Source of the DNA: a virus | DNA: 49,926 nucleotides | Strand: one strand, 5' to 3' | UHGV virus genome: UHGV-1353897 | In this document: positions 1 through 49,926 of the stretch, one piece after another | Position numbering within the stretch: position 1 is the first letter of the stretch | How the letters are laid out: the number at the start of each line of letters is the position of its first letter | Notes under the pieces: generated by a model | Told to the model about the DNA's origin: nothing | The model's database searches: none | Seen by the model: only the letters and a program-made list of their open reading frames with translations | Made by a program: the position numbers and the translations under genes

Positions 1-46
1 GGCGCATTGTCTGTACTTCTTTGGTCGTAAACATCAGAATCTCGAT

Positions 47-439
47 ATGGTATTCCCATCGGAACTACTTGAACGCTTCTCTGAAACCGAATTCCTGCTG
101 AAGCAAGCCGACGGAGTTGCTGTCAAATCTGGTGAAGTATTCAAATACCCGATAAATCTGGTGTCTGGGCATCTGCTGGTAGGGCGTGATCAGGTCGACC
201 TGGCGATTCATCCGGATATGGAGTATGATCAGAACTCCTGTCGTGCCATCCACAACTACGTAGGTGTCATTCTAGAAAACTTGTACTCAGCCATGGAAGA
301 AGTGATGGCAGCAGAACAACAGGAAGATGTGATTCGTCGTATCCGCGAAGATATCGAAGGGAAGGTGAAACAGGATGTTCTGGTGGGATATCTACCAGAG
401 CATTTCCCTGAAGTTCCAAACTTCTATCTGTCCAAATAA
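47..439 (+). CDS. hypothetical protein (possibly 5'-partial)
   Basis: 130-aa ORF; frame stays open upstream to the window edge; no recognisable motif; no clear SD before ATG at 47. Confidence 0.4.
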   Translation: MVFPSELLERFSETEFLLKQADGVAVKSGEVFKYPINLVSGHLLVGRDQVDLAIHPDMEYDQNSCRAIHNYVGVILENLYSAMEEVMAAEQQEDVIRRIREDIEGKVKQDVLVGYLPEHFPEVPNFYLSK

Positions 440-453
440 CTCCACTGTGAGAG

Positions 454-735
454 GTGTGTATGAAACGTTATCTGAAGCTGACGACTGTCCTTGAGTCGAT
501 CATAGAGTATTTCATCATGCAACACCTCCGCGCTGACAACATGCATTTAGACGGTTGCCTGACGTATGACCACAAGATCATTGTCCATTCTGTTGAAGTG
601 GTGGATGATGATCTGATGATTGCAAATGTAGAACACTGTCTGTTTGATGAGTCGGTTGATGCGTACTGCCAACCACGGTTCGCAAAAGTCGAGCTAACAA
701 ATTGTTGGCCACCGGAAATGGTTTTTCTATATTGA
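454..735 (+). CDS. hypothetical protein
   Basis: 93-aa ORF; GAGAGGTG Shine-Dalgarno-like sequence just upstream of ATG. Confidence 0.45.
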   Translation: MCMKRYLKLTTVLESIIEYFIMQHLRADNMHLDGCLTYDHKIIVHSVEVVDDDLMIANVEHCLFDESVDAYCQPRFAKVELTNCWPPEMVFLY

Positions 736-826
736 CGTAGAAAGTTAATATTCACGCAAGTTCGCGCTCCGCTTGGTCGCGCACCTTATAACACTAAGGT
801 GTTAACTTTCTTTTCAATAAAAAGTA

Positions 827-854
827 GTTTACATCTATGAAAATGCAGTATATT
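827..854 (+). promoter_or_regulatory. sigma70/T4-early-like promoter candidate
   Basis: GTTTAC (827-832), 16-nt spacer, TATATT (849-854); TTCAATAAA box at 814-822; lies in 190-nt intergenic gap upstream of CDS 925..1761. Confidence 0.4.
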
Positions 855-924
855 ATGTTCTCACTACACAGTCAGAACAACAATATGCCGCGGATACGGT
901 CTTAATAACGAAAGGGTTTTTATT

Positions 925-1761
925 ATGTCATATATTCTTCATGTGGATTCTGGAACCAAAATTGAAATTGAAGGCAAAGACGTTGCGGCTATCCAGGCTG
1001 AAATCAAAGAAGCAGGTCTGATCATCGGAAACGTTACCCTGCGCCGTATGGTTGAAGGTGTTCTTCAGGCTGCCAACGGCTTCGAACTGATTGAAGGTCT
1101 GAGCGCCGAAGAGAAGGAAGAAACTCAGCAGGCTCTGGCGCAAGCCCAAGAGCAAGCCCAAGCTGAAGTATCCCTGAAAGTCGCTGAAACCGTTGATGCT
1201 GAAGCACCGATCTCTGCCGATGCATGTGAAGCCCCAGTGTCCGACGCCCCGGTAGACGCGGTTGAAGATGCAGTCAACGCGGCGCTGGAAGAAGGCAATC
1301 AGCCGTCCGACGCGAAAATCGGCTCCTTGGCGTCTTCTATGTTGAAAGAAGCATCGAAGGGTAAGACCCTGACCCCACAGGCGGCGCTGGTAGAGCGTAA
1401 ACGCCGTCACACCAAACGTGAGGAAATGGTTGACGTGGCTCGCGCTTCTAATCACGGTCCGGTCTTGGCGGCGATTGAAGCTGGTGTTGTCCCCGGTGTG
1501 TTCCTGAGCTACGTGAACCCAGACATGCGTTGGTTCCAGTTCCCGGTCACCGAACTGGCTAACCCTGAAAACCTTCACGCCCGCACCAATACGTATGTCG
1601 ACGTTGCGCCTATCGTTTCCGGTGGCTGGGGCTTCAGTCTGTACGTGAACGGCAAGTCCTTCACCAAACGTCAGAAGATCAAAGAGTCTGATGCTGAGTC
1701 TCTGGTTAAGGCGATCAATGAATGGCTTCCACAGGCTCTGGCTGAAGCGAAAGCTGTGTAA
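925..1761 (+). CDS. hypothetical acidic protein
   Basis: 278-aa ORF with Ala/Glu-rich low-complexity central region; protein-like composition, whereas the antisense ORF 928..1578 is Arg/Phe-rich. Confidence 0.6.
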   Translation: MSYILHVDSGTKIEIEGKDVAAIQAEIKEAGLIIGNVTLRRMVEGVLQAANGFELIEGLSAEEKEETQQALAQAQEQAQAEVSLKVAETVDAEAPISADACEAPVSDAPVDAVEDAVNAALEEGNQPSDAKIGSLASSMLKEASKGKTLTPQAALVERKRRHTKREEMVDVARASNHGPVLAAIEAGVVPGVFLSYVNPDMRWFQFPVTELANPENLHARTNTYVDVAPIVSGGWGFSLYVNGKSFTKRQKIKESDAESLVKAINEWLPQALAEAKAV

Positions 1762-1779
1762 ATTTAAGTTCAGAAACTG

Positions 1780-1812
1780 TTCAATAGATGAAGGGGTTGC
1801 TATAATAGCAGC
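1780..1812 (+). promoter_or_regulatory. promoter candidate with -10 in palindrome
   Basis: GTTCAATAGA box, 12 nt, then TATAAT (1801-1806) embedded in palindrome GCTATAATAGC; 25 nt upstream of CDS start 1837. Confidence 0.35.
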
Positions 1813-1836
1813 TCCTTTTGTTTATCGGAGCAGTTT

Positions 1837-2496
1837 ATGTCCTACTCCCTGAAGGGGCTGATGAAGCGCCCCGTCCACACATTCTTTAAACCACCCGTCG
1901 TAAAGGGGATCTACCCAGCACGAGGGCAAATCTACTACGTCAAAGGCTCCAATGGTAGCGGTAAATCCACTGTGCCGTCTCAGCTGGCGGAGAGGGATCC
2001 TCAGGCGTATGTCGTGACCCATAACGGCAAGGTCATGCTGACTGTCTGTCCTTCGTTCAACGTGGTCTGTATCGGTAAATATGACAAGTCGAAGTCCAAG
2101 GGGGTTGATTCCCTGAAGGACACTGAGCAGATGTTGTTCGCGTTGTCTATTGCTGACCAACCAGAATACTTGAAATATGATGTGATTTTCGAAGGTATCA
2201 TTCCATCCACATTATTGAGTTCTTGGATCCCCCGTCTGACACGCCCACCACGTGAATTGGTTGTGCTCTTTATGGACACTCCTCTTGAAACGTGTATCGC
2301 CCGTGTTAAATCACGTAACGGCGGTGTGGACTTCAATGAAAGTCTGGTGGTTGAGAAGTGGGAGAGAGTTCATGACCATTGTCAACGACATAAAGACTTG
2401 TTCCCTACGGTGGCTGCGGGTATGATGAAGTCTCACGGCCTAACAGTAGACCAGGCTGTGATGGCATTCCTCTGTCGTGATTTTGGGAGTATCTGA
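1837..2496 (+). CDS. P-loop NTPase, kinase-like
   Basis: Walker A GSNGSGKST near N-terminus; GGAG SD before ATG; stop overlaps start codon of downstream TS-fold gene (TGATG), suggesting translational coupling. Confidence 0.6.
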   Translation: MSYSLKGLMKRPVHTFFKPPVVKGIYPARGQIYYVKGSNGSGKSTVPSQLAERDPQAYVVTHNGKVMLTVCPSFNVVCIGKYDKSKSKGVDSLKDTEQMLFALSIADQPEYLKYDVIFEGIIPSTLLSSWIPRLTRPPRELVVLFMDTPLETCIARVKSRNGGVDFNESLVVEKWERVHDHCQRHKDLFPTVAAGMMKSHGLTVDQAVMAFLCRDFGSI

Positions 2497-3542
2497 TGGA
2501 AATCAAAGCAATAAACAACAATGACATGCTGAAACAGGCTGTCTTGGCTATCCGTGAATTCGGGATCGAATCTGATCCTGGTAATGCTGAAATCAATACT
2601 GATAGCACCCGCTTCCTTGATGGCGTGACCATAACCGTCGCCGACATCCGTGACCGCTGGCTATCCGTTGAAGGTCGTAACTCATCGGCTATCGCTGCCA
2701 TCGGCGAGACCTTCTGGGTTCTGTCCGGGCGCGATGACGTTCGCTTCCTGTCCCGCGTGTTGCCCCGCGCCGCCAACTTTTCCGACAACGGCCACACATG
2801 GCGAGCCGCTTATGGTCCGCGTCTGTACGCCCATGGCCAGCTGGATAGCGTCATCAACCGCCTGCGCAAGAATCCAAACACTCGCCAGGCGTACCTCACC
2901 ATCTATGATCCGGCTCTGGATTCGGATGCTGGTCTGGCGAAGTTCAGCGAGAGCGGCGAAGCGAAGACTAAGGACATGGTGTGTAACCTGGCTCTGTTGT
3001 TCGCCATCGTTGAAGGTCGTCTGAACCTGACGGTTATCAATCGCTCACAGGATGTTCTGTGGGGTATGAGTTCAATCAACTTCATTGAGTTCTCTATTCT
3101 TCAGGAAGTGATTGCTCGGGTGTTGGATGTTGATGTCGGTCAGTACAAGCTATTCTCTAACAATCTTCATTACTACAACAATGAAGTCAGCCAGAAGCAG
3201 CTGGGCAAGATCACGAAGGACACCAAAGTAGAAGCTGGGTTCATCAACTCCATGATCCACTTCACGAACGTGACCAACCAGAACCATATCCGCGATCTGT
3301 TCACTGGCGTGCTTGTTCATTGTGACTTCGGTAGTCCTTGGGAAACTGTTGTTGCCTTCCTGAAGGAGTATGATGCGGATCGCGGTCTGATTGTGCAGAT
3401 GGCATACTGCCTGCACTGCAAATTGAATAACAAGCTCATTAACCTGGACCTGATTCAGGATCATGGATTGAACACCGCGCTCACCCATTCTCCGGTTGAC
3501 CGCAAGATCGTTGATCCTAAGTTCCTGGAAGGTGTAGTATGA
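2496..3542 (+). CDS. thymidylate synthase / pyrimidine hydroxymethylase superfamily enzyme (divergent)
   Basis: Core aligns to TS/dCMP-hydroxymethylase catalytic segment: Cys in MVCN, exactly 20 residues before RSQD (TS: PCH...RSxD), then GxxxxNF and LHYYNNE (TS GDxHxYxNH-like); 348 aa, longer than T4 td/gp42. Confidence 0.65.
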   Translation: MEIKAINNNDMLKQAVLAIREFGIESDPGNAEINTDSTRFLDGVTITVADIRDRWLSVEGRNSSAIAAIGETFWVLSGRDDVRFLSRVLPRAANFSDNGHTWRAAYGPRLYAHGQLDSVINRLRKNPNTRQAYLTIYDPALDSDAGLAKFSESGEAKTKDMVCNLALLFAIVEGRLNLTVINRSQDVLWGMSSINFIEFSILQEVIARVLDVDVGQYKLFSNNLHYYNNEVSQKQLGKITKDTKVEAGFINSMIHFTNVTNQNHIRDLFTGVLVHCDFGSPWETVVAFLKEYDADRGLIVQMAYCLHCKLNNKLINLDLIQDHGLNTALTHSPVDRKIVDPKFLEGVV

Positions 3543-4108
3543 TGTACCCAAATCTTGAATTCTTTACGGGGCGCAAGCGTTCCGGCAAGGACTTCTGTTT
3601 GGAGTCCCTCATCAGCTATCACCAACTACAGGGTGATATGGACATCCAGCGCCTTTCGTTCTCAGATGAACTGCGCCGGGTTGCCAACTTCATCTATCCA
3701 TGGCTGCCAGCGGAGGTAGAGGATGCCGTGAAGGACGTTCCTTACGTGCACCCTGATAACCCCAAGGGCTTAACTCCACGGCAGATCTGGCTTCATCTAG
3801 GCAGCGATACGGGCTTGCGTTACGTACAGCCTGATCTGTTCCTGGCATTCTTCAAGCGCTTCCAGCTTCCTTTGGTAGAGCAGAACCCCCACGTCCATTA
3901 TATCGTGAGCGATCTGCGTACCCCTCAGGAATATGAATGGGCGCTGAGTACGAAATGTCCTATCACCCGTATTTCAAAGGCCGACCGTGCTGGTATCATA
4001 GAGGACGATATAGAGGCTTTCATTGACCAAATGAAAGTGGACTACGAATTCCTCAATCCATTTGATGGTTGGGCACCGTTCGTTAAATTCTACGGAGAAC
4101 GTAAATGA
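3539..4108 (+). CDS. 1: deoxynucleoside monophosphate kinase (T4 gp1-like)
   Basis: N-terminal P-loop GRKRSGKD matches T4 gp1 GVKRSGKD; YIVSDLRTPQE resembles gp1 YYIVPDTRQDHE; ATGA overlap with upstream gene. Confidence 0.7.
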   Translation: MMYPNLEFFTGRKRSGKDFCLESLISYHQLQGDMDIQRLSFSDELRRVANFIYPWLPAEVEDAVKDVPYVHPDNPKGLTPRQIWLHLGSDTGLRYVQPDLFLAFFKRFQLPLVEQNPHVHYIVSDLRTPQEYEWALSTKCPITRISKADRAGIIEDDIEAFIDQMKVDYEFLNPFDGWAPFVKFYGERK

Positions 4109-4659
4109 TCACAGCAGGGCATATCCAAAGCCTGCTCGAACTCCAAAAGGCCACCAACGTGGCCTACTTTGGGGAAGAGTGGAAGAATGTATGGAGTCAG
4201 AATGCAGTCATCAACTCTATCTATCGTGAGTGGGCAGAGTTCCTTGATGAAACCACCCGTGACTGGAAGGTCTATGGCAACGACATCGGGTTTGACCATA
4301 CGAACGCAGTTTATGAACTGGTGGACGTGGTACACTTCATGTTGTGCTTCATCCTTGTGGACCGCACCAAAGGTGAGATCGAAGAAGAATTTGAAGTCCT
4401 TAGTAATCGCGAATTCACCCCGTGTGCTTTGGGTGTTGCAGGGCATCGCAATGTTACGTACCGCCTTGGGCAATTCATGAACGATCCTTGCGTTGAGACT
4501 CTCATGTTCTTCCTGTCGTCTGCGTGTTCTTATATGGAGATCGACATTGAGACTTACATACTGGCGCACAAACGCAAGAACGATCGCAATCGTCTACGTG
4601 CTTCTGGTGGCGCGGATTACGACAAGTCCGCAGAAACCCCTCTGACCCTGGAGTTCTAA
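4105..4659 (+). CDS. 56: all-alpha NTP pyrophosphatase (MazG-like; T4 gp56 dCTPase/dUTPase-like)
   Basis: EWAEFLDET and ELVDVVHFMLCF motifs typical of MazG/dimeric-dUTPase fold and reminiscent of T4 gp56 (recalled from memory, not searched). Confidence 0.55.
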   Translation: MITAGHIQSLLELQKATNVAYFGEEWKNVWSQNAVINSIYREWAEFLDETTRDWKVYGNDIGFDHTNAVYELVDVVHFMLCFILVDRTKGEIEEEFEVLSNREFTPCALGVAGHRNVTYRLGQFMNDPCVETLMFFLSSACSYMEIDIETYILAHKRKNDRNRLRASGGADYDKSAETPLTLEF

Positions 4660-5201
4660 TGTTTACAGTCGTCGTTTCATACCATGCGGAGAACGCTGCT
4701 CAGGCATCCTCCAAATTCGCCGAGCACATCATCGGCGGCGGACATAATGTATTCTTTACCGAATACACCAGGCCTGTTAAACCGGGCGACGGTCTTTCGG
4801 CGACTGTTACGCATAAGATCGCCAGCGAGCAACCAGAGTCTCTGTTCAGGATGATCGAAGAGTATGCCGGTGGTGGCACCAAGATACCAGATGAACTGGT
4901 AGACGTCTATTTTGAAGGCTCGATCTATTACATCCACGCTATGCCAAAGGATATAACCATTGAACAGATGATGTATATCCTGAATATAGCACTGAACACT
5001 GCGTGCATCAACCGCACGAACTACAACAATCTGCGCAATATGTACCTAACCGACCGGCATAATGACGCATCGTCACTTGTTGAGACAATGTCCCTGAAGA
5101 GCATCCAAGAGGCGGTTAACATTTTGTCCCAGAAGGTTATGGGTGTAGACTTACTAACGACGATTAACAACAAAGAGGAAGTGAAATGGCCAGTTCATTA
5201 A
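4659..5201 (+). CDS. hypothetical protein
   Basis: 180-aa ORF in tightly packed operon between the dCTPase-like gene and uvsX. Confidence 0.5.
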   Translation: MFTVVVSYHAENAAQASSKFAEHIIGGGHNVFFTEYTRPVKPGDGLSATVTHKIASEQPESLFRMIEEYAGGGTKIPDELVDVYFEGSIYYIHAMPKDITIEQMMYILNIALNTACINRTNYNNLRNMYLTDRHNDASSLVETMSLKSIQEAVNILSQKVMGVDLLTTINNKEEVKWPVH

Positions 5202-6271
5202 TGGACCGCATGCTGAAGGTTGCTAAGAAACACGATGACCAGGCTTCAGTGCTGTCCCAATCAGACGCTCTGGAACCGTCTATCATCTGTTCTACTGGTA
5301 TTCCCCTGATCGACATCGCATGGTCTGGGCGTATTGACGGCGGCCTGATCTCCGGTATCAAGATGATGGTGGGTGATTCCCGTACCTTCAAAACGATGTT
5401 CGGCCTGGTGGACGTCAAGGCGTACATGGACAAGTTCCCTGATGCTATCTGCGTCTTTGCGGACTCAGAAAAGGGTGCCAACGCCGATTACTGGACCTCT
5501 ATGGGCATTGACATGGACCGCGTCCTGTACGTACCGATCGACAACGTTGAACAGACCAAGATCCGCTTGCTGCAGATCCTACAGGAAGTCAAGAAAGGCG
5601 ACCATGTTATAATCTTCATCGACTCTATCAGCCAACTTCCCTCCACCAAGGAAGTTGAAGATGCGATCAAAGGGAACGACACTCAAGACATGACCCGCGC
5701 CCGTGCCCTTAACAGCTTCTGGCGTGTCATGACTCCCGAAATCAACAGCAAAAATCTCGTGTGTGTTTGGATCAACTCCTATTACGATGAGATCGGCAAC
5801 CAGTATGCCGAGCCCAACATCAAAGGCGGCAAGCAGGGCTTCTTATCCTCCAACTTGATCTGGTTTATCACCCGTTCTCAGGTGAAGGAAGACAAAGATC
5901 TGCTGGGCTGGAACTTCAACATAAGCATCATGAAAGGTCGCCATGTCAAAGAGAAAGCCAAGCTCCCTGTGACGGTACTGTACAACGGTGGTATTGATCG
6001 CTGGAGCGGCCTGCTTGAGATCGCTCGTGCTCTGGGTTATGTTGATATGCCGTCTTCCGGCTGGTATGTGCGTACAGCCAAGGGCGGCTTCGATCCTGAG
6101 AAGGAAAAGAAATATCAGAAGCGTCAGATGGGTGATGATTTCTGGTATCCGCTGCTGGAGAATGTCAACTTCGCCGATGACGTGAAGAAAATGTTCGGTG
6201 TTTCTAACGGTACTGTTATGCCTGCTAACATGCTGGAGCAAATGGACCATGTTATCAACACAAGCGAATAA
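5186..6271 (+). CDS. uvsX: UvsX RecA-like recombinase
   Basis: Extended similarity to T4 UvsX: Walker A GDSRTFKT (T4 GPSKSFKS), FPDAICVFADSE, IIFIDSISQL, DMTRARALNSFWRVMTP, KNLVCVWINS. Confidence 0.9.
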   Translation: MASSLMDRMLKVAKKHDDQASVLSQSDALEPSIICSTGIPLIDIAWSGRIDGGLISGIKMMVGDSRTFKTMFGLVDVKAYMDKFPDAICVFADSEKGANADYWTSMGIDMDRVLYVPIDNVEQTKIRLLQILQEVKKGDHVIIFIDSISQLPSTKEVEDAIKGNDTQDMTRARALNSFWRVMTPEINSKNLVCVWINSYYDEIGNQYAEPNIKGGKQGFLSSNLIWFITRSQVKEDKDLLGWNFNISIMKGRHVKEKAKLPVTVLYNGGIDRWSGLLEIARALGYVDMPSSGWYVRTAKGGFDPEKEKKYQKRQMGDDFWYPLLENVNFADDVKKMFGVSNGTVMPANMLEQMDHVINTSE

Positions 6272-6578
6272 CAGTGGAGGGGGAGGAGACTCCCCCAATA
6301 ACTACACAATCATCGACCCTGGTGCTGATCAGCTGGCGATCATCAAGATCACTTCTGGCAAATTCCGTGGTGTTCAATTCCGGTTCGGCAAGGTGGCCAT
6401 CAACGAAGTGGACGGCGAACCCCGCCTGTCTTTCGTGACTGATATATTGAAGAAACCATTGCGTCTGATGTTTGTGAATTTGAAAGAAAATGACTTGTTC
6501 ACTGAGGTGTCAGGGGATATCCTTGTAGACCTCATGCAGCGTAATGCTCAGGAATATAATAAATTTTTGGTGGGGTAG
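6249..6578 (+). CDS. hypothetical protein
   Basis: ORF track starts at GTG 6198; first ATG at 6249 overlaps uvsX end; Gly-rich N-terminus; sits between uvsX and the helicase gene. Confidence 0.4.
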   Translation: MLSTQANNSGGGGDSPNNYTIIDPGADQLAIIKITSGKFRGVQFRFGKVAINEVDGEPRLSFVTDILKKPLRLMFVNLKENDLFTEVSGDILVDLMQRNAQEYNKFLVG

Positions 6579-6584
6579 TGGCCA

Positions 6585-8009
6585 ATGTTACTCGAATCTG
6601 TCGTGCTTTCACAGTTGATTTACAATGAAGATTACCAAAGAAAGATCCTGCCGTACCTGAAAGCCGATTATTTTGACAACGAAGGCGAAAAGGTCATCTT
6701 TGGTCTGATTGACAGTTATACCTCAGAGTACAATGCCCGCCCGTCTGTCGAAGCACTATCTATCATTCTTGAACGGACAAAGCTGAACGAATATGTGTTT
6801 GACCAGGCGGTATCTGCCCTGGAGAACATCAACGACAACACCTTCAATGAAGAGTGGCTGGCGAAGGAAACCGAGGCTTGGGCGCGGCAAAAGGCCGTAC
6901 ACAACGCAATCAAGACCGCCGTTAACATCTACGGTGACGAGAAGCGCAAGGACGAGATGAACAACATCCCGACCATGTTGCAGGAAGCCCTGGCGATCCG
7001 GTTTGATTCATACCTCGGTCACATCTATTGGGAGATGGCGGCAGAGCAGTATGACCACATGAACTCCAACGAGGCCAAGATCCCGTTCGCAGTTGAGATA
7101 TTCAATAAGGCGACACGTGGTGGCGTTGGTAAGAAGACACTGAACATCGTAACAGGTGCGATCAACGCAGGTAAGACCACAACGCTGATTGACCTGACCG
7201 CAGGGTACTCGGAGCAGGGGCTGAACGTCTTTGTCTTCACCCTTGAAGTGGCCGAGAACGTCTGGCGACACCGTCTTGATGCCCGTATCATGCGACGCGA
7301 CTTTGAGTCTTTAGAGAAACTCACAAGGCACGAGTATATTGCAACGATAGAGAAGCTCCGCAGTCGCCAAGATGGTGCGCCCAAGGGTGATATCGTCATC
7401 AAGGAATATCCTTCTGGTACTGGACACACAGGTTTATTCCGCCGCGATATCCTTGAGTACATCCAGGCAACTGGTCGTGCTCCTGATGTTATCGTTATTG
7501 ACTATCTTGGCGAAGCTGCTTCCTCACGCCTGCCTGCCCACCTGATGCAGAACACGAACGTCTATTACACGTCTGTGGCTCGTGAGTTTCGTGCGCTGGG
7601 ATTTGAGTTTGATGTCCCTGTATGGACTGGTATGCAGTTCAATCGTGAGAATCAGAATAGCACTGATGGTGGAATCAGTGATTTGGCAGATGCTATCGGT
7701 ATTCCGAAGGTGGCCGACTTCATCATGGCATTCTATGCTCCTGACGAACTGGCGGCGGTCAAGAAAGCCCGAGCCTCAATACTCAAGAACCGTTATGCCA
7801 ACAAGCAGAAGCTGAAATCATTCCTGTTTGGTATGGACCAAGACAAACAGATCCTGTTTGACCTGGACTGGAACGAAGTTAAGAAGGACCTGACTGAGGC
7901 TGAGGCCAAATATGTCGAAAACGTACACATCAAACATGACCTCAACAAGTCCGGGGCTGCTGCCAGCGATGAGCAGAAAGCCCAAACAGTCAATAATTGG
8001 AAATTCTAG
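6585..8009 (+). CDS. 41: replicative DnaB-family DNA helicase (T4 gp41-like)
   Basis: 474 aa (T4 gp41 is about 475 aa); Walker A GAINAGKTT; RecA-like core; adjacent to uvsX as in T4. Confidence 0.85.
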   Translation: MLLESVVLSQLIYNEDYQRKILPYLKADYFDNEGEKVIFGLIDSYTSEYNARPSVEALSIILERTKLNEYVFDQAVSALENINDNTFNEEWLAKETEAWARQKAVHNAIKTAVNIYGDEKRKDEMNNIPTMLQEALAIRFDSYLGHIYWEMAAEQYDHMNSNEAKIPFAVEIFNKATRGGVGKKTLNIVTGAINAGKTTTLIDLTAGYSEQGLNVFVFTLEVAENVWRHRLDARIMRRDFESLEKLTRHEYIATIEKLRSRQDGAPKGDIVIKEYPSGTGHTGLFRRDILEYIQATGRAPDVIVIDYLGEAASSRLPAHLMQNTNVYYTSVAREFRALGFEFDVPVWTGMQFNRENQNSTDGGISDLADAIGIPKVADFIMAFYAPDELAAVKKARASILKNRYANKQKLKSFLFGMDQDKQILFDLDWNEVKKDLTEAEAKYVENVHIKHDLNKSGAAASDEQKAQTVNNWKF

Positions 8010-8013
8010 GTAA

Positions 8014-8047
8014 TTCAATAAAGCGGGTCATAGGGTATAATTCTATG
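8014..8047 (+). promoter_or_regulatory. promoter cassette (TTCAATAAA box + hairpin-embedded -10)
   Basis: TTCAATAAA at 8014-8022, TATAAT at 8036-8041 flanked by inverted repeat CATAG/CTATG; 27 nt upstream of CDS 8074. Confidence 0.4.
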
Positions 8048-8073
8048 ATCTGAATATAAACCAGGAGCACATC

Positions 8074-8409
8074 ATGTCACACAATGATTTTATGGCTGGC
8101 CTGGTGCAGGCCGCCAAACAGGTGTGCCACACCAAACAAGCGATTGAGCTGAGTCCGGAGCAGACTCTGGAGTTCTTCAACAATCGTAAAATCTGGGAGG
8201 AATATGGAATTGGTATGATATGCCAAGAGGGTGAACTCGTACATCTGGATCTGCCGTCATTCCCCCTTCCAGTGCGCACCAACACAGTGGAATGGTATAC
8301 GACGGAAGATGGTGTAGAGATCATCCCGAAGTTCCAGTATCACTCAATCGTAAACTTCTTTTTACGCCGTTGCGGGACTAATCTGATCCCACAAGGCATG
8401 AGATCTTAA
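8074..8409 (+). CDS. hypothetical protein
   Basis: 111-aa ORF; AGGAGCA SD-like sequence upstream. Confidence 0.5.
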   Translation: MSHNDFMAGLVQAAKQVCHTKQAIELSPEQTLEFFNNRKIWEEYGIGMICQEGELVHLDLPSFPLPVRTNTVEWYTTEDGVEIIPKFQYHSIVNFFLRRCGTNLIPQGMRS

Positions 8410-8424
8410 CAAGAGGAACACCAA

Positions 8425-8739
8425 ATGTCTGTAGAACAAATCGGTTTTTATGTACTACCATCTGATCCTGAATCCCGTCGCAAGCTGATAGGTGCAATTG
8501 AAAACTGTCGTGCCGCCCAGGTCCGCATCAAGTCGGAACAGACTTTCATTACTGAGACTCTGGCCGAGCTGGCGAAAGACACGGGTATCAAGGCCAGCGA
8601 CTTGCGCAAGGTTGTATCCGACCGCGCCAATGGAACTTACCATAAGACGATCGAAACGAGCGAGAAATATCAAGACTTATACGAGTCTCTATTCCCGAAC
8701 GCCAAGCCCGATCGAGATCCGAATGTCAGTGGCGAATAA
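8425..8739 (+). CDS. hypothetical protein
   Basis: 104-aa ORF; AGAGGAACA upstream of ATG. Confidence 0.5.
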   Translation: MSVEQIGFYVLPSDPESRRKLIGAIENCRAAQVRIKSEQTFITETLAELAKDTGIKASDLRKVVSDRANGTYHKTIETSEKYQDLYESLFPNAKPDRDPNVSGE

Positions 8740-8756
8740 GTCAATCGAACACCAAG

Positions 8757-8785
8757 AAGCCCAGTCAAGTACTGGGCTTTTAAAT
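8757..8785 (+). terminator. rho-independent terminator
   Basis: AAGCCCAGT-caagt-ACTGGGCTT hairpin followed by TTTTAAATT, directly after stop of CDS 8425..8739. Confidence 0.55.
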
Positions 8786-8865
8786 TCAAAAACTTTACTT
8801 TCAAGAAATAATCGCCTAATATTTAATCTGTATTGAAGAGTTACAACTACATCATGAGGCTGGAA

Positions 8866-10059
8866 ATGAACGTCAAAACATTCAATATTCCGATCGACAA
8901 TGAAGGGTTGGTAGTTGAGCGATTGAAGAAGCTCGAGCGCACTGCCGAAAGGTTGGGTGTTCCGTTTCCGACTGTGACTTATGGTGAACCCTTCAAAACC
9001 CACACCCGCGACTTCACTGGTGAGATCCTTACCCACTGGTGGAAACCTGTTACTCTCGAAGGCGAAGGCATTGACCGCCCCATCTCTTATGGCGGCTGGA
9101 AGATCATCGGTCAGTTCAATCACGAATATCCAAAGGTTATTCTTAACCGCCTGTCCGACAACATCAATCCTGACTTCATCCGTCGCTTCGAGACAGAGAA
9201 CGTCTCTTGGTGTCAGCATTGCAATCTAGCCATCCGTCGCAAGAACACGTATGTGATTGAAAATGAGGAAACGCATACCCAGATGCTGATTGGTAGCACC
9301 TGTATGCATCATTATGTGCCTCATCAGAAGTCCCTTGACGCGATTATGTCTTACTATCTGGAAATCCAAGAGTTCTTCATGCCAGACGAGGACGACCCAG
9401 AGGGTATATATCGCGTCCAAAATGAGCGCTTCACCGACACCCACAGTTACCTGCGCGCATGCTTCCAGGTGATGCTGGCAGGCGTGGATATCAAGTCTGA
9501 ACTGTTTGACAAAGTACTGGGCTATGTCCGGTCTCACCAGAAACCAAAAGCAGGTTCCGATGAAGAGTATTTCGTAAACAAGGCACACGAATACCGTGAA
9601 GATGCCGAGTCGGAAATGTACCATATGAAGCTTTTCATCAGTGCGCTGTCCGAATCTAATGAGTTCAATGTTCGCCTGAAACGCATGTGTGAACCCGGCT
9701 ATCACCTCATCAAGGATAACAACACAGTCCGCTGGGGTGCCAAGAAGTATTACGATTACATCCATCGTCCTCGTACTGACCGCAAGGCGGAGAACAAATG
9801 GGTGGGTGAAGTCGGTGAAATGCTGGAAGTTCAAGTCAGGTTCGACAAGCGCACCTTCCTCTTCTCCAATGAATATGGTGATAGTTACCTGTTTACTTTC
9901 AAAACAGCAGAAGGCAATACAATTACCTGGAAGACCTCTTATATGGATACAGAGTTCTTGCAGGGCGATATGATCATCCGTGGTCGTGTCAAAGAACTGA
10001 CTGAGTACAACGGCGTTAAACAAACTCAGGTCACTAGAGCCAAATTGAGGAAATTATGA
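8866..10059 (+). CDS. hypothetical protein
   Basis: ORF track starts at TTG 8833; ATG 8866 preferred because of GAGG 6 nt upstream; protein-like composition; no recognised domain. Confidence 0.5.
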   Translation: MNVKTFNIPIDNEGLVVERLKKLERTAERLGVPFPTVTYGEPFKTHTRDFTGEILTHWWKPVTLEGEGIDRPISYGGWKIIGQFNHEYPKVILNRLSDNINPDFIRRFETENVSWCQHCNLAIRRKNTYVIENEETHTQMLIGSTCMHHYVPHQKSLDAIMSYYLEIQEFFMPDEDDPEGIYRVQNERFTDTHSYLRACFQVMLAGVDIKSELFDKVLGYVRSHQKPKAGSDEEYFVNKAHEYREDAESEMYHMKLFISALSESNEFNVRLKRMCEPGYHLIKDNNTVRWGAKKYYDYIHRPRTDRKAENKWVGEVGEMLEVQVRFDKRTFLFSNEYGDSYLFTFKTAEGNTITWKTSYMDTEFLQGDMIIRGRVKELTEYNGVKQTQVTRAKLRKL

Positions 10060-10172
10060 ATTTGATTGAGTTTGTTCTGAAGTCGTTCGCCTTTGGTCTG
10101 ATAGCATGTGGGATGATTACAGCTATGCTTCTCATCATAGCCCTGGTCATCCCCTTTAAGAGGAAACGCTGA
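10056..10172 (+). CDS. small hydrophobic peptide (38 aa)
   Basis: ATG overlaps stop of upstream gene (ATGA) with GAGGAAATT just upstream; single predicted TM helix; below ORF-track length cutoff. Confidence 0.3.
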   Translation: MNLIEFVLKSFAFGLIACGMITAMLLIIALVIPFKRKR

Positions 10173-10384
10173 TGGAATGTTCATGCGGAGGACAGGGCAC
10201 AAGTGCTTACCTGCCATTCACCACTGTGAAGGAAGCCGAAGCCGCCGGATTTGCCGTAAGCAAGGCTCCCTGTGTAATCGCCACGAAGGATTGCCCGTGC
10301 TGTAAGAGGCACTCTCAGGACGTCTTCTACGCCCCTGATGCGCGTCCGGCTACGGTCAACCTACTCTCACTGATGAGGAAGTGA
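10172..10384 (+). CDS. small Cys-rich protein
   Basis: 70 aa with CxC and CPCC clusters; start overlaps stop of preceding mini-ORF (TGATG). Confidence 0.4.
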   Translation: MECSCGGQGTSAYLPFTTVKEAEAAGFAVSKAPCVIATKDCPCCKRHSQDVFYAPDARPATVNLLSLMRK

Positions 10385-10583
10385 CATGCGCAAGTATTTC
10401 AATTGGCTGTTGGCAAGCCCCTGATGCGCTGAGATCCGTTGTCTAATCGATGCCATTGACGCCAAGGCTTGTTTACAAAGCCCTCTCCCGACATCACAAG
10501 CGCTAGATTAATCGCACAGAGGCTCAGGCCGAAATTAAAAATCGTGAAGAAGTCCACAAGGCTCTGGGTTTCATAACAAATAA

Positions 10584-10616
10584 TTCAATAAACTATTCAC
10601 CCATATAATACATGGG
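10584..10616 (+). promoter_or_regulatory. promoter cassette (TTCAATAAA box + hairpin-embedded -10)
   Basis: TTCAATAAA 10584-10592, 11 nt, TATAAT 10604-10609 within CCCAT/ATGGG inverted repeat; upstream of CDS 10638. Confidence 0.4.
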
Positions 10617-10637
10617 AACTTACAGAAGGAACAGACC

Positions 10638-10979
10638 ATGACTACACTCGTAGAAACATTATTCCCAGGCTGCGTACTTGGGCGCGGCGGATCCGAAGCC
10701 AACGGGCTACCGATTGACGTCGAACCTCAGAACTGTGTTATTGTTGACAAGTTTCACGACAACCACTATGCCCTGAACAATCGTCGTGACCACTATCTTG
10801 TTTCCGTAGGAGATTCTTTGGTCAGTCTGCGCATCTGCAAGGCTATGCCAGGATACGGCTATGGAGCATTCGCCTATATTCACAGCGTGTCAAATGACGA
10901 GCTGGGTAAAGAAGCCCTGGTTGAAAAATTCAAGAGTTGGAAGGATTCTTTCACCTCAATTGAACCCCCGAAGAAATAA
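10638..10979 (+). CDS. hypothetical protein
   Basis: 113-aa ORF; GAAGGAACA SD-like sequence upstream. Confidence 0.5.
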   Translation: MTTLVETLFPGCVLGRGGSEANGLPIDVEPQNCVIVDKFHDNHYALNNRRDHYLVSVGDSLVSLRICKAMPGYGYGAFAYIHSVSNDELGKEALVEKFKSWKDSFTSIEPPKK

Positions 10980-10996
10980 CTGAGGACTACACACTG

Positions 10997-11605
10997 ATGT
11001 CACTGAAAAACTTACTGAAACGCATCTTCACCACTGTTGAAGCCAACGTCACCACAAGTCTGGATAAACTGACCGACACCGAAAAGCGCCTGAACCTGGC
11101 TGCTCGCAAGCTGTCTGACGAAATCCGTCGCCTGGAGGAAGCCCGTGTCACCAACGTCCGCAACGGCGTCAAGCTGAAGAAGACCGCAGAACAGAACCTG
11201 AGTGAAGCCGCCAAGCGCGAAGAAGTTCTGAAGGATGCCATCGCTCGTGGTGTCACACCAACCCGCGCCGACGCCCTGATTATTCTGCATCGCCGCCGTA
11301 TCGGTGAAGCCCTGTTGTCTCAGGTGAAGGACATCGAAGCAAGCAGCGACAAACTGAACGGTGCGATCATCCAGCTGGGTGACAAACTGGACGAAGTCAA
11401 GTCCAATCTCGAGCTGGTTCGTGTTCAGAAAGAGACGAACGACCTGGGTCTGGTGCTCCCTGAAGATATCGATTATGCCGCTGGTATGACCACCATCGAT
11501 ATCGATGCCATCCTGCGCGAAACCGAAATCGCTGATTCGAGCTACTCCGCCAACAGCCCGTCGTCTATCGAAGCCGACAACTACCTCGCCAGCCTGAGCA
11601 AATAA
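10997..11605 (+). CDS. coiled-coil protein (PspA/IM30-like?)
   Basis: 202 aa, strongly alpha-helical heptad-like composition reminiscent of PspA/IM30; weak assignment. Confidence 0.35.
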   Translation: MSLKNLLKRIFTTVEANVTTSLDKLTDTEKRLNLAARKLSDEIRRLEEARVTNVRNGVKLKKTAEQNLSEAAKREEVLKDAIARGVTPTRADALIILHRRRIGEALLSQVKDIEASSDKLNGAIIQLGDKLDEVKSNLELVRVQKETNDLGLVLPEDIDYAAGMTTIDIDAILRETEIADSSYSANSPSSIEADNYLASLSK

Positions 11606-11619
11606 CATCAGAGGGGCTT

Positions 11620-12180
11620 ATGCCCCTCTATCACTTCGGGGATCTTATGAACATTATTGATTCTTTCAACATACTCACTGGTGCTACTGCTTTCGTTCTT
11701 TTGTGTATTGGCAGTGCCTGGCTGAGAGGTCGACTGAAGAAACGGGAAGTCTTGAAGCGAGACCGTGTTGACATCCACAAAATAATGCTGGATAGAACTT
11801 GCAAACATGGCCCCAGCGGTGACTTCCGTTTGTATTATTTGTCGGATGAAGTCACCCCTTCGGAATTCTTCAATTATGCGATGACTGGGTTGCATTGGCC
11901 GGAGATAAATGACGTTGTTCAGAAAAACGATTACGTGTACGTGAATATGGCTTCTCTGAACAAGCACGGGGAACGCGACGATCTGCGGATGTGGTTCTTT
12001 GGAGGAGAGGAACAAGAAGAGTTCGTAAAAGAACTTGCTCTCTTGCTTAACACGTACGAAAAGGCTGGTTGCCCACCACTCGAGGTGGAAGAATCAGTAG
12101 AATCTATCGTGGCTCGCGCTCGTGGTGAAACCGTGGATCTACTGAACAAATACGGCTTTGTCTGGGCGGAGGGTTCATGA
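11620..12180 (+). CDS. hypothetical protein (N-terminal TM helix)
   Basis: 186-aa ORF with hydrophobic segment near N-terminus. Confidence 0.5.
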   Translation: MPLYHFGDLMNIIDSFNILTGATAFVLLCIGSAWLRGRLKKREVLKRDRVDIHKIMLDRTCKHGPSGDFRLYYLSDEVTPSEFFNYAMTGLHWPEINDVVQKNDYVYVNMASLNKHGERDDLRMWFFGGEEQEEFVKELALLLNTYEKAGCPPLEVEESVESIVARARGETVDLLNKYGFVWAEGS

Positions 12181-12242
12181 TGGATACAGAAACATTTGCG
12201 GTCATTATCAGCCAAGCAAGATCCCACACCCGCCAATAATCT

Positions 12243-12285
12243 ATTGAAGTCCCCAGGGTTATAATAACAGCACATATAACCCTGG
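12243..12285 (+). promoter_or_regulatory. promoter cassette (ATTGAAG box + hairpin-embedded -10)
   Basis: ATTGAAG 12243-12249, 10 nt, TATAAT 12260-12265; 11-bp inverted repeat CCAGGGTTATA/TATAACCCTGG encloses the -10; upstream of ligase gene. Confidence 0.4.
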
Positions 12286-12294
12286 AGACACCAC

Positions 12295-13725
12295 ATGATC
12301 CCTATCCTTGAAACAGTCCACCGACTTCGCGAAACCAAAGGCAGCAATGCGAAGAAAGCTGTGCTGACCGAAGCATTCAAGAACAACCCAGACTTGGCAG
12401 ACTTCCTGCAATATGTCTATGACCCAATGACGTCGTTCTATCGGACTGAGTTGAAGCTCAGCGCGTACCCTCGCATGCTCGTCCGTGAGAAGACTGATGA
12501 CATCAGCGAAGTCTATGGCGTCCTCGACCAGATGGCGCAGCGCCTTGTCGGTGGCCAAAAGGCTGATGCCCTGTTGGCCTCTGTCGCCCTGAAGATGGAC
12601 CCCCAATACCACGAACTCATTCAGATGATCCTAGACCGTGATATCAAGGCGGGTATCGCTGAGAAGGGCATCAACGCTGCATTCAACGCCGCCGGAGGCA
12701 CTGGACGCCTGATCAACATTCTTCCGTATCATCGTTATGACAACATGACGATTGACCTGCTGAAGAAGATGGACTTCAAGCGCGGCGTCTACAGCCAGCT
12801 GAAGTCAGACGGCATGTTCGCCAACATCATATGTCGGTACAATAAAGAGCCTGAGATTCGCTCTCGCTCCGGTTCCCTTATCGCAGGTGGTTCGGTTGAT
12901 AACCTTTCACTGGTGTTCAAAGACCTGATCTACGATGCGGGGATTGGTGAGAGTGTGTTCCATGGTGAACTTCTCGTTGTTGACCTCAAGTCGAATACCA
13001 TCCTGCCTCGTGCTGTCGGTAACGGTAAACTCAACAGCGTGATTCAGACAGGAGAACCCCTAGAAGATCGTTATCGGGTGATCTACCGGGTGTGGGATGT
13101 TATCCCGTACGACAACTGGTTCAACGCCCAGCGCGTGGACACCCCGTATGAGCGCCGCTTCGATATTATCCAGCAACTGTTTGATGAAGACGACGGTCTG
13201 GTTCAGGTTCAAGAAACCCGCGTTGTTCACTCATTTGCCGAAGCCGTCGACCACTTCAAAGACGCGCTGGCTCGCAAAGAAGAAGGCACGATATGTAAGG
13301 CCGCAGACATGCCGTGGGAAGATGGTACTTCTTCTGAAGGTCTGAAGCTGAAGATGGAGGTTGAGTGTGACCTTGAAATCGTGGGCTTCAACGAGGCTGA
13401 CAAGAAGGGTAAACACGCCAAGACTTTTGGCTCACTGATTTGTAAAACTTCCGACAGCCTGCTTGTTGTTGGCGTATCAGGGATCTCAGATGAGCTGAGA
13501 CGCCATATGTGGGAGAACCAGGGCGACTACATTGGCAAGATCGCCGCAGTGCTCTCCAATGGCGTACAGGATAAGACCGATGATGCGATGAAGTCTTTGT
13601 TCCTACCTCGCCTTGTAGAAGTCCGCATTGACAAGAAAGTGGCCAACACACTGGATGAAGTCTATGCGATACAGAAAGCGTACATCGAAAACATCGCATT
13701 CCTGTTGGAGAAGAGTAATGGGTGA
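12295..13725 (+). CDS. 30: ATP-dependent DNA ligase
   Basis: Nucleotidyltransferase motifs: KSDG (motif I lysine), FHGELLV (motif III), EGTICK (motif IV), LKLKME (motif V); 476 aa, similar in size to T4 gp30. Confidence 0.85.
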   Translation: MIPILETVHRLRETKGSNAKKAVLTEAFKNNPDLADFLQYVYDPMTSFYRTELKLSAYPRMLVREKTDDISEVYGVLDQMAQRLVGGQKADALLASVALKMDPQYHELIQMILDRDIKAGIAEKGINAAFNAAGGTGRLINILPYHRYDNMTIDLLKKMDFKRGVYSQLKSDGMFANIICRYNKEPEIRSRSGSLIAGGSVDNLSLVFKDLIYDAGIGESVFHGELLVVDLKSNTILPRAVGNGKLNSVIQTGEPLEDRYRVIYRVWDVIPYDNWFNAQRVDTPYERRFDIIQQLFDEDDGLVQVQETRVVHSFAEAVDHFKDALARKEEGTICKAADMPWEDGTSSEGLKLKMEVECDLEIVGFNEADKKGKHAKTFGSLICKTSDSLLVVGVSGISDELRRHMWENQGDYIGKIAAVLSNGVQDKTDDAMKSLFLPRLVEVRIDKKVANTLDEVYAIQKAYIENIAFLLEKSNG

Positions 13726-13729
13726 GTGT

Positions 13730-13951
13730 ATGAGTTTCTGGTGGGCGAAGTTCTTGGTTGAACTTCAGATATCCGGCATCGTCTTCTTGATCGCCGTGAT
13801 CCTAGTTGCCCGTCCGGCGTTCAAGCAATGGCGCTGCAAACACAGCACCTATCGTGAGAACCATGCTTGCCATGCTATCTGCACCCATTGCGGGAAGGAT
13901 CTTGGGTTTGTGGGCACTGTTCGCAAGATGAAGAATCACAAAGAGGTGTGA
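13730..13951 (+). CDS. small membrane protein with Cys/His cluster
   Basis: ORF track 13628..13951 overlaps ligase; ATG at 13730 follows ligase stop and has GGGTGAG SD; TM helix then CxH...CxHC motif. Confidence 0.35.
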   Translation: MSFWWAKFLVELQISGIVFLIAVILVARPAFKQWRCKHSTYRENHACHAICTHCGKDLGFVGTVRKMKNHKEV

Positions 13952-13955
13952 TCTG

Positions 13956-14213
13956 ATGGACGAGCTATTCGCATTGGTGATTGCATTAACGTTCTTGCTG
14001 TCCTTGATTATCAGCTCGCTTGTGATGCTGCTGGTGTGGATAGCTATTCCCGAGATCAATAACCACAAGGCGCTCGTTGTCGTGATTATCCTAGGTCTGA
14101 GTGCTTCCCTTACTCTTCACTATTCCAAACAGGAGTATAATCCTAACAAATATTACAAGACATTAGCGGACAAGTATCATGAGTTTAAGAATGAAAGAGC
14201 TTCCGGTAAATGA
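13956..14213 (+). CDS. small membrane protein
   Basis: 85 aa with two hydrophobic helices. Confidence 0.45.
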   Translation: MDELFALVIALTFLLSLIISSLVMLLVWIAIPEINNHKALVVVIILGLSASLTLHYSKQEYNPNKYYKTLADKYHEFKNERASGK

Positions 14214-14433
14214 CAAGAAGTACATGTACAAGGTTCTGCTGAGCCTCGGGGTGTCACAATCTGGGCTGGCTCGTTTATTGGATTGTTCTAATGTTGTGAA
14301 CTACTGGGCGAAGGGTTATCGTGTTGTCCCCCGCTCCTTCCGTCGCTTCATCCTGGTGTTACAGTTCATCAAGAAGAAAGGGCTGATGGAAGAGTTATTG
14401 CAATTTATTAAAGAAGAGGAACGCAAATGCTAA
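14179..14433 (+). CDS. hypothetical protein
   Basis: 84-aa ORF overlapping neighbour; possible HTH-like segment; start uncertain. Confidence 0.35.
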   Translation: MSLRMKELPVNDKKYMYKVLLSLGVSQSGLARLLDCSNVVNYWAKGYRVVPRSFRRFILVLQFIKKKGLMEELLQFIKEEERKC

Positions 14434-15086
14434 CAGAGTGGCAGAAGATGGAGTTCGAGCGGGCGTTCAACGTTTACTGTGTCTTCATGGCGATCAAGCT
14501 GCACTTCACCACTAAGGACTTCGATTACAGCTTGTATGGACCTATGAATTACAAGTTCGAGACGTTCTTGGCGAAGGAGGCCGTGTGCAAACAGTTTGCT
14601 CGCCTTGCCCGTCGGTTCGAGTCATCACAGGGTGAAGTGGTAGAGAACTACATCATTGCCAACTTCATCAAATCACCCAAGACCTGGGTGACGACATTGC
14701 TTACACGCCAGGCTCAGGCCAATTATGATGAATACCGTAAGCTGTACGAGAACTTCACATATAACTTCCTTGAGGAGTTCGAGCGGGAGATGATCCCTGC
14801 CATAAGGGAGCGCAACTGTACCTTCATTGAGTACATCAAGGGGACGGGTACAGGTCATCCACCGTTGCTAACAGACATCATCATCAAGAAGTTCCCGATT
14901 TGGTTCCTTGTCGGTCTGAACAAGATCGTTGGGTTCATTCATCTATACGATACGATTCTGCGTGATGACATCTACTGGAACTCAGAGGCGTTCTTGCTCA
15001 GGAAGACGAATGCTGTGGTTCCGGATGAGGATACCACATATTCAAAACAGAGACTCCGTGAGCTAATACAAGCCCACGGAATCTGA
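14427..15086 (+). CDS. 59: helicase loader-like protein (T4 gp59-like?)
   Basis: 219 aa (T4 gp59 is 217 aa); FNVYCVFMAIKLHF..DFDYSLY resembles remembered gp59 N-terminal segment; memory-based and unverified. Confidence 0.45.
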   Translation: MLTEWQKMEFERAFNVYCVFMAIKLHFTTKDFDYSLYGPMNYKFETFLAKEAVCKQFARLARRFESSQGEVVENYIIANFIKSPKTWVTTLLTRQAQANYDEYRKLYENFTYNFLEEFEREMIPAIRERNCTFIEYIKGTGTGHPPLLTDIIIKKFPIWFLVGLNKIVGFIHLYDTILRDDIYWNSEAFLLRKTNAVVPDEDTTYSKQRLRELIQAHGI

Positions 15087-16673
15087 TTACCATTCCCACA
15101 GGATGCGGGAATTATCTGTTTTGTTCTCAGGCTCAAGATATGAGCTGTTGAAGTTATTGGTCGTGTTGATCCTCTTAGAAGCATCCACATTCTGCTGTAC
15201 TGGCATCACGACGCTGGCTGGAGGCGGTGAATAGCCGCCTTGTACTTGCTCAATATTAGACAGCGCCCTCCCTTGTGATGGCATGGCCCCGCCCAGAGTA
15301 CCACCCCCGATAGAACCATACGCAGCTTTCAGCTGAGAGGTGCGGTCATTAGTCATATTCTTGTCATCCGAAGACGCACCAGAAGGTATTGGAGTCAGCG
15401 TTTGTGGATCGATGTTCGGTTGTGCTGGCGTCTGTGGCTGCTGGGTCTCTGTCACATTAGGAGATGGATTCTCATCAGTGTCAATCAGCATAGACTGGCG
15501 AGCCTCATCCATCTTCTGCTTCGCAGTCTGTCCACCCAGAGCGTCAGGGATGATGCTGACGAACTTGTCAACGATATCGAACATCGCATTGGTGATTGTG
15601 TTCAGCATATTGAAGAAAGGTTTCTTCACATTTTCGGCAAATCCCTTCTTGATATCGTCAATGACCTTGTTGGCCACACCCATGCCCTCGTCGATCACAC
15701 TACTGATACCCCCTGTGATCCAGTCTACCAGCTTCATCAACTCGGACTGTAGGTTGTCTGCTAACTTGCCAGGGATATCCGTAAGAGACGTGTCTCTCCC
15801 GATCCCTGCAAACAAGTCGTTGCTAATCCAGTCGATAATACCATTCAGCCAACGAGCGGGAGCCTCAGTGATCATGAGGGTGTATTTGCGCAGGGTTTCA
15901 CCCGCCTCGGTATCAAAGCCAAAGATCTTGGACACCCAGTCAAATAGATCACCAAATCCACCAACCAGTTCTGATATCCCCGCCCGTACTCGGTCAACTA
16001 TCGTGACAGCACCTTTACCCAGGATCTCCTTCGCATCAATGAAGCCTTTACCGAAGTCCCAGATCATAGACAGGAGAGCCAGTGGGCCGACTTTCAGGAA
16101 CTTGAACACCTTCCCAAATGGGCCCAGAAGTTTGGTGATACCTTCTCCCAGCTTGGAGAACATGCCGAGGAAAGTCCCGACAACACCACCGATGATCTTG
16201 AACGGCTTGAGCAAGAAGCCCTTCAGTGCATTCAGGCCAAGCATGGCCGCCACCGCCGCCCCGATACCGGAGGAATCGTCTTTCTGGTCATCGTCTTTGG
16301 GTATAACAGAACCCGCCTGAGGATGACCACCCGTTTCTTTGTCGGTTTCCCCACGGCGCATCTCGTCCTTCTCACGCCACTTCTGGTCTTCATCAAAGAT
16401 GCGTGTCAACACTCCAACGATATGACCACCCGTGCGCCCAATCTTGTTTTCAATGCTAGACAAGCGAGTAAGGGTGTCATCGGAGTTCTTTTTCAGTTCA
16501 GCAACATCGTCACGAACCTCGATCATCACCCCGTCGATCATGTTCAAGAATGATCCCACGCGGACCAGAGACACACTCTGCTCGTCCATGCGCTTGAGGG
16601 TGTCATCATTGGCAGACTTCAGCTGGTCTGAGATCAGGTTAAGATACTCCAAGGACGTGTCATCTGTTGGCAT
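15087..16673 (-). CDS. tail tape-measure-like protein (gp29-like?)
   Basis: 528 aa, Gly-rich amphipathic repeats (GxxGxxK..), Gln/Pro-rich tail; last gene of a structural gene run. Confidence 0.4.
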   Translation of the reverse strand: MPTDDTSLEYLNLISDQLKSANDDTLKRMDEQSVSLVRVGSFLNMIDGVMIEVRDDVAELKKNSDDTLTRLSSIENKIGRTGGHIVGVLTRIFDEDQKWREKDEMRRGETDKETGGHPQAGSVIPKDDDQKDDSSGIGAAVAAMLGLNALKGFLLKPFKIIGGVVGTFLGMFSKLGEGITKLLGPFGKVFKFLKVGPLALLSMIWDFGKGFIDAKEILGKGAVTIVDRVRAGISELVGGFGDLFDWVSKIFGFDTEAGETLRKYTLMITEAPARWLNGIIDWISNDLFAGIGRDTSLTDIPGKLADNLQSELMKLVDWITGGISSVIDEGMGVANKVIDDIKKGFAENVKKPFFNMLNTITNAMFDIVDKFVSIIPDALGGQTAKQKMDEARQSMLIDTDENPSPNVTETQQPQTPAQPNIDPQTLTPIPSGASSDDKNMTNDRTSQLKAAYGSIGGGTLGGAMPSQGRALSNIEQVQGGYSPPPASVVMPVQQNVDASKRINTTNNFNSSYLEPENKTDNSRILWEW

Positions 16674-16736
16674 GCGGGTGATCTCACCGAGGCGTCAATC
16701 TTGCCTGCGATGTTCTCCAGTTCCCGATTGCCTTCG

Positions 16737-17033
16737 TTACCCCACATCGACAGTATCCTTCATCCATACGCTGAAGTCGCGGGTGAAGATCGGAGACATG
16801 CGAGCGAATCCCATGACGATCTCATTGACTGTCGGGATACGGATTTCAAATGGCTTGGACTCGGCCTTGGTGCCCTGTTTGGTGGCAGATTCCAGCTTGG
16901 CCAGATTCTTGTTCATCCGGTCAAGCTGTTTGTTGGTTTCATTCTGAGCGCGGAGTTGTTTGCGCTGCATCATCTCCGCCTTGATCTTGTCTAGAACTTT
17001 GACAACATCATTGTTCGTTGCTTCCTGTGCCAT
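16737..17033 (-). CDS. hypothetical coiled-coil protein
   Basis: 98 aa, Lys/Gln/Glu-rich helical; separated from downstream tape-measure-like ORF by 63 nt with stops in all frames. Confidence 0.4.
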   Translation of the reverse strand: MAQEATNNDVVKVLDKIKAEMMQRKQLRAQNETNKQLDRMNKNLAKLESATKQGTKAESKPFEIRIPTVNEIVMGFARMSPIFTRDFSVWMKDTVDVG

Positions 17034-17044
17034 GGGTCACCTCG

Positions 17045-18433
17045 TTAAACCTTCTGTGCTTGGCCTTTCTCAATCGCCTGAGGAGTAGTGGTGGAAGCAG
17101 TTGTCTGATTGGTCTGAGGTGGAAGCACCTGCTCCAGCAAACTGTCCTTGGCAATCTCAGCGATGCACTGATAATCTTTGGTCAGGCGGGAAATCTTGTG
17201 ACGCACTTTGGTCACGATATAGTGGCCTGTCGATAGCTTACTTAACTCTGCCAGGTTTTCGTTCTTCTTAGGACGGTTGGACTGGTCTTCGACGTAGAAC
17301 ACCTGACCGACGTTCAGGCGGTTATCACCAACGAGCAACACGCGCATCACAGTGCTGGCAAGACTGAAGTTGATAACACGACGAGCATAATCAATCTGCT
17401 CCGCTCCATCCGGCTGGGCTTCAATGTAACGGACGTTCTGACGATTGAATTCATCTGAGAACATCGGGAACGGATCAAGGTGAGCCGTCTCTGCAAACCA
17501 CTCAGTATAGATGCGCTGTGTTGGGGTGACTGTCTTGGTCTCAAAGTCGTAGACGCGCTCGTTCACCGCCAAGACATCGCGGTAGTTTGCCATGAACTGG
17601 TCACGCGCCAGCTTCTTCTCTGCCTTGATGATCGTGCGCATAAAGCGCTCAGAGTTGAAGTTGTTATCCTGCATGAGCGGCGCGTCCTGAGGATCACGGA
17701 ACAACTTGTTCTGCTGAGCTAGTTCCTGCTTCTCTTCTGCTGTCAATGACTGGCTACCCTGGTTGAACAACGTCGTCAGGCTCTTGAAGTGATAGCCATT
17801 GAAGTCTTCATAGAAAACGAATGGCATGAACAATTCGTCATAAGAACGGCTCGCCATATAATCAATAGATCGCAGCACAGGCCAGAGCGGGGTGGCGAAC
17901 CGCTCTTGAATTCCATATGACGGGTCGATGTCTTCGAACTTGGTGCGCGACTCCAACTGATTGAAGATTGTCTTTGCCATGTCAGAGTACGAACCGTCAA
18001 GACCGAGGGAGCATCGGATCATGCTGTCCTTATAGGCATCGGTGGTCACCATGTGCAACCAGAATGCTTTCTTGGACGAGCTGTTGGACTCATCAGCTAC
18101 GCGCCCAACACGCGCTACACGCAGGGAGAGAGTGGTGTATTCCGAGGCCGCCGGACTCTTGAATGACACCACAACTTCTTCACCACCCAAGATAGGCATT
18201 GTGTCAAGAATGTCCCACCCTTCTTTTATCAAGACATTGGCTGTAAGTGATGGAGATGACTTCCCTTCAAGACCCAGATCCTGGAAGACGTTGAACTCCT
18301 CAAACAACGCCGTCAGGTCATATGGCGTTGGTGATCCGCCCTGGGGTGTATGAGGGAGGATCGCCATATACTTCAGGTCAAATGTTGTTGACGGTGTTAC
18401 AATACCGTCTTGGGTCTCTCTGTTTTCGATCAT
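17045..18433 (-). CDS. putative baseplate/hub structural protein
   Basis: 462 aa in structural gene run; no motif recognised; assignment by context only. Confidence 0.35.
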   Translation of the reverse strand: MIENRETQDGIVTPSTTFDLKYMAILPHTPQGGSPTPYDLTALFEEFNVFQDLGLEGKSSPSLTANVLIKEGWDILDTMPILGGEEVVVSFKSPAASEYTTLSLRVARVGRVADESNSSSKKAFWLHMVTTDAYKDSMIRCSLGLDGSYSDMAKTIFNQLESRTKFEDIDPSYGIQERFATPLWPVLRSIDYMASRSYDELFMPFVFYEDFNGYHFKSLTTLFNQGSQSLTAEEKQELAQQNKLFRDPQDAPLMQDNNFNSERFMRTIIKAEKKLARDQFMANYRDVLAVNERVYDFETKTVTPTQRIYTEWFAETAHLDPFPMFSDEFNRQNVRYIEAQPDGAEQIDYARRVINFSLASTVMRVLLVGDNRLNVGQVFYVEDQSNRPKKNENLAELSKLSTGHYIVTKVRHKISRLTKDYQCIAEIAKDSLLEQVLPPQTNQTTASTTTPQAIEKGQAQKV

Positions 18434-18984
18434 TTCGCCAACTCCTGCTCCAGCTGATTGACAAACGAAGACACATAATCTGGGTCGAGTACTTGGATGT
18501 TCCGTTTGGCTTCATTCTTACTGATTGCATCATCATGGTATGAAACTGCCGTCAGACCATAGTTAGCAATTATGGACGGCTCATCCAGGTCTAGGTTATA
18601 TGCAAATTTGATAGCACGGGCGTCGGTCACATTGTTGAACTGGTCGACATAATAGGCTGTATCCCACATACCATCGATGCCGTAATCTGCAGTCAGTTCT
18701 TCAACAATACGGCGTTCCGGTTTCGGCCAGTCCTTATTGATGTCCATGATGCCGTTTATCAGACAAGGTATCCAAAACAACTCGAAGGATCCGTAAACGC
18801 GTTCTGCGAAAGACCTTGGGGTTTCCCCATCTTGGATCGTATACGGCAGGAGAAGCCCTTCGATGTCCTTAATTTTCTGTAAGATCATCACCCGGCGCGT
18901 TAAATTCTGTAACAGCACCTGATCATTCTCTTGGACATCTTGCAATTGATGCCAAACAAGTGGAAACTTCTCAAAATATTTCAT
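18430..18984 (-). CDS. putative baseplate-associated protein
   Basis: 184 aa; ATGA overlap with downstream gene; context only. Confidence 0.35.
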   Translation of the reverse strand: MKYFEKFPLVWHQLQDVQENDQVLLQNLTRRVMILQKIKDIEGLLLPYTIQDGETPRSFAERVYGSFELFWIPCLINGIMDINKDWPKPERRIVEELTADYGIDGMWDTAYYVDQFNNVTDARAIKFAYNLDLDEPSIIANYGLTAVSYHDDAISKNEAKRNIQVLDPDYVSSFVNQLEQELAK

Positions 18985-18995
18985 GGCATCCTCTC

Positions 18996-19964
18996 TTAGA
19001 AGCTATCGCCTTCGGTTTCAAAGCGCCCTTTATGCAGAGGCTCCAGTTCGATGAAGGTCATGTCAACCTGCGTGGACACGATACCATCATCTTTGTGAAC
19101 CGCGTATGAACTGTCCGGCGTCTCGTTGACGAACATGTTGGAAAGTACACAAGTGGAGATGCGGTGCAGCCACTGGTTACGCTCCCCATTGACCATGAAC
19201 GTAATGTCGAATGTTGAAGGATGCAAGTAAAACGCGCTGGAATTCTTGTTGTACTTGTACTCTGGGTACATATGCATCTTGAACATGCGGATGATCTCAC
19301 GGACCATCTTGGCTTCCTTCTGAGATCGCGGCGTGAATTTGAATGTAAACGGAATCTCACGGTTGCGAACACCCTGGAAGATCATCTCCACATATGGGTT
19401 GGTCATGGTGCCTGTGAACAACTCAAGGGTGTCATGAGCGTTAATGCTCGGCAGGAATGGAATAGCCTCCGACGCAGATTGGATAGCCTTGGTGGCAGCG
19501 AATCGCCCCATCTCCTTCCCGACGTTGAGCGCATCACCCAGTTTAAACTGAGTCATGTCTTGGGCGGCGCGGGAAAGGAACTGTGCCCCCATACCAGCCA
19601 GCCCCAGCTCGCTACCGTTCCAGCCAACACCATAGTTGGTTGTAATGGACTCAGGCATACAAAGTACGATAGACTCGTTTGAACGAACGTGACGCGCCCA
19701 TGCATATTTGGTGATGGAACCAGACTTGGACCCATAGACCACAGGAGTATTCCCCAGAGGGTTCTGTATTGGGTTCTCGATAGTCTGAGTAGCCGTGTTG
19801 CCATAAGATGAACCGGAGATGCGGTTGATGTTGAATAGGACATAGTGTCCCAAGGTCTTACCCCCAGTGACGTCCAGGGGATAAGATAATTGCTTCTGAG
19901 CCTGGGACAATCCCTTCGTGTTCAGAACCTTGATCTTATCGATTGTCTTCTTGAAGTCGGCCAT
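18996..19964 (-). CDS. putative baseplate/tail-tube initiator-like protein
   Basis: 322 aa (T4 gp54 is about 320 aa); context-based, no confirmed motif. Confidence 0.35.
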   Translation of the reverse strand: MADFKKTIDKIKVLNTKGLSQAQKQLSYPLDVTGGKTLGHYVLFNINRISGSSYGNTATQTIENPIQNPLGNTPVVYGSKSGSITKYAWARHVRSNESIVLCMPESITTNYGVGWNGSELGLAGMGAQFLSRAAQDMTQFKLGDALNVGKEMGRFAATKAIQSASEAIPFLPSINAHDTLELFTGTMTNPYVEMIFQGVRNREIPFTFKFTPRSQKEAKMVREIIRMFKMHMYPEYKYNKNSSAFYLHPSTFDITFMVNGERNQWLHRISTCVLSNMFVNETPDSSYAVHKDDGIVSTQVDMTFIELEPLHKGRFETEGDSF

Positions 19965-20014
19965 GGTCTCAGCCCTTAAATAGATAGAGTGTTATGGCTA
20001 TTTAGGACTAGATT

Positions 20015-20629
20015 ATGAGCAACTATCTTCAGGGGAAGTACACCCCGGTTAATCCCAAGAAGTATCAGGGGAATGTGAATAACATCATCTTCCGCTCTTC
20101 GCTGGAGTTGGTGGCTTTCAAGTTCTGTGATATGAACTCCGCGATAGTGAAGTGGTCTAGTGAGGAGACCGTAATCCCTTACATTTCCCCAGTCGACGGG
20201 CGCACCCATCGTTACTTCATGGACCTCAAGGTCTGGACGCGCCGTGAAGGGCAAGAGGAACTACAGGTCACCCTCATTGAGATCAAGCCCAAAGACCAGA
20301 TCAAGCAGCCGAAGAAGACTCCGAACATGAAGGAGTCGACATTCAACAATGCGATGCGAACCTGGTTGGTCAATTCTGCCAAGTGGGAGGCCACCCGCGA
20401 ACTGTGTGCCAAGAAGAACTGGAAGTTCATTATATGGACCGAAGAGCATCTTGTTCCGGGTGAAGATCCGGATGTTCGTAAACAGTTCGAATTGAAGTCG
20501 AAAAAGAAACGGGATATGGAGATGCAAGACCGTCGCCATGCTGAGCGTGTCAGGGTGCTGAAGGAACAGATGCGGAAGGAGATTAAACCCGCCCCAACGG
20601 AGCGGGATGATGGACTGCTCTTACCTTAA
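20015..20629 (+). CDS. gp2/gp4-family head completion / DNA-end protector-like protein
   Basis: N-terminal YTPVNPKKYQGN..IIFRSSLE..VIPYISPVDGRTHRYFMD matches remembered gp4-family signature (YRSSWE..HRYFPDF); basic C-terminal tail. Confidence 0.55.
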   Translation: MSNYLQGKYTPVNPKKYQGNVNNIIFRSSLELVAFKFCDMNSAIVKWSSEETVIPYISPVDGRTHRYFMDLKVWTRREGQEELQVTLIEIKPKDQIKQPKKTPNMKESTFNNAMRTWLVNSAKWEATRELCAKKNWKFIIWTEEHLVPGEDPDVRKQFELKSKKKRDMEMQDRRHAERVRVLKEQMRKEIKPAPTERDDGLLLP

Positions 20630-20838
20630 CTTCTCTTGTGGTCAGGGGCGTAACAGGTATGCCTGTCGCGCCCAATTTGCCAGCCGTCTGCTCGCGCCTG
20701 TTTGACACACTCACCCCAAGTCTCACCAGTGTATTGTTTGAACCCGCACTTGGGGTGATGCTCTTCCCAAGCCCAACTGCATGCCTTGCAATCTGAGCAT
20801 TCACAATAAAGATCGATGGTGTAACCTGAAATGATCAT
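20626..20838 (-). CDS. small Cys-rich protein
   Basis: 70 aa with CxCxxC...C...C...C pattern, possible zinc ribbon. Confidence 0.4.
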   Translation of the reverse strand: MIISGYTIDLYCECSDCKACSWAWEEHHPKCGFKQYTGETWGECVKQARADGWQIGRDRHTCYAPDHKRS

Positions 20839-20840
20839 GA

Positions 20841-21248
20841 TCAGTCTTCTAGGTGATCGTAGATCTTCTGGCGGAACGCATTACCACCAGCACAACCCTT
20901 GGCCAGCAGGTGGGTGCCGCCCGTACCGATCACGCTGATTGTTGAGAAGCCCAAGATGCGGCCTGTGATGGACTGATCAACCTTCACTGTCTCCACCTTA
21001 CCAATGCGCAACTCATCAGCATCACGACGGATGAAACCACGTTTGACGATGACGCGCTTGTTAGTCACAGCGAATTCAGTTGTCAATACATTTAAAATTG
21101 TTGGTATCAGAAATAACAAGCTGAATCCAAATGTTGGGATAAACGTTAAAATAACCAGAACGTAAATCCAAAAACCGCTCCACCAAGTCGGGCGGGTGAA
21201 GGCAATAACGTGCTCGTCTTTGCCGAGCATACGATCTACATAACGCAT
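20841..21248 (-). CDS. membrane-anchored bacterial PH-domain protein (YdbS/DUF304-like)
   Basis: 135 aa: short N-term, two hydrophobic helices, then TNKRVIVKRGF segment typical of bPH_2 domains. Confidence 0.45.
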   Translation of the reverse strand: MRYVDRMLGKDEHVIAFTRPTWWSGFWIYVLVILTFIPTFGFSLLFLIPTILNVLTTEFAVTNKRVIVKRGFIRRDADELRIGKVETVKVDQSITGRILGFSTISVIGTGGTHLLAKGCAGGNAFRQKIYDHLED

Positions 21249-21258
21249 GATAAATTCC

Positions 21259-21768
21259 TTATTTGTCAGGGTTCACTAAAACAGGGGTGGATACCAGTTC
21301 GCCGTTCTTCACAGAATGCTGGACTACAACAATCTGATCGACCATGCGATATACTTCAATCCCAGCAGCCAGCATTTCAATAATGCCGTCTATGATACGA
21401 TATGGTCGGTCATAGAACACTTTAGCGATCTTGCCACTGTCGATAATACGACGGGTGCACTCTGGGCATGGACTATGAGTGACAAACATCACCAGACCAC
21501 AACAGTCTTCGGTGTGCTGGGGGAGTTTGCTCAGAGCATTCTCCTCGGCGTGGATAACACCCACCGATACCAGTTGACCGTCTACTTCCTTCTCACAGAC
21601 ATTAGGAGCGCCAGGAGCAGTCCCGTTCCAACCGATAGACAGGGGTTGGTCAACACGTGGGTCAACGATAACACAGCCAACCTTCAGGCGCTGGGCATAG
21701 CTGGACAGAGCGTATGCATGAGCCGAGCGCATATGCGCAAATAACATACGGGGTTTGATAGCCATCAC
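21259..21768 (-). CDS. cd: dCMP deaminase
   Basis: Cytidine/deoxycytidylate deaminase zinc motifs HAEENAL and PCPECTRRI; 169 aa. Confidence 0.85.
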   Translation of the reverse strand: MMAIKPRMLFAHMRSAHAYALSSYAQRLKVGCVIVDPRVDQPLSIGWNGTAPGAPNVCEKEVDGQLVSVGVIHAEENALSKLPQHTEDCCGLVMFVTHSPCPECTRRIIDSGKIAKVFYDRPYRIIDGIIEMLAAGIEVYRMVDQIVVVQHSVKNGELVSTPVLVNPDK

Positions 21769-22079
21769 ATCACCAGTTTCTTTTCAAGGAGGAAGATCAT
21801 GTCGTCTTGGTCTGCACGACCAAAGATCTGACCCATGGCGACCATCTGGTGGACTTCCCTGACAATGATTTCTTTGCCAGGAGTAACTTCATCCAGGTCC
21901 ATGATAGTGCTGACGCGGTCTACCATGCGCGGCGGGTGATTAATGTAGCGCTGCAGGTACTTCTCGCGAGTGGCGATCAAAGTGTTCAGCTCGGACAGCT
22001 CTGTCTCTTCTTCTGAGAAGCGCTTTTCCTTCGCCTGCAGTTCAGCCAGGCGCTCATACATTTCTTTTAATGGGGTCAT
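21765..22079 (-). CDS. hypothetical protein
   Basis: 104-aa ORF; GAGGAAC SD upstream; ATGA overlap with cd. Confidence 0.5.
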   Translation of the reverse strand: MTPLKEMYERLAELQAKEKRFSEEETELSELNTLIATREKYLQRYINHPPRMVDRVSTIMDLDEVTPGKEIIVREVHQMVAMGQIFGRADQDDMIFLLEKKLVM

Positions 22080-22100
22080 TTCCGGTTCCTCTTAATAAAC

Positions 22101-22132
22101 GAAGGGGAGTATATACTCCCCTTCTTCAATAA
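22101..22132 (-). promoter_or_regulatory. promoter cassette (ATTGAAG box + palindromic -10 hairpin)
   Basis: Perfect 24-nt palindrome GAAGGGGAGTAT/ATACTCCCCTTC (22101-22124) with TATATA at centre; minus-strand TTATTGAAG immediately upstream; 22 nt before CDS start 22079. Confidence 0.4.
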
Positions 22133-22147
22133 CCGCTGAATCTTTAT

Positions 22148-22477
22148 TCAGAGATAAGATTTACCGAGTTCGGTCAGGCGATAGAACGTCACCTCAGTGT
22201 TCGGCCAGTTCACGTAAGAACCGTCATGAACCATTGAGCCAGCTGGTTCGATCAACCCCTTGGCGAGCAGGGAAGCCCCTGTGCGGGGGTTGCCTTTGAC
22301 GGAGGTGAAACCACCAGCGTTCGGACATACCCGGAACGTCCAGACGGTGTTGCCCTTGTCATTGGTCCAGGATTTGGGATGAAAGTACCATTCACCATAA
22401 CAGCAATGACCTTTCTCAAAGTTCAACATTCCTAAAAGGACGCAGAGTTGATGTCCTGTGATGCGTGGCTTTTTCAT
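22148..22477 (-). CDS. hypothetical protein
   Basis: ORF track 22148..22528; internal ATG at 22477 gives ATGA overlap with upstream gene. Confidence 0.45.
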   Translation of the reverse strand: MKKPRITGHQLCVLLGMLNFEKGHCCYGEWYFHPKSWTNDKGNTVWTFRVCPNAGGFTSVKGNPRTGASLLAKGLIEPAGSMVHDGSYVNWPNTEVTFYRLTELGKSYL

Positions 22478-22791
22478 GACAATACTCCTTTCAGAGCTAA
22501 AACGGAAAGCACACCAATAATCAACCATGTCGGGATAATCGGCTTGCAGTTCGTGTGGGTTTCTCCACCTTCGATGTTCGGACTTCCTTGTATAAGAACG
22601 TGTTCACAGGAAGCTCTGAATGTCATTACACAGCCCATCAACACAATCGGCCTGATATAATAACCCGTTTTAGTTTGCTTCACGATACATGGAGAGGAGA
22701 AGCGCAGATATGGATCCCCTTTCCGGTAGCCTGTGATTGTGACCTTCTGCACTTCAGAAGGCACTTTTTGGCCAGGAAAATAAATTTTCAT
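22474..22791 (-). CDS. hypothetical protein (C-terminal TM helix)
   Basis: 105-aa ORF, hydrophobic C-terminus. Confidence 0.45.
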
Positions 22792-23366
22792 ATTTCAATC
22801 CCCAGATTGGTGTATAACAACTCAGACAGGGTTACAGGGCGCTTGAATTGTTCCCAACTACAGTTCAGGTATTCGCGCTCTTCGCGAATATTTTCGTGAA
22901 GATGACCATGGATATTATACGCCCAGCGGTCTAATTGATAAGGAACGTGAGTGGTCAGCACACGACCAACCGGAGTATCACGCTCATACATCGCACCAAA
23001 GGAGCTAATCCATCCCTCTTGATACAGCTGCATCAACATCTTGAAGCTGTCATGGTTGCCTTGCGCCACCCTGATGATAAAGTTCGGTCGCCAGTCATCG
23101 GGAACCGGGCGGCGCTTGAACTCATCAATATTCCGCTTGGCACCCTCGCGCATCAGGCGAATGAACCCCTCAGCCCCGATGAAGCAGATGTCGCCTGCAA
23201 GTTCAAGGACGTCTCGAGACTTCATTCCCTGGAAGATCGTGTCGATGACTGCAGCATCATGCGCCTCTTGGGTATCGAACCCACGGGGCTTGAAGATCTT
23301 CTTGTGTCCGAGGTGGGTGTCGCCCAGATACTTCACAATTCCTGCCATTATGGTCTCCTCAACCAT
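22788..23366 (-). CDS. calcineurin-like metallophosphoesterase
   Basis: Motifs GDTHLG (DxH), AGDICF (GD), GNHD, GHLH in canonical order; 192 aa, lambda-phosphatase-sized. Confidence 0.7.
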
Positions 23367-23776
23367 TCTAAAATCGGTACGTTCACAAACCCTTTATGCC
23401 AGCGATGGGGTTTATGGCCTCTGTTGTGTTCGAGCAAACACGTGTCCGGTGGGACACTGAAGTGGATGCCGTCGATGTCGTAGTAATGCCCATCAATCAG
23501 AGTATACACATGACCTTCAATCTGACTGTAATGGATCTCTGCTTGAGGGTACACGTGCTTCAACAACAGAGCGACCTGGTAACACTTCCCGTTCTTCCCC
23601 ACGTACTCGACATCCACCTGTTGTGGAAACACATCTTTGACAAGGTTTATCAATCTCGTGATGTCATTTACAACAACCGAACGTTTCATATCGCCTCTCC
23701 CGAGGATTCGTTGGTGAACCAATGATACTCTATCCCGGATATAGAAAAGCCCCTCACGGGGCTTGATCGTCTTCAT
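23348..23776 (-). CDS. hypothetical protein
   Basis: 142-aa ORF, His-rich C-terminal region. Confidence 0.5.
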
Positions 23777-24056
23777 CAGGGAATATACGCCATCGACCTA
23801 TTCCATACCACTCACCGATAGAGTTCCATGTCCTTTCCCCAGGCCAGCCACCGACCGTGTAGTAATGCGCCACCAGCCGCCAGTAAGGAAGAGAGGCCAT
23901 GTTCATGCCGCCGTCGGCCTTTAGGCAGGCCAAGTACCAATTCGTGAGACTGAACGCCTGAAATAACGGATGAAGGAACATGAAGTACAGGTAGCCCAAT
24001 ATGGCTGCGAACACCCCAGCTGTTACGATAGCGCCAATAACTGTGAAGAATATCAT
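23754..24056 (-). CDS. small membrane protein
   Basis: 100 aa, two hydrophobic helices, Trp-rich. Confidence 0.45.
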   Translation of the reverse strand: MIFFTVIGAIVTAGVFAAILGYLYFMFLHPLFQAFSLTNWYLACLKADGGMNMASLPYWRLVAHYYTVGGWPGERTWNSIGEWYGIGRWRIFPDEDDQAP

Positions 24057-24475
24057 TCTTTCACTTCCAGACCCATCAGATCTTCCATGGTCTTCTGAAT
24101 ACGCAGCCAGTCAAGCGCAGCGTCATAACGAGGGTCATGATAGACCATACCTTCCAGTTCCCACGCCTTGATACCAGCATACCGATCCTGCTGTCCAACA
24201 CCCTTCAGCCAACTCACGATGTCGAAGGTGTGGTGGTAATCCCAAGGCTCGTTGGAGTCCTGCTTACACGTCACCTCAATGATGTGCTGAGCCTTGCGCA
24301 GATCAAACAGGTTACGGTCACACCAGTCAACCGAGCGCGGGTCTACCCCAAGACGATGACAACCCTTGCGGATTTCATCGGCCAATTGGAAGATAGAGAT
24401 GTCATCTTCCTTGGGATACAGACTGACGGCGCGAGCCGCATCACACGGGTTACGTTTACCCGCCCCAACCACCAT
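24053..24475 (-). CDS. hypothetical protein
   Basis: 140-aa ORF; overlaps ORF 24343..24684 by about 130 nt in another frame. Confidence 0.45.
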   Translation of the reverse strand: MVVGAGKRNPCDAARAVSLYPKEDDISIFQLADEIRKGCHRLGVDPRSVDWCDRNLFDLRKAQHIIEVTCKQDSNEPWDYHHTFDIVSWLKGVGQQDRYAGIKAWELEGMVYHDPRYDAALDWLRIQKTMEDLMGLEVKE

Positions 24476-24684
24476 TCTACCGTCCCCTGGTCCTTCACGC
24501 GACCAAGTTCGAGCTGCTCTTTGACATTCAGCTTAATGAACGTCGTGCGCTCCTCAACCAGCTGCTGAAGAGTATAACGCTTGGTCAGGTCGGCGATGGT
24601 GTGTGCCCAAGACAGCATGACTGCATCATCCCAGCGCCCCAAGGTTTCACTGTCGGCCACAGCCAAAAAATTTGATTTATACAT
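24343..24684 (-). CDS. hypothetical protein (start region likely real; 3' extent uncertain)
   Basis: 113-aa ORF covering otherwise uncovered 24476-24676; long out-of-frame overlap with 24053..24475 suggests frameshift or a shorter gene. Confidence 0.3.
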   Translation of the reverse strand: MYKSNFLAVADSETLGRWDDAVMLSWAHTIADLTKRYTLQQLVEERTTFIKLNVKEQLELGRVKDQGTVEWWLGRVNVTRVMRLAPSVCIPRKMTSLSSNWPMKSARVVIVLG

Positions 24685-24928
24685 GTTTATTCTCCCAACA
24701 CTTTATTTTGGCTTTTACTGTATAATAATTTTCATCAATGAACTTTTTGTTGACGCGCTTAATTTCTATCTCTGGGCAAAGTAACCCTATAGTTTCCCTC
24801 AAAATCTGGCTCACCCTGGCCTGTGAAATACAATAAATTTCTGATACTTCTTTCGAACTAGATCCAGACATGACAAGTTTTAGGATATTGACCTTTTTAT
24901 AAAATTCTTGATCAAACGCGCATATCAT
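24677..24928 (-). CDS. small HTH protein (sigma-70 region-4/LuxR-like helix-turn-helix)
   Basis: 83 aa with ISQARVSQILRET helix-turn-helix-like segment; gene lies in a markedly AT-rich island. Confidence 0.45.
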   Translation of the reverse strand: MICAFDQEFYKKVNILKLVMSGSSSKEVSEIYCISQARVSQILRETIGLLCPEIEIKRVNKKFIDENYYTVKAKIKCWENKHV

Positions 24929-25544
24929 TATTCACCCCCTCCACCCGGATAATTTCTTCTTCAGAATCGACGACGTTGATATCATCGTCCAGCGCGTTCA
25001 GATTTTCCATGTCTTCCGCAAACTTGTCTACTTCCATGATGTAGAACACGGGGACAACCCGGCAGCGAGTGTCTTCATACAGGGTTTCAGCCAGCGCTTC
25101 CACCTGGCGGACAACGTCATACAGATTCAGACCGCCGATGCCACAGCCGATAGCAGGCAGGCCGACATAGACAGTTTCGTCTTTAGTTGCTTCCACAATT
25201 TCATGCACCTGCTCAAACAGGGTCTGAACAGAACTGATGACAGACGGCATGCGAGCATTCGGACCTGGATAAAACTGAGTGTAGAGGTTCGCACCCCAGA
25301 CACCAGTGCTGTGGTCAAATGCATAGGACATGCCACCCAGGCGTTGCTCTGGACCACGAGGGTCGTTAGCATCGACTTCACGCAGGGCTGGGAAGTTGTT
25401 ACCGATGTGCAGGGCAATACCAGCGCCCATGGTAGACCAACAGTTGGCACCGTGGGCAAAGATGTCGATCAGATTGAAGCTACAGGCGGCTTTCAGTAAA
25501 TCGCCGCCATTGATTACATAGGTTGTCATGCGTACTGTCTCCAT
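24912..25544 (-). CDS. macro-domain protein (ADP-ribose binding/hydrolase-like)
   Basis: Two macro-domain signatures: HGANCWSTMGAGIALHI (cf. NAAN..GGGV..AIHRAAG) and VGLPAIGCGIGGL (cf. FPAISTGIYG). Confidence 0.6.
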   Translation of the reverse strand: METVRMTTYVINGGDLLKAACSFNLIDIFAHGANCWSTMGAGIALHIGNNFPALREVDANDPRGPEQRLGGMSYAFDHSTGVWGANLYTQFYPGPNARMPSVISSVQTLFEQVHEIVEATKDETVYVGLPAIGCGIGGLNLYDVVRQVEALAETLYEDTRCRVVPVFYIMEVDKFAEDMENLNALDDDINVVDSEEEIIRVEGVNNDMRV

Positions 25545-25768
25545 TCAATAATGCTGTTGTCAACACATGACACCTGGATGATGCCTGTGCGGTGGTGATA
25601 ATCAGTCATCTGCATGATAAAGTTGTTCCCATTGCGGATAATGGTGTTGACAACGATACCCTTGGCAGCAAGGCGTATTACAATGGCAGTACAAAGGCGG
25701 TCCATGTAACCGGACACAGAACCTGGTTCGAAGCATCGCTCGAACAGATTTTCAAATTCTGGGTTCAT
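25526..25768 (-). CDS. hypothetical protein
   Basis: 80-aa ORF. Confidence 0.45.
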   Translation of the reverse strand: MNPEFENLFERCFEPGSVSGYMDRLCTAIVIRLAAKGIVVNTIIRNGNNFIMQMTDYHHRTGIIQVSCVDNSIIEWRQYA

Positions 25769-25793
25769 TTGATGTTACCAAACAAGAGGTCGA

Positions 25794-25825
25794 GGCGGTA
25801 ATAATACCGCCTTTTTCTTCAATAG
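25794..25825 (-). promoter_or_regulatory. promoter cassette (ATTGAAG box + hairpin-embedded -10)
   Basis: Minus strand CTATTGAAG, 10 nt, TATTAT inside GGCGGTA/TACCGCC inverted repeat; the box overlaps the stop codon of the upstream gene; 26 nt before CDS start 25768. Confidence 0.4.
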
Positions 25826-26229
25826 AGGTCTTCGGAAAAGAGTTCGCGGAAAGGGGTTGTCTTCAGGCGCACCTGATTAATCTGTCCAGCTTCACGGGCT
25901 ACGATGCACGCCTCTTCACGAGTGAGGAAGTTGCCCTGGTTGTCGATGAAGCCCTGTTCGCGGGTATGGGTGGATTTAATGACGCCTGCTTCTTTCAGGA
26001 TCTTGAGCTGGCTGTTCATGAATCGGCTGTGGTGACGGTCAGCAACGACGATTACATCACCATATTTGTTGGCGGCAGCGACCACACGGCGCTCCCAGGC
26101 ACCTTCGACAGGAAGTTCACGAGTGTACAATGGAATCATCGTATCGCCGATGTCATCCCCTTTCACCTGTGAGAACAACTTGCCTTCAGTGCCCGTTGGG
26201 AGTTCACGAAAATATCCCAGTAATTTCAT
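25819..26229 (-). CDS. hypothetical protein
   Basis: 136-aa ORF. Confidence 0.5.
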   Translation of the reverse strand: MKLLGYFRELPTGTEGKLFSQVKGDDIGDTMIPLYTRELPVEGAWERRVVAAANKYGDVIVVADRHHSRFMNSQLKILKEAGVIKSTHTREQGFIDNQGNFLTREEACIVAREAGQINQVRLKTTPFRELFSEDLY

Positions 26230-26232
26230 AAT

Positions 26233-26508
26233 CTATTCAATCCAAATTTCAGGTTCAGAGATGTCGACCATATCCACTGTCTGGTTCTTCAGATCATGGA
26301 AACAGTCGCCGAGGAATTGTATTTTGCCGTCGGTCAGGAACAGATGGCAACGTGATGCTGGATCAGATGCATTCACCAGCAGGCTCGGTGTGAACGTAGG
26401 CTCAATAATATTGTTGTTCCACATCCACATCAAGACCTTGGATTTCGCCCTTAATGCGATACAGATGAAGTATATCACACCCAGGACAATGAAAATACAA
26501 GGAATCAT
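26233..26508 (-). CDS. small membrane protein
   Basis: 91 aa with N-terminal TM helix. Confidence 0.4.
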   Translation of the reverse strand: MIPCIFIVLGVIYFICIALRAKSKVLMWMWNNNIIEPTFTPSLLVNASDPASRCHLFLTDGKIQFLGDCFHDLKNQTVDMVDISEPEIWIE

Positions 26509-26547
26509 CCATAGACAGAAGTTTAGGGCTCAGAAGCTATGTTATGA

Positions 26548-26835
26548 TCAACCATCTACAGTGGCTTCAGGAACGTAGGGGCGCAGTTCACCAACCAGTT
26601 TCGGAAAGAGTGCAAGCCCAAACAGATTGAAAGAACGCATGGTGCCGACCATTGCAACATCTTCCCCTTCCTCGATATCTTTCAGGGCGCACATTGGGTA
26701 ATATTCATCGACCTCTGGGTCTTCCGTCTCACCATAGAGACCAAACGCTACCTCCTCTTTGATAAAGCGAGGAACCAGGAAATCAAATAGGAAAATGATG
26801 AATACCATAGGTGCTGCAGAACGGAGATAGAACAT
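26548..26835 (-). CDS. small membrane protein
   Basis: 95 aa with N-terminal TM helix, acidic C-terminus. Confidence 0.4.
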   Translation of the reverse strand: MFYLRSAAPMVFIIFLFDFLVPRFIKEEVAFGLYGETEDPEVDEYYPMCALKDIEEGEDVAMVGTMRSFNLFGLALFPKLVGELRPYVPEATVDG

Positions 26836-26876
26836 AGCACAACCCTCCAGGTGAGGAGGGGCGAACCCCTCCGATG

Positions 26877-28205
26877 TTATAGGCCAAGAGCCTTTTCAAG
26901 GTCATCAAGGTCTTCAGTGTAAAGATCGATGTCCTCTTTCTTACTTAATTCCTTATGTTGTGCTTCAAGGTTCTCAATCTGCTTGAGTAGGCGCTCACGG
27001 GCGTCCAGAGTAATAGACGACAGAGGCATCTTGAACAACTCGTCAAGATCACCACCAAAGTCCGGGTAGTCCTGCATGAACAGAGACTTCAGCACGTCAA
27101 TCTTTTGGCGGAGATCAACACGCGTCGCCCATTCAATGAACACCGCCCGGTCACCCAGCTTGCGGATCCTGTCTGCCATGTCCTTCAACAGATACTGGCG
27201 ACGGTCTTCGTACCGTGACAGGCGATAATTGAAGAACGGCAGCAACATGTCCCGCCAACCAGAATAACGATGAATAACACCGTCTTCATCCCATGCTGTC
27301 CACACAGGCTTGGTGGCTGAATACAGCTTGAACATCTGCTCAACCTGCTCGTCACTCAGCTTAGAGAGTTCGCCGCGCTTAAACACAACCGTGATATCCC
27401 AGCCATCTTCTGTCGTGTCGTTGGCGTACTCGGTGAGGATACCAGCCTTGTACAGAGGCAGCAACACCTTGGTCTCATAGGTCTTGGCAAACCAACCCAC
27501 TGGGACTTCGGTGATATGCAGGGTCGTGGCATTGACGCGACGGAAGATGCCGCGACTGTATGCTCTTCCTTCCTCAGTATAGCCTGTCTCTCCTTTGAAG
27601 CCGTTCCAGTACGGTTTTAAGTCTTTCGGGTCTTCGCCACGGAGAAGCGCTCTCAGGGCATTCAGCACGGACTTAACGCAATGACACGGGGTGTCGGTGG
27701 AATATCCGGTGCCGATACCATTGATCCCATTCACCAGGAACATGGGTAGGATGGGCAGAAAGAACTTCGGCTCCAGTCTTTCTTCACCAAGGTAGTTGTA
27801 TTCCAAAATACCCTCATCCTCCTTGCGGAAGATCTTGCGGATAACGTCAGATACAGCGACGGATATGTATCGGGCAGATGAAGCATCACGCCCCATGATA
27901 GAACCAAACTGGCCATCGCGGTCAAAGTACGGGATGTTGTTCGTGCCTGGGAACCCCTGAGCCATGTTCACGATAGTGCCGCTCATGTTCTCACCACCAG
28001 ACTTGTAGTTGGTGCGAGCGGCGGCGAACATACCAAGGCGGTCAACAATCTCCTCCTTGTTGTACTCAAGAGCAGCGAAAAGGATCTTGCGCTGGCTTGG
28101 CTTGAGGCTGTCAATCAGCTGAGGGATTTGACGGATGCTGTTGACCACAGAAAACTGCTTATGGTCAGTGTTGACAAAGTCCGTTACAGTAATGCTCTTA
28201 GCAAC
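26877..28205 (-). CDS. 52: DNA topoisomerase II medium subunit (GyrA-like; T4 gp52-like)
   Basis: GyrA/ParC-like N-terminal breakage-reunion region (SIRQIPQLIDSLKPSQRKILFA...); start moved to ATG 28205 (GAGGA SD) just after upstream stop; ORF track gives 28289. Confidence 0.85.
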   Translation of the reverse strand, partial: VAKSITVTDFVNTDHKQFSVVNSIRQIPQLIDSLKPSQRKILFAALEYNKEEIVDRLGMFAAARTNYKSGGENMSGTIVNMAQGFPGTNNIPYFDRDGQFGSIMGRDASSARYISVAVSDVIRKIFRKEDEGILEYNYLGEERLEPKFFLPILPMFLVNGINGIGTGYSTDTPCHCVKSVLNALRALLRGEDPKDLKPYWNGFKGETGYTEEGRAYSRGIFRRVNATTLHITEVPVGWFAKTYETKVLLPLYKAGILTEYANDTTEDGWDITVVFKRGELSKLSDEQVEQMFKLYSATKPVWTAWDEDGVIHRYSGWRDMLLPFFNYRLSRYEDRRQYLLKDMADRIRKLGDRAVFIEWATRVDLRQKIDVLKSLFMQDYPDFGGDLDELFKMPLSSITLDARERLLKQIENLEAQHKELSKKEDIDLYTEDLDDLEKALGL

Positions 28206-28209
28206 CATC

Positions 28210-29376
28210 TTATTCATCCTCAGTTTCAAACAGGCAAACATCGCTAAACCAGGTTTTACGGTAATCGGCAGCCTCATCACCGAAGCCATTCTTCAGTGAC
28301 TGTTGGTAGCCATCGTCCAGCGTGACCGTCGTAGTATACGCATCCAGGTTGTTTAGAATACGTTTGAAGTCTTCAGTGCTGTTACCACCCAGACCTTTCA
28401 GATATTTCTTCTTCGTGATCTTCTTGGCATCAGGCGTCTTCAGGAACTCCTCATACTCTGCGTTGTTCATGAACTCATGCATCACCTTACCACACCACAC
28501 ACGCATGTAAGGGGTGCGCAGGAGCTTCAGCCTGCCCTGACGGACATACTCCGGCCAGTAGGTGCAATACAGGGTGATCAACAACCCACGGATGTGGATG
28601 CCGTCATCGTCCGCATCGGTAGCCACAACAGTCTGTGGGTAACGGGTGATATCAAGGGGCTGGCCTGGCACTGCGCCGCCATGGATCGTACACAGGTTCT
28701 TGAACTCTTCATTGTTCATCACCTTTGAGCGCGGGGCGTTCAGGCAGTTGATGAACTTACCACGAAGCGGGAACAACCCGATCTTCTTGGTGTCGCGGGC
28801 GTTCAGGATAGGATTGGAGGCACTATCACCCTCTGTCAGCAACAGGGAGCATCCGCTGCGGTCACCACGGGCGGTCGCCGGGTAATACTTCTCAATCTCA
28901 CGATAATCCCGTTTGCTGATGTCCTTCTTGGCCTTTTCAAACTCAGCATCATCCTGCTCATTGCGCAGGGAAGCCAGTTCTTTGCTCAGACCAGCCGTAA
29001 CGAACTCAAGCGCCTTGCGGATCAGTTTATCGCTGGGCTTGTACGACGTACCGAACTGGCTGACAGGAGTGGTCATGCGCTCCTTGGTCTGGCTGTCAAA
29101 GCGCGGGTTGTTGATGTCGGCGGCGATGAACAAGGACATGTGGTTCTTGATCATTGCTGGCTTCAGTTCGGTCTTGAACTTCTTCACCAGCTGGGGACGA
29201 ATCGCTGCCACGATCTGGTCAGCAACATAATCAACGTGAGGACCACCGATGTGGGTGGCAATAGAGTTCACGTATGATGCGTGCATGAACGTACCGGATG
29301 AAGGGGCTACAGCAACAGACCAATCCCCCGGTTTGCAACAGCCGAACCAGCATGGAATAATCAACGAAGTGGCCAA
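28210..29376 (-). CDS. 39: DNA topoisomerase II large subunit, transducer + Toprim portion
   Basis: GyrB-like transducer (GGPHVDYV, FDSQTKERM) and Toprim (LLLTEGDSASN); frame is open well upstream of the listed start and overlaps the ATPase ORF. Confidence 0.8.
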   Translation of the reverse strand: MATSLIIPCWFGCCKPGDWSVAVAPSSGTFMHASYVNSIATHIGGPHVDYVADQIVAAIRPQLVKKFKTELKPAMIKNHMSLFIAADINNPRFDSQTKERMTTPVSQFGTSYKPSDKLIRKALEFVTAGLSKELASLRNEQDDAEFEKAKKDISKRDYREIEKYYPATARGDRSGCSLLLTEGDSASNPILNARDTKKIGLFPLRGKFINCLNAPRSKVMNNEEFKNLCTIHGGAVPGQPLDITRYPQTVVATDADDDGIHIRGLLITLYCTYWPEYVRQGRLKLLRTPYMRVWCGKVMHEFMNNAEYEEFLKTPDAKKITKKKYLKGLGGNSTEDFKRILNNLDAYTTTVTLDDGYQQSLKNGFGDEAADYRKTWFSDVCLFETEDE

Positions 29377-30116
29377 AGCGTCAATCCGGATTTGCTCCCG
29401 TTGAGAACAATCTTCAGGCGCGGGTTACACGCAGCCACTTCAAACGCGCGGCGATAGATCATCAGCAGGTTGTTCTGGTCAAGTCCTTTGACGCCCAGAC
29501 GAGCATAGTCAGGGATCCAGGCGATGGATGTGCCAGGACTGTTCACGTTGCTGATGACTGGGTTAGATTTCTTGCTCATGTTGTCTTCAAACGTCTGAGT
29601 ATAAGACTTCTTGCCGTCATTAGTCGTGACGCGGAACCATTTGGAGAACACGTTGACGAGGGACGCCCCTTCGCCATTCTGACCACCGGACTTCTGGTTG
29701 TTGTACTCTTCGTCTTCGTCGTTGAAGTTCGATCCCGCATATAGAGAGCCGAACAACATTTCAGGAAGCCACTCGTTGGTGACGCCATGCTTGACCACAG
29801 GGATACCTCCGTTGTCAGCAACGATGATTTGACCGTTCATCGGGGAAACTGTGACGGTGATTTCCGTCAGGGATTTACCCTCAGGGGTCTTGCTGTGGTC
29901 AACACAGTTGGTGATGATTTCATCAAACTGTTTGATCAGCGCGGGGGAGTACTCAAAGTTGTCACGGAAGATGACTTTGTCCTTAGTTGGGTCATACACC
30001 CACACCGTCCCCACAGACGAACGAATACTGCCCAGATGACGCTCTGGGCGGAGTAGGATATGCTCAACGTGAGTGAGCTTCTTGTACTTGCGTTCAATAT
30101 CAATTTTGTTGGACAT
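29361..30116 (-). CDS. 39: DNA topoisomerase II large subunit, N-terminal GHKL ATPase portion
   Basis: YKKLTHVEHILLRPERHLGS N-terminus typical of T4 gp39/GyrB; ITNCVDH N-box; VADNGGIPV G1-box; ends in stop after 251 aa while homology continues in the -1 frame. Confidence 0.8.
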   Translation of the reverse strand: MSNKIDIERKYKKLTHVEHILLRPERHLGSIRSSVGTVWVYDPTKDKVIFRDNFEYSPALIKQFDEIITNCVDHSKTPEGKSLTEITVTVSPMNGQIIVADNGGIPVVKHGVTNEWLPEMLFGSLYAGSNFNDEDEEYNNQKSGGQNGEGASLVNVFSKWFRVTTNDGKKSYTQTFEDNMSKKSNPVISNVNSPGTSIAWIPDYARLGVKGLDQNNLLMIYRRAFEVAACNPRLKIVLNGSKSGLTLWPLR

Positions 30117-30164
30117 CGGCCTATCCCGTCAATGGTAAACACACAAGATTATGTATGGGGTCGC

Positions 30165-30746
30165 TTATAGACCAAATTTGCTACGCCACTTTTCAACCTT
30201 GTGTTCAATAGCGTGCTCCACTTTAATGCGAGTGGCCATCAAAGAGGATCCACGGATCGCCCCTTCCCCACACCCCATGCGCGCAACATGCTTGATTAGG
30301 TCATTGACGAGTTGATCCAATCTGTCTTGACTGCGATAAGGCTGGTTGCACAACCGGATAATCCGGCCATGATAATGATGGATAAGATTCAGATGCTTTT
30401 GAGGATCACGATCAATCAGACGGAACCAGTCTTCTTCCAACAGATTAGAAGAAATATCGTTCACTGTCGCCATGTGGTTGATGACAGAGTCGATCATTTC
30501 GGCCTTGTTCAGAGAGCCGCGCATTTGGACGTCGTCATAATCCATGACGTACAGAAGGTCAATAGCAGAGATAATGACATCAGAAACTTCGCCATTCAAC
30601 GGCTCGGAAGATACTATGCCATGAAACACATCAGACAGTTCACAGATCTCTTCACCTAGTTTGTTCAGAACAAACACAGGAGAACGGTCTGGGGTATGAG
30701 CAGTACAGTCATAAGAAGTGTCGACGATAGTGTGTAGAAATTTCAT
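30165..30746 (-). CDS. hypothetical protein (possible all-alpha NTP pyrophosphatase-like)
   Basis: 193 aa; LGEEICELSDV and EVSDVIISAIDLLYV loosely resemble MazG EExxE/ELxDV motifs; weak. Confidence 0.3.
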   Translation of the reverse strand: MKFLHTIVDTSYDCTAHTPDRSPVFVLNKLGEEICELSDVFHGIVSSEPLNGEVSDVIISAIDLLYVMDYDDVQMRGSLNKAEMIDSVINHMATVNDISSNLLEEDWFRLIDRDPQKHLNLIHHYHGRIIRLCNQPYRSQDRLDQLVNDLIKHVARMGCGEGAIRGSSLMATRIKVEHAIEHKVEKWRSKFGL

Positions 30747-31246
30747 TTCAAAGTTCCTTGTATGCGGAGACGATTAATGTGGGCAATGATATAGTCCATA
30801 GAGTTTTGAAAACTGTATTTCCCGTTCTGAACATATGCATGGATCAGGGGTAGGCGACTGTACGCCAATCTGATCTTCAGACGTTCAGGCATTGTCTGGA
30901 GTTTCATGCTAGTTGCAAATAGGATATCGCGCTTGAATTCTTCGGTAGACGGGTCCAGGACAATGACGCGAGAAGCCGCCAATCCCTGTCCATATTGCTT
31001 GGCCTCATAACCGTCGAGCAGGCGCAGGTTGTCATCCCTATACTTCAGCCAATACCAGTACCCCTCCATGGAGTTAAACACACCATGTTCATGGGTAGTC
31101 ATTGGATGATGGGTAAAATGCGAGAGGAAGCGCCCGAGTTCCGTCTGGCTCCGGCTGTAGATGTTGAAGTGATTCTTATCCTCTGTTGCAGGGGTCATCT
31201 TGTTCTGTGGAACGTTCATTAACAGCATCATGATGTAGTTTCTCAA
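30743..31246 (-). CDS. hypothetical protein
   Basis: 167-aa ORF; ATGA overlap with downstream gene. Confidence 0.5.
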   Translation of the reverse strand: MRNYIMMLLMNVPQNKMTPATEDKNHFNIYSRSQTELGRFLSHFTHHPMTTHEHGVFNSMEGYWYWLKYRDDNLRLLDGYEAKQYGQGLAASRVIVLDPSTEEFKRDILFATSMKLQTMPERLKIRLAYSRLPLIHAYVQNGKYSFQNSMDYIIAHINRLRIQGTLK

Positions 31247-31273
31247 ATCAAAGTATTGCTGTGTGCAGCCAGT

Positions 31274-31471
31274 TTATTTCTTCACACACCCCAAATAGGA
31301 GCAGAGTAAACCGACAACAGAAAATATAATGGCAAGAAGGTAACGAGTCACCTGCATTTGTGGTGTTGTAAGCAGGCCGATAACGCTTTCGAGCGCCAGG
31401 AACAAACACACCCCAGCGATTACACCGAATTTGAACGAATTACGTTCTCTGTTAATTCTGAACTTGTACAT
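31274..31471 (-). CDS. small membrane protein
   Basis: 65 aa with two hydrophobic helices; GGAGGTG SD upstream. Confidence 0.4.
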   Translation of the reverse strand: MYKFRINRERNSFKFGVIAGVCLFLALESVIGLLTTPQMQVTRYLLAIIFSVVGLLCSYLGCVKK

Positions 31472-31520
31472 TGCGCACCTCCTGTTAGGGAAATAGGGGA
31501 GGAAACTCCCCTGTAACTAT

Positions 31521-32021
31521 CTAGCCCAGAAACACTACTAAAGTCAAATTAGTGAGGGCGCTGCGACCTTCCCGCAGCATTTCATGCGCAGATGCAAGGC
31601 GCTTGGGGTCATGCAACGTATCAGAGAACACGATGATGTTTGCTTTATCGATGTCCGTGCCCATGTAATGGGAGATGGTTGTCGTGTGCTGTTTCTTGTC
31701 TACATCGGGCAATGATACATCCGCACCTGCTCGGGAGCGGAAGAAAGAATCGCGTTCACTAACGCTATGGAAGACACCCATGATGTAGAGGTTGTTCTCT
31801 GTCTGGAAATCATAGGACAGAATCTTCTTCAGCGCGGCGGTGTGCCCAGTCTGGCGCAGCATGCGATAGTACAGTATGTTTCCAGGACAGGTGGGGTCCG
31901 TCACACCTCCCCTCGATTGGCGATCTTTCTGGATTTCATACGCATCCAGGATAAGTTGTTGGACCATTTCAATATGGGCAGTCAGGGAGATTTCGACTTT
32001 ACGTTTGACCATGGATTTCAT
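31521..32021 (-). CDS. hypothetical protein
   Basis: 166-aa ORF. Confidence 0.5.
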   Translation of the reverse strand: MKSMVKRKVEISLTAHIEMVQQLILDAYEIQKDRQSRGGVTDPTCPGNILYYRMLRQTGHTAALKKILSYDFQTENNLYIMGVFHSVSERDSFFRSRAGADVSLPDVDKKQHTTTISHYMGTDIDKANIIVFSDTLHDPKRLASAHEMLREGRSALTNLTLVVFLG

Positions 32022-32085
32022 TTGGTGTATCCTCAGTTAGGTTCCGCTCATGGGGAACGAGTCCATTATACACCGAATACCGGAA

Positions 32086-32113
32086 ATGAAAAAGAGGCCG
32101 GAGCCTCTTTTGT
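32086..32113 (-). terminator. rho-independent terminator (bidirectional hairpin)
   Basis: AAGAGGC-cgga-GCCTCTT stem-loop flanked by A-run and T-run; follows stop of minus-strand CDS 32140..32397. Confidence 0.55.
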
Positions 32114-32139
32114 TAACCCATGATCATCGCGTTCATGGC

Positions 32140-32397
32140 TCATTCCTCTTCGTATTTTCCTGTCCTGAAGTTCCACTTTCTTGCATTCTTCAGGTCGAGG
32201 TCTTTGAAGATGTTTCCAAAGATCTTTTGGAAGGAGGTCTGCTCTTGTTCTTCCTCAAGATCCTTGGGCTTCTTGACAGGCTCTTTCACCATACCGCCTT
32301 CGGGTTTCCCCACATCGGCGGTCGTGGTTCCAGGGGCTGCTGAGTCTTCAAGGAAGTCCTGGAAGCCTTTCATGATTAGACCGCAGCCATTTCGCAA
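32140..32397 (-). CDS. hypothetical protein
   Basis: 85-aa ORF, charged/Lys-rich. Confidence 0.4.
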   Translation of the reverse strand: MRNGCGLIMKGFQDFLEDSAAPGTTTADVGKPEGGMVKEPVKKPKDLEEEQEQTSFQKIFGNIFKDLDLKNARKWNFRTGKYEEE

Positions 32398-33197
32398 CGA
32401 GTAGAGGTCACAGAGTGGCCGTCAGCGTCTTCAACAACACACCAGTACTCACCCTCGTTTTCGGCAGCAACTGCAGTGATAACCAGGCTCGCAGTTGCAG
32501 CAGTGGGGTTAGTGCCAGCATCGATCACCTCACCTTCACCACCAGGGACATCAGAGAAGTACCAAGTATGTGTGTATGGGGTAGTGCCGCCTGTAGCAGC
32601 GATGGTGAAGGTTGCGGATTCACCTGTTGTTACATCCTGAGAAGCGGCCAGATCGGTAGACAGAGACAGAGCGCCAGCCACTGTGATGACGGTAGAGTCG
32701 GTGTGGTCACCTTCGATGGTTACACCGTAAACAGTCACTGAACCCGGCGCCAGCAGCTTGAATTTACCACCACCGATGTGCACAGCTTTGGTCAGATCGC
32801 CAGAGTACCAGTTGACACCCTGGTAGGTCGCGTTCTCCGGAGCGACGACCGCCTTCAGTTCAACAACCTGACCGACTTCACCATTAGCAGTTTCAGGGGT
32901 GATGGTCAGGCCAGTGGTCAGCACAGCGCTTGGGTCGTGGATTTCATAAGACAGCTGGAAGCCAACGGGCTTGGTTGGATCCACTTTGGTGACGCCATCG
33001 GCCTGCAAATTGCTCTTGGTCAGCAGTGCATCCAGACCTTTACACTCAGTCAGGATCTCGTCTGGGTCTTGGTTAAGACTGGTCTTTTCCCAACCACGAG
33101 CAGTACCTGTTACATTGTGAAGACGCTCAGTTTCCGGTTTGTTGCGAACAACTTCCGGTGCTACTAATACAGTGATCGTTGGCATGGTTTCCTCCAC
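32376..33197 (-). CDS. Ig-like domain protein (Big_2 / I-set-like; Hoc-like?)
   Basis: Thr/Val/Gly-rich beta-strand repeats (ATYQGVNWYSGDLTKA..GSVTVYGVTIEG; ATFTIAATGGTTPYTHTWYF..GEYWCVV) typical of Ig-like folds. Confidence 0.55.
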   Translation of the reverse strand: MEETMPTITVLVAPEVVRNKPETERLHNVTGTARGWEKTSLNQDPDEILTECKGLDALLTKSNLQADGVTKVDPTKPVGFQLSYEIHDPSAVLTTGLTITPETANGEVGQVVELKAVVAPENATYQGVNWYSGDLTKAVHIGGGKFKLLAPGSVTVYGVTIEGDHTDSTVITVAGALSLSTDLAASQDVTTGESATFTIAATGGTTPYTHTWYFSDVPGGEGEVIDAGTNPTAATASLVITAVAAENEGEYWCVVEDADGHSVTSTRCEMAAV

Positions 33198-33556
33198 TCA
33201 TCCAAATCGTTGTTCAGAGCCATCATCAGCTCATTATCTGGTTCGTATGAACCGGAACATAAATCATCGCGCCATACGCCTAATGTCAACAAAGCAGCCT
33301 TGAGGCGTGGCAACTGGGGCTTATCCACCTTCAAAACGAGCATGCGGCAAGCGGCCTCTGTTTCGAACGTATTGAAGACAGTAATCAATTGATTGAGAAT
33401 CAACCGAGGACTCTTACCAGGGACAAATCTCTTCAATGATTGATTAATTAGCGAAATCCGCTGAATGTCTACCAGCAGTTCATCCCACGAGACAGAATCT
33501 ACAATATAATGCCTCAGTGCATAATCCATCAAGTTGCTTTCGTCAACGATAGGCAT
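33164..33556 (-). CDS. hypothetical protein
   Basis: 130-aa ORF. Confidence 0.5.
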   Translation of the reverse strand: MPIVDESNLMDYALRHYIVDSVSWDELLVDIQRISLINQSLKRFVPGKSPRLILNQLITVFNTFETEAACRMLVLKVDKPQLPRLKAALLTLGVWRDDLCSGSYEPDNELMMALNNDLDEWRKPCQRSLY

Positions 33557-33586
33557 ATTGAATAAGTTCAGCTGTTGTATATCGGC

Positions 33587-34012
33587 TTATTTAATCTGCA
33601 ATTTTTCGATCAGCTTCGCAATCAGTTGAATGCGATCTTCTTCTGTGATACCCAGCGGCGCAGCCAACAACTTGAGATCGTCAACCCCCAACAGGTTCAG
33701 AGTCTCGACTGTGATGTTGGTTTCAATCACAGCCCCGGTTTCAAACGGCTTGCCGAACTTGTCGCGACCATAACGCTTGAGGGTCGCAGCCAGCCCTGGA
33801 AGCTCCTGGAGGAGTTCCTTCGTGCCGTCTTGGTATTCACACACCCAACCGTACCCGCCAGCGTAGACGACGCCTCCGTCTCCCCCTGGAGGGATGTTAT
33901 CGATGGCGCGTTGTAGGTAGGTAGGCAACACACCTTCCTCCTTCGCCTGGATGTCATCGACTGGGGCTTCAGTTTTAATTTCAACTTTCTTGACTTCAGG
34001 TTTCTTCGCCAT
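33587..34012 (-). CDS. hypothetical protein
   Basis: 141-aa ORF with Lys/Glu-rich N-terminus; AGGAGAAC SD upstream. Confidence 0.5.
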   Translation of the reverse strand: MAKKPEVKKVEIKTEAPVDDIQAKEEGVLPTYLQRAIDNIPPGGDGGVVYAGGYGWVCEYQDGTKELLQELPGLAATLKRYGRDKFGKPFETGAVIETNITVETLNLLGVDDLKLLAAPLGITEEDRIQLIAKLIEKLQIK

Positions 34013-34197
34013 GTTTGGTTCTCCTATAGACTGTTACGTATTTACCACAGCAATTGCAGCAGTATACGTGCATCGCGTATCCTTCGTCTGTGAAGTCGCA
34101 ACCACCACAGCGACAGAACAATTTCACGAACTGTTGGTCATGAACTTCACGGGGAGGGAATTGTTTGTGGGAGTATTCCCTAGTCTCGCCTTCGAAC

Positions 34198-34222
34198 TGA
34201 AAAGGAGGCCGGAGCCTCCTTG
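34198..34222 (-). terminator. rho-independent terminator
   Basis: GGAGGC-cgga-GCCTCC hairpin (same loop as 32086..32113) followed on minus strand by TTTTC; directly after rIIB stop. Confidence 0.5.
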
Positions 34223-34237
34223 GTGGATGGGGTTTGG

Positions 34238-35803
34238 TTACTTGTACAGGCCTGTCACGTCAATGGACTTGTGCTGGCGGTTGTACTCGGCGGTGTAATC
34301 ATCCAACACCAAGTATTCACAGCAGCGGATTTTGCTTGAACCAAAATCATCGGTGACCGACACGATGTCACGCGGGTTCAGCTTACAGCGAACGACGCGC
34401 TGGCCAACAGAACCGAAACACTCCTTCAGATAGGCCAGGGAGCAAACGTGCAAACCGTATGAACACAGTTCAGAGTTGTTGTCGTTCACGAATGAGCGAG
34501 CCATCCGCACGATAGTGCCTGGGGCGTTGCTGATCGTGTTGCTGTGCTTGTCCATGTAGTTACCGCGCACCGATTTGTAGAGGATGATGTCACCATCTTC
34601 GTCAATTTCGATGTCAGAGTACGCCATGAACTCATAGATGCGCCCAGACTGAACCAGAGAAGCTGACGGGTTCTGGAACATTTTGTCCATAAACTTCGCC
34701 ATGCGGTCCAGGTTGTGGAAGTCACCCTTCAGCATCAGCGCCAGTACACGCTTGGCGATGGATGTGCCTGTGATGTCATGACCGGACCAGCGGACACGGT
34801 TGTCAGACACGTCTACCAGACCAGCAGCGTACTTCGCGATGGCTTCACGAGGTCGCATCAGCGAGTAGGCCAGCTTCACGTCTTTGTCTTTGATCGCCTG
34901 TACGATGCGGTCGTAGGCCGGGTGTGAAGTGGTGATCGTTTCCGGCTTACCGTCAATCGCGATAACAACGCTGTCAGGCAGAATCAGGATCTGGTGTTCG
35001 TTCAGGAACACGTCCAGGTCTTTCGCACCGAAGTCCTGCTTGGTCTTCTTGTCATCAGCCACTTCTTCAACGTCTTTGACAGCGACGGTGAATTCTACAG
35101 AAGACAGAGCCAAGCGCAGGGTGCGACCGAGGATGCCATCAAAGTAACCAACACGGCGACGGGCATCCAAGGATCCACGGATAGGATAGGTTTCCCCGTC
35201 AACCACAACGCTGATTTCAACGTTGCTCGGAACTTTGTCCGCACCTTCTGACAGCGCCACAGAAATTTCTGCCATCTTGCCGATATCTTCAACATCGAAA
35301 TCGCGACTATCGCCTTCCACAGGAGTCAATTCAGACTTTTCAAAGAAAGCCCCTTTGAAATTGCCGTCGTTAATGAGACACAGATACTTGTTGTGGTTCG
35401 GCAGATATGCCCCAACATACCATTCTGTGTCATCTTTGTCTTTGGCCGTGCCGCCCGGTTGGACCTCGAATACTTCCTGCTCTTCCGGCTTGATAGGAGA
35501 GATCACAGTTACCTTGTTTTTCTCCTCGGTAATCCGGACCAACAGAGCGCGAGCAATGGTCTTGGCGGACACACCGTACACCTTGGCCAAGAATGCATTG
35601 CTGACATTACCTGCCGCCGAATCCCTTTGGATATTGGCGATCTGATCTGTTGTCAGGGATTTCAGCGAAGTAGGGTCAACACCGAGTTCCGTGTCTGCAA
35701 CACGTTGTACAGTCGAGCGGGGTATGCCCAACAGAGTAGCAATTGCGCTCTGGCTTTTGCCTTCCTTCAAATGCTTCAGGATCTTTTCTTCAATCTTGTT
35801 CAT
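34238..35803 (-). CDS. rIIB: rIIB protein
   Basis: N-terminal HTH-like SQSAIATLLGIPRSTVQRV and C-terminal CSYGLHVCS..RVVRCKLNPRDIVSV match remembered T4 rIIB segments; start moved to ATG 35803 to avoid overlap with rIIA; larger than T4 rIIB. Confidence 0.7.
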   Translation of the reverse strand: MNKIEEKILKHLKEGKSQSAIATLLGIPRSTVQRVADTELGVDPTSLKSLTTDQIANIQRDSAAGNVSNAFLAKVYGVSAKTIARALLVRITEEKNKVTVISPIKPEEQEVFEVQPGGTAKDKDDTEWYVGAYLPNHNKYLCLINDGNFKGAFFEKSELTPVEGDSRDFDVEDIGKMAEISVALSEGADKVPSNVEISVVVDGETYPIRGSLDARRRVGYFDGILGRTLRLALSSVEFTVAVKDVEEVADDKKTKQDFGAKDLDVFLNEHQILILPDSVVIAIDGKPETITTSHPAYDRIVQAIKDKDVKLAYSLMRPREAIAKYAAGLVDVSDNRVRWSGHDITGTSIAKRVLALMLKGDFHNLDRMAKFMDKMFQNPSASLVQSGRIYEFMAYSDIEIDEDGDIILYKSVRGNYMDKHSNTISNAPGTIVRMARSFVNDNNSELCSYGLHVCSLAYLKECFGSVGQRVVRCKLNPRDIVSVTDDFGSSKIRCCEYLVLDDYTAEYNRQHKSIDVTGLYK

Positions 35804-35834
35804 CTTGTAGTTCCCACGTTGGTTAACAGGACTA

Positions 35835-38591
35835 TTATGCCCTGATAATGGAATTTGAAATAACGTCCAAGTAATCCGAAGAATTTTCAATCGGGTTCAG
35901 GGCGCTTGGTTTGTAATTCTCTTTCAAGAACCGGACAACACGATGACGTTCTACGGTCATGCGGTTCGCCTTTTTCGCGTTCCGTGTTGGCGTCTTCAGT
36001 AAATCAAACGGCACGAATCCATGAATCCTCAGAACTTCCGATGCGTGACTGAAGATTTGCAACATGCGTTGTTCAGCGCGGAACACCCTTTCATCCCGCT
36101 CATTGGTGTATAGATTCAGATTCAGAGTGCTGATCGTATCCTGGAAATGTTTGAAGCGGCGAACCTCATGGAGGGAAACACTACGCTTCGACATCGCCTG
36201 ATAATGGCGGATAGTTTGTTCGTCCAAGATATCGTCAACATAATCCAGCATTTGGTTATACCGATTAACCAGCTGATTATAACGCCCGTCTTCCCCTTCA
36301 CCGAACGCCTGTTTTACCAGATGACACCCGTATTTCAGGCGATTAGAACCAAGGTGAAGTCTCTGATGAGATTTCAGCAACCGTATCGCGTTGTGGCGTT
36401 CCAGCATCGGCTTGGCATTCTCCAACATAATCTTCAGGATTTCGTCGATCGGGATGAAGACCTCTGGGAACTTCTTCATCATCGGAACCGATTTGCGACG
36501 AGCCAAGAATATTCTGTCGTGAACGTTGAGCATATCTTTGATGTACACAGGCTTGCTATCTTCATCCGCGTGAACGGCATGTTTGTAGAGAGACTCGCGA
36601 ATACCCCGCGCCGCAGCTGTGGTCAACGTTCTGTCCATCACCTGATGGATACACTCATAGCCAGACACCTCAATATAGACGATGCGCTCGCCCTTGTTTA
36701 TGATATCTGAGATCTGGTCGCCCGTCAGTTCTTCATACTGGTATATGTCGAAGTTGCTGCGCGTGAACGGAAACAGGCCAGGGTCTTTGGTGACCGGGGG
36801 CGTGACATACGCCAGTTCGTTCATGAACTTAACTTCAGCAGGCTCCAACACCGCACTCAGCCAATCGACGAACTTGTCAGCGAAGCACAGATAATCAACC
36901 GTCGTTTCTTCTTTACCAATCCAAGTTTCAAAGAAATCATAGAGAGCCTGAGAATTCTTGAACGCAGGGTTGTCCTTAGATTGGTTGCGCTTGGTGACAT
37001 AGGATGTGTTCGGCTTGGCCACGATGACTATCGTCCCTGTATCTTTCAGCTGCTTGATCTTCAGGTTACGAGCACGAACACTATCTTCGATCACCACAGT
37101 AACATGCTGGCCGCGATCAATCCACTTCTGGATTTCTGAAATGGTCAGGGTACTGGACTCACCCCAGTCATAGAAGATCTCCATAGAGAACGGCGATGAC
37201 AGCTCATTGAACGGCGCGGTATGGTCATAATCGCGATCAATCTCAACAGGCAGCGGGTAACGGTAATATGAATCATGAAAGCGCTTGTCTGCCGGGTATT
37301 CCTTTTCAACCATCTTGCGGAACCCACTGCCGAACATTTCACTCAGTTTTGCCTTCTCCATATACAGGGCAAGAGGACCGCGCTTACACGCCAGCTCTAG
37401 GTCACGCATCTTTTCTGTCAAGATTGCATTGGCGGTGCCCTTAAACTCCTCAGAGAGCGTCTCACGCGTGAATTCGTCATATGAAAGGTCTTCACGCGAC
37501 GGCGGTACGTTCAGCGAGCCGAGTTCGAAGAACGTATAGGACGATGGAAACTTGCTCATGATAGAGGAAGTGTCTGGATCGAGCTGATTCAGGTCAATCG
37601 GGTACGACACGCCACCCATTACAGCATAATGGGTGTTCCCCTGGCCTTTCGGCTGGATGTACGTGTTGTTGACCTTGAAATCATAACTGATATCTTCCCA
37701 GCTGAAGCGGTATGAAGCGTTCTCAACAATTGGGCGCTGTTCAGGGCGCATAACACGACCAAGACGGACCAGTTCATCGGAGAATGCAGAGAAACGAGCG
37801 TTCTTCACCGGGATCTTCACCGTCATGCCGTTGAACTCATCGGTGTCTTCCGGCTTAGGATCACGGGTTTCAAGATCTTTGGTGATCAGATCAACAGTCG
37901 GGATACGCTTGGCATTCAGGTACATCAGGAAGCGATGGAGTTTACCGTCCATGCGGCTTTCCACTGTGAACGAATCCGATACCGCAAATGGTGATTTGGA
38001 GCCAAGACCGAATGCCCCAATCTGATCATCATCTTCTTCCTTCGTACTGTGGAAGAGAGTGGTATACAACCCAGGCGTACGAATGATTTCACCATCTTCG
38101 CGACGGAACACTAGACCACCATTATAGAACGCAGGCACGCCGATGACCTCAGCTGAGTCAGGGATCTCATCTTCCTTAACCACCATGTTGCCTTCCAGCA
38201 GCACCTCATCTTCCTGCGCTGGGATAGGCTCGCCAATGATCTTCTCAAGTGGCAGACCGATGCCGTAATCACGTATTTCCAGCCATGGTTCAAAGTCATC
38301 AGGTAGATGCACAACAACCTGCTTACCCTTCGGTGCAAGGTATTTGCTATGGCGGGCAGGAGGCGGAGTGAGAGGCGCGTAGTGGGATGCCATCACACGG
38401 TGCATACGATCACGCATGCCATGGGAGTCGATGGCGTTACAGACGGTTTCGCGCAGGGCTGCAGCCTCTTTGTAACGATACAATGATGAGAACAGAGTCT
38501 CAAACATCTTATCGTTCATCTTCACGTTGAACGCCTGCCCCTGAATGGAAGACGACGAGCGGATAAAGTGCTCGGACTTGCGCATTTTCAT
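35835..38591 (-). CDS. rIIA: rIIA protein (GHKL ATPase domain)
   Basis: Bergerat-fold motifs ETVCNAIDSHG, IRDYGIGL, GAFGLGSKSPF; LNVPPSREDLSYDEF resembles T4 rIIA LDIAPSREALSLDD; immediately upstream of rIIB. Confidence 0.75.
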   Translation of the reverse strand: MKMRKSEHFIRSSSSIQGQAFNVKMNDKMFETLFSSLYRYKEAAALRETVCNAIDSHGMRDRMHRVMASHYAPLTPPPARHSKYLAPKGKQVVVHLPDDFEPWLEIRDYGIGLPLEKIIGEPIPAQEDEVLLEGNMVVKEDEIPDSAEVIGVPAFYNGGLVFRREDGEIIRTPGLYTTLFHSTKEEDDDQIGAFGLGSKSPFAVSDSFTVESRMDGKLHRFLMYLNAKRIPTVDLITKDLETRDPKPEDTDEFNGMTVKIPVKNARFSAFSDELVRLGRVMRPEQRPIVENASYRFSWEDISYDFKVNNTYIQPKGQGNTHYAVMGGVSYPIDLNQLDPDTSSIMSKFPSSYTFFELGSLNVPPSREDLSYDEFTRETLSEEFKGTANAILTEKMRDLELACKRGPLALYMEKAKLSEMFGSGFRKMVEKEYPADKRFHDSYYRYPLPVEIDRDYDHTAPFNELSSPFSMEIFYDWGESSTLTISEIQKWIDRGQHVTVVIEDSVRARNLKIKQLKDTGTIVIVAKPNTSYVTKRNQSKDNPAFKNSQALYDFFETWIGKEETTVDYLCFADKFVDWLSAVLEPAEVKFMNELAYVTPPVTKDPGLFPFTRSNFDIYQYEELTGDQISDIINKGERIVYIEVSGYECIHQVMDRTLTTAAARGIRESLYKHAVHADEDSKPVYIKDMLNVHDRIFLARRKSVPMMKKFPEVFIPIDEILKIMLENAKPMLERHNAIRLLKSHQRLHLGSNRLKYGCHLVKQAFGEGEDGRYNQLVNRYNQMLDYVDDILDEQTIRHYQAMSKRSVSLHEVRRFKHFQDTISTLNLNLYTNERDERVFRAEQRMLQIFSHASEVLRIHGFVPFDLLKTPTRNAKKANRMTVERHRVVRFLKENYKPSALNPIENSSDYLDVISNSIIRA

Positions 38592-38641
38592 AGTATAGAA
38601 ATCCTATCAATGTCAAAGGGGAACATATTGGTTGAGTGGGT

Positions 38642-38668
38642 ATAATACGGTGGGCGTCTTCAATTGAA
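38642..38668 (-). promoter_or_regulatory. promoter candidate (TTCAATTGAAG box + TATTAT)
   Basis: Minus strand TTCAATTGAAG, 10 nt, TATTAT; about 50 nt upstream of rIIA start, right after the preceding terminator. Confidence 0.3.
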
Positions 38669-38692
38669 AAAGCCCTCGACTGAGGGCTTTGT
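38664..38692 (-). terminator. rho-independent terminator
   Basis: AAGCCCTC-agtc-GAGGGCTT hairpin followed on minus strand by TTTTTC; just after stop of CDS 38698..39045. Confidence 0.5.
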
Positions 38693-38697
38693 TCAGA

Positions 38698-39045
38698 TCA
38701 ATCTTCGGTGGCAAATCGCGCCTGGAAGTCGAATGTTGGGCGCTGGGCACCAGGTTCCAACTTCTCTTCCAGATAGCCGATGATGGTGCGAGTGACCGAC
38801 ACAGGCTCTTTGCGTGGGTTGACTGGAGTAGCCAGCGCGATGATAGAGGACTGCTGCTCTTCTACACGCGTGTATTCCACATTGAAGTGATAGCGAGAAC
38901 CAAAGGCCGCCACTTCGACTTCAACGATTTGTAGATCTTTCAGGTCAGTGCTGCTCAGGGTTCCCACGTTCAACTGTGAGCGCAGATGCTCAACAATGTT
39001 AGAATACACATACTGTGGGGTGATCAGCTGTTCAATAGAACTCAT
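38698..39045 (-). CDS. hypothetical protein
   Basis: 115-aa ORF. Confidence 0.5.
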   Translation of the reverse strand: MSSIEQLITPQYVYSNIVEHLRSQLNVGTLSSTDLKDLQIVEVEVAAFGSRYHFNVEYTRVEEQQSSIIALATPVNPRKEPVSVTRTIIGYLEEKLEPGAQRPTFDFQARFATED

Positions 39046-39186
39046 AACATATCCTCTACTTTTTGGGTTCGGTTTTACTTAATCGAGCGACCTCTGCTCG
39101 AAGGAAGATTATCTCGTCGGTCATCAAACATCACCCATGATCTGGCCAACTTTGGAGTGTCTGCAGAAAGATCCTTCAGGCACTCC

Positions 39187-39387
39187 TCACTTACGTTTGC
39201 GCTTGTTCTTTCCATAGGTCTTCGCCTTCTTCTTGCGGGTTACAGATGGACGACCATGTCCCGGTTCGCCGGGTGTGCCACCCTGAGTGTAACGACGCCC
39301 CCACATGTCATCACCACGATGCGCGGCGACGATTTCCATTTCTGACAGCGCTAGCATAGCAGCAACAGCCGCAGATGATTTCTTCAT
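39187..39387 (-). CDS. small protein with basic C-terminal tail
   Basis: 66 aa; hydrophobic N-terminus, Lys/Arg-rich tail; weak. Confidence 0.3.
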   Translation of the reverse strand: MKKSSAAVAAMLALSEMEIVAAHRGDDMWGRRYTQGGTPGEPGHGRPSVTRKKKAKTYGKNKRKRK

Positions 39388-39839
39388 TTTGTTTCCCCCT
39401 TGGCAGCATAGGACAGTGCCTGAACAATCATTACAGCCAGATCGATCGGTGAGTAGGTGCTGTTCAAATCTTCTCGAACACTCTGCTCGATTTCTTCATC
39501 AGACTGGACCACAGGACAGTTCTTCCCCTGGCGACGGCGTTCTGTGTTGATCATATCACGCAGGAGCAGATCGGTGAAGGAGTACTCGTCAAAGTTCTCC
39601 AGGTATTTCTGAATCCCAGTGGATACAGGGGTTTGCTCCGGCTCCTGTGCCCCAGGATCTTTCAGGGCAGCAACAGTGGCATCAATATCCCACAGAGGGT
39701 TCATCAGTAACAGAAGATTAACTGTTTCTCCTGACTCTGAAGTCGGGTTATTTCCCAGCACCTTGTAAAGATTCTTCAGGGTACTGTCAAAGGTCAGAAC
39801 GGTCTGCGCCAGTTCTTCATAAGTTGGTTTGGTAGTCAT
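39384..39839 (-). CDS. hypothetical protein
   Basis: 151-aa ORF. Confidence 0.5.
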   Translation of the reverse strand: MTTKPTYEELAQTVLTFDSTLKNLYKVLGNNPTSESGETVNLLLLMNPLWDIDATVAALKDPGAQEPEQTPVSTGIQKYLENFDEYSFTDLLLRDMINTERRRQGKNCPVVQSDEEIEQSVREDLNSTYSPIDLAVMIVQALSYAAKGETK

Positions 39840-39906
39840 CAGCGTTTGCTCCGGCGTTTGTTCTTCATCTTTCTTGGCTTGTCTGTCATGTCTTGTCCAC
39901 GAAAAA

Positions 39907-39945
39907 GGGGATAGAGCAATAATACCCTATCCCCTTTTATTGAAG
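39907..39945 (-). promoter_or_regulatory. promoter cassette (TTCAATAAA box + hairpin-embedded -10)
   Basis: Minus strand CTTCAATAAA, 11 nt, TATTAT inside GGGGATAG/CTATCCCC inverted repeat, then TTTTT; between stop of 39951 gene and start of 39839 gene. Confidence 0.4.
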
Positions 39946-39950
39946 AACGA

Positions 39951-40364
39951 TTAGACTTCAGATTCTACTTTCCCGCCTCGTAGATCCCGAACTGGTTTAC
40001 CGTCCGGTGTCATCACATAAATGGTGTTGATTGTCTCAAACCAAGACAGCTGGTCAACACCCTCGGTGTATGGAGTCACCGGAACAGAAGTCTTGACCTC
40101 TTTGCCTTTCGTGTTCGGATGTTCAACCACATCCAAGAACGCACATTTCCCGCTCGGAAGGATCACACCATCAGTAAACAGCACGATCTTCTTGCGAGGG
40201 TTGCTGGCCTCACCCAGGCACACCACCAGATGATGGATCATCTCGGGGCGGTCAATCAACAAGTCGTCTTTGATAATCCCTTGCTTGATAGCAGAGATCA
40301 CTACTTCATCCAACAGAGCCTGCTGTTGTTCCAGTGTCAGGGATTCAGTGAGTTTCACGCTCAT
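39951..40364 (-). CDS. hypothetical protein
   Basis: ORF track 39951..40433; ATG at 40364 follows upstream stop without overlap. Confidence 0.45.
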   Translation of the reverse strand: MSVKLTESLTLEQQQALLDEVVISAIKQGIIKDDLLIDRPEMIHHLVVCLGEASNPRKKIVLFTDGVILPSGKCAFLDVVEHPNTKGKEVKTSVPVTPYTEGVDQLSWFETINTIYVMTPDGKPVRDLRGGKVESEV

Positions 40365-40368
40365 GACA

Positions 40369-40938
40369 TCAGCCTTTGAAGTTAATCGGTTTCTGAATAC
40401 CAGCGTCGAACGCGGCCTGGGTACGGGTATCACTCACCACCTGACAGGTCTTGTCAAGGTCGATACGCGGGTAGCCGAACATGCCAGCAATCAACGAACC
40501 AGGGAACTGAGCCAGCTTGGTTTCGTATATTGTGCAGATATCCAGCTTCTTGGTCTGGCTGATGCGGAATTCATCACGCCCAGAACTGATCACCACCTGG
40601 ATCTCTTTGTACAGGCTGGAATCGAACTGAATATTCTGCTCCTGGATCCACTGCATGACGGCCTTGGAACCATCAGCGCCATAACGCCCTTCGAACGTGC
40701 CTTTGATCACTTCCTTCAGGCCGTCTTTATACATGTCAGGAATCTGCGCCGTCTCTTGAACTTTGAGCGTGTAGTTGCTCAGGTAGTTCTCGGAGTCTTT
40801 GTTGAACTTCTTGACCTGCTGCTCAGTGCGGTTGAAGTCGTTGAAGTAGCTGATGACTGTACCGATGCCGAGAATCACTACACCCAGCAAAGCCAAACCA
40901 ATTATCCAACCTGTTGCAATACCCTTAGATTGAGACAT
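40369..40938 (-). CDS. membrane-anchored protein
   Basis: 189 aa with N-terminal TM helix then soluble domain. Confidence 0.5.
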   Translation of the reverse strand: MSQSKGIATGWIIGLALLGVVILGIGTVISYFNDFNRTEQQVKKFNKDSENYLSNYTLKVQETAQIPDMYKDGLKEVIKGTFEGRYGADGSKAVMQWIQEQNIQFDSSLYKEIQVVISSGRDEFRISQTKKLDICTIYETKLAQFPGSLIAGMFGYPRIDLDKTCQVVSDTRTQAAFDAGIQKPINFKG

Positions 40939-40956
40939 TCTTACTTCCTCTTTTGA

Positions 40957-41601
40957 TTAAAAATTAAACGGATAACGACGACGGCCACCATTGTACTCCA
41001 TTCGCTGTAATATGAAAATTGCGGTGAACGGTAGACAGCCCAGTAGAACAACAATCACAACTTCCCAGGTCTTGAGTTCCCGCCACTTCAGGTACTCCAT
41101 TTCCTTCATCTCAACGCGGTTGTAGCCTTTGGTGATGTTAGCGACAACATCAGCCATGACACCGACACCCATGTCGTGGCCTGTGAGAGCCATGCCATTG
41201 CGAGAATGGAGTTCACGGTTATGCATACCATCAGCGAACGAAGTGCTCTTGCCCCAGTTGATCTTCAGGTCTTTGTTGATGTCGGTCACGACGATAACGT
41301 CGTTCTTTTTACCACCATCCCAAGCATAGACCAAGCCCTGGAAGTATTCAACTGGCTGACCGGAAGTCACAACCCAGACGATGTTCACCTGCTTGGCTGC
41401 GCCCAGCTTCTTCAGGACATCGTTCAGATAGTCGTTCCAGTATGTGGTCGGTAACGCCAGACCAGACACATTCAGTACACGAGTGACGCGATAGTAGTCA
41501 TAGACCTCAGGGTACTTGGGAATCTTGTCTTTGAAGCGCTCAGCAAACTGCTGGTCCGAGCGAGAGAACAAAGAGTCCTTGTTACCCAGCACATAGTTCA
41601 T
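40957..41601 (-). CDS. membrane protein (C-terminal TM helix)
   Basis: 214-aa ORF; hydrophobic segment near C-terminus. Confidence 0.45.
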   Translation of the reverse strand: MNYVLGNKDSLFSRSDQQFAERFKDKIPKYPEVYDYYRVTRVLNVSGLALPTTYWNDYLNDVLKKLGAAKQVNIVWVVTSGQPVEYFQGLVYAWDGGKKNDVIVVTDINKDLKINWGKSTSFADGMHNRELHSRNGMALTGHDMGVGVMADVVANITKGYNRVEMKEMEYLKWRELKTWEVVIVVLLGCLPFTAIFILQRMEYNGGRRRYPFNF

Positions 41602-42071
41602 GTAGGAATGCTCACGAGCTGCGGGTTCGCCGATCTGAACCTGCGCCCAGCGCGGGGCTGACCAAGACCGCGACGATCAATGCGGTCAATCGTCAGATTA
41701 CCGACAGTCGTCAACACATCCCAGTCCACGTCATATGAATGCTCATAACATGTACTGCAATGGCGAGTGCGGGTACAGGACTTGCTGCTGCCGGAGCCGG
41801 AGCATGATGTGGTGTAGTAGCAGTTGCATTCATATGAATGCTCACAGCTCACCTTATTCCGCTCCTTTGCAGTGACGTACCCGTTCAGGATCTCAACATC
41901 CCCTGAACTGCCAAGGGAGAACGCAGCATAAGTCCCCGCCTGAATCAGACAGGATAGCACCACTACAATCGCGGTCGCTATCAGAGTCTCTTTCGGCTCA
42001 TGGGTCTTGCGGTGGTAGGCCACAAACAAAATAGCCAGTACCAATGGCACACCAAACAGGAGGTAGATCAT
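41598..42071 (-). CDS. membrane-anchored Cys-rich protein
   Basis: 157 aa; N-terminal TM helix; CEHSYECNCYYTTSCSG..CTRTRHCSTC cluster. Confidence 0.4.
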   Translation of the reverse strand: MIYLLFGVPLVLAILFVAYHRKTHEPKETLIATAIVVVLSCLIQAGTYAAFSLGSSGDVEILNGYVTAKERNKVSCEHSYECNCYYTTSCSGSGSSKSCTRTRHCSTCYEHSYDVDWDVLTTVGNLTIDRIDRRGLGQPRAGRRFRSANPQLVSIPT

Positions 42072-42307
42072 TTGGATTCACCGACGAGCTGCGCCTTGGT
42101 CATCCCAAGGAGTTGATCTTTATGCTCAGGATTGGCACCGTTCTTTAACAACAAATCCCAACGCTCTTCATGGTACTGTGGGTCCAGTGCTTCATCAAAT
42201 GTGATGTGGTGGCGGAACATAATAGTTGCCACTGAATGGACACAGTGAGCGATTGCGCGCTTCATTGTTCGGGTATTCTTGATCATCTTGTACACCCTCC
42301 GACACAA
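42068..42307 (-). CDS. hypothetical protein
   Basis: 79-aa ORF; ATGA overlap. Confidence 0.45.
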   Translation of the reverse strand: MCRRVYKMIKNTRTMKRAIAHCVHSVATIMFRHHITFDEALDPQYHEERWDLLLKNGANPEHKDQLLGMTKAQLVGESK

Positions 42308-42507
42308 ATGATATTCAGTTCGCCACGGACAAACCCATTCTTACCGGAGGATTTGTTGCCGTTCAGCATTTTCCACAGCCCATCAGCGTCGCCCAATTCC
42401 GGCATCTGATACTGTACCACAGGGGTCTTGCGATCTTCTTCGAGCATTACAGACACCATAGATTCGATATCCAGGGAGTCCATATCTTCAATTCGTTGCA
42501 TTGCCAT
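42283..42507 (-). CDS. hypothetical protein
   Basis: 74-aa ORF. Confidence 0.4.
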   Translation of the reverse strand: MAMQRIEDMDSLDIESMVSVMLEEDRKTPVVQYQMPELGDADGLWKMLNGNKSSGKNGFVRGELNIICVGGCTR

Positions 42508-42519
42508 AGTGAAATCCTC

Positions 42520-42717
42520 TTAATAGAGTTTGGTGTATGTTTGTTTGACACACATAAAAGTGCTCATATATCTTTGTGATTCCACCAAATGAGCAAACGC
42601 CTTTTCTGCCGAACTCTTGTCCTTGAACTCCAGAACGGAAGTGTCTACTGCAATAGATTGATTCTTCCCGTCGAAGCCAACGGTTGTCACTAAGATCTTA
42701 TAATCTTGGGTTTCCAT
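42520..42717 (-). CDS. hypothetical protein
   Basis: 65-aa ORF; promoter cassette 30 nt upstream. Confidence 0.4.
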   Translation of the reverse strand: METQDYKILVTTVGFDGKNQSIAVDTSVLEFKDKSSAEKAFAHLVESQRYMSTFMCVKQTYTKLY

Positions 42718-42740
42718 GATGTATATCCTTGCAAAAGAAA

Positions 42741-42779
42741 GGGGAACGGGCTAATAATAACCCATTCCCCTTTATTGAA
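42741..42779 (-). promoter_or_regulatory. promoter cassette (TTCAATAAA box + hairpin-embedded -10)
   Basis: Minus strand TTCAATAAA, 11 nt, TATTAT inside nested inverted repeats GGGGAA..GGG/CCC..TTCCCC. Confidence 0.4.
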
Positions 42780-42798
42780 GGAAGCAACCCCAGTCAGA

Positions 42799-42966
42799 TT
42801 ACTTTTTCTTCAGCTCGTCCAGTTTGGCTTCGATCTGGTCCAGAATCTCTTTGCCTTTCTGAACAATCACTTCACCATCTTGCGCGTGTTTACGGAAGAC
42901 CAGAGCACCAGCGATGAAGCCGACAACCGCGCCAGGAAGCGCATAAACCAGCAGATCTTGTAACAT
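42799..42966 (-). CDS. small membrane protein (55 aa)
   Basis: Not in ORF track (under 60 aa); GAGGA SD 8 nt upstream of ATG; single TM helix then charged helix (MLQDLLVYALPGAVVGFIAGALVF...). Confidence 0.4.
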   Translation of the reverse strand: MLQDLLVYALPGAVVGFIAGALVFRKHAQDGEVIVQKGKEILDQIEAKLDELKKK

Positions 42967-43076
42967 GATAATATCCTCGCTTTATAGGCGAGGATATTTA
43001 TATCAGCGTTTCAAGAGTGCCATGAGGTTGACGCTGCTGGACTTCGACTTGTCCTCAACCTTGCGCACAGGCATCT

Positions 43077-44237
43077 TCAGGTTCGTACATACCTCGGATG
43101 GTTCCCAGCGCGACCCTTTTGCAGGTGCCAGATATGCAGAGGAACACCAGTCTCAAAGAACACAGGCATCTTCCACTTCTGGACGCCTGGAACGTGCCCT
43201 GCAGGAGCCTTTTCGCACAACAGGGTATCTGGTAGCCAGAGCGAACGGGCTTCCCAGAGCGCTGCGCAGGAGTATTCAGGCCAGACGCGTTCCATGTAGT
43301 CTATCTCATCCCAGGTACGCTCTGCGTCCCACCCGATGTAACGGGTATTCTTCAGTCGGAAGAATTTCTTCAGCCAACAAGCACCGGAGGTTTCAAAGTT
43401 CAGGCGGTTGATGAACGTCAGGTGCCCGAACTCAGCCACACAATCTTGGAACGCCTGCTCAAGGTCGGCCTCAAGGATGTCACACTCTTCATCCGTGATA
43501 GGACAACCGTTGATCTTTTTCTTCCCGTGTTTAGTCACCCAATCGTCACGGTTGGACAAGAACGCCGCTCCATTACGGTTGGACTCGCTTCCATCACGAT
43601 CACGCAACATGAAGCCAGGGACGTCAATGGTGTATTCGTTCCCGAAGACCATGTTCAGGGCTTCCAGGAAGTTCCAGGCGCTCAGGCGACCGAAGTATTT
43701 CCAGGACATCGCCGTGTCCCACAGCTGGGTGAATTGTTCTGTCTTATCGATACACACCAACATCCCACGGAAAGCGTCATATTGAGTACGGCCAGCCAGC
43801 CAGTCAATATAGGACTGAACACACGGAATCATCTTGGACTTGCGGTAGCGACAGTCGGTATCGAATCGCATGCGATCAAAGTTCAGATTATACCAATCAG
43901 AGAAGCGCTGCATCTCTTCCTTAGACTGAGGCGGCACAGGGAACTCACTGTAGATAGTCCACGGCCCGACAGCGTTATAGCAACAACCCCACAGGAATGC
44001 CATCCAGATCTTGCGCTCGACTTTCTGTTCGAGGCTGATACCTTCAGTGACTTCAATCGCATAGTCCATCAGACGCATCTGCTGGTTGTGCTCTTCTGTG
44101 TAGGACAGCGCCTCCACCCAAGCCTTGAGCAAGTACATGCGATTCTCAGGCTTGCGATAATCAACAGCCAGGTCAATCGGGTACTTCCATTCAGTCGGAG
44201 GCGTATAGCCCGTCGGCATTTTAGATAGATGCGTCAT
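43077..44237 (-). CDS. hypothetical protein (Trp/Cys-rich, 386 aa)
   Basis: Long ORF with protein-like composition; no motif recognised. Confidence 0.55.
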   Translation of the reverse strand: MTHLSKMPTGYTPPTEWKYPIDLAVDYRKPENRMYLLKAWVEALSYTEEHNQQMRLMDYAIEVTEGISLEQKVERKIWMAFLWGCCYNAVGPWTIYSEFPVPPQSKEEMQRFSDWYNLNFDRMRFDTDCRYRKSKMIPCVQSYIDWLAGRTQYDAFRGMLVCIDKTEQFTQLWDTAMSWKYFGRLSAWNFLEALNMVFGNEYTIDVPGFMLRDRDGSESNRNGAAFLSNRDDWVTKHGKKKINGCPITDEECDILEADLEQAFQDCVAEFGHLTFINRLNFETSGACWLKKFFRLKNTRYIGWDAERTWDEIDYMERVWPEYSCAALWEARSLWLPDTLLCEKAPAGHVPGVQKWKMPVFFETGVPLHIWHLQKGRAGNHPRYVRT

Positions 44238-44577
44238 CTTTCGCTTCCTCTTCAGGAGCCAGCTGAATATCTTCCGGCTTCACGAACCCCATCGGACGTT
44301 CCCACATATCGACAAAGCGACGGTCAGCGGTCACGAACCACAGACGGGCTGCGGTGTGGGTCTTACTCGAGATGAACATCTGAGCGTTCGTCTGGGTACG
44401 GAACGGAGCAGCCTGCAACCACTTGCCAAAGTCTTTGGACGACGGATTGGCATTCAGCTGGAACTGAGGGATGACGCAGTTCTTTTCAGGAATCAGACGC
44501 ACAGCCGTAATGTGCTTGGCGTTTCCGGTGTAGTCAATTGCGACAGCCACAGCATCGCGAGGGATTTGAATTTTCAT
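44221..44577 (-). CDS. hypothetical protein
   Basis: ORF track 44221..44712; ATG at 44577 gives ATGA overlap with upstream membrane-protein gene. Confidence 0.4.
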   Translation of the reverse strand: MKIQIPRDAVAVAIDYTGNAKHITAVRLIPEKNCVIPQFQLNANPSSKDFGKWLQAAPFRTQTNAQMFISSKTHTAARLWFVTADRRFVDMWERPMGFVKPEDIQLAPEEEAKDDASI

Positions 44578-44777
44578 TTTGGTTCCTTGAATATTTTGTA
44601 ACCAGCAGCGCCGATAGACATCACCGCGCCAATACAGTACATCACAGTCACGTTCAACTTCTCTGAGGTTGTTAAGTCCAGAGGGGTGAAATGATAGGCT
44701 AGGGCAGTACACATTGAAACGGCTGCCATAACCAGACCAATGAACAACAGATAATTAGACAACCGTTTCATGATCAC
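44574..44777 (-). CDS. small membrane protein
   Basis: 67 aa with two TM helices. Confidence 0.4.
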   Translation of the reverse strand: MIMKRLSNYLLFIGLVMAAVSMCTALAYHFTPLDLTTSEKLNVTVMYCIGAVMSIGAAGYKIFKEPK

Positions 44778-46369
44778 CCCTTCTTCATCAGGTCAAGGAG
44801 AGAGCGCGACGCTGCCTTCGTTGCTTCTGGCTGGGCGCTCGCCTTGGTTTTAGTTTTGGATGCCTTCTGTGGCTTCTCAGGGACTCTGTGTGCCAAAGGG
44901 TTGCTACCTCTTATCTTGCGCAGCATGGGATACTGCTCGCAATATTTATGGAATTCATCTTTTGAAAGATTAAGCCCAACAAAGTCAATAACAAAGTCAC
45001 CGATAACCGCCAACGGGGCGTCAAAATATTTCAGGATGTTCCAGCCGACGGCCTTCACACCGTTTCCATTAGCAGCCTTGGCAATGAAGAGTTCATGATT
45101 GGAATCCGGTTCCAGCTCATACCCAATAGCAGAATATTCGCCCATGATCTTGACATGATCCTTGGTGTATTGATCGTTTCGTCCCCAGCCAGTGTCCTTC
45201 GCCGCCTTACCAGAACGACCGATGATACGCTTGTCGTAATCTTCCCGTGCCTGATAGATGAATGAGATGAATGCCATGTTGTTGAACCCCAAGTCCTGGT
45301 GTACGAACTTAGGACGCCACCGATGGCTCTGCATCATAGGTTCCCCTTCCAATATGATGGTAGAATCCTTGTATTTCCCTTTGATGTATTTCACCAATGA
45401 ATTGGCCATCTCAGAAGTCTTGAGAGTGGAGTGGATGAAGTCCATGGAAGTCCAAGAAGCCAGATCTGATTTGTTGGACACTGTATACTTGCCGATGAAC
45501 ACCAGATTGATTTCCTTGAACCAAAACCCAACCTGGATCATCTTCTTGTCGAATTCGTATTCTATGAGTTCTGGCTCATATTTGGTTCTCAACCACTCAA
45601 GGAATTGAACGACACGAGTCCCCTTTCCCGTTCCACTTGTCCCGCGAATAACGACAATACCCGGCGTCACGCTAGAATTTATCATAGTCATAAAACGTTT
45701 GTCCTCTTTGGGAATCCAACCATCTTTAAACATGGCGATCATATTACGAAAGACGCTCTCATCGCCCTTTAGATTACGATACTCTGTGTCCAGTAGTTTA
45801 GAATACCACAATCCGATAGATTTGTAACCACATCCTCGTTTTGGCATACAGGTAGGATTCACAGTACCGCCGTTGTTCACCCATCTATCATAGATCCTAC
45901 GGGCGTCCTTCCAAACCCACCAATAACCATTTGAAACCATGAATGGGTAGGGAGAATTACCCCTGTTCTCCTTTATTGATTTTATTACACGTTCCCGGTA
46001 TTCTGGATCATCCCAAGGATTTATACCAGATTTGTATTTCTTGCCAGTCCTAGCCAACGCCGCCTTAAATTGGTTTGGTATGATAGAATTGTCTCCTCCC
46101 AATTTCAGGTTCAGGCATAATGGGTCCAACAGTAACTCTTCCGTAACAATAATAGACTCCAGGTCGGATGCCTCCAACCTGGTTTCAAACTTTTCTATTA
46201 TCGTCTTTAAGAATTCAGAAGCGGGGTGAGATTCCAACAACCTTTTGATGATAACACCAGAACCCATATAGGGGTCTTGTTCGGGGGTGCATGAACAAGA
46301 CCGAATCCCGACGTAGAATCTCCCAGTTGGGACATGAGTTATCCTATATGTGTAATGGTAGCGAGCCAT
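44774..46369 (-). CDS. GIY-YIG-like N-terminal domain fused to P-loop NTPase-like domain
   Basis: N-terminus YHYTYRITHVPTGRFYVGIRSC..YMGSG resembles GIY-YIG nuclease motif; central Walker A GTSGTGKGT; 531 aa continuous ORF. Confidence 0.5.
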   Translation of the reverse strand: MARYHYTYRITHVPTGRFYVGIRSCSCTPEQDPYMGSGVIIKRLLESHPASEFLKTIIEKFETRLEASDLESIIVTEELLLDPLCLNLKLGGDNSIIPNQFKAALARTGKKYKSGINPWDDPEYRERVIKSIKENRGNSPYPFMVSNGYWWVWKDARRIYDRWVNNGGTVNPTCMPKRGCGYKSIGLWYSKLLDTEYRNLKGDESVFRNMIAMFKDGWIPKEDKRFMTMINSSVTPGIVVIRGTSGTGKGTRVVQFLEWLRTKYEPELIEYEFDKKMIQVGFWFKEINLVFIGKYTVSNKSDLASWTSMDFIHSTLKTSEMANSLVKYIKGKYKDSTIILEGEPMMQSHRWRPKFVHQDLGFNNMAFISFIYQAREDYDKRIIGRSGKAAKDTGWGRNDQYTKDHVKIMGEYSAIGYELEPDSNHELFIAKAANGNGVKAVGWNILKYFDAPLAVIGDFVIDFVGLNLSKDEFHKYCEQYPMLRKIRGSNPLAHRVPEKPQKASKTKTKASAQPEATKAASRSLLDLMKKG

Positions 46370-46674
46370 TACACAGCATCCTCAATACGCCAGCTCACGC
46401 CGCCCAGCCAAGGTGCCCAGAACACAGCAACCTGCGGACGACCGTTTTCTTCAAACTTAACTTTATACTGGTCGTCGAAGTTATAGAAGATTTCATCCGA
46501 TTCAGAGCGCTGGCCGATCTTCACCAGTACATCATGAAGAGCCTTGGCTGCGCCGATAGGAGTCGGAGTCTCCTGCTGGCGAATGAAGTTGTTCACATGG
46601 TTAATCACGCCATCCATGTCGCTATCACCGGAACGCTTGTCGGGGATTTCCCCGAACTTATTCTGATCTTGCAC
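46369..46674 (-). CDS. hypothetical protein
   Basis: 101-aa ORF. Confidence 0.45.
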   Translation of the reverse strand: MQDQNKFGEIPDKRSGDSDMDGVINHVNNFIRQQETPTPIGAAKALHDVLVKIGQRSESDEIFYNFDDQYKVKFEENGRPQVAVFWAPWLGGVSWRIEDAV

Positions 46675-46683
46675 GATGTCCTC

Positions 46684-47463
46684 CTATCGGACGTATTGAT
46701 AATGACTAATCAGGCGGTTCACCACTTCGACAATATTGCGGTTCAGGAAGTCGAAGTGATTCTGACCTTCTACTGGTTTAATATAAAGCATGTCTTCCGA
46801 ATTCGAAAGATCCAGTTTTTCATAATTACCCTGAGGAACAAAGATGACAAAGATGTTGTTCAGACCACACGGCTCGACATACTTCGGATTGTCATCAATC
46901 AGGACATCGCCAGCCAGCAGATGCTTTTCGTCGGTGCTGACAAACCCGTTGAAGATACCAGGGAACTTATCATAGACAAACTGACGCTTGCTGCGCTCGT
47001 GTTCCGGCTCGCACTTCGACACCGCGATGAATTCAACATTGTCGAAATCTTCAAGCAAGATATCCTTCAGATTTACCAGGAACTCGTAAGCACCGGGGAG
47101 CGGGTTCATCTTGGCGTACAAGTCAGGGCGACGCCACCAATCCATAGGATCGTTACCGCTTGGCACACGTTGTTTGTGCATCCCCAATTGGACTTCATGG
47201 TATAGCCACGCCGGATGCGCACGTTCACGCATCAGAATAGCCAGGTCGCCAGCATGGGACATATAACACTCTTTGGTAATCGGCTGGAACTGGTATGACT
47301 TATGTTCCCCCGTAGCGATAGCAGCGGCGGCGATGTTCTCTTCGTTGAACCACTGCACCCAAGGGGAGAGGCTGTCGACCAACGTCAGGTCAACATCCAC
47401 GAGGACGCGATACAGACCACCGACCTTTGATTTCATATCATAGATACAAACCAGGTTGTTCAT
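46684..47463 (-). CDS. HAD-superfamily 5'(3')-deoxyribonucleotidase-like protein
   Basis: HAD motif I DVDLT near N-terminus and motif IV LIDDNP near C-terminus; 259 aa. Confidence 0.55.
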   Translation of the reverse strand: MNNLVCIYDMKSKVGGLYRVLVDVDLTLVDSLSPWVQWFNEENIAAAAIATGEHKSYQFQPITKECYMSHAGDLAILMRERAHPAWLYHEVQLGMHKQRVPSGNDPMDWWRRPDLYAKMNPLPGAYEFLVNLKDILLEDFDNVEFIAVSKCEPEHERSKRQFVYDKFPGIFNGFVSTDEKHLLAGDVLIDDNPKYVEPCGLNNIFVIFVPQGNYEKLDLSNSEDMLYIKPVEGQNHFDFLNRNIVEVVNRLISHYQYVR

Positions 47464-47810
47464 TTGTCTTCCTCAACTTTATCGTAGCCTGTAGCAACAC
47501 ACTGTTCTTCGGTACAATCTGCATACAGAACGACGGAGGCCTGCTTCACGTAGGTGATGCAGTGGTAAGTTTCGTCTTCCTGGACGGAATCGTCATAGTT
47601 GCAGACAGTTTGGAGCGGACCCGGAGTAGTGTTGTCCAGTGCTGCATGCGCCTTGATGGTGTCTTCCATCTTGGACACGGCCTGCTCATTGGTGAACGTC
47701 GGCGCGTCAAGGTCTACAGTAGATGCAACGTCCAGAAGGGTGGAACACGCAGTGGTAGAGAAAGCCAGAGCGCACACCAGAAGAATCTTATTGAGTTTCA
47801 TTTCAATCAC
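47460..47810 (-). CDS. secreted protein / putative lipoprotein
   Basis: N-terminal signal peptide MKLNKILLVCALAFSTTAC with lipobox-like TTAC; several Cys; promoter cassette 20 nt upstream. Confidence 0.5.
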   Translation of the reverse strand: MIEMKLNKILLVCALAFSTTACSTLLDVASTVDLDAPTFTNEQAVSKMEDTIKAHAALDNTTPGPLQTVCNYDDSVQEDETYHCITYVKQASVVLYADCTEEQCVATGYDKVEEDK

Positions 47811-47830
47811 CTGTTTGTCAAAGGGTTAAC

Positions 47831-47862
47831 AGGGGGAATTATATCCCCCTTTGGTTTATTGA
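47831..47862 (-). promoter_or_regulatory. promoter cassette (TTCAATAAA box + hairpin-embedded -10)
   Basis: Minus strand TTCAATAAA, 11 nt, TATAAT in loop of GGGGGA/TCCCCC stem; between DNA polymerase stop and lipoprotein gene. Confidence 0.45.
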
Positions 47863-47863
47863 A

Positions 47864-49792
47864 TCAACCTTTCTTCTTTTGCATCATGGCAAGAAGGTTC
47901 ACACGGCGCTTGTGTGACCAGCCGACCACGTCGAGGATAGACTGAATCGGATCAATGAAGGACTTCTCAAAGGCCGCCTGATAATCCACCCATTTGCCCA
48001 GACCAAGCTCCTCAGGGAAGAACTCAGGATATGCGAAGTAATTCTGGCCGAATGGGTTGCCTGGCTTCAACAACACCATCTGTACCTTATCACCCGACTC
48101 GATCATCGGTAGACCCAGATCTTCGTTCTTCTCAACCAGACGGTTGTAGCCCACACACGCCTTGGCAGCAAAATGAGCACCAGAGATGAACGATCCGTCA
48201 GCAGCCACACACTTCTCTATGTCGGACACGCCGGAAGCCTTGGCGATATCGTCTACAGAGAGTTTCATGTACTCCTCTTTGTACTGGGAGATGAGCGTCT
48301 GTACTTCCTCTTCGGTGCCGAGTAGGATCTTCTCATAACACTTGACAAGACGCTCACGACACCATTCCGGCGTGGTGGACTTGCGGGCTTCCAGACCTTT
48401 GAACTTAATCTTCGGCTTCTCGTACTTGATACCCTCACTGTCGTACACGGCCATGGCATACATCTTCTTGGCTCGCCAGACAGCGGCTGACGCAATGACC
48501 TCACGCTCCCATACCATGCGCTGTTCAAATCCGTTCATGGTGTTACACAGAAGCTGTGCCCACTCATTGGTCTTCGGCTGGTAGTTGTCTTTGATCCATT
48601 GGTCGATATTATCAACCATAGCATGATGGTCAGTAACATCAGGCCACAACTGCTTGACAAGACGCTCAATGCAGATGTAGTTGGAGTCGGTATCCCCTGC
48701 GATGACGAAGTCCTGGCCTGTTGTACCACACAGCTTGTTCAGATAGTCATCAGTGTAACGCTTGTTCCACTTGTTGATCAGCTGACCGGATGTGGTGATG
48801 GCTTCGGCAATGTTGAGGTTGAAGTACTCTTTGAACCAGACGTTTGAGATCGCGCCATAACCTGCGTTCATCAAGATCTTCAGACCTTGCTGTAGGGTGT
48901 CTTGAGCAACGCCCAGATCTTCCCACTTCTTCATCACTTCGGTCAGGGCATCAAGATCAATGTTCTTGTGCTCTTCATACCACTCTGGGTCATAGTAGCG
49001 AGACTTCATGGCAGACTCAAGATGGAAGTCGCCCTTCGACATCTCTTTACACCAGCCAGCCCACTGCTCATACTTCAGACCCTTGGCCTTCTCTACTTTA
49101 CGGTCGCTGTAGATACCACGCATGATTTCAGACAGGAACGACATCTTCTCGTTGCTGAAGAATTGAACGTTCGGCGTGAACGACACGTTGTAGCGGCGCA
49201 GGGTTTCAAAGTGGAACTCACCCAGGGCAACCAACTCATCAACAACCTGCAGGCGTTCGTCAATCGCACGCAACAGCTTGTCGTGAAGGGCTTTCATCAA
49301 CCGACGTTTGTGCATCGGCGTTGCCATGTTATTCATCTGAGCAGCCAGCTCTTCACACATAGCCTCAATAATCTCGCGGCGCTGGTGTTTGTCGCCAACG
49401 ATAGTCTCTGGACCGAGGTTGTACTGCTGAATGATGTGAGGATACAGGGAGTTCAAATCTTCCGAGAAGACCCAGAAGTAGATTCCTGGTGTCACATCCA
49501 TGACGTATGCACCCTCAAAGTCGGTCGGACCATCGTATACACGCTGGATCTTAGGCACTATCCCCTTCTCATACAGACGATAGTAGCACATGGCCAGCCA
49601 CGGAGACACAGTGCCCAGACCGTCTTCATAGTTGGACTTGGTGCGGTACGCAAGGACGAACATCAGCTGGAGCAGGCGCAGCTTCTGTTCAAGTCGCCAT
49701 ACCAGCTTAACGTCTTTGATACCATATCGGGTGTGTTTGCAGTAGTCGTTGAAGTACAGATCAAAGAGCGACTTGCTCTCACTGTAGTCCAT
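47864..49792 (-). CDS. 43: family-B DNA polymerase, polymerase domains only (T4 gp43 C-terminal part)
   Basis: Pol B motif A DLNSLYPHII, motif B KILMNAGYG, motif C VIAGDTDS, KKMY motif; collinear with T4 gp43 from about residue 320 onward; no 3'-5' exonuclease domain in this ORF. Confidence 0.9.
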   Translation of the reverse strand: MDYSESKSLFDLYFNDYCKHTRYGIKDVKLVWRLEQKLRLLQLMFVLAYRTKSNYEDGLGTVSPWLAMCYYRLYEKGIVPKIQRVYDGPTDFEGAYVMDVTPGIYFWVFSEDLNSLYPHIIQQYNLGPETIVGDKHQRREIIEAMCEELAAQMNNMATPMHKRRLMKALHDKLLRAIDERLQVVDELVALGEFHFETLRRYNVSFTPNVQFFSNEKMSFLSEIMRGIYSDRKVEKAKGLKYEQWAGWCKEMSKGDFHLESAMKSRYYDPEWYEEHKNIDLDALTEVMKKWEDLGVAQDTLQQGLKILMNAGYGAISNVWFKEYFNLNIAEAITTSGQLINKWNKRYTDDYLNKLCGTTGQDFVIAGDTDSNYICIERLVKQLWPDVTDHHAMVDNIDQWIKDNYQPKTNEWAQLLCNTMNGFEQRMVWEREVIASAAVWRAKKMYAMAVYDSEGIKYEKPKIKFKGLEARKSTTPEWCRERLVKCYEKILLGTEEEVQTLISQYKEEYMKLSVDDIAKASGVSDIEKCVAADGSFISGAHFAAKACVGYNRLVEKNEDLGLPMIESGDKVQMVLLKPGNPFGQNYFAYPEFFPEELGLGKWVDYQAAFEKSFIDPIQSILDVVGWSHKRRVNLLAMMQKKKG

Positions 49793-49926
49793 CTTCTTCA
49801 GTACCGTACATTACAGTTTTGCCAGATTTGGATTGAGCGATAATTTCGATTGCCATGATGTATTTCCTTCTCTTCAGTATTGTTGTTTGTTCGTACTACA
49901 ATTAGAAGTATACGCCAGTTATTGAA

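Follow-up and report, generated by a model that had tools for sequence, protein, structure and literature searches.

Organization of the locus

The window, by which we mean the whole 49,926-nucleotide stretch analysed here, derives from a ViI-like Ackermannviridae phage with 96-98% identity to Escherichia phages PH4, PC3, ZQ1 and AV101. The ORF list together with Pfam and PHROG matches located an ORF of 531 aa plus stop on the minus strand at 44774..46369, and its coordinates were verified by translation. Plus-strand translation of the same interval was riddled with stops. This confirmed the single 531-aa ORF reported in a preliminary description made from the sequence. That description had also placed the product outside the standard core proteins of T4, which is correct, but the genome is not that of T4.

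The protein begins with MARYHYTYRITHVPTGRFYVGIRSCSCTPEQDPYMGSGV, which lies in a GIY-YIG catalytic core of aa 1-95 (46085..46369, minus strand, as are all features below). The core is followed by a basic, variable linker of aa 96-145 (45935..46084), in which 4% of the positions are invariant in fused proteins and pLDDT is low, and by a conserved junction domain of aa 146-235 (45665..45934), which directly abuts the kinase. The 5-hmdU DNA kinase domain (HMUD2, PF18747) occupies aa 236-486 (44912..45664) and carries the Walker A loop GTSGTGKGT at aa 243-251 (45617-45643). This loop starts ~205 residues after the YMGSG motif, not ~270 as first estimated. The protein ends with a K/S/A-rich disordered tail (44774..44911; pLDDT <50 plus a terminal helix), the last residues of which are SRSLLDLMKKG.

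Upstream of the fused ORF is the DUF7254 gene (46369..46674; Pfam PF23912), whose stop overlaps the ATG of the fused ORF in the sequence TAATG. Downstream by 537 nt, on the same strand, is an amino-acid:DNA transferase gene (ADDT/AADT; 43077..44237; PF18724, E 5e-60), the orthologue of ViI gp247. The window's copy of this transferase gene carries a 1-nt deletion. In scans of the region near the ORF, promoter and terminator signals stayed at chance level, so that an internal transcription unit is unsupported, and the sole T4-type late-promoter motif, TATAAATA, was positioned downstream of the transferase gene.

The N-terminal half resembles Seg-type GIY-YIG endonucleases

An exhaustive HMMER search with the N-terminal half recovered 6256 homologues at E<=1e-3, and the closest were classical free-standing Seg endonucleases (E 1e-20 to 1e-27 for the best). 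PHROG 314 (E 2e-23) and the PADLOC HEase model (E 9e-9) also matched the window protein. The Pfam GIY-YIG models PF01541 and PF19835 remained below threshold on this protein (E 0.075; 13.7 bits for PF19835 against a cut-off of 25), and this SegE_GIY-YIG match was the only Pfam signal in the N-terminal 233 aa. The fused relative P0007 exceeded the PF19835 cut-off with 28.9 bits.

The N-terminal core showed the beta-beta-alpha-beta-alpha arrangement of the GIY-YIG fold, with the core residues Y6, Y8, Y19, G21, R23, Y34, G36, E71, N87, G91 and G92. Y8, Y19 and G21, that is, two Tyr ~11 residues apart and then a Gly, were invariant in 65 aligned homologues, and the putative catalytic Glu E71 and the downstream Asn N87 were likewise invariant. 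The spacing of E71 and N87 from the YIG Tyr is similar to that of E75 and N90 in I-TevI. R23 is a tentative candidate for the catalytic Arg. Position 23 is R in 82% and H in 15% of the subfamily; it lies 4 residues past Y19, versus ~10 for the catalytic Arg of I-TevI. The GIY-YIG-like N-terminus proposed from the sequence was thus borne out by homologues, by the PHROG and PADLOC profiles and by the invariant motif residues, and the alignment that had been recommended for the catalytic residues revealed invariance of both Tyr and of the Glu.

Free-standing endonucleases partly cover the linker, to ~aa 135, and single-sequence HMMER matches to the endonuclease half reach no further than ~aa 178. 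No Pfam match was found in aa 135-235, and the protein gave no NCBIfam match. The idea that aa 146-235 are unique to the fusion was rejected, since PHROG profiles of this region resemble the C-terminal domains of other endonucleases, and by this profile resemblance the junction domain is probably the C-terminal DNA-binding domain of the endonuclease. The predicted structure beyond aa 95 is of low confidence. Foldseek with the full-length model returned only weak adenylate-kinase-like P-loop matches (best E 3e-3), and a PDB sequence search with the fused-family profile returned only trivial P-loop matches (E>0.05), giving no solved relative by sequence for either half.

The C-terminal half belongs to the 5-hmdU DNA kinase family

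The preliminary description had advised a separate domain search with each half. With the C-terminal half, PF18747 (HMUD2) matched aa 236-530 at 505.1 bits (E 7.7e-152, cut-off 25), covering profile positions 2-298 of 298, which places it in the 5-hmdU DNA kinase family. The suggested joining of a homing-endonuclease-derived domain to a kinase is supported, both halves being matched far beyond chance. The kinase domain is 47% identical to ViI gp243 (YP_004327565), for which kinase activity on 5-hmdU DNA has been demonstrated, as it has for gp67 (PMC8989533). Comparison with 45 unfused kinases identified 63 conserved positions, including G243, S245, G248, K249, G250, T251, SNKS298-301, SWTSMD305-310, EGEP341-344 and GRSGK384-388; the sole clade-diagnostic change found was K to R242.

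The downstream transferase is 90% identical to ViI gp247 (YP_004327568), an experimentally characterised serine:DNA transferase (PMC8989533). The gene order pol, DUF7292, NT5C-like, DUF7254, kinase ... AADT is identical to that of ViI around gp243 and gp247, and the transferase gene also adjoins the fused gene in the metagenomic contigs P0006 and P0004. These data strongly support the assignment of the C-terminal half as the predicted 5-hmdU DNA kinase of the phage, which takes the place of ViI gp243 in the gene order.

A C-terminal peptide similar to the clamp-binding tails of T4 is shared by the DNA polymerase, the kinase and the transferase, and it co-varies among the three. The C-terminal peptides of this enzyme set are SRSLLDLMKKG in the fused kinase, VNLMALLKR and VNLLAMMQKKKG. 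The common peptide suggests that replication may be linked to the base modification that follows it.

The fused frame is intact across several phage groups and under purifying selection

The fusion was intact in ~29 phage genomes of five genus-level Ackermannviridae groups, and relatives from metagenomes retained it at identities as low as 37-40%; the frame was open in the window, LIMEstone1, ZQ1, CAU_YEP3, PMBT18 and KpS110, and in seven metagenomic clusters (P0001-P0007). An unfused copy of this endonuclease lineage was not found among 50,697 phage records. In the kinase tree, the kinase domain of every fused protein fell into one clade, which contained fused proteins only. Independent repeated fusions were rejected on the basis of this tree, and a single origin of the fused clade is strongly supported by the comparison of sequences. 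The endonuclease part gave dN/dS values of 0.08-0.26 and the kinase values of 0.04-0.12, which strongly supports purifying selection on both halves.

A frameshift that joins two independent genes by a sequencing or assembly error had been named beforehand as one of two observations that would overturn the fusion. Related phages do have a split arrangement, and the adjoining transferase gene of the window has the above deletion. However, the genes of the split allele differ in sequence from the fused ORF (27-30% and ~50% identity) and are not a frameshifted version of it, and the same fused frame recurs in ~29 independently sequenced phages and seven metagenomic clusters. The comparative data refute such an artefact, the probability of which we regard as negligible. 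GenBank records call the fused gene 'homing endonuclease', 'endonuclease', 'P-loop nucleotide kinase2', 'phosphotransferase' or 'hypothetical'. Both domains belong to known families, and the stable fusion itself is undescribed, database records naming one half or the other.

Allelic states and boundaries of the cassette

The orthologues, which the preliminary description had proposed to survey for fused and split forms, included both: the fused clade in ~29 phages and a split allele at the same site. Three states occur at this one site in near-identical phages, namely no endonuclease, a separate and different endonuclease with a kinase, and the fusion. The site is polymorphic even within species (LIMEstone1 versus XF4; PH4 and ZQ1 versus AV101). 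In the split allele of Ag3, AV101 and Dickeya phage XF4, a SegD-like endonuclease of 228 aa and a separate kinase of 305 aa are encoded by ORFs that lie in different frames and share 8 nt. The first 36 nt of the XF4 kinase gene are identical to those of the endonuclease-less CBA120.

In the DNA identity profile against AV101, the closest split-allele relative, the flanks are 95-100% identical whereas the block 44900..46369 is merely 25-65% identical. The same sharp block was observed between LIMEstone1 and XF4 and between PMBT18 and CBA120. The left-hand boundary coincides with the 3' end of DUF7254. The right-hand boundary is formed by the last ~126 nt of the ORF (44774-44899), which are nearly identical in DNA across all allele types; they are 94-98% identical even in phages in which the rest of the ORF gives no megablast match. 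The flanks of PMBT18 are 98-100% identical to CBA120, yet its cassette is nearly identical to that of LIMEstone1 (kinase dS 0.05). Relative to other alleles, the kinase of the fused cassette has ~47-51% protein identity and roughly 25-65% DNA identity, and against ViI the kinase reaches 47% and the neighbouring transferase 90%.

The divergent block starts with the ORF and ends ~126 nt short of its stop codon, as would be expected if the cassette is mobile. The occurrence is sporadic (~29 of 351 kinase-bearing phages, five groups), and the gene is inherited as a block together with flanking DNA. These comparisons strongly support the view that the fused cassette has displaced the resident kinase allele by horizontal transfer in several Ackermannviridae genera, although the mosaic pattern by itself could be explained by ordinary recombination between conserved flanks.

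Interpretation of the fusion

By these comparisons of sequence, the ORF is a genuine, long-lived in-frame fusion of a Seg-type GIY-YIG domain with the predicted phage 5-hmdU DNA kinase. We consider it probable that its N-terminal part is a complete homing endonuclease, with catalytic core, linker and C-terminal DNA-binding domain, and that the fusion spreads as a cassette. The kinase half would phosphorylate 5-hydroxymethyl-dU in replicated phage DNA to 5-PmdU, the presumed substrate of the downstream serine:DNA transferase en route to 5-NeOmdU. When a related phage that has no endonuclease or a SegD-type allele infects the same cell, the endonuclease half would cut the equivalent locus in its DNA. 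Since the kinase alleles are too diverged, the nearest usable homology would be the 3' end of DUF7254 at the left and the conserved 126-nt tail at the right. Repair of the break would then copy the entire endonuclease-kinase gene, and this whole-gene copying would explain the sharp block boundaries. Once fused, the selfish endonuclease would be tied to an enzyme of use to the phage, and its deletion would risk damage to the kinase.

An internal start at M227 or M229 may additionally yield free kinase, and a kinase-only product of this kind is possible. A GAGG at 45703-45706 precedes the ATG of M227 (45689-45691) and that of M229 (45683-45685). A stronger version of this idea, which we find conceivable but do not favour, is that the locus functionally encodes two proteins: the endonuclease ORF lost its stop, the kinase is made mainly from M227 or M229, served by a separate Shine-Dalgarno sequence, and the ~60-kDa fusion is a minor or irrelevant product. 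M229 is invariant in all eight fused proteins, GAGG occurs 9-11 nt upstream of an ATG in three divergent lineages, unfused kinases begin just 3 residues ahead of the first beta-strand, and the split allele of Ag3, XF4 and AV101 consists of overlapping yet separate genes. The GAGG may merely reflect protein constraint, however, because it sits within conserved Asp/Glu codons; the in-frame state is kept down to 37-40% identity though a stop codon could easily re-evolve; and no internal promoter or terminator rose above chance. This two-protein reading is compatible with a mobile fusion cassette.

The N-terminal part could instead be domesticated, its nuclease and DNA-binding region serving the kinase or the phage rather than its own propagation: it might target the kinase to DNA, reach nascent DNA that is not yet hypermodified, or break down unmodified DNA of the host or a competitor. 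T4 EndoII, likewise a GIY-YIG enzyme, degrades cytosine DNA. Selfish endonuclease genes usually decay, and the junction domain stays strongly conserved in relatives as distant as 40% identity, which fits domestication at least as well as selfishness. We nevertheless regard domestication as unlikely: the fusion occurs sporadically and its presence varies within species, and since just ~29 of the 351 kinase-bearing phages have the fusion, it is dispensable for this type of phage. Moreover, other phages carry a different free-standing Seg-like endonuclease at precisely this site, as expected of competing selfish elements, and the nearest homologues are the classical free-standing Seg enzymes. Far less probable still is that an endonuclease gene invaded upstream of the kinase and persists as an inactive, tolerated N-terminal extension. 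Homing endonuclease genes commonly degenerate once fixed (PMC13405050), and some annotations start the ORF at M35 (PMBT18; the PHROG 15209 profile). Against this, the GIY-YIG core shows dN/dS of 0.08-0.25 at dS up to >1 and retains every subfamily-invariant residue, and there was no frameshift or stop in the phage and metagenomic copies examined, P0003, which is called from M35 (495 aa), being covered from that residue onward. A decaying pseudogene was rejected, omega being well below 1.

The fusion may also be adaptive, a suggestion that we offer as speculative and rather doubtful. The kinase would pull the homing endonuclease onto nascent 5-hmdU DNA before hypermodification, making a self-propagating 'modification-gene drive' in which thymidine-hypermodification enzymes ride the phage sliding clamp. 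Hypermodified thymines would resist many nucleases, so that nascent DNA behind the fork would offer the only moment at which the site of a competitor is cleavable, and the polymerase-like C-terminal peptide of the kinase may bind the sliding clamp.

Homing endonuclease genes of phages are normally separate, short-lived passengers. This fusion has remained in place while its copies diverged to ~40% identity and were transferred among no fewer than five genus-level Ackermannviridae groups. It provides a natural system to study how a selfish nuclease gains stability by fusing with a useful gene, how homing enzymes cope with hypermodified target DNA, and how DNA-modification alleles are exchanged among biocontrol and therapy phages (Dickeya, Salmonella, E. 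coli, Klebsiella). The finding also corrects the inconsistent annotation of the fused gene.

Comparison with known systems

Inteins and intron-encoded endonucleases resemble the fusion in that a selfish nuclease is attached to a useful host gene and protected from loss. The difference is that the nuclease forms an N-terminal extension here, with no recognisable splicing device to remove it: Pfam detected only HMUD2 and no Hint or intein domain in the fused protein, and Rfam gave no match at E<=0.1, and hence no group I intron, in window positions 42900-49926.

The 5-HMUDK domain is known to tolerate added domains, as in the metavirome fusions of kinase with PLP decarboxylase and of kinase with decarboxylase and aGPT-Pplase2, and in SP10 gp186, a kinase with a C-terminal domain (PMC8989533). 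The partners in the metavirome fusions are other enzymes of the same pathway, and the text of that paper, in which the word 'homing' is found 0 times, mentions no homing-endonuclease partner (PMC8989533). ViI gp243 belongs to the same Pfam family, lies directly after DUF7254 and upstream of gp247, and shares the Walker A, EGEP, GRSGK and SWTSMD motifs and the C-terminal tail; it differs in having 304 aa without an N-terminal extension, and the fused kinases form a separate clade.

The split allele of Ag3, AV101 and XF4 has the same DUF7254-kinase insertion site, a similar overall size (228+305 versus 531 aa) and the conserved 3' tail, but its GIY-YIG endonuclease is another one (27-30% identity) with another C-terminal domain, and its kinase is of the ordinary type. 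The endonuclease half itself is best compared with SegB, SegD and SegH of T4-like phages and with the I-TevI domain. Seg enzymes are separate proteins of 150-350 aa with their own stop, whereas here the endonuclease frame continues without a stop through the host gene downstream of it.

Domains of the fused protein

The ORF singled out in the preliminary description was found at 44774-46369 on the minus strand; it encodes 531 aa, and its ATG overlaps the stop codon of the upstream gene (TAATG). Translation confirmed that a single reading frame holds both the GIY-YIG-like N-terminus and, at aa 243-251 (45617-45643, minus strand), the Walker A loop GTSGTGKGT. The C-terminal half (aa 236-530) matched PF18747 (HMUD2, 5-hmdU DNA kinase 2) over the full Pfam profile (505 bits, E 7.7e-152). 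When compared with 45 unfused kinases, the fused proteins share 63 conserved kinase positions, including the Walker A loop, SNKS..SWTSMD, EGEP, and GRSGK. No solved structure of any relative was detectable by sequence search; the predicted model of the kinase half is confident (pLDDT 75-92) and suggests a weak likeness to adenylate-kinase-like P-loop kinases.

The Pfam GIY-YIG models missed the N-terminal half (E 0.075). It was assigned to endonucleases by PHROG 314 'homing endonuclease' (aa 1-227, E 2e-23), by the PADLOC HEase models (E 9e-9), and by tblastn, which recovered T4-type SegB, SegD, and SegH genes. Searched exhaustively with HMMER, 1.84 billion representatives yielded 6256 homologues, mostly stand-alone proteins of 150-350 aa that align to aa 3-95, up to ~135 and occasionally 178. 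In 65 aligned homologues, Y8, Y19, G21, Y34, G36, E71, N87, G91, and G92 are invariant and Y6, D32, S37, G38, and F53 almost so; the window protein carries all of these residues as well as R23. The core is followed by a variable basic linker (aa 96-145) and a junction segment (aa 146-235), which is helical in a low-confidence model and when searched by itself hit four PHROG endonuclease families at their C-termini (E 3e-5 to 2e-3). Judging from these matches, aa 1-235 may be read as a complete endonuclease consisting of a catalytic core, a linker, and a predicted DNA-binding domain. The earlier suggestion of a homing-endonuclease-derived domain fused to a kinase was correct.

The start codon of the fused ORF varies: the window, ZQ1, and CAU_YEP3 use ATG, LIMEstone1 (L001 3492) uses GTG, and in PMBT18 (L006 3986-4100) the ATG is lost and a GTG start is probable. 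The PMBT18 depositors' annotation begins at Met35. The first of the 497 positions of the PHROG 15209 profile is residue 35, probably because of annotation of the Met35 type and the varying start codons.

The fusion is genuine and arose once

The endonuclease-kinase fusion is real. LIMEstone1 (ORF186, F-LimXI), ZQ1, CAU_YEP3, PMBT18, and KpS110 all keep this frame open, as do seven metagenomic relatives (P0001-P0007) down to 37-40% full-length identity; P0007 scores above the Pfam SegE_GIY-YIG threshold. Related phages with split genes carry different sequences. Since the split endonuclease is only 27-30% and its kinase about 50% identical to the window's, the fusion is not a frameshifted split allele, and this explanation was rejected.

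Purifying selection acts on both halves. By pairwise Nei-Gojobori estimation, with dS >1 in some comparisons, dN/dS was 0.04-0.12 in the kinase, 0.08-0.25 in the GIY-YIG core, and 0.15-0.26 in the remainder of the endonuclease part. A neighbour-joining tree of the kinase domains placed all eight fused proteins in a single clade apart from every unfused kinase, indicating that the fusion arose once and later diversified. Conservation in the family is highest in the junction segment, with 52-56% identity at the deepest split vs 36-39% for the core and kinase. In 50,697 phage records, wherever this endonuclease lineage occurs at more than 60% identity it is fused to the kinase.

Three alleles and horizontal replacement

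The genome is not that of T4. Over its final 20 kb the window shares 96-98% identity with Escherichia phages PC3/PH4, ZQ1, AV101, and A221, and the lineage on record for ZQ1 and AV101 is Ackermannviridae, Aglimvirinae. Directly after the DUF7254 gene, three allelic states were scored: (i) the kinase alone (CBA120, ViI); (ii) a separate kinase preceded by a different, SegD-like GIY-YIG endonuclease (228 aa), the two ORFs overlapping by 8 nt in different frames (Ag3, AV101, Dickeya phage XF4); and (iii) the fusion. The fused-type kinase (at least 80% aa identity) is present in 29 of 351 kinase-bearing phage records; the others are all below 60%, with none between 60% and 80%. Its hosts are Limestonevirus, Aglimvirinae coliphages and their Enterobacter/Salmonella relatives, PMBT18 and UTK0004, Taipeivirus (KpS110), and a Yersinia phage. 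The alleles are polymorphic even inside species-level groups (LIMEstone1 vs XF4; PH4/ZQ1 vs AV101/A221).

Horizontal replacement of the kinase by the cassette shows as a block with sharp boundaries in identity profiles of three phage pairs. Between the window and AV101 the flanks are 95-100% identical, whereas identity is only 25-65% from 46369 down to ~44900 and returns to ~100% over the ORF's final 126 nt. LIMEstone1 and XF4 show the same pattern. In PMBT18 the cassette replaces the kinase of Kuttervirus CBA120 between flanks that are 98-100% identical, and the PMBT18 kinase is nearly identical to that of LIMEstone1 (dS 0.05). The window kinase is 47% identical to ViI gp243, whereas the adjoining transferase is 90% identical to gp247, and the GC content is 45.6% in the fused ORF vs 49.6% in the window; this is consistent with a foreign origin of the cassette.

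Mosaicism was also observed within the fused group (window ~44917-45547, minus strand). The endonuclease parts of the window and ZQ1 are 99-100% identical (dS 0.015), whereas their kinase cores are 71-91% identical over much of the length (dS 0.67, dN 0.065). In the phage collection records, no kinase domain exceeds 92% identity to that of the window.

Proposed mechanism and alternatives

The window shares with Salmonella phage ViI the gene order pol, DUF7292, NT5C-like, DUF7254, fused ORF, small membrane genes, and the amino-acid:DNA transferase gene (ADDT), with gp243 (YP_004327565) at the kinase position and gp247 (YP_004327568) at the ADDT position. ViI gp243 and gp67 were shown to add a single ATP-derived phosphate to 5-hmdU in DNA, and gp247 to be the serine:DNA transferase en route to 5-NeOmdU (PMC8989533). 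The kinase half would form 5-PmdU, the substrate of the downstream transferase, and the endonuclease half would cut the allelic locus in co-infecting relatives. Since the cassette DNA would be too divergent for pairing within the block, repair would begin at the 3' end of DUF7254 and the conserved tail and copy the entire gene. Fusion would make the selfish part hard to lose.

The main alternative is that the nuclease and DNA-binding module has been domesticated. Domestication is favoured by the fusion's age and its conserved junction, but a distribution that is sporadic and polymorphic, together with a competing endonuclease at the same site, points to a still-selfish element. It is also possible that the kinase is translated separately from an internal start in the M229 region: M229 is invariant in the fused proteins, and three divergent lineages have a GAGG 9-11 nt ahead of an ATG. 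However, the GAGG bases also encode conserved acidic residues, and no internal promoter stood out in a scan around the ORF.

Neighbouring genes and shared C-terminal peptides

The ADDT gene (43077-44237, minus strand), which encodes the serine:DNA transferase orthologue, has a 1-nt deletion at ~43113 relative to ZQ1, AV101, and ViI (AAAGGGT-CGCG). The frame shift replaces the last ~36 aa and removes the conserved C-terminal tail, leaving 386 aa vs 405-411 elsewhere; this could be a sequencing error or a genuine truncation. The DNA polymerase ORF (47864-49926, minus strand) covers just the last 642 aa of the protein, its frame being closed by a stop codon at ~49811-49813, before the window end. 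The gene is uninterrupted (~1000 aa) in AV101, ViI, and CBA120 and split by intron or endonuclease insertions in ZQ1 and LIMEstone1; Rfam detected no group I intron in the searched part of the window.

Several proteins end in a similar peptide, [VS][NS]L[LM]x[LM][ML]xK..., preceded by a flexible linker. The kinase (44774-44911, minus strand) ends with a ~40-aa low-confidence K/S/A-rich linker and …SRSLLDLMKKG, the polymerase (47864-47910, minus strand) with …RRVNLLAMMQKKKG, the transferase of relatives with …SVNLMALLKR, and a 70-aa ORF (phrog_4789; 10172-10384, plus strand) with …TVNLLSLMRK; such sites also lie at gene ends in L011, L009, and L008. A six-frame survey of the window's other ORFs (60 aa or longer) found no further such ending. 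The tails co-vary between enzymes inside each phage: …VNLLAMMQKKQ, …NVLAALMGKKK, and …VNIMNMLRGNK on the P0004 contig, and …SLSGFFGN, …NLNAFFS, and …KSVFDI in two kinases and the transferase on the differently organised P0006 contig. The T4/RB69 polymerase (gp43), gp33, and gp55 carry interchangeable short hydrophobic clamp-binding C-terminal peptides on flexible linkers (PMC2988020). The likeness of the shared tails to these peptides suggests that the hypermodification enzymes may be tethered to the phage sliding clamp. The hypermodification paper (PMC8989533) does not mention the clamp, and the sole co-occurrence of the two subjects found by full-text search was unrelated.

Relation to known systems

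The two domains come from families already described, and existing GenBank records of the gene carry conflicting names, from 'homing endonuclease' through to 'P-loop nucleotide kinase2'. LIMEstone1 ORF186 was listed in 2012 as the free-standing SegB-like GIY-YIG endonuclease F-LimXI 'upstream of ORF187', its kinase half unremarked (PMC3296691). A 2024 Ackermannviridae review mentions neither homing endonucleases nor the kinase, and full-text searches combining the relevant terms found the architecture nowhere described.

The P0006 contig (L008 6001-10670; Logan contig SRR10527393_947) is T4-like with another layout (topoisomerase, NT5C, Alc-like ... clamp loader). Directly behind its fused gene (537 aa) come ADDT, a 196-aa ORF, and another kinase, of the HMUDK_hel family; this compact hypermodification cluster differs from the ViI arrangement. 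In the thymidine-hypermodification papers, 5-HMUDK is fused to other pathway enzymes and in no case to an endonuclease (PMC8989533); as a stable fusion of single origin that moves horizontally, the endonuclease-kinase gene is an undescribed variant.
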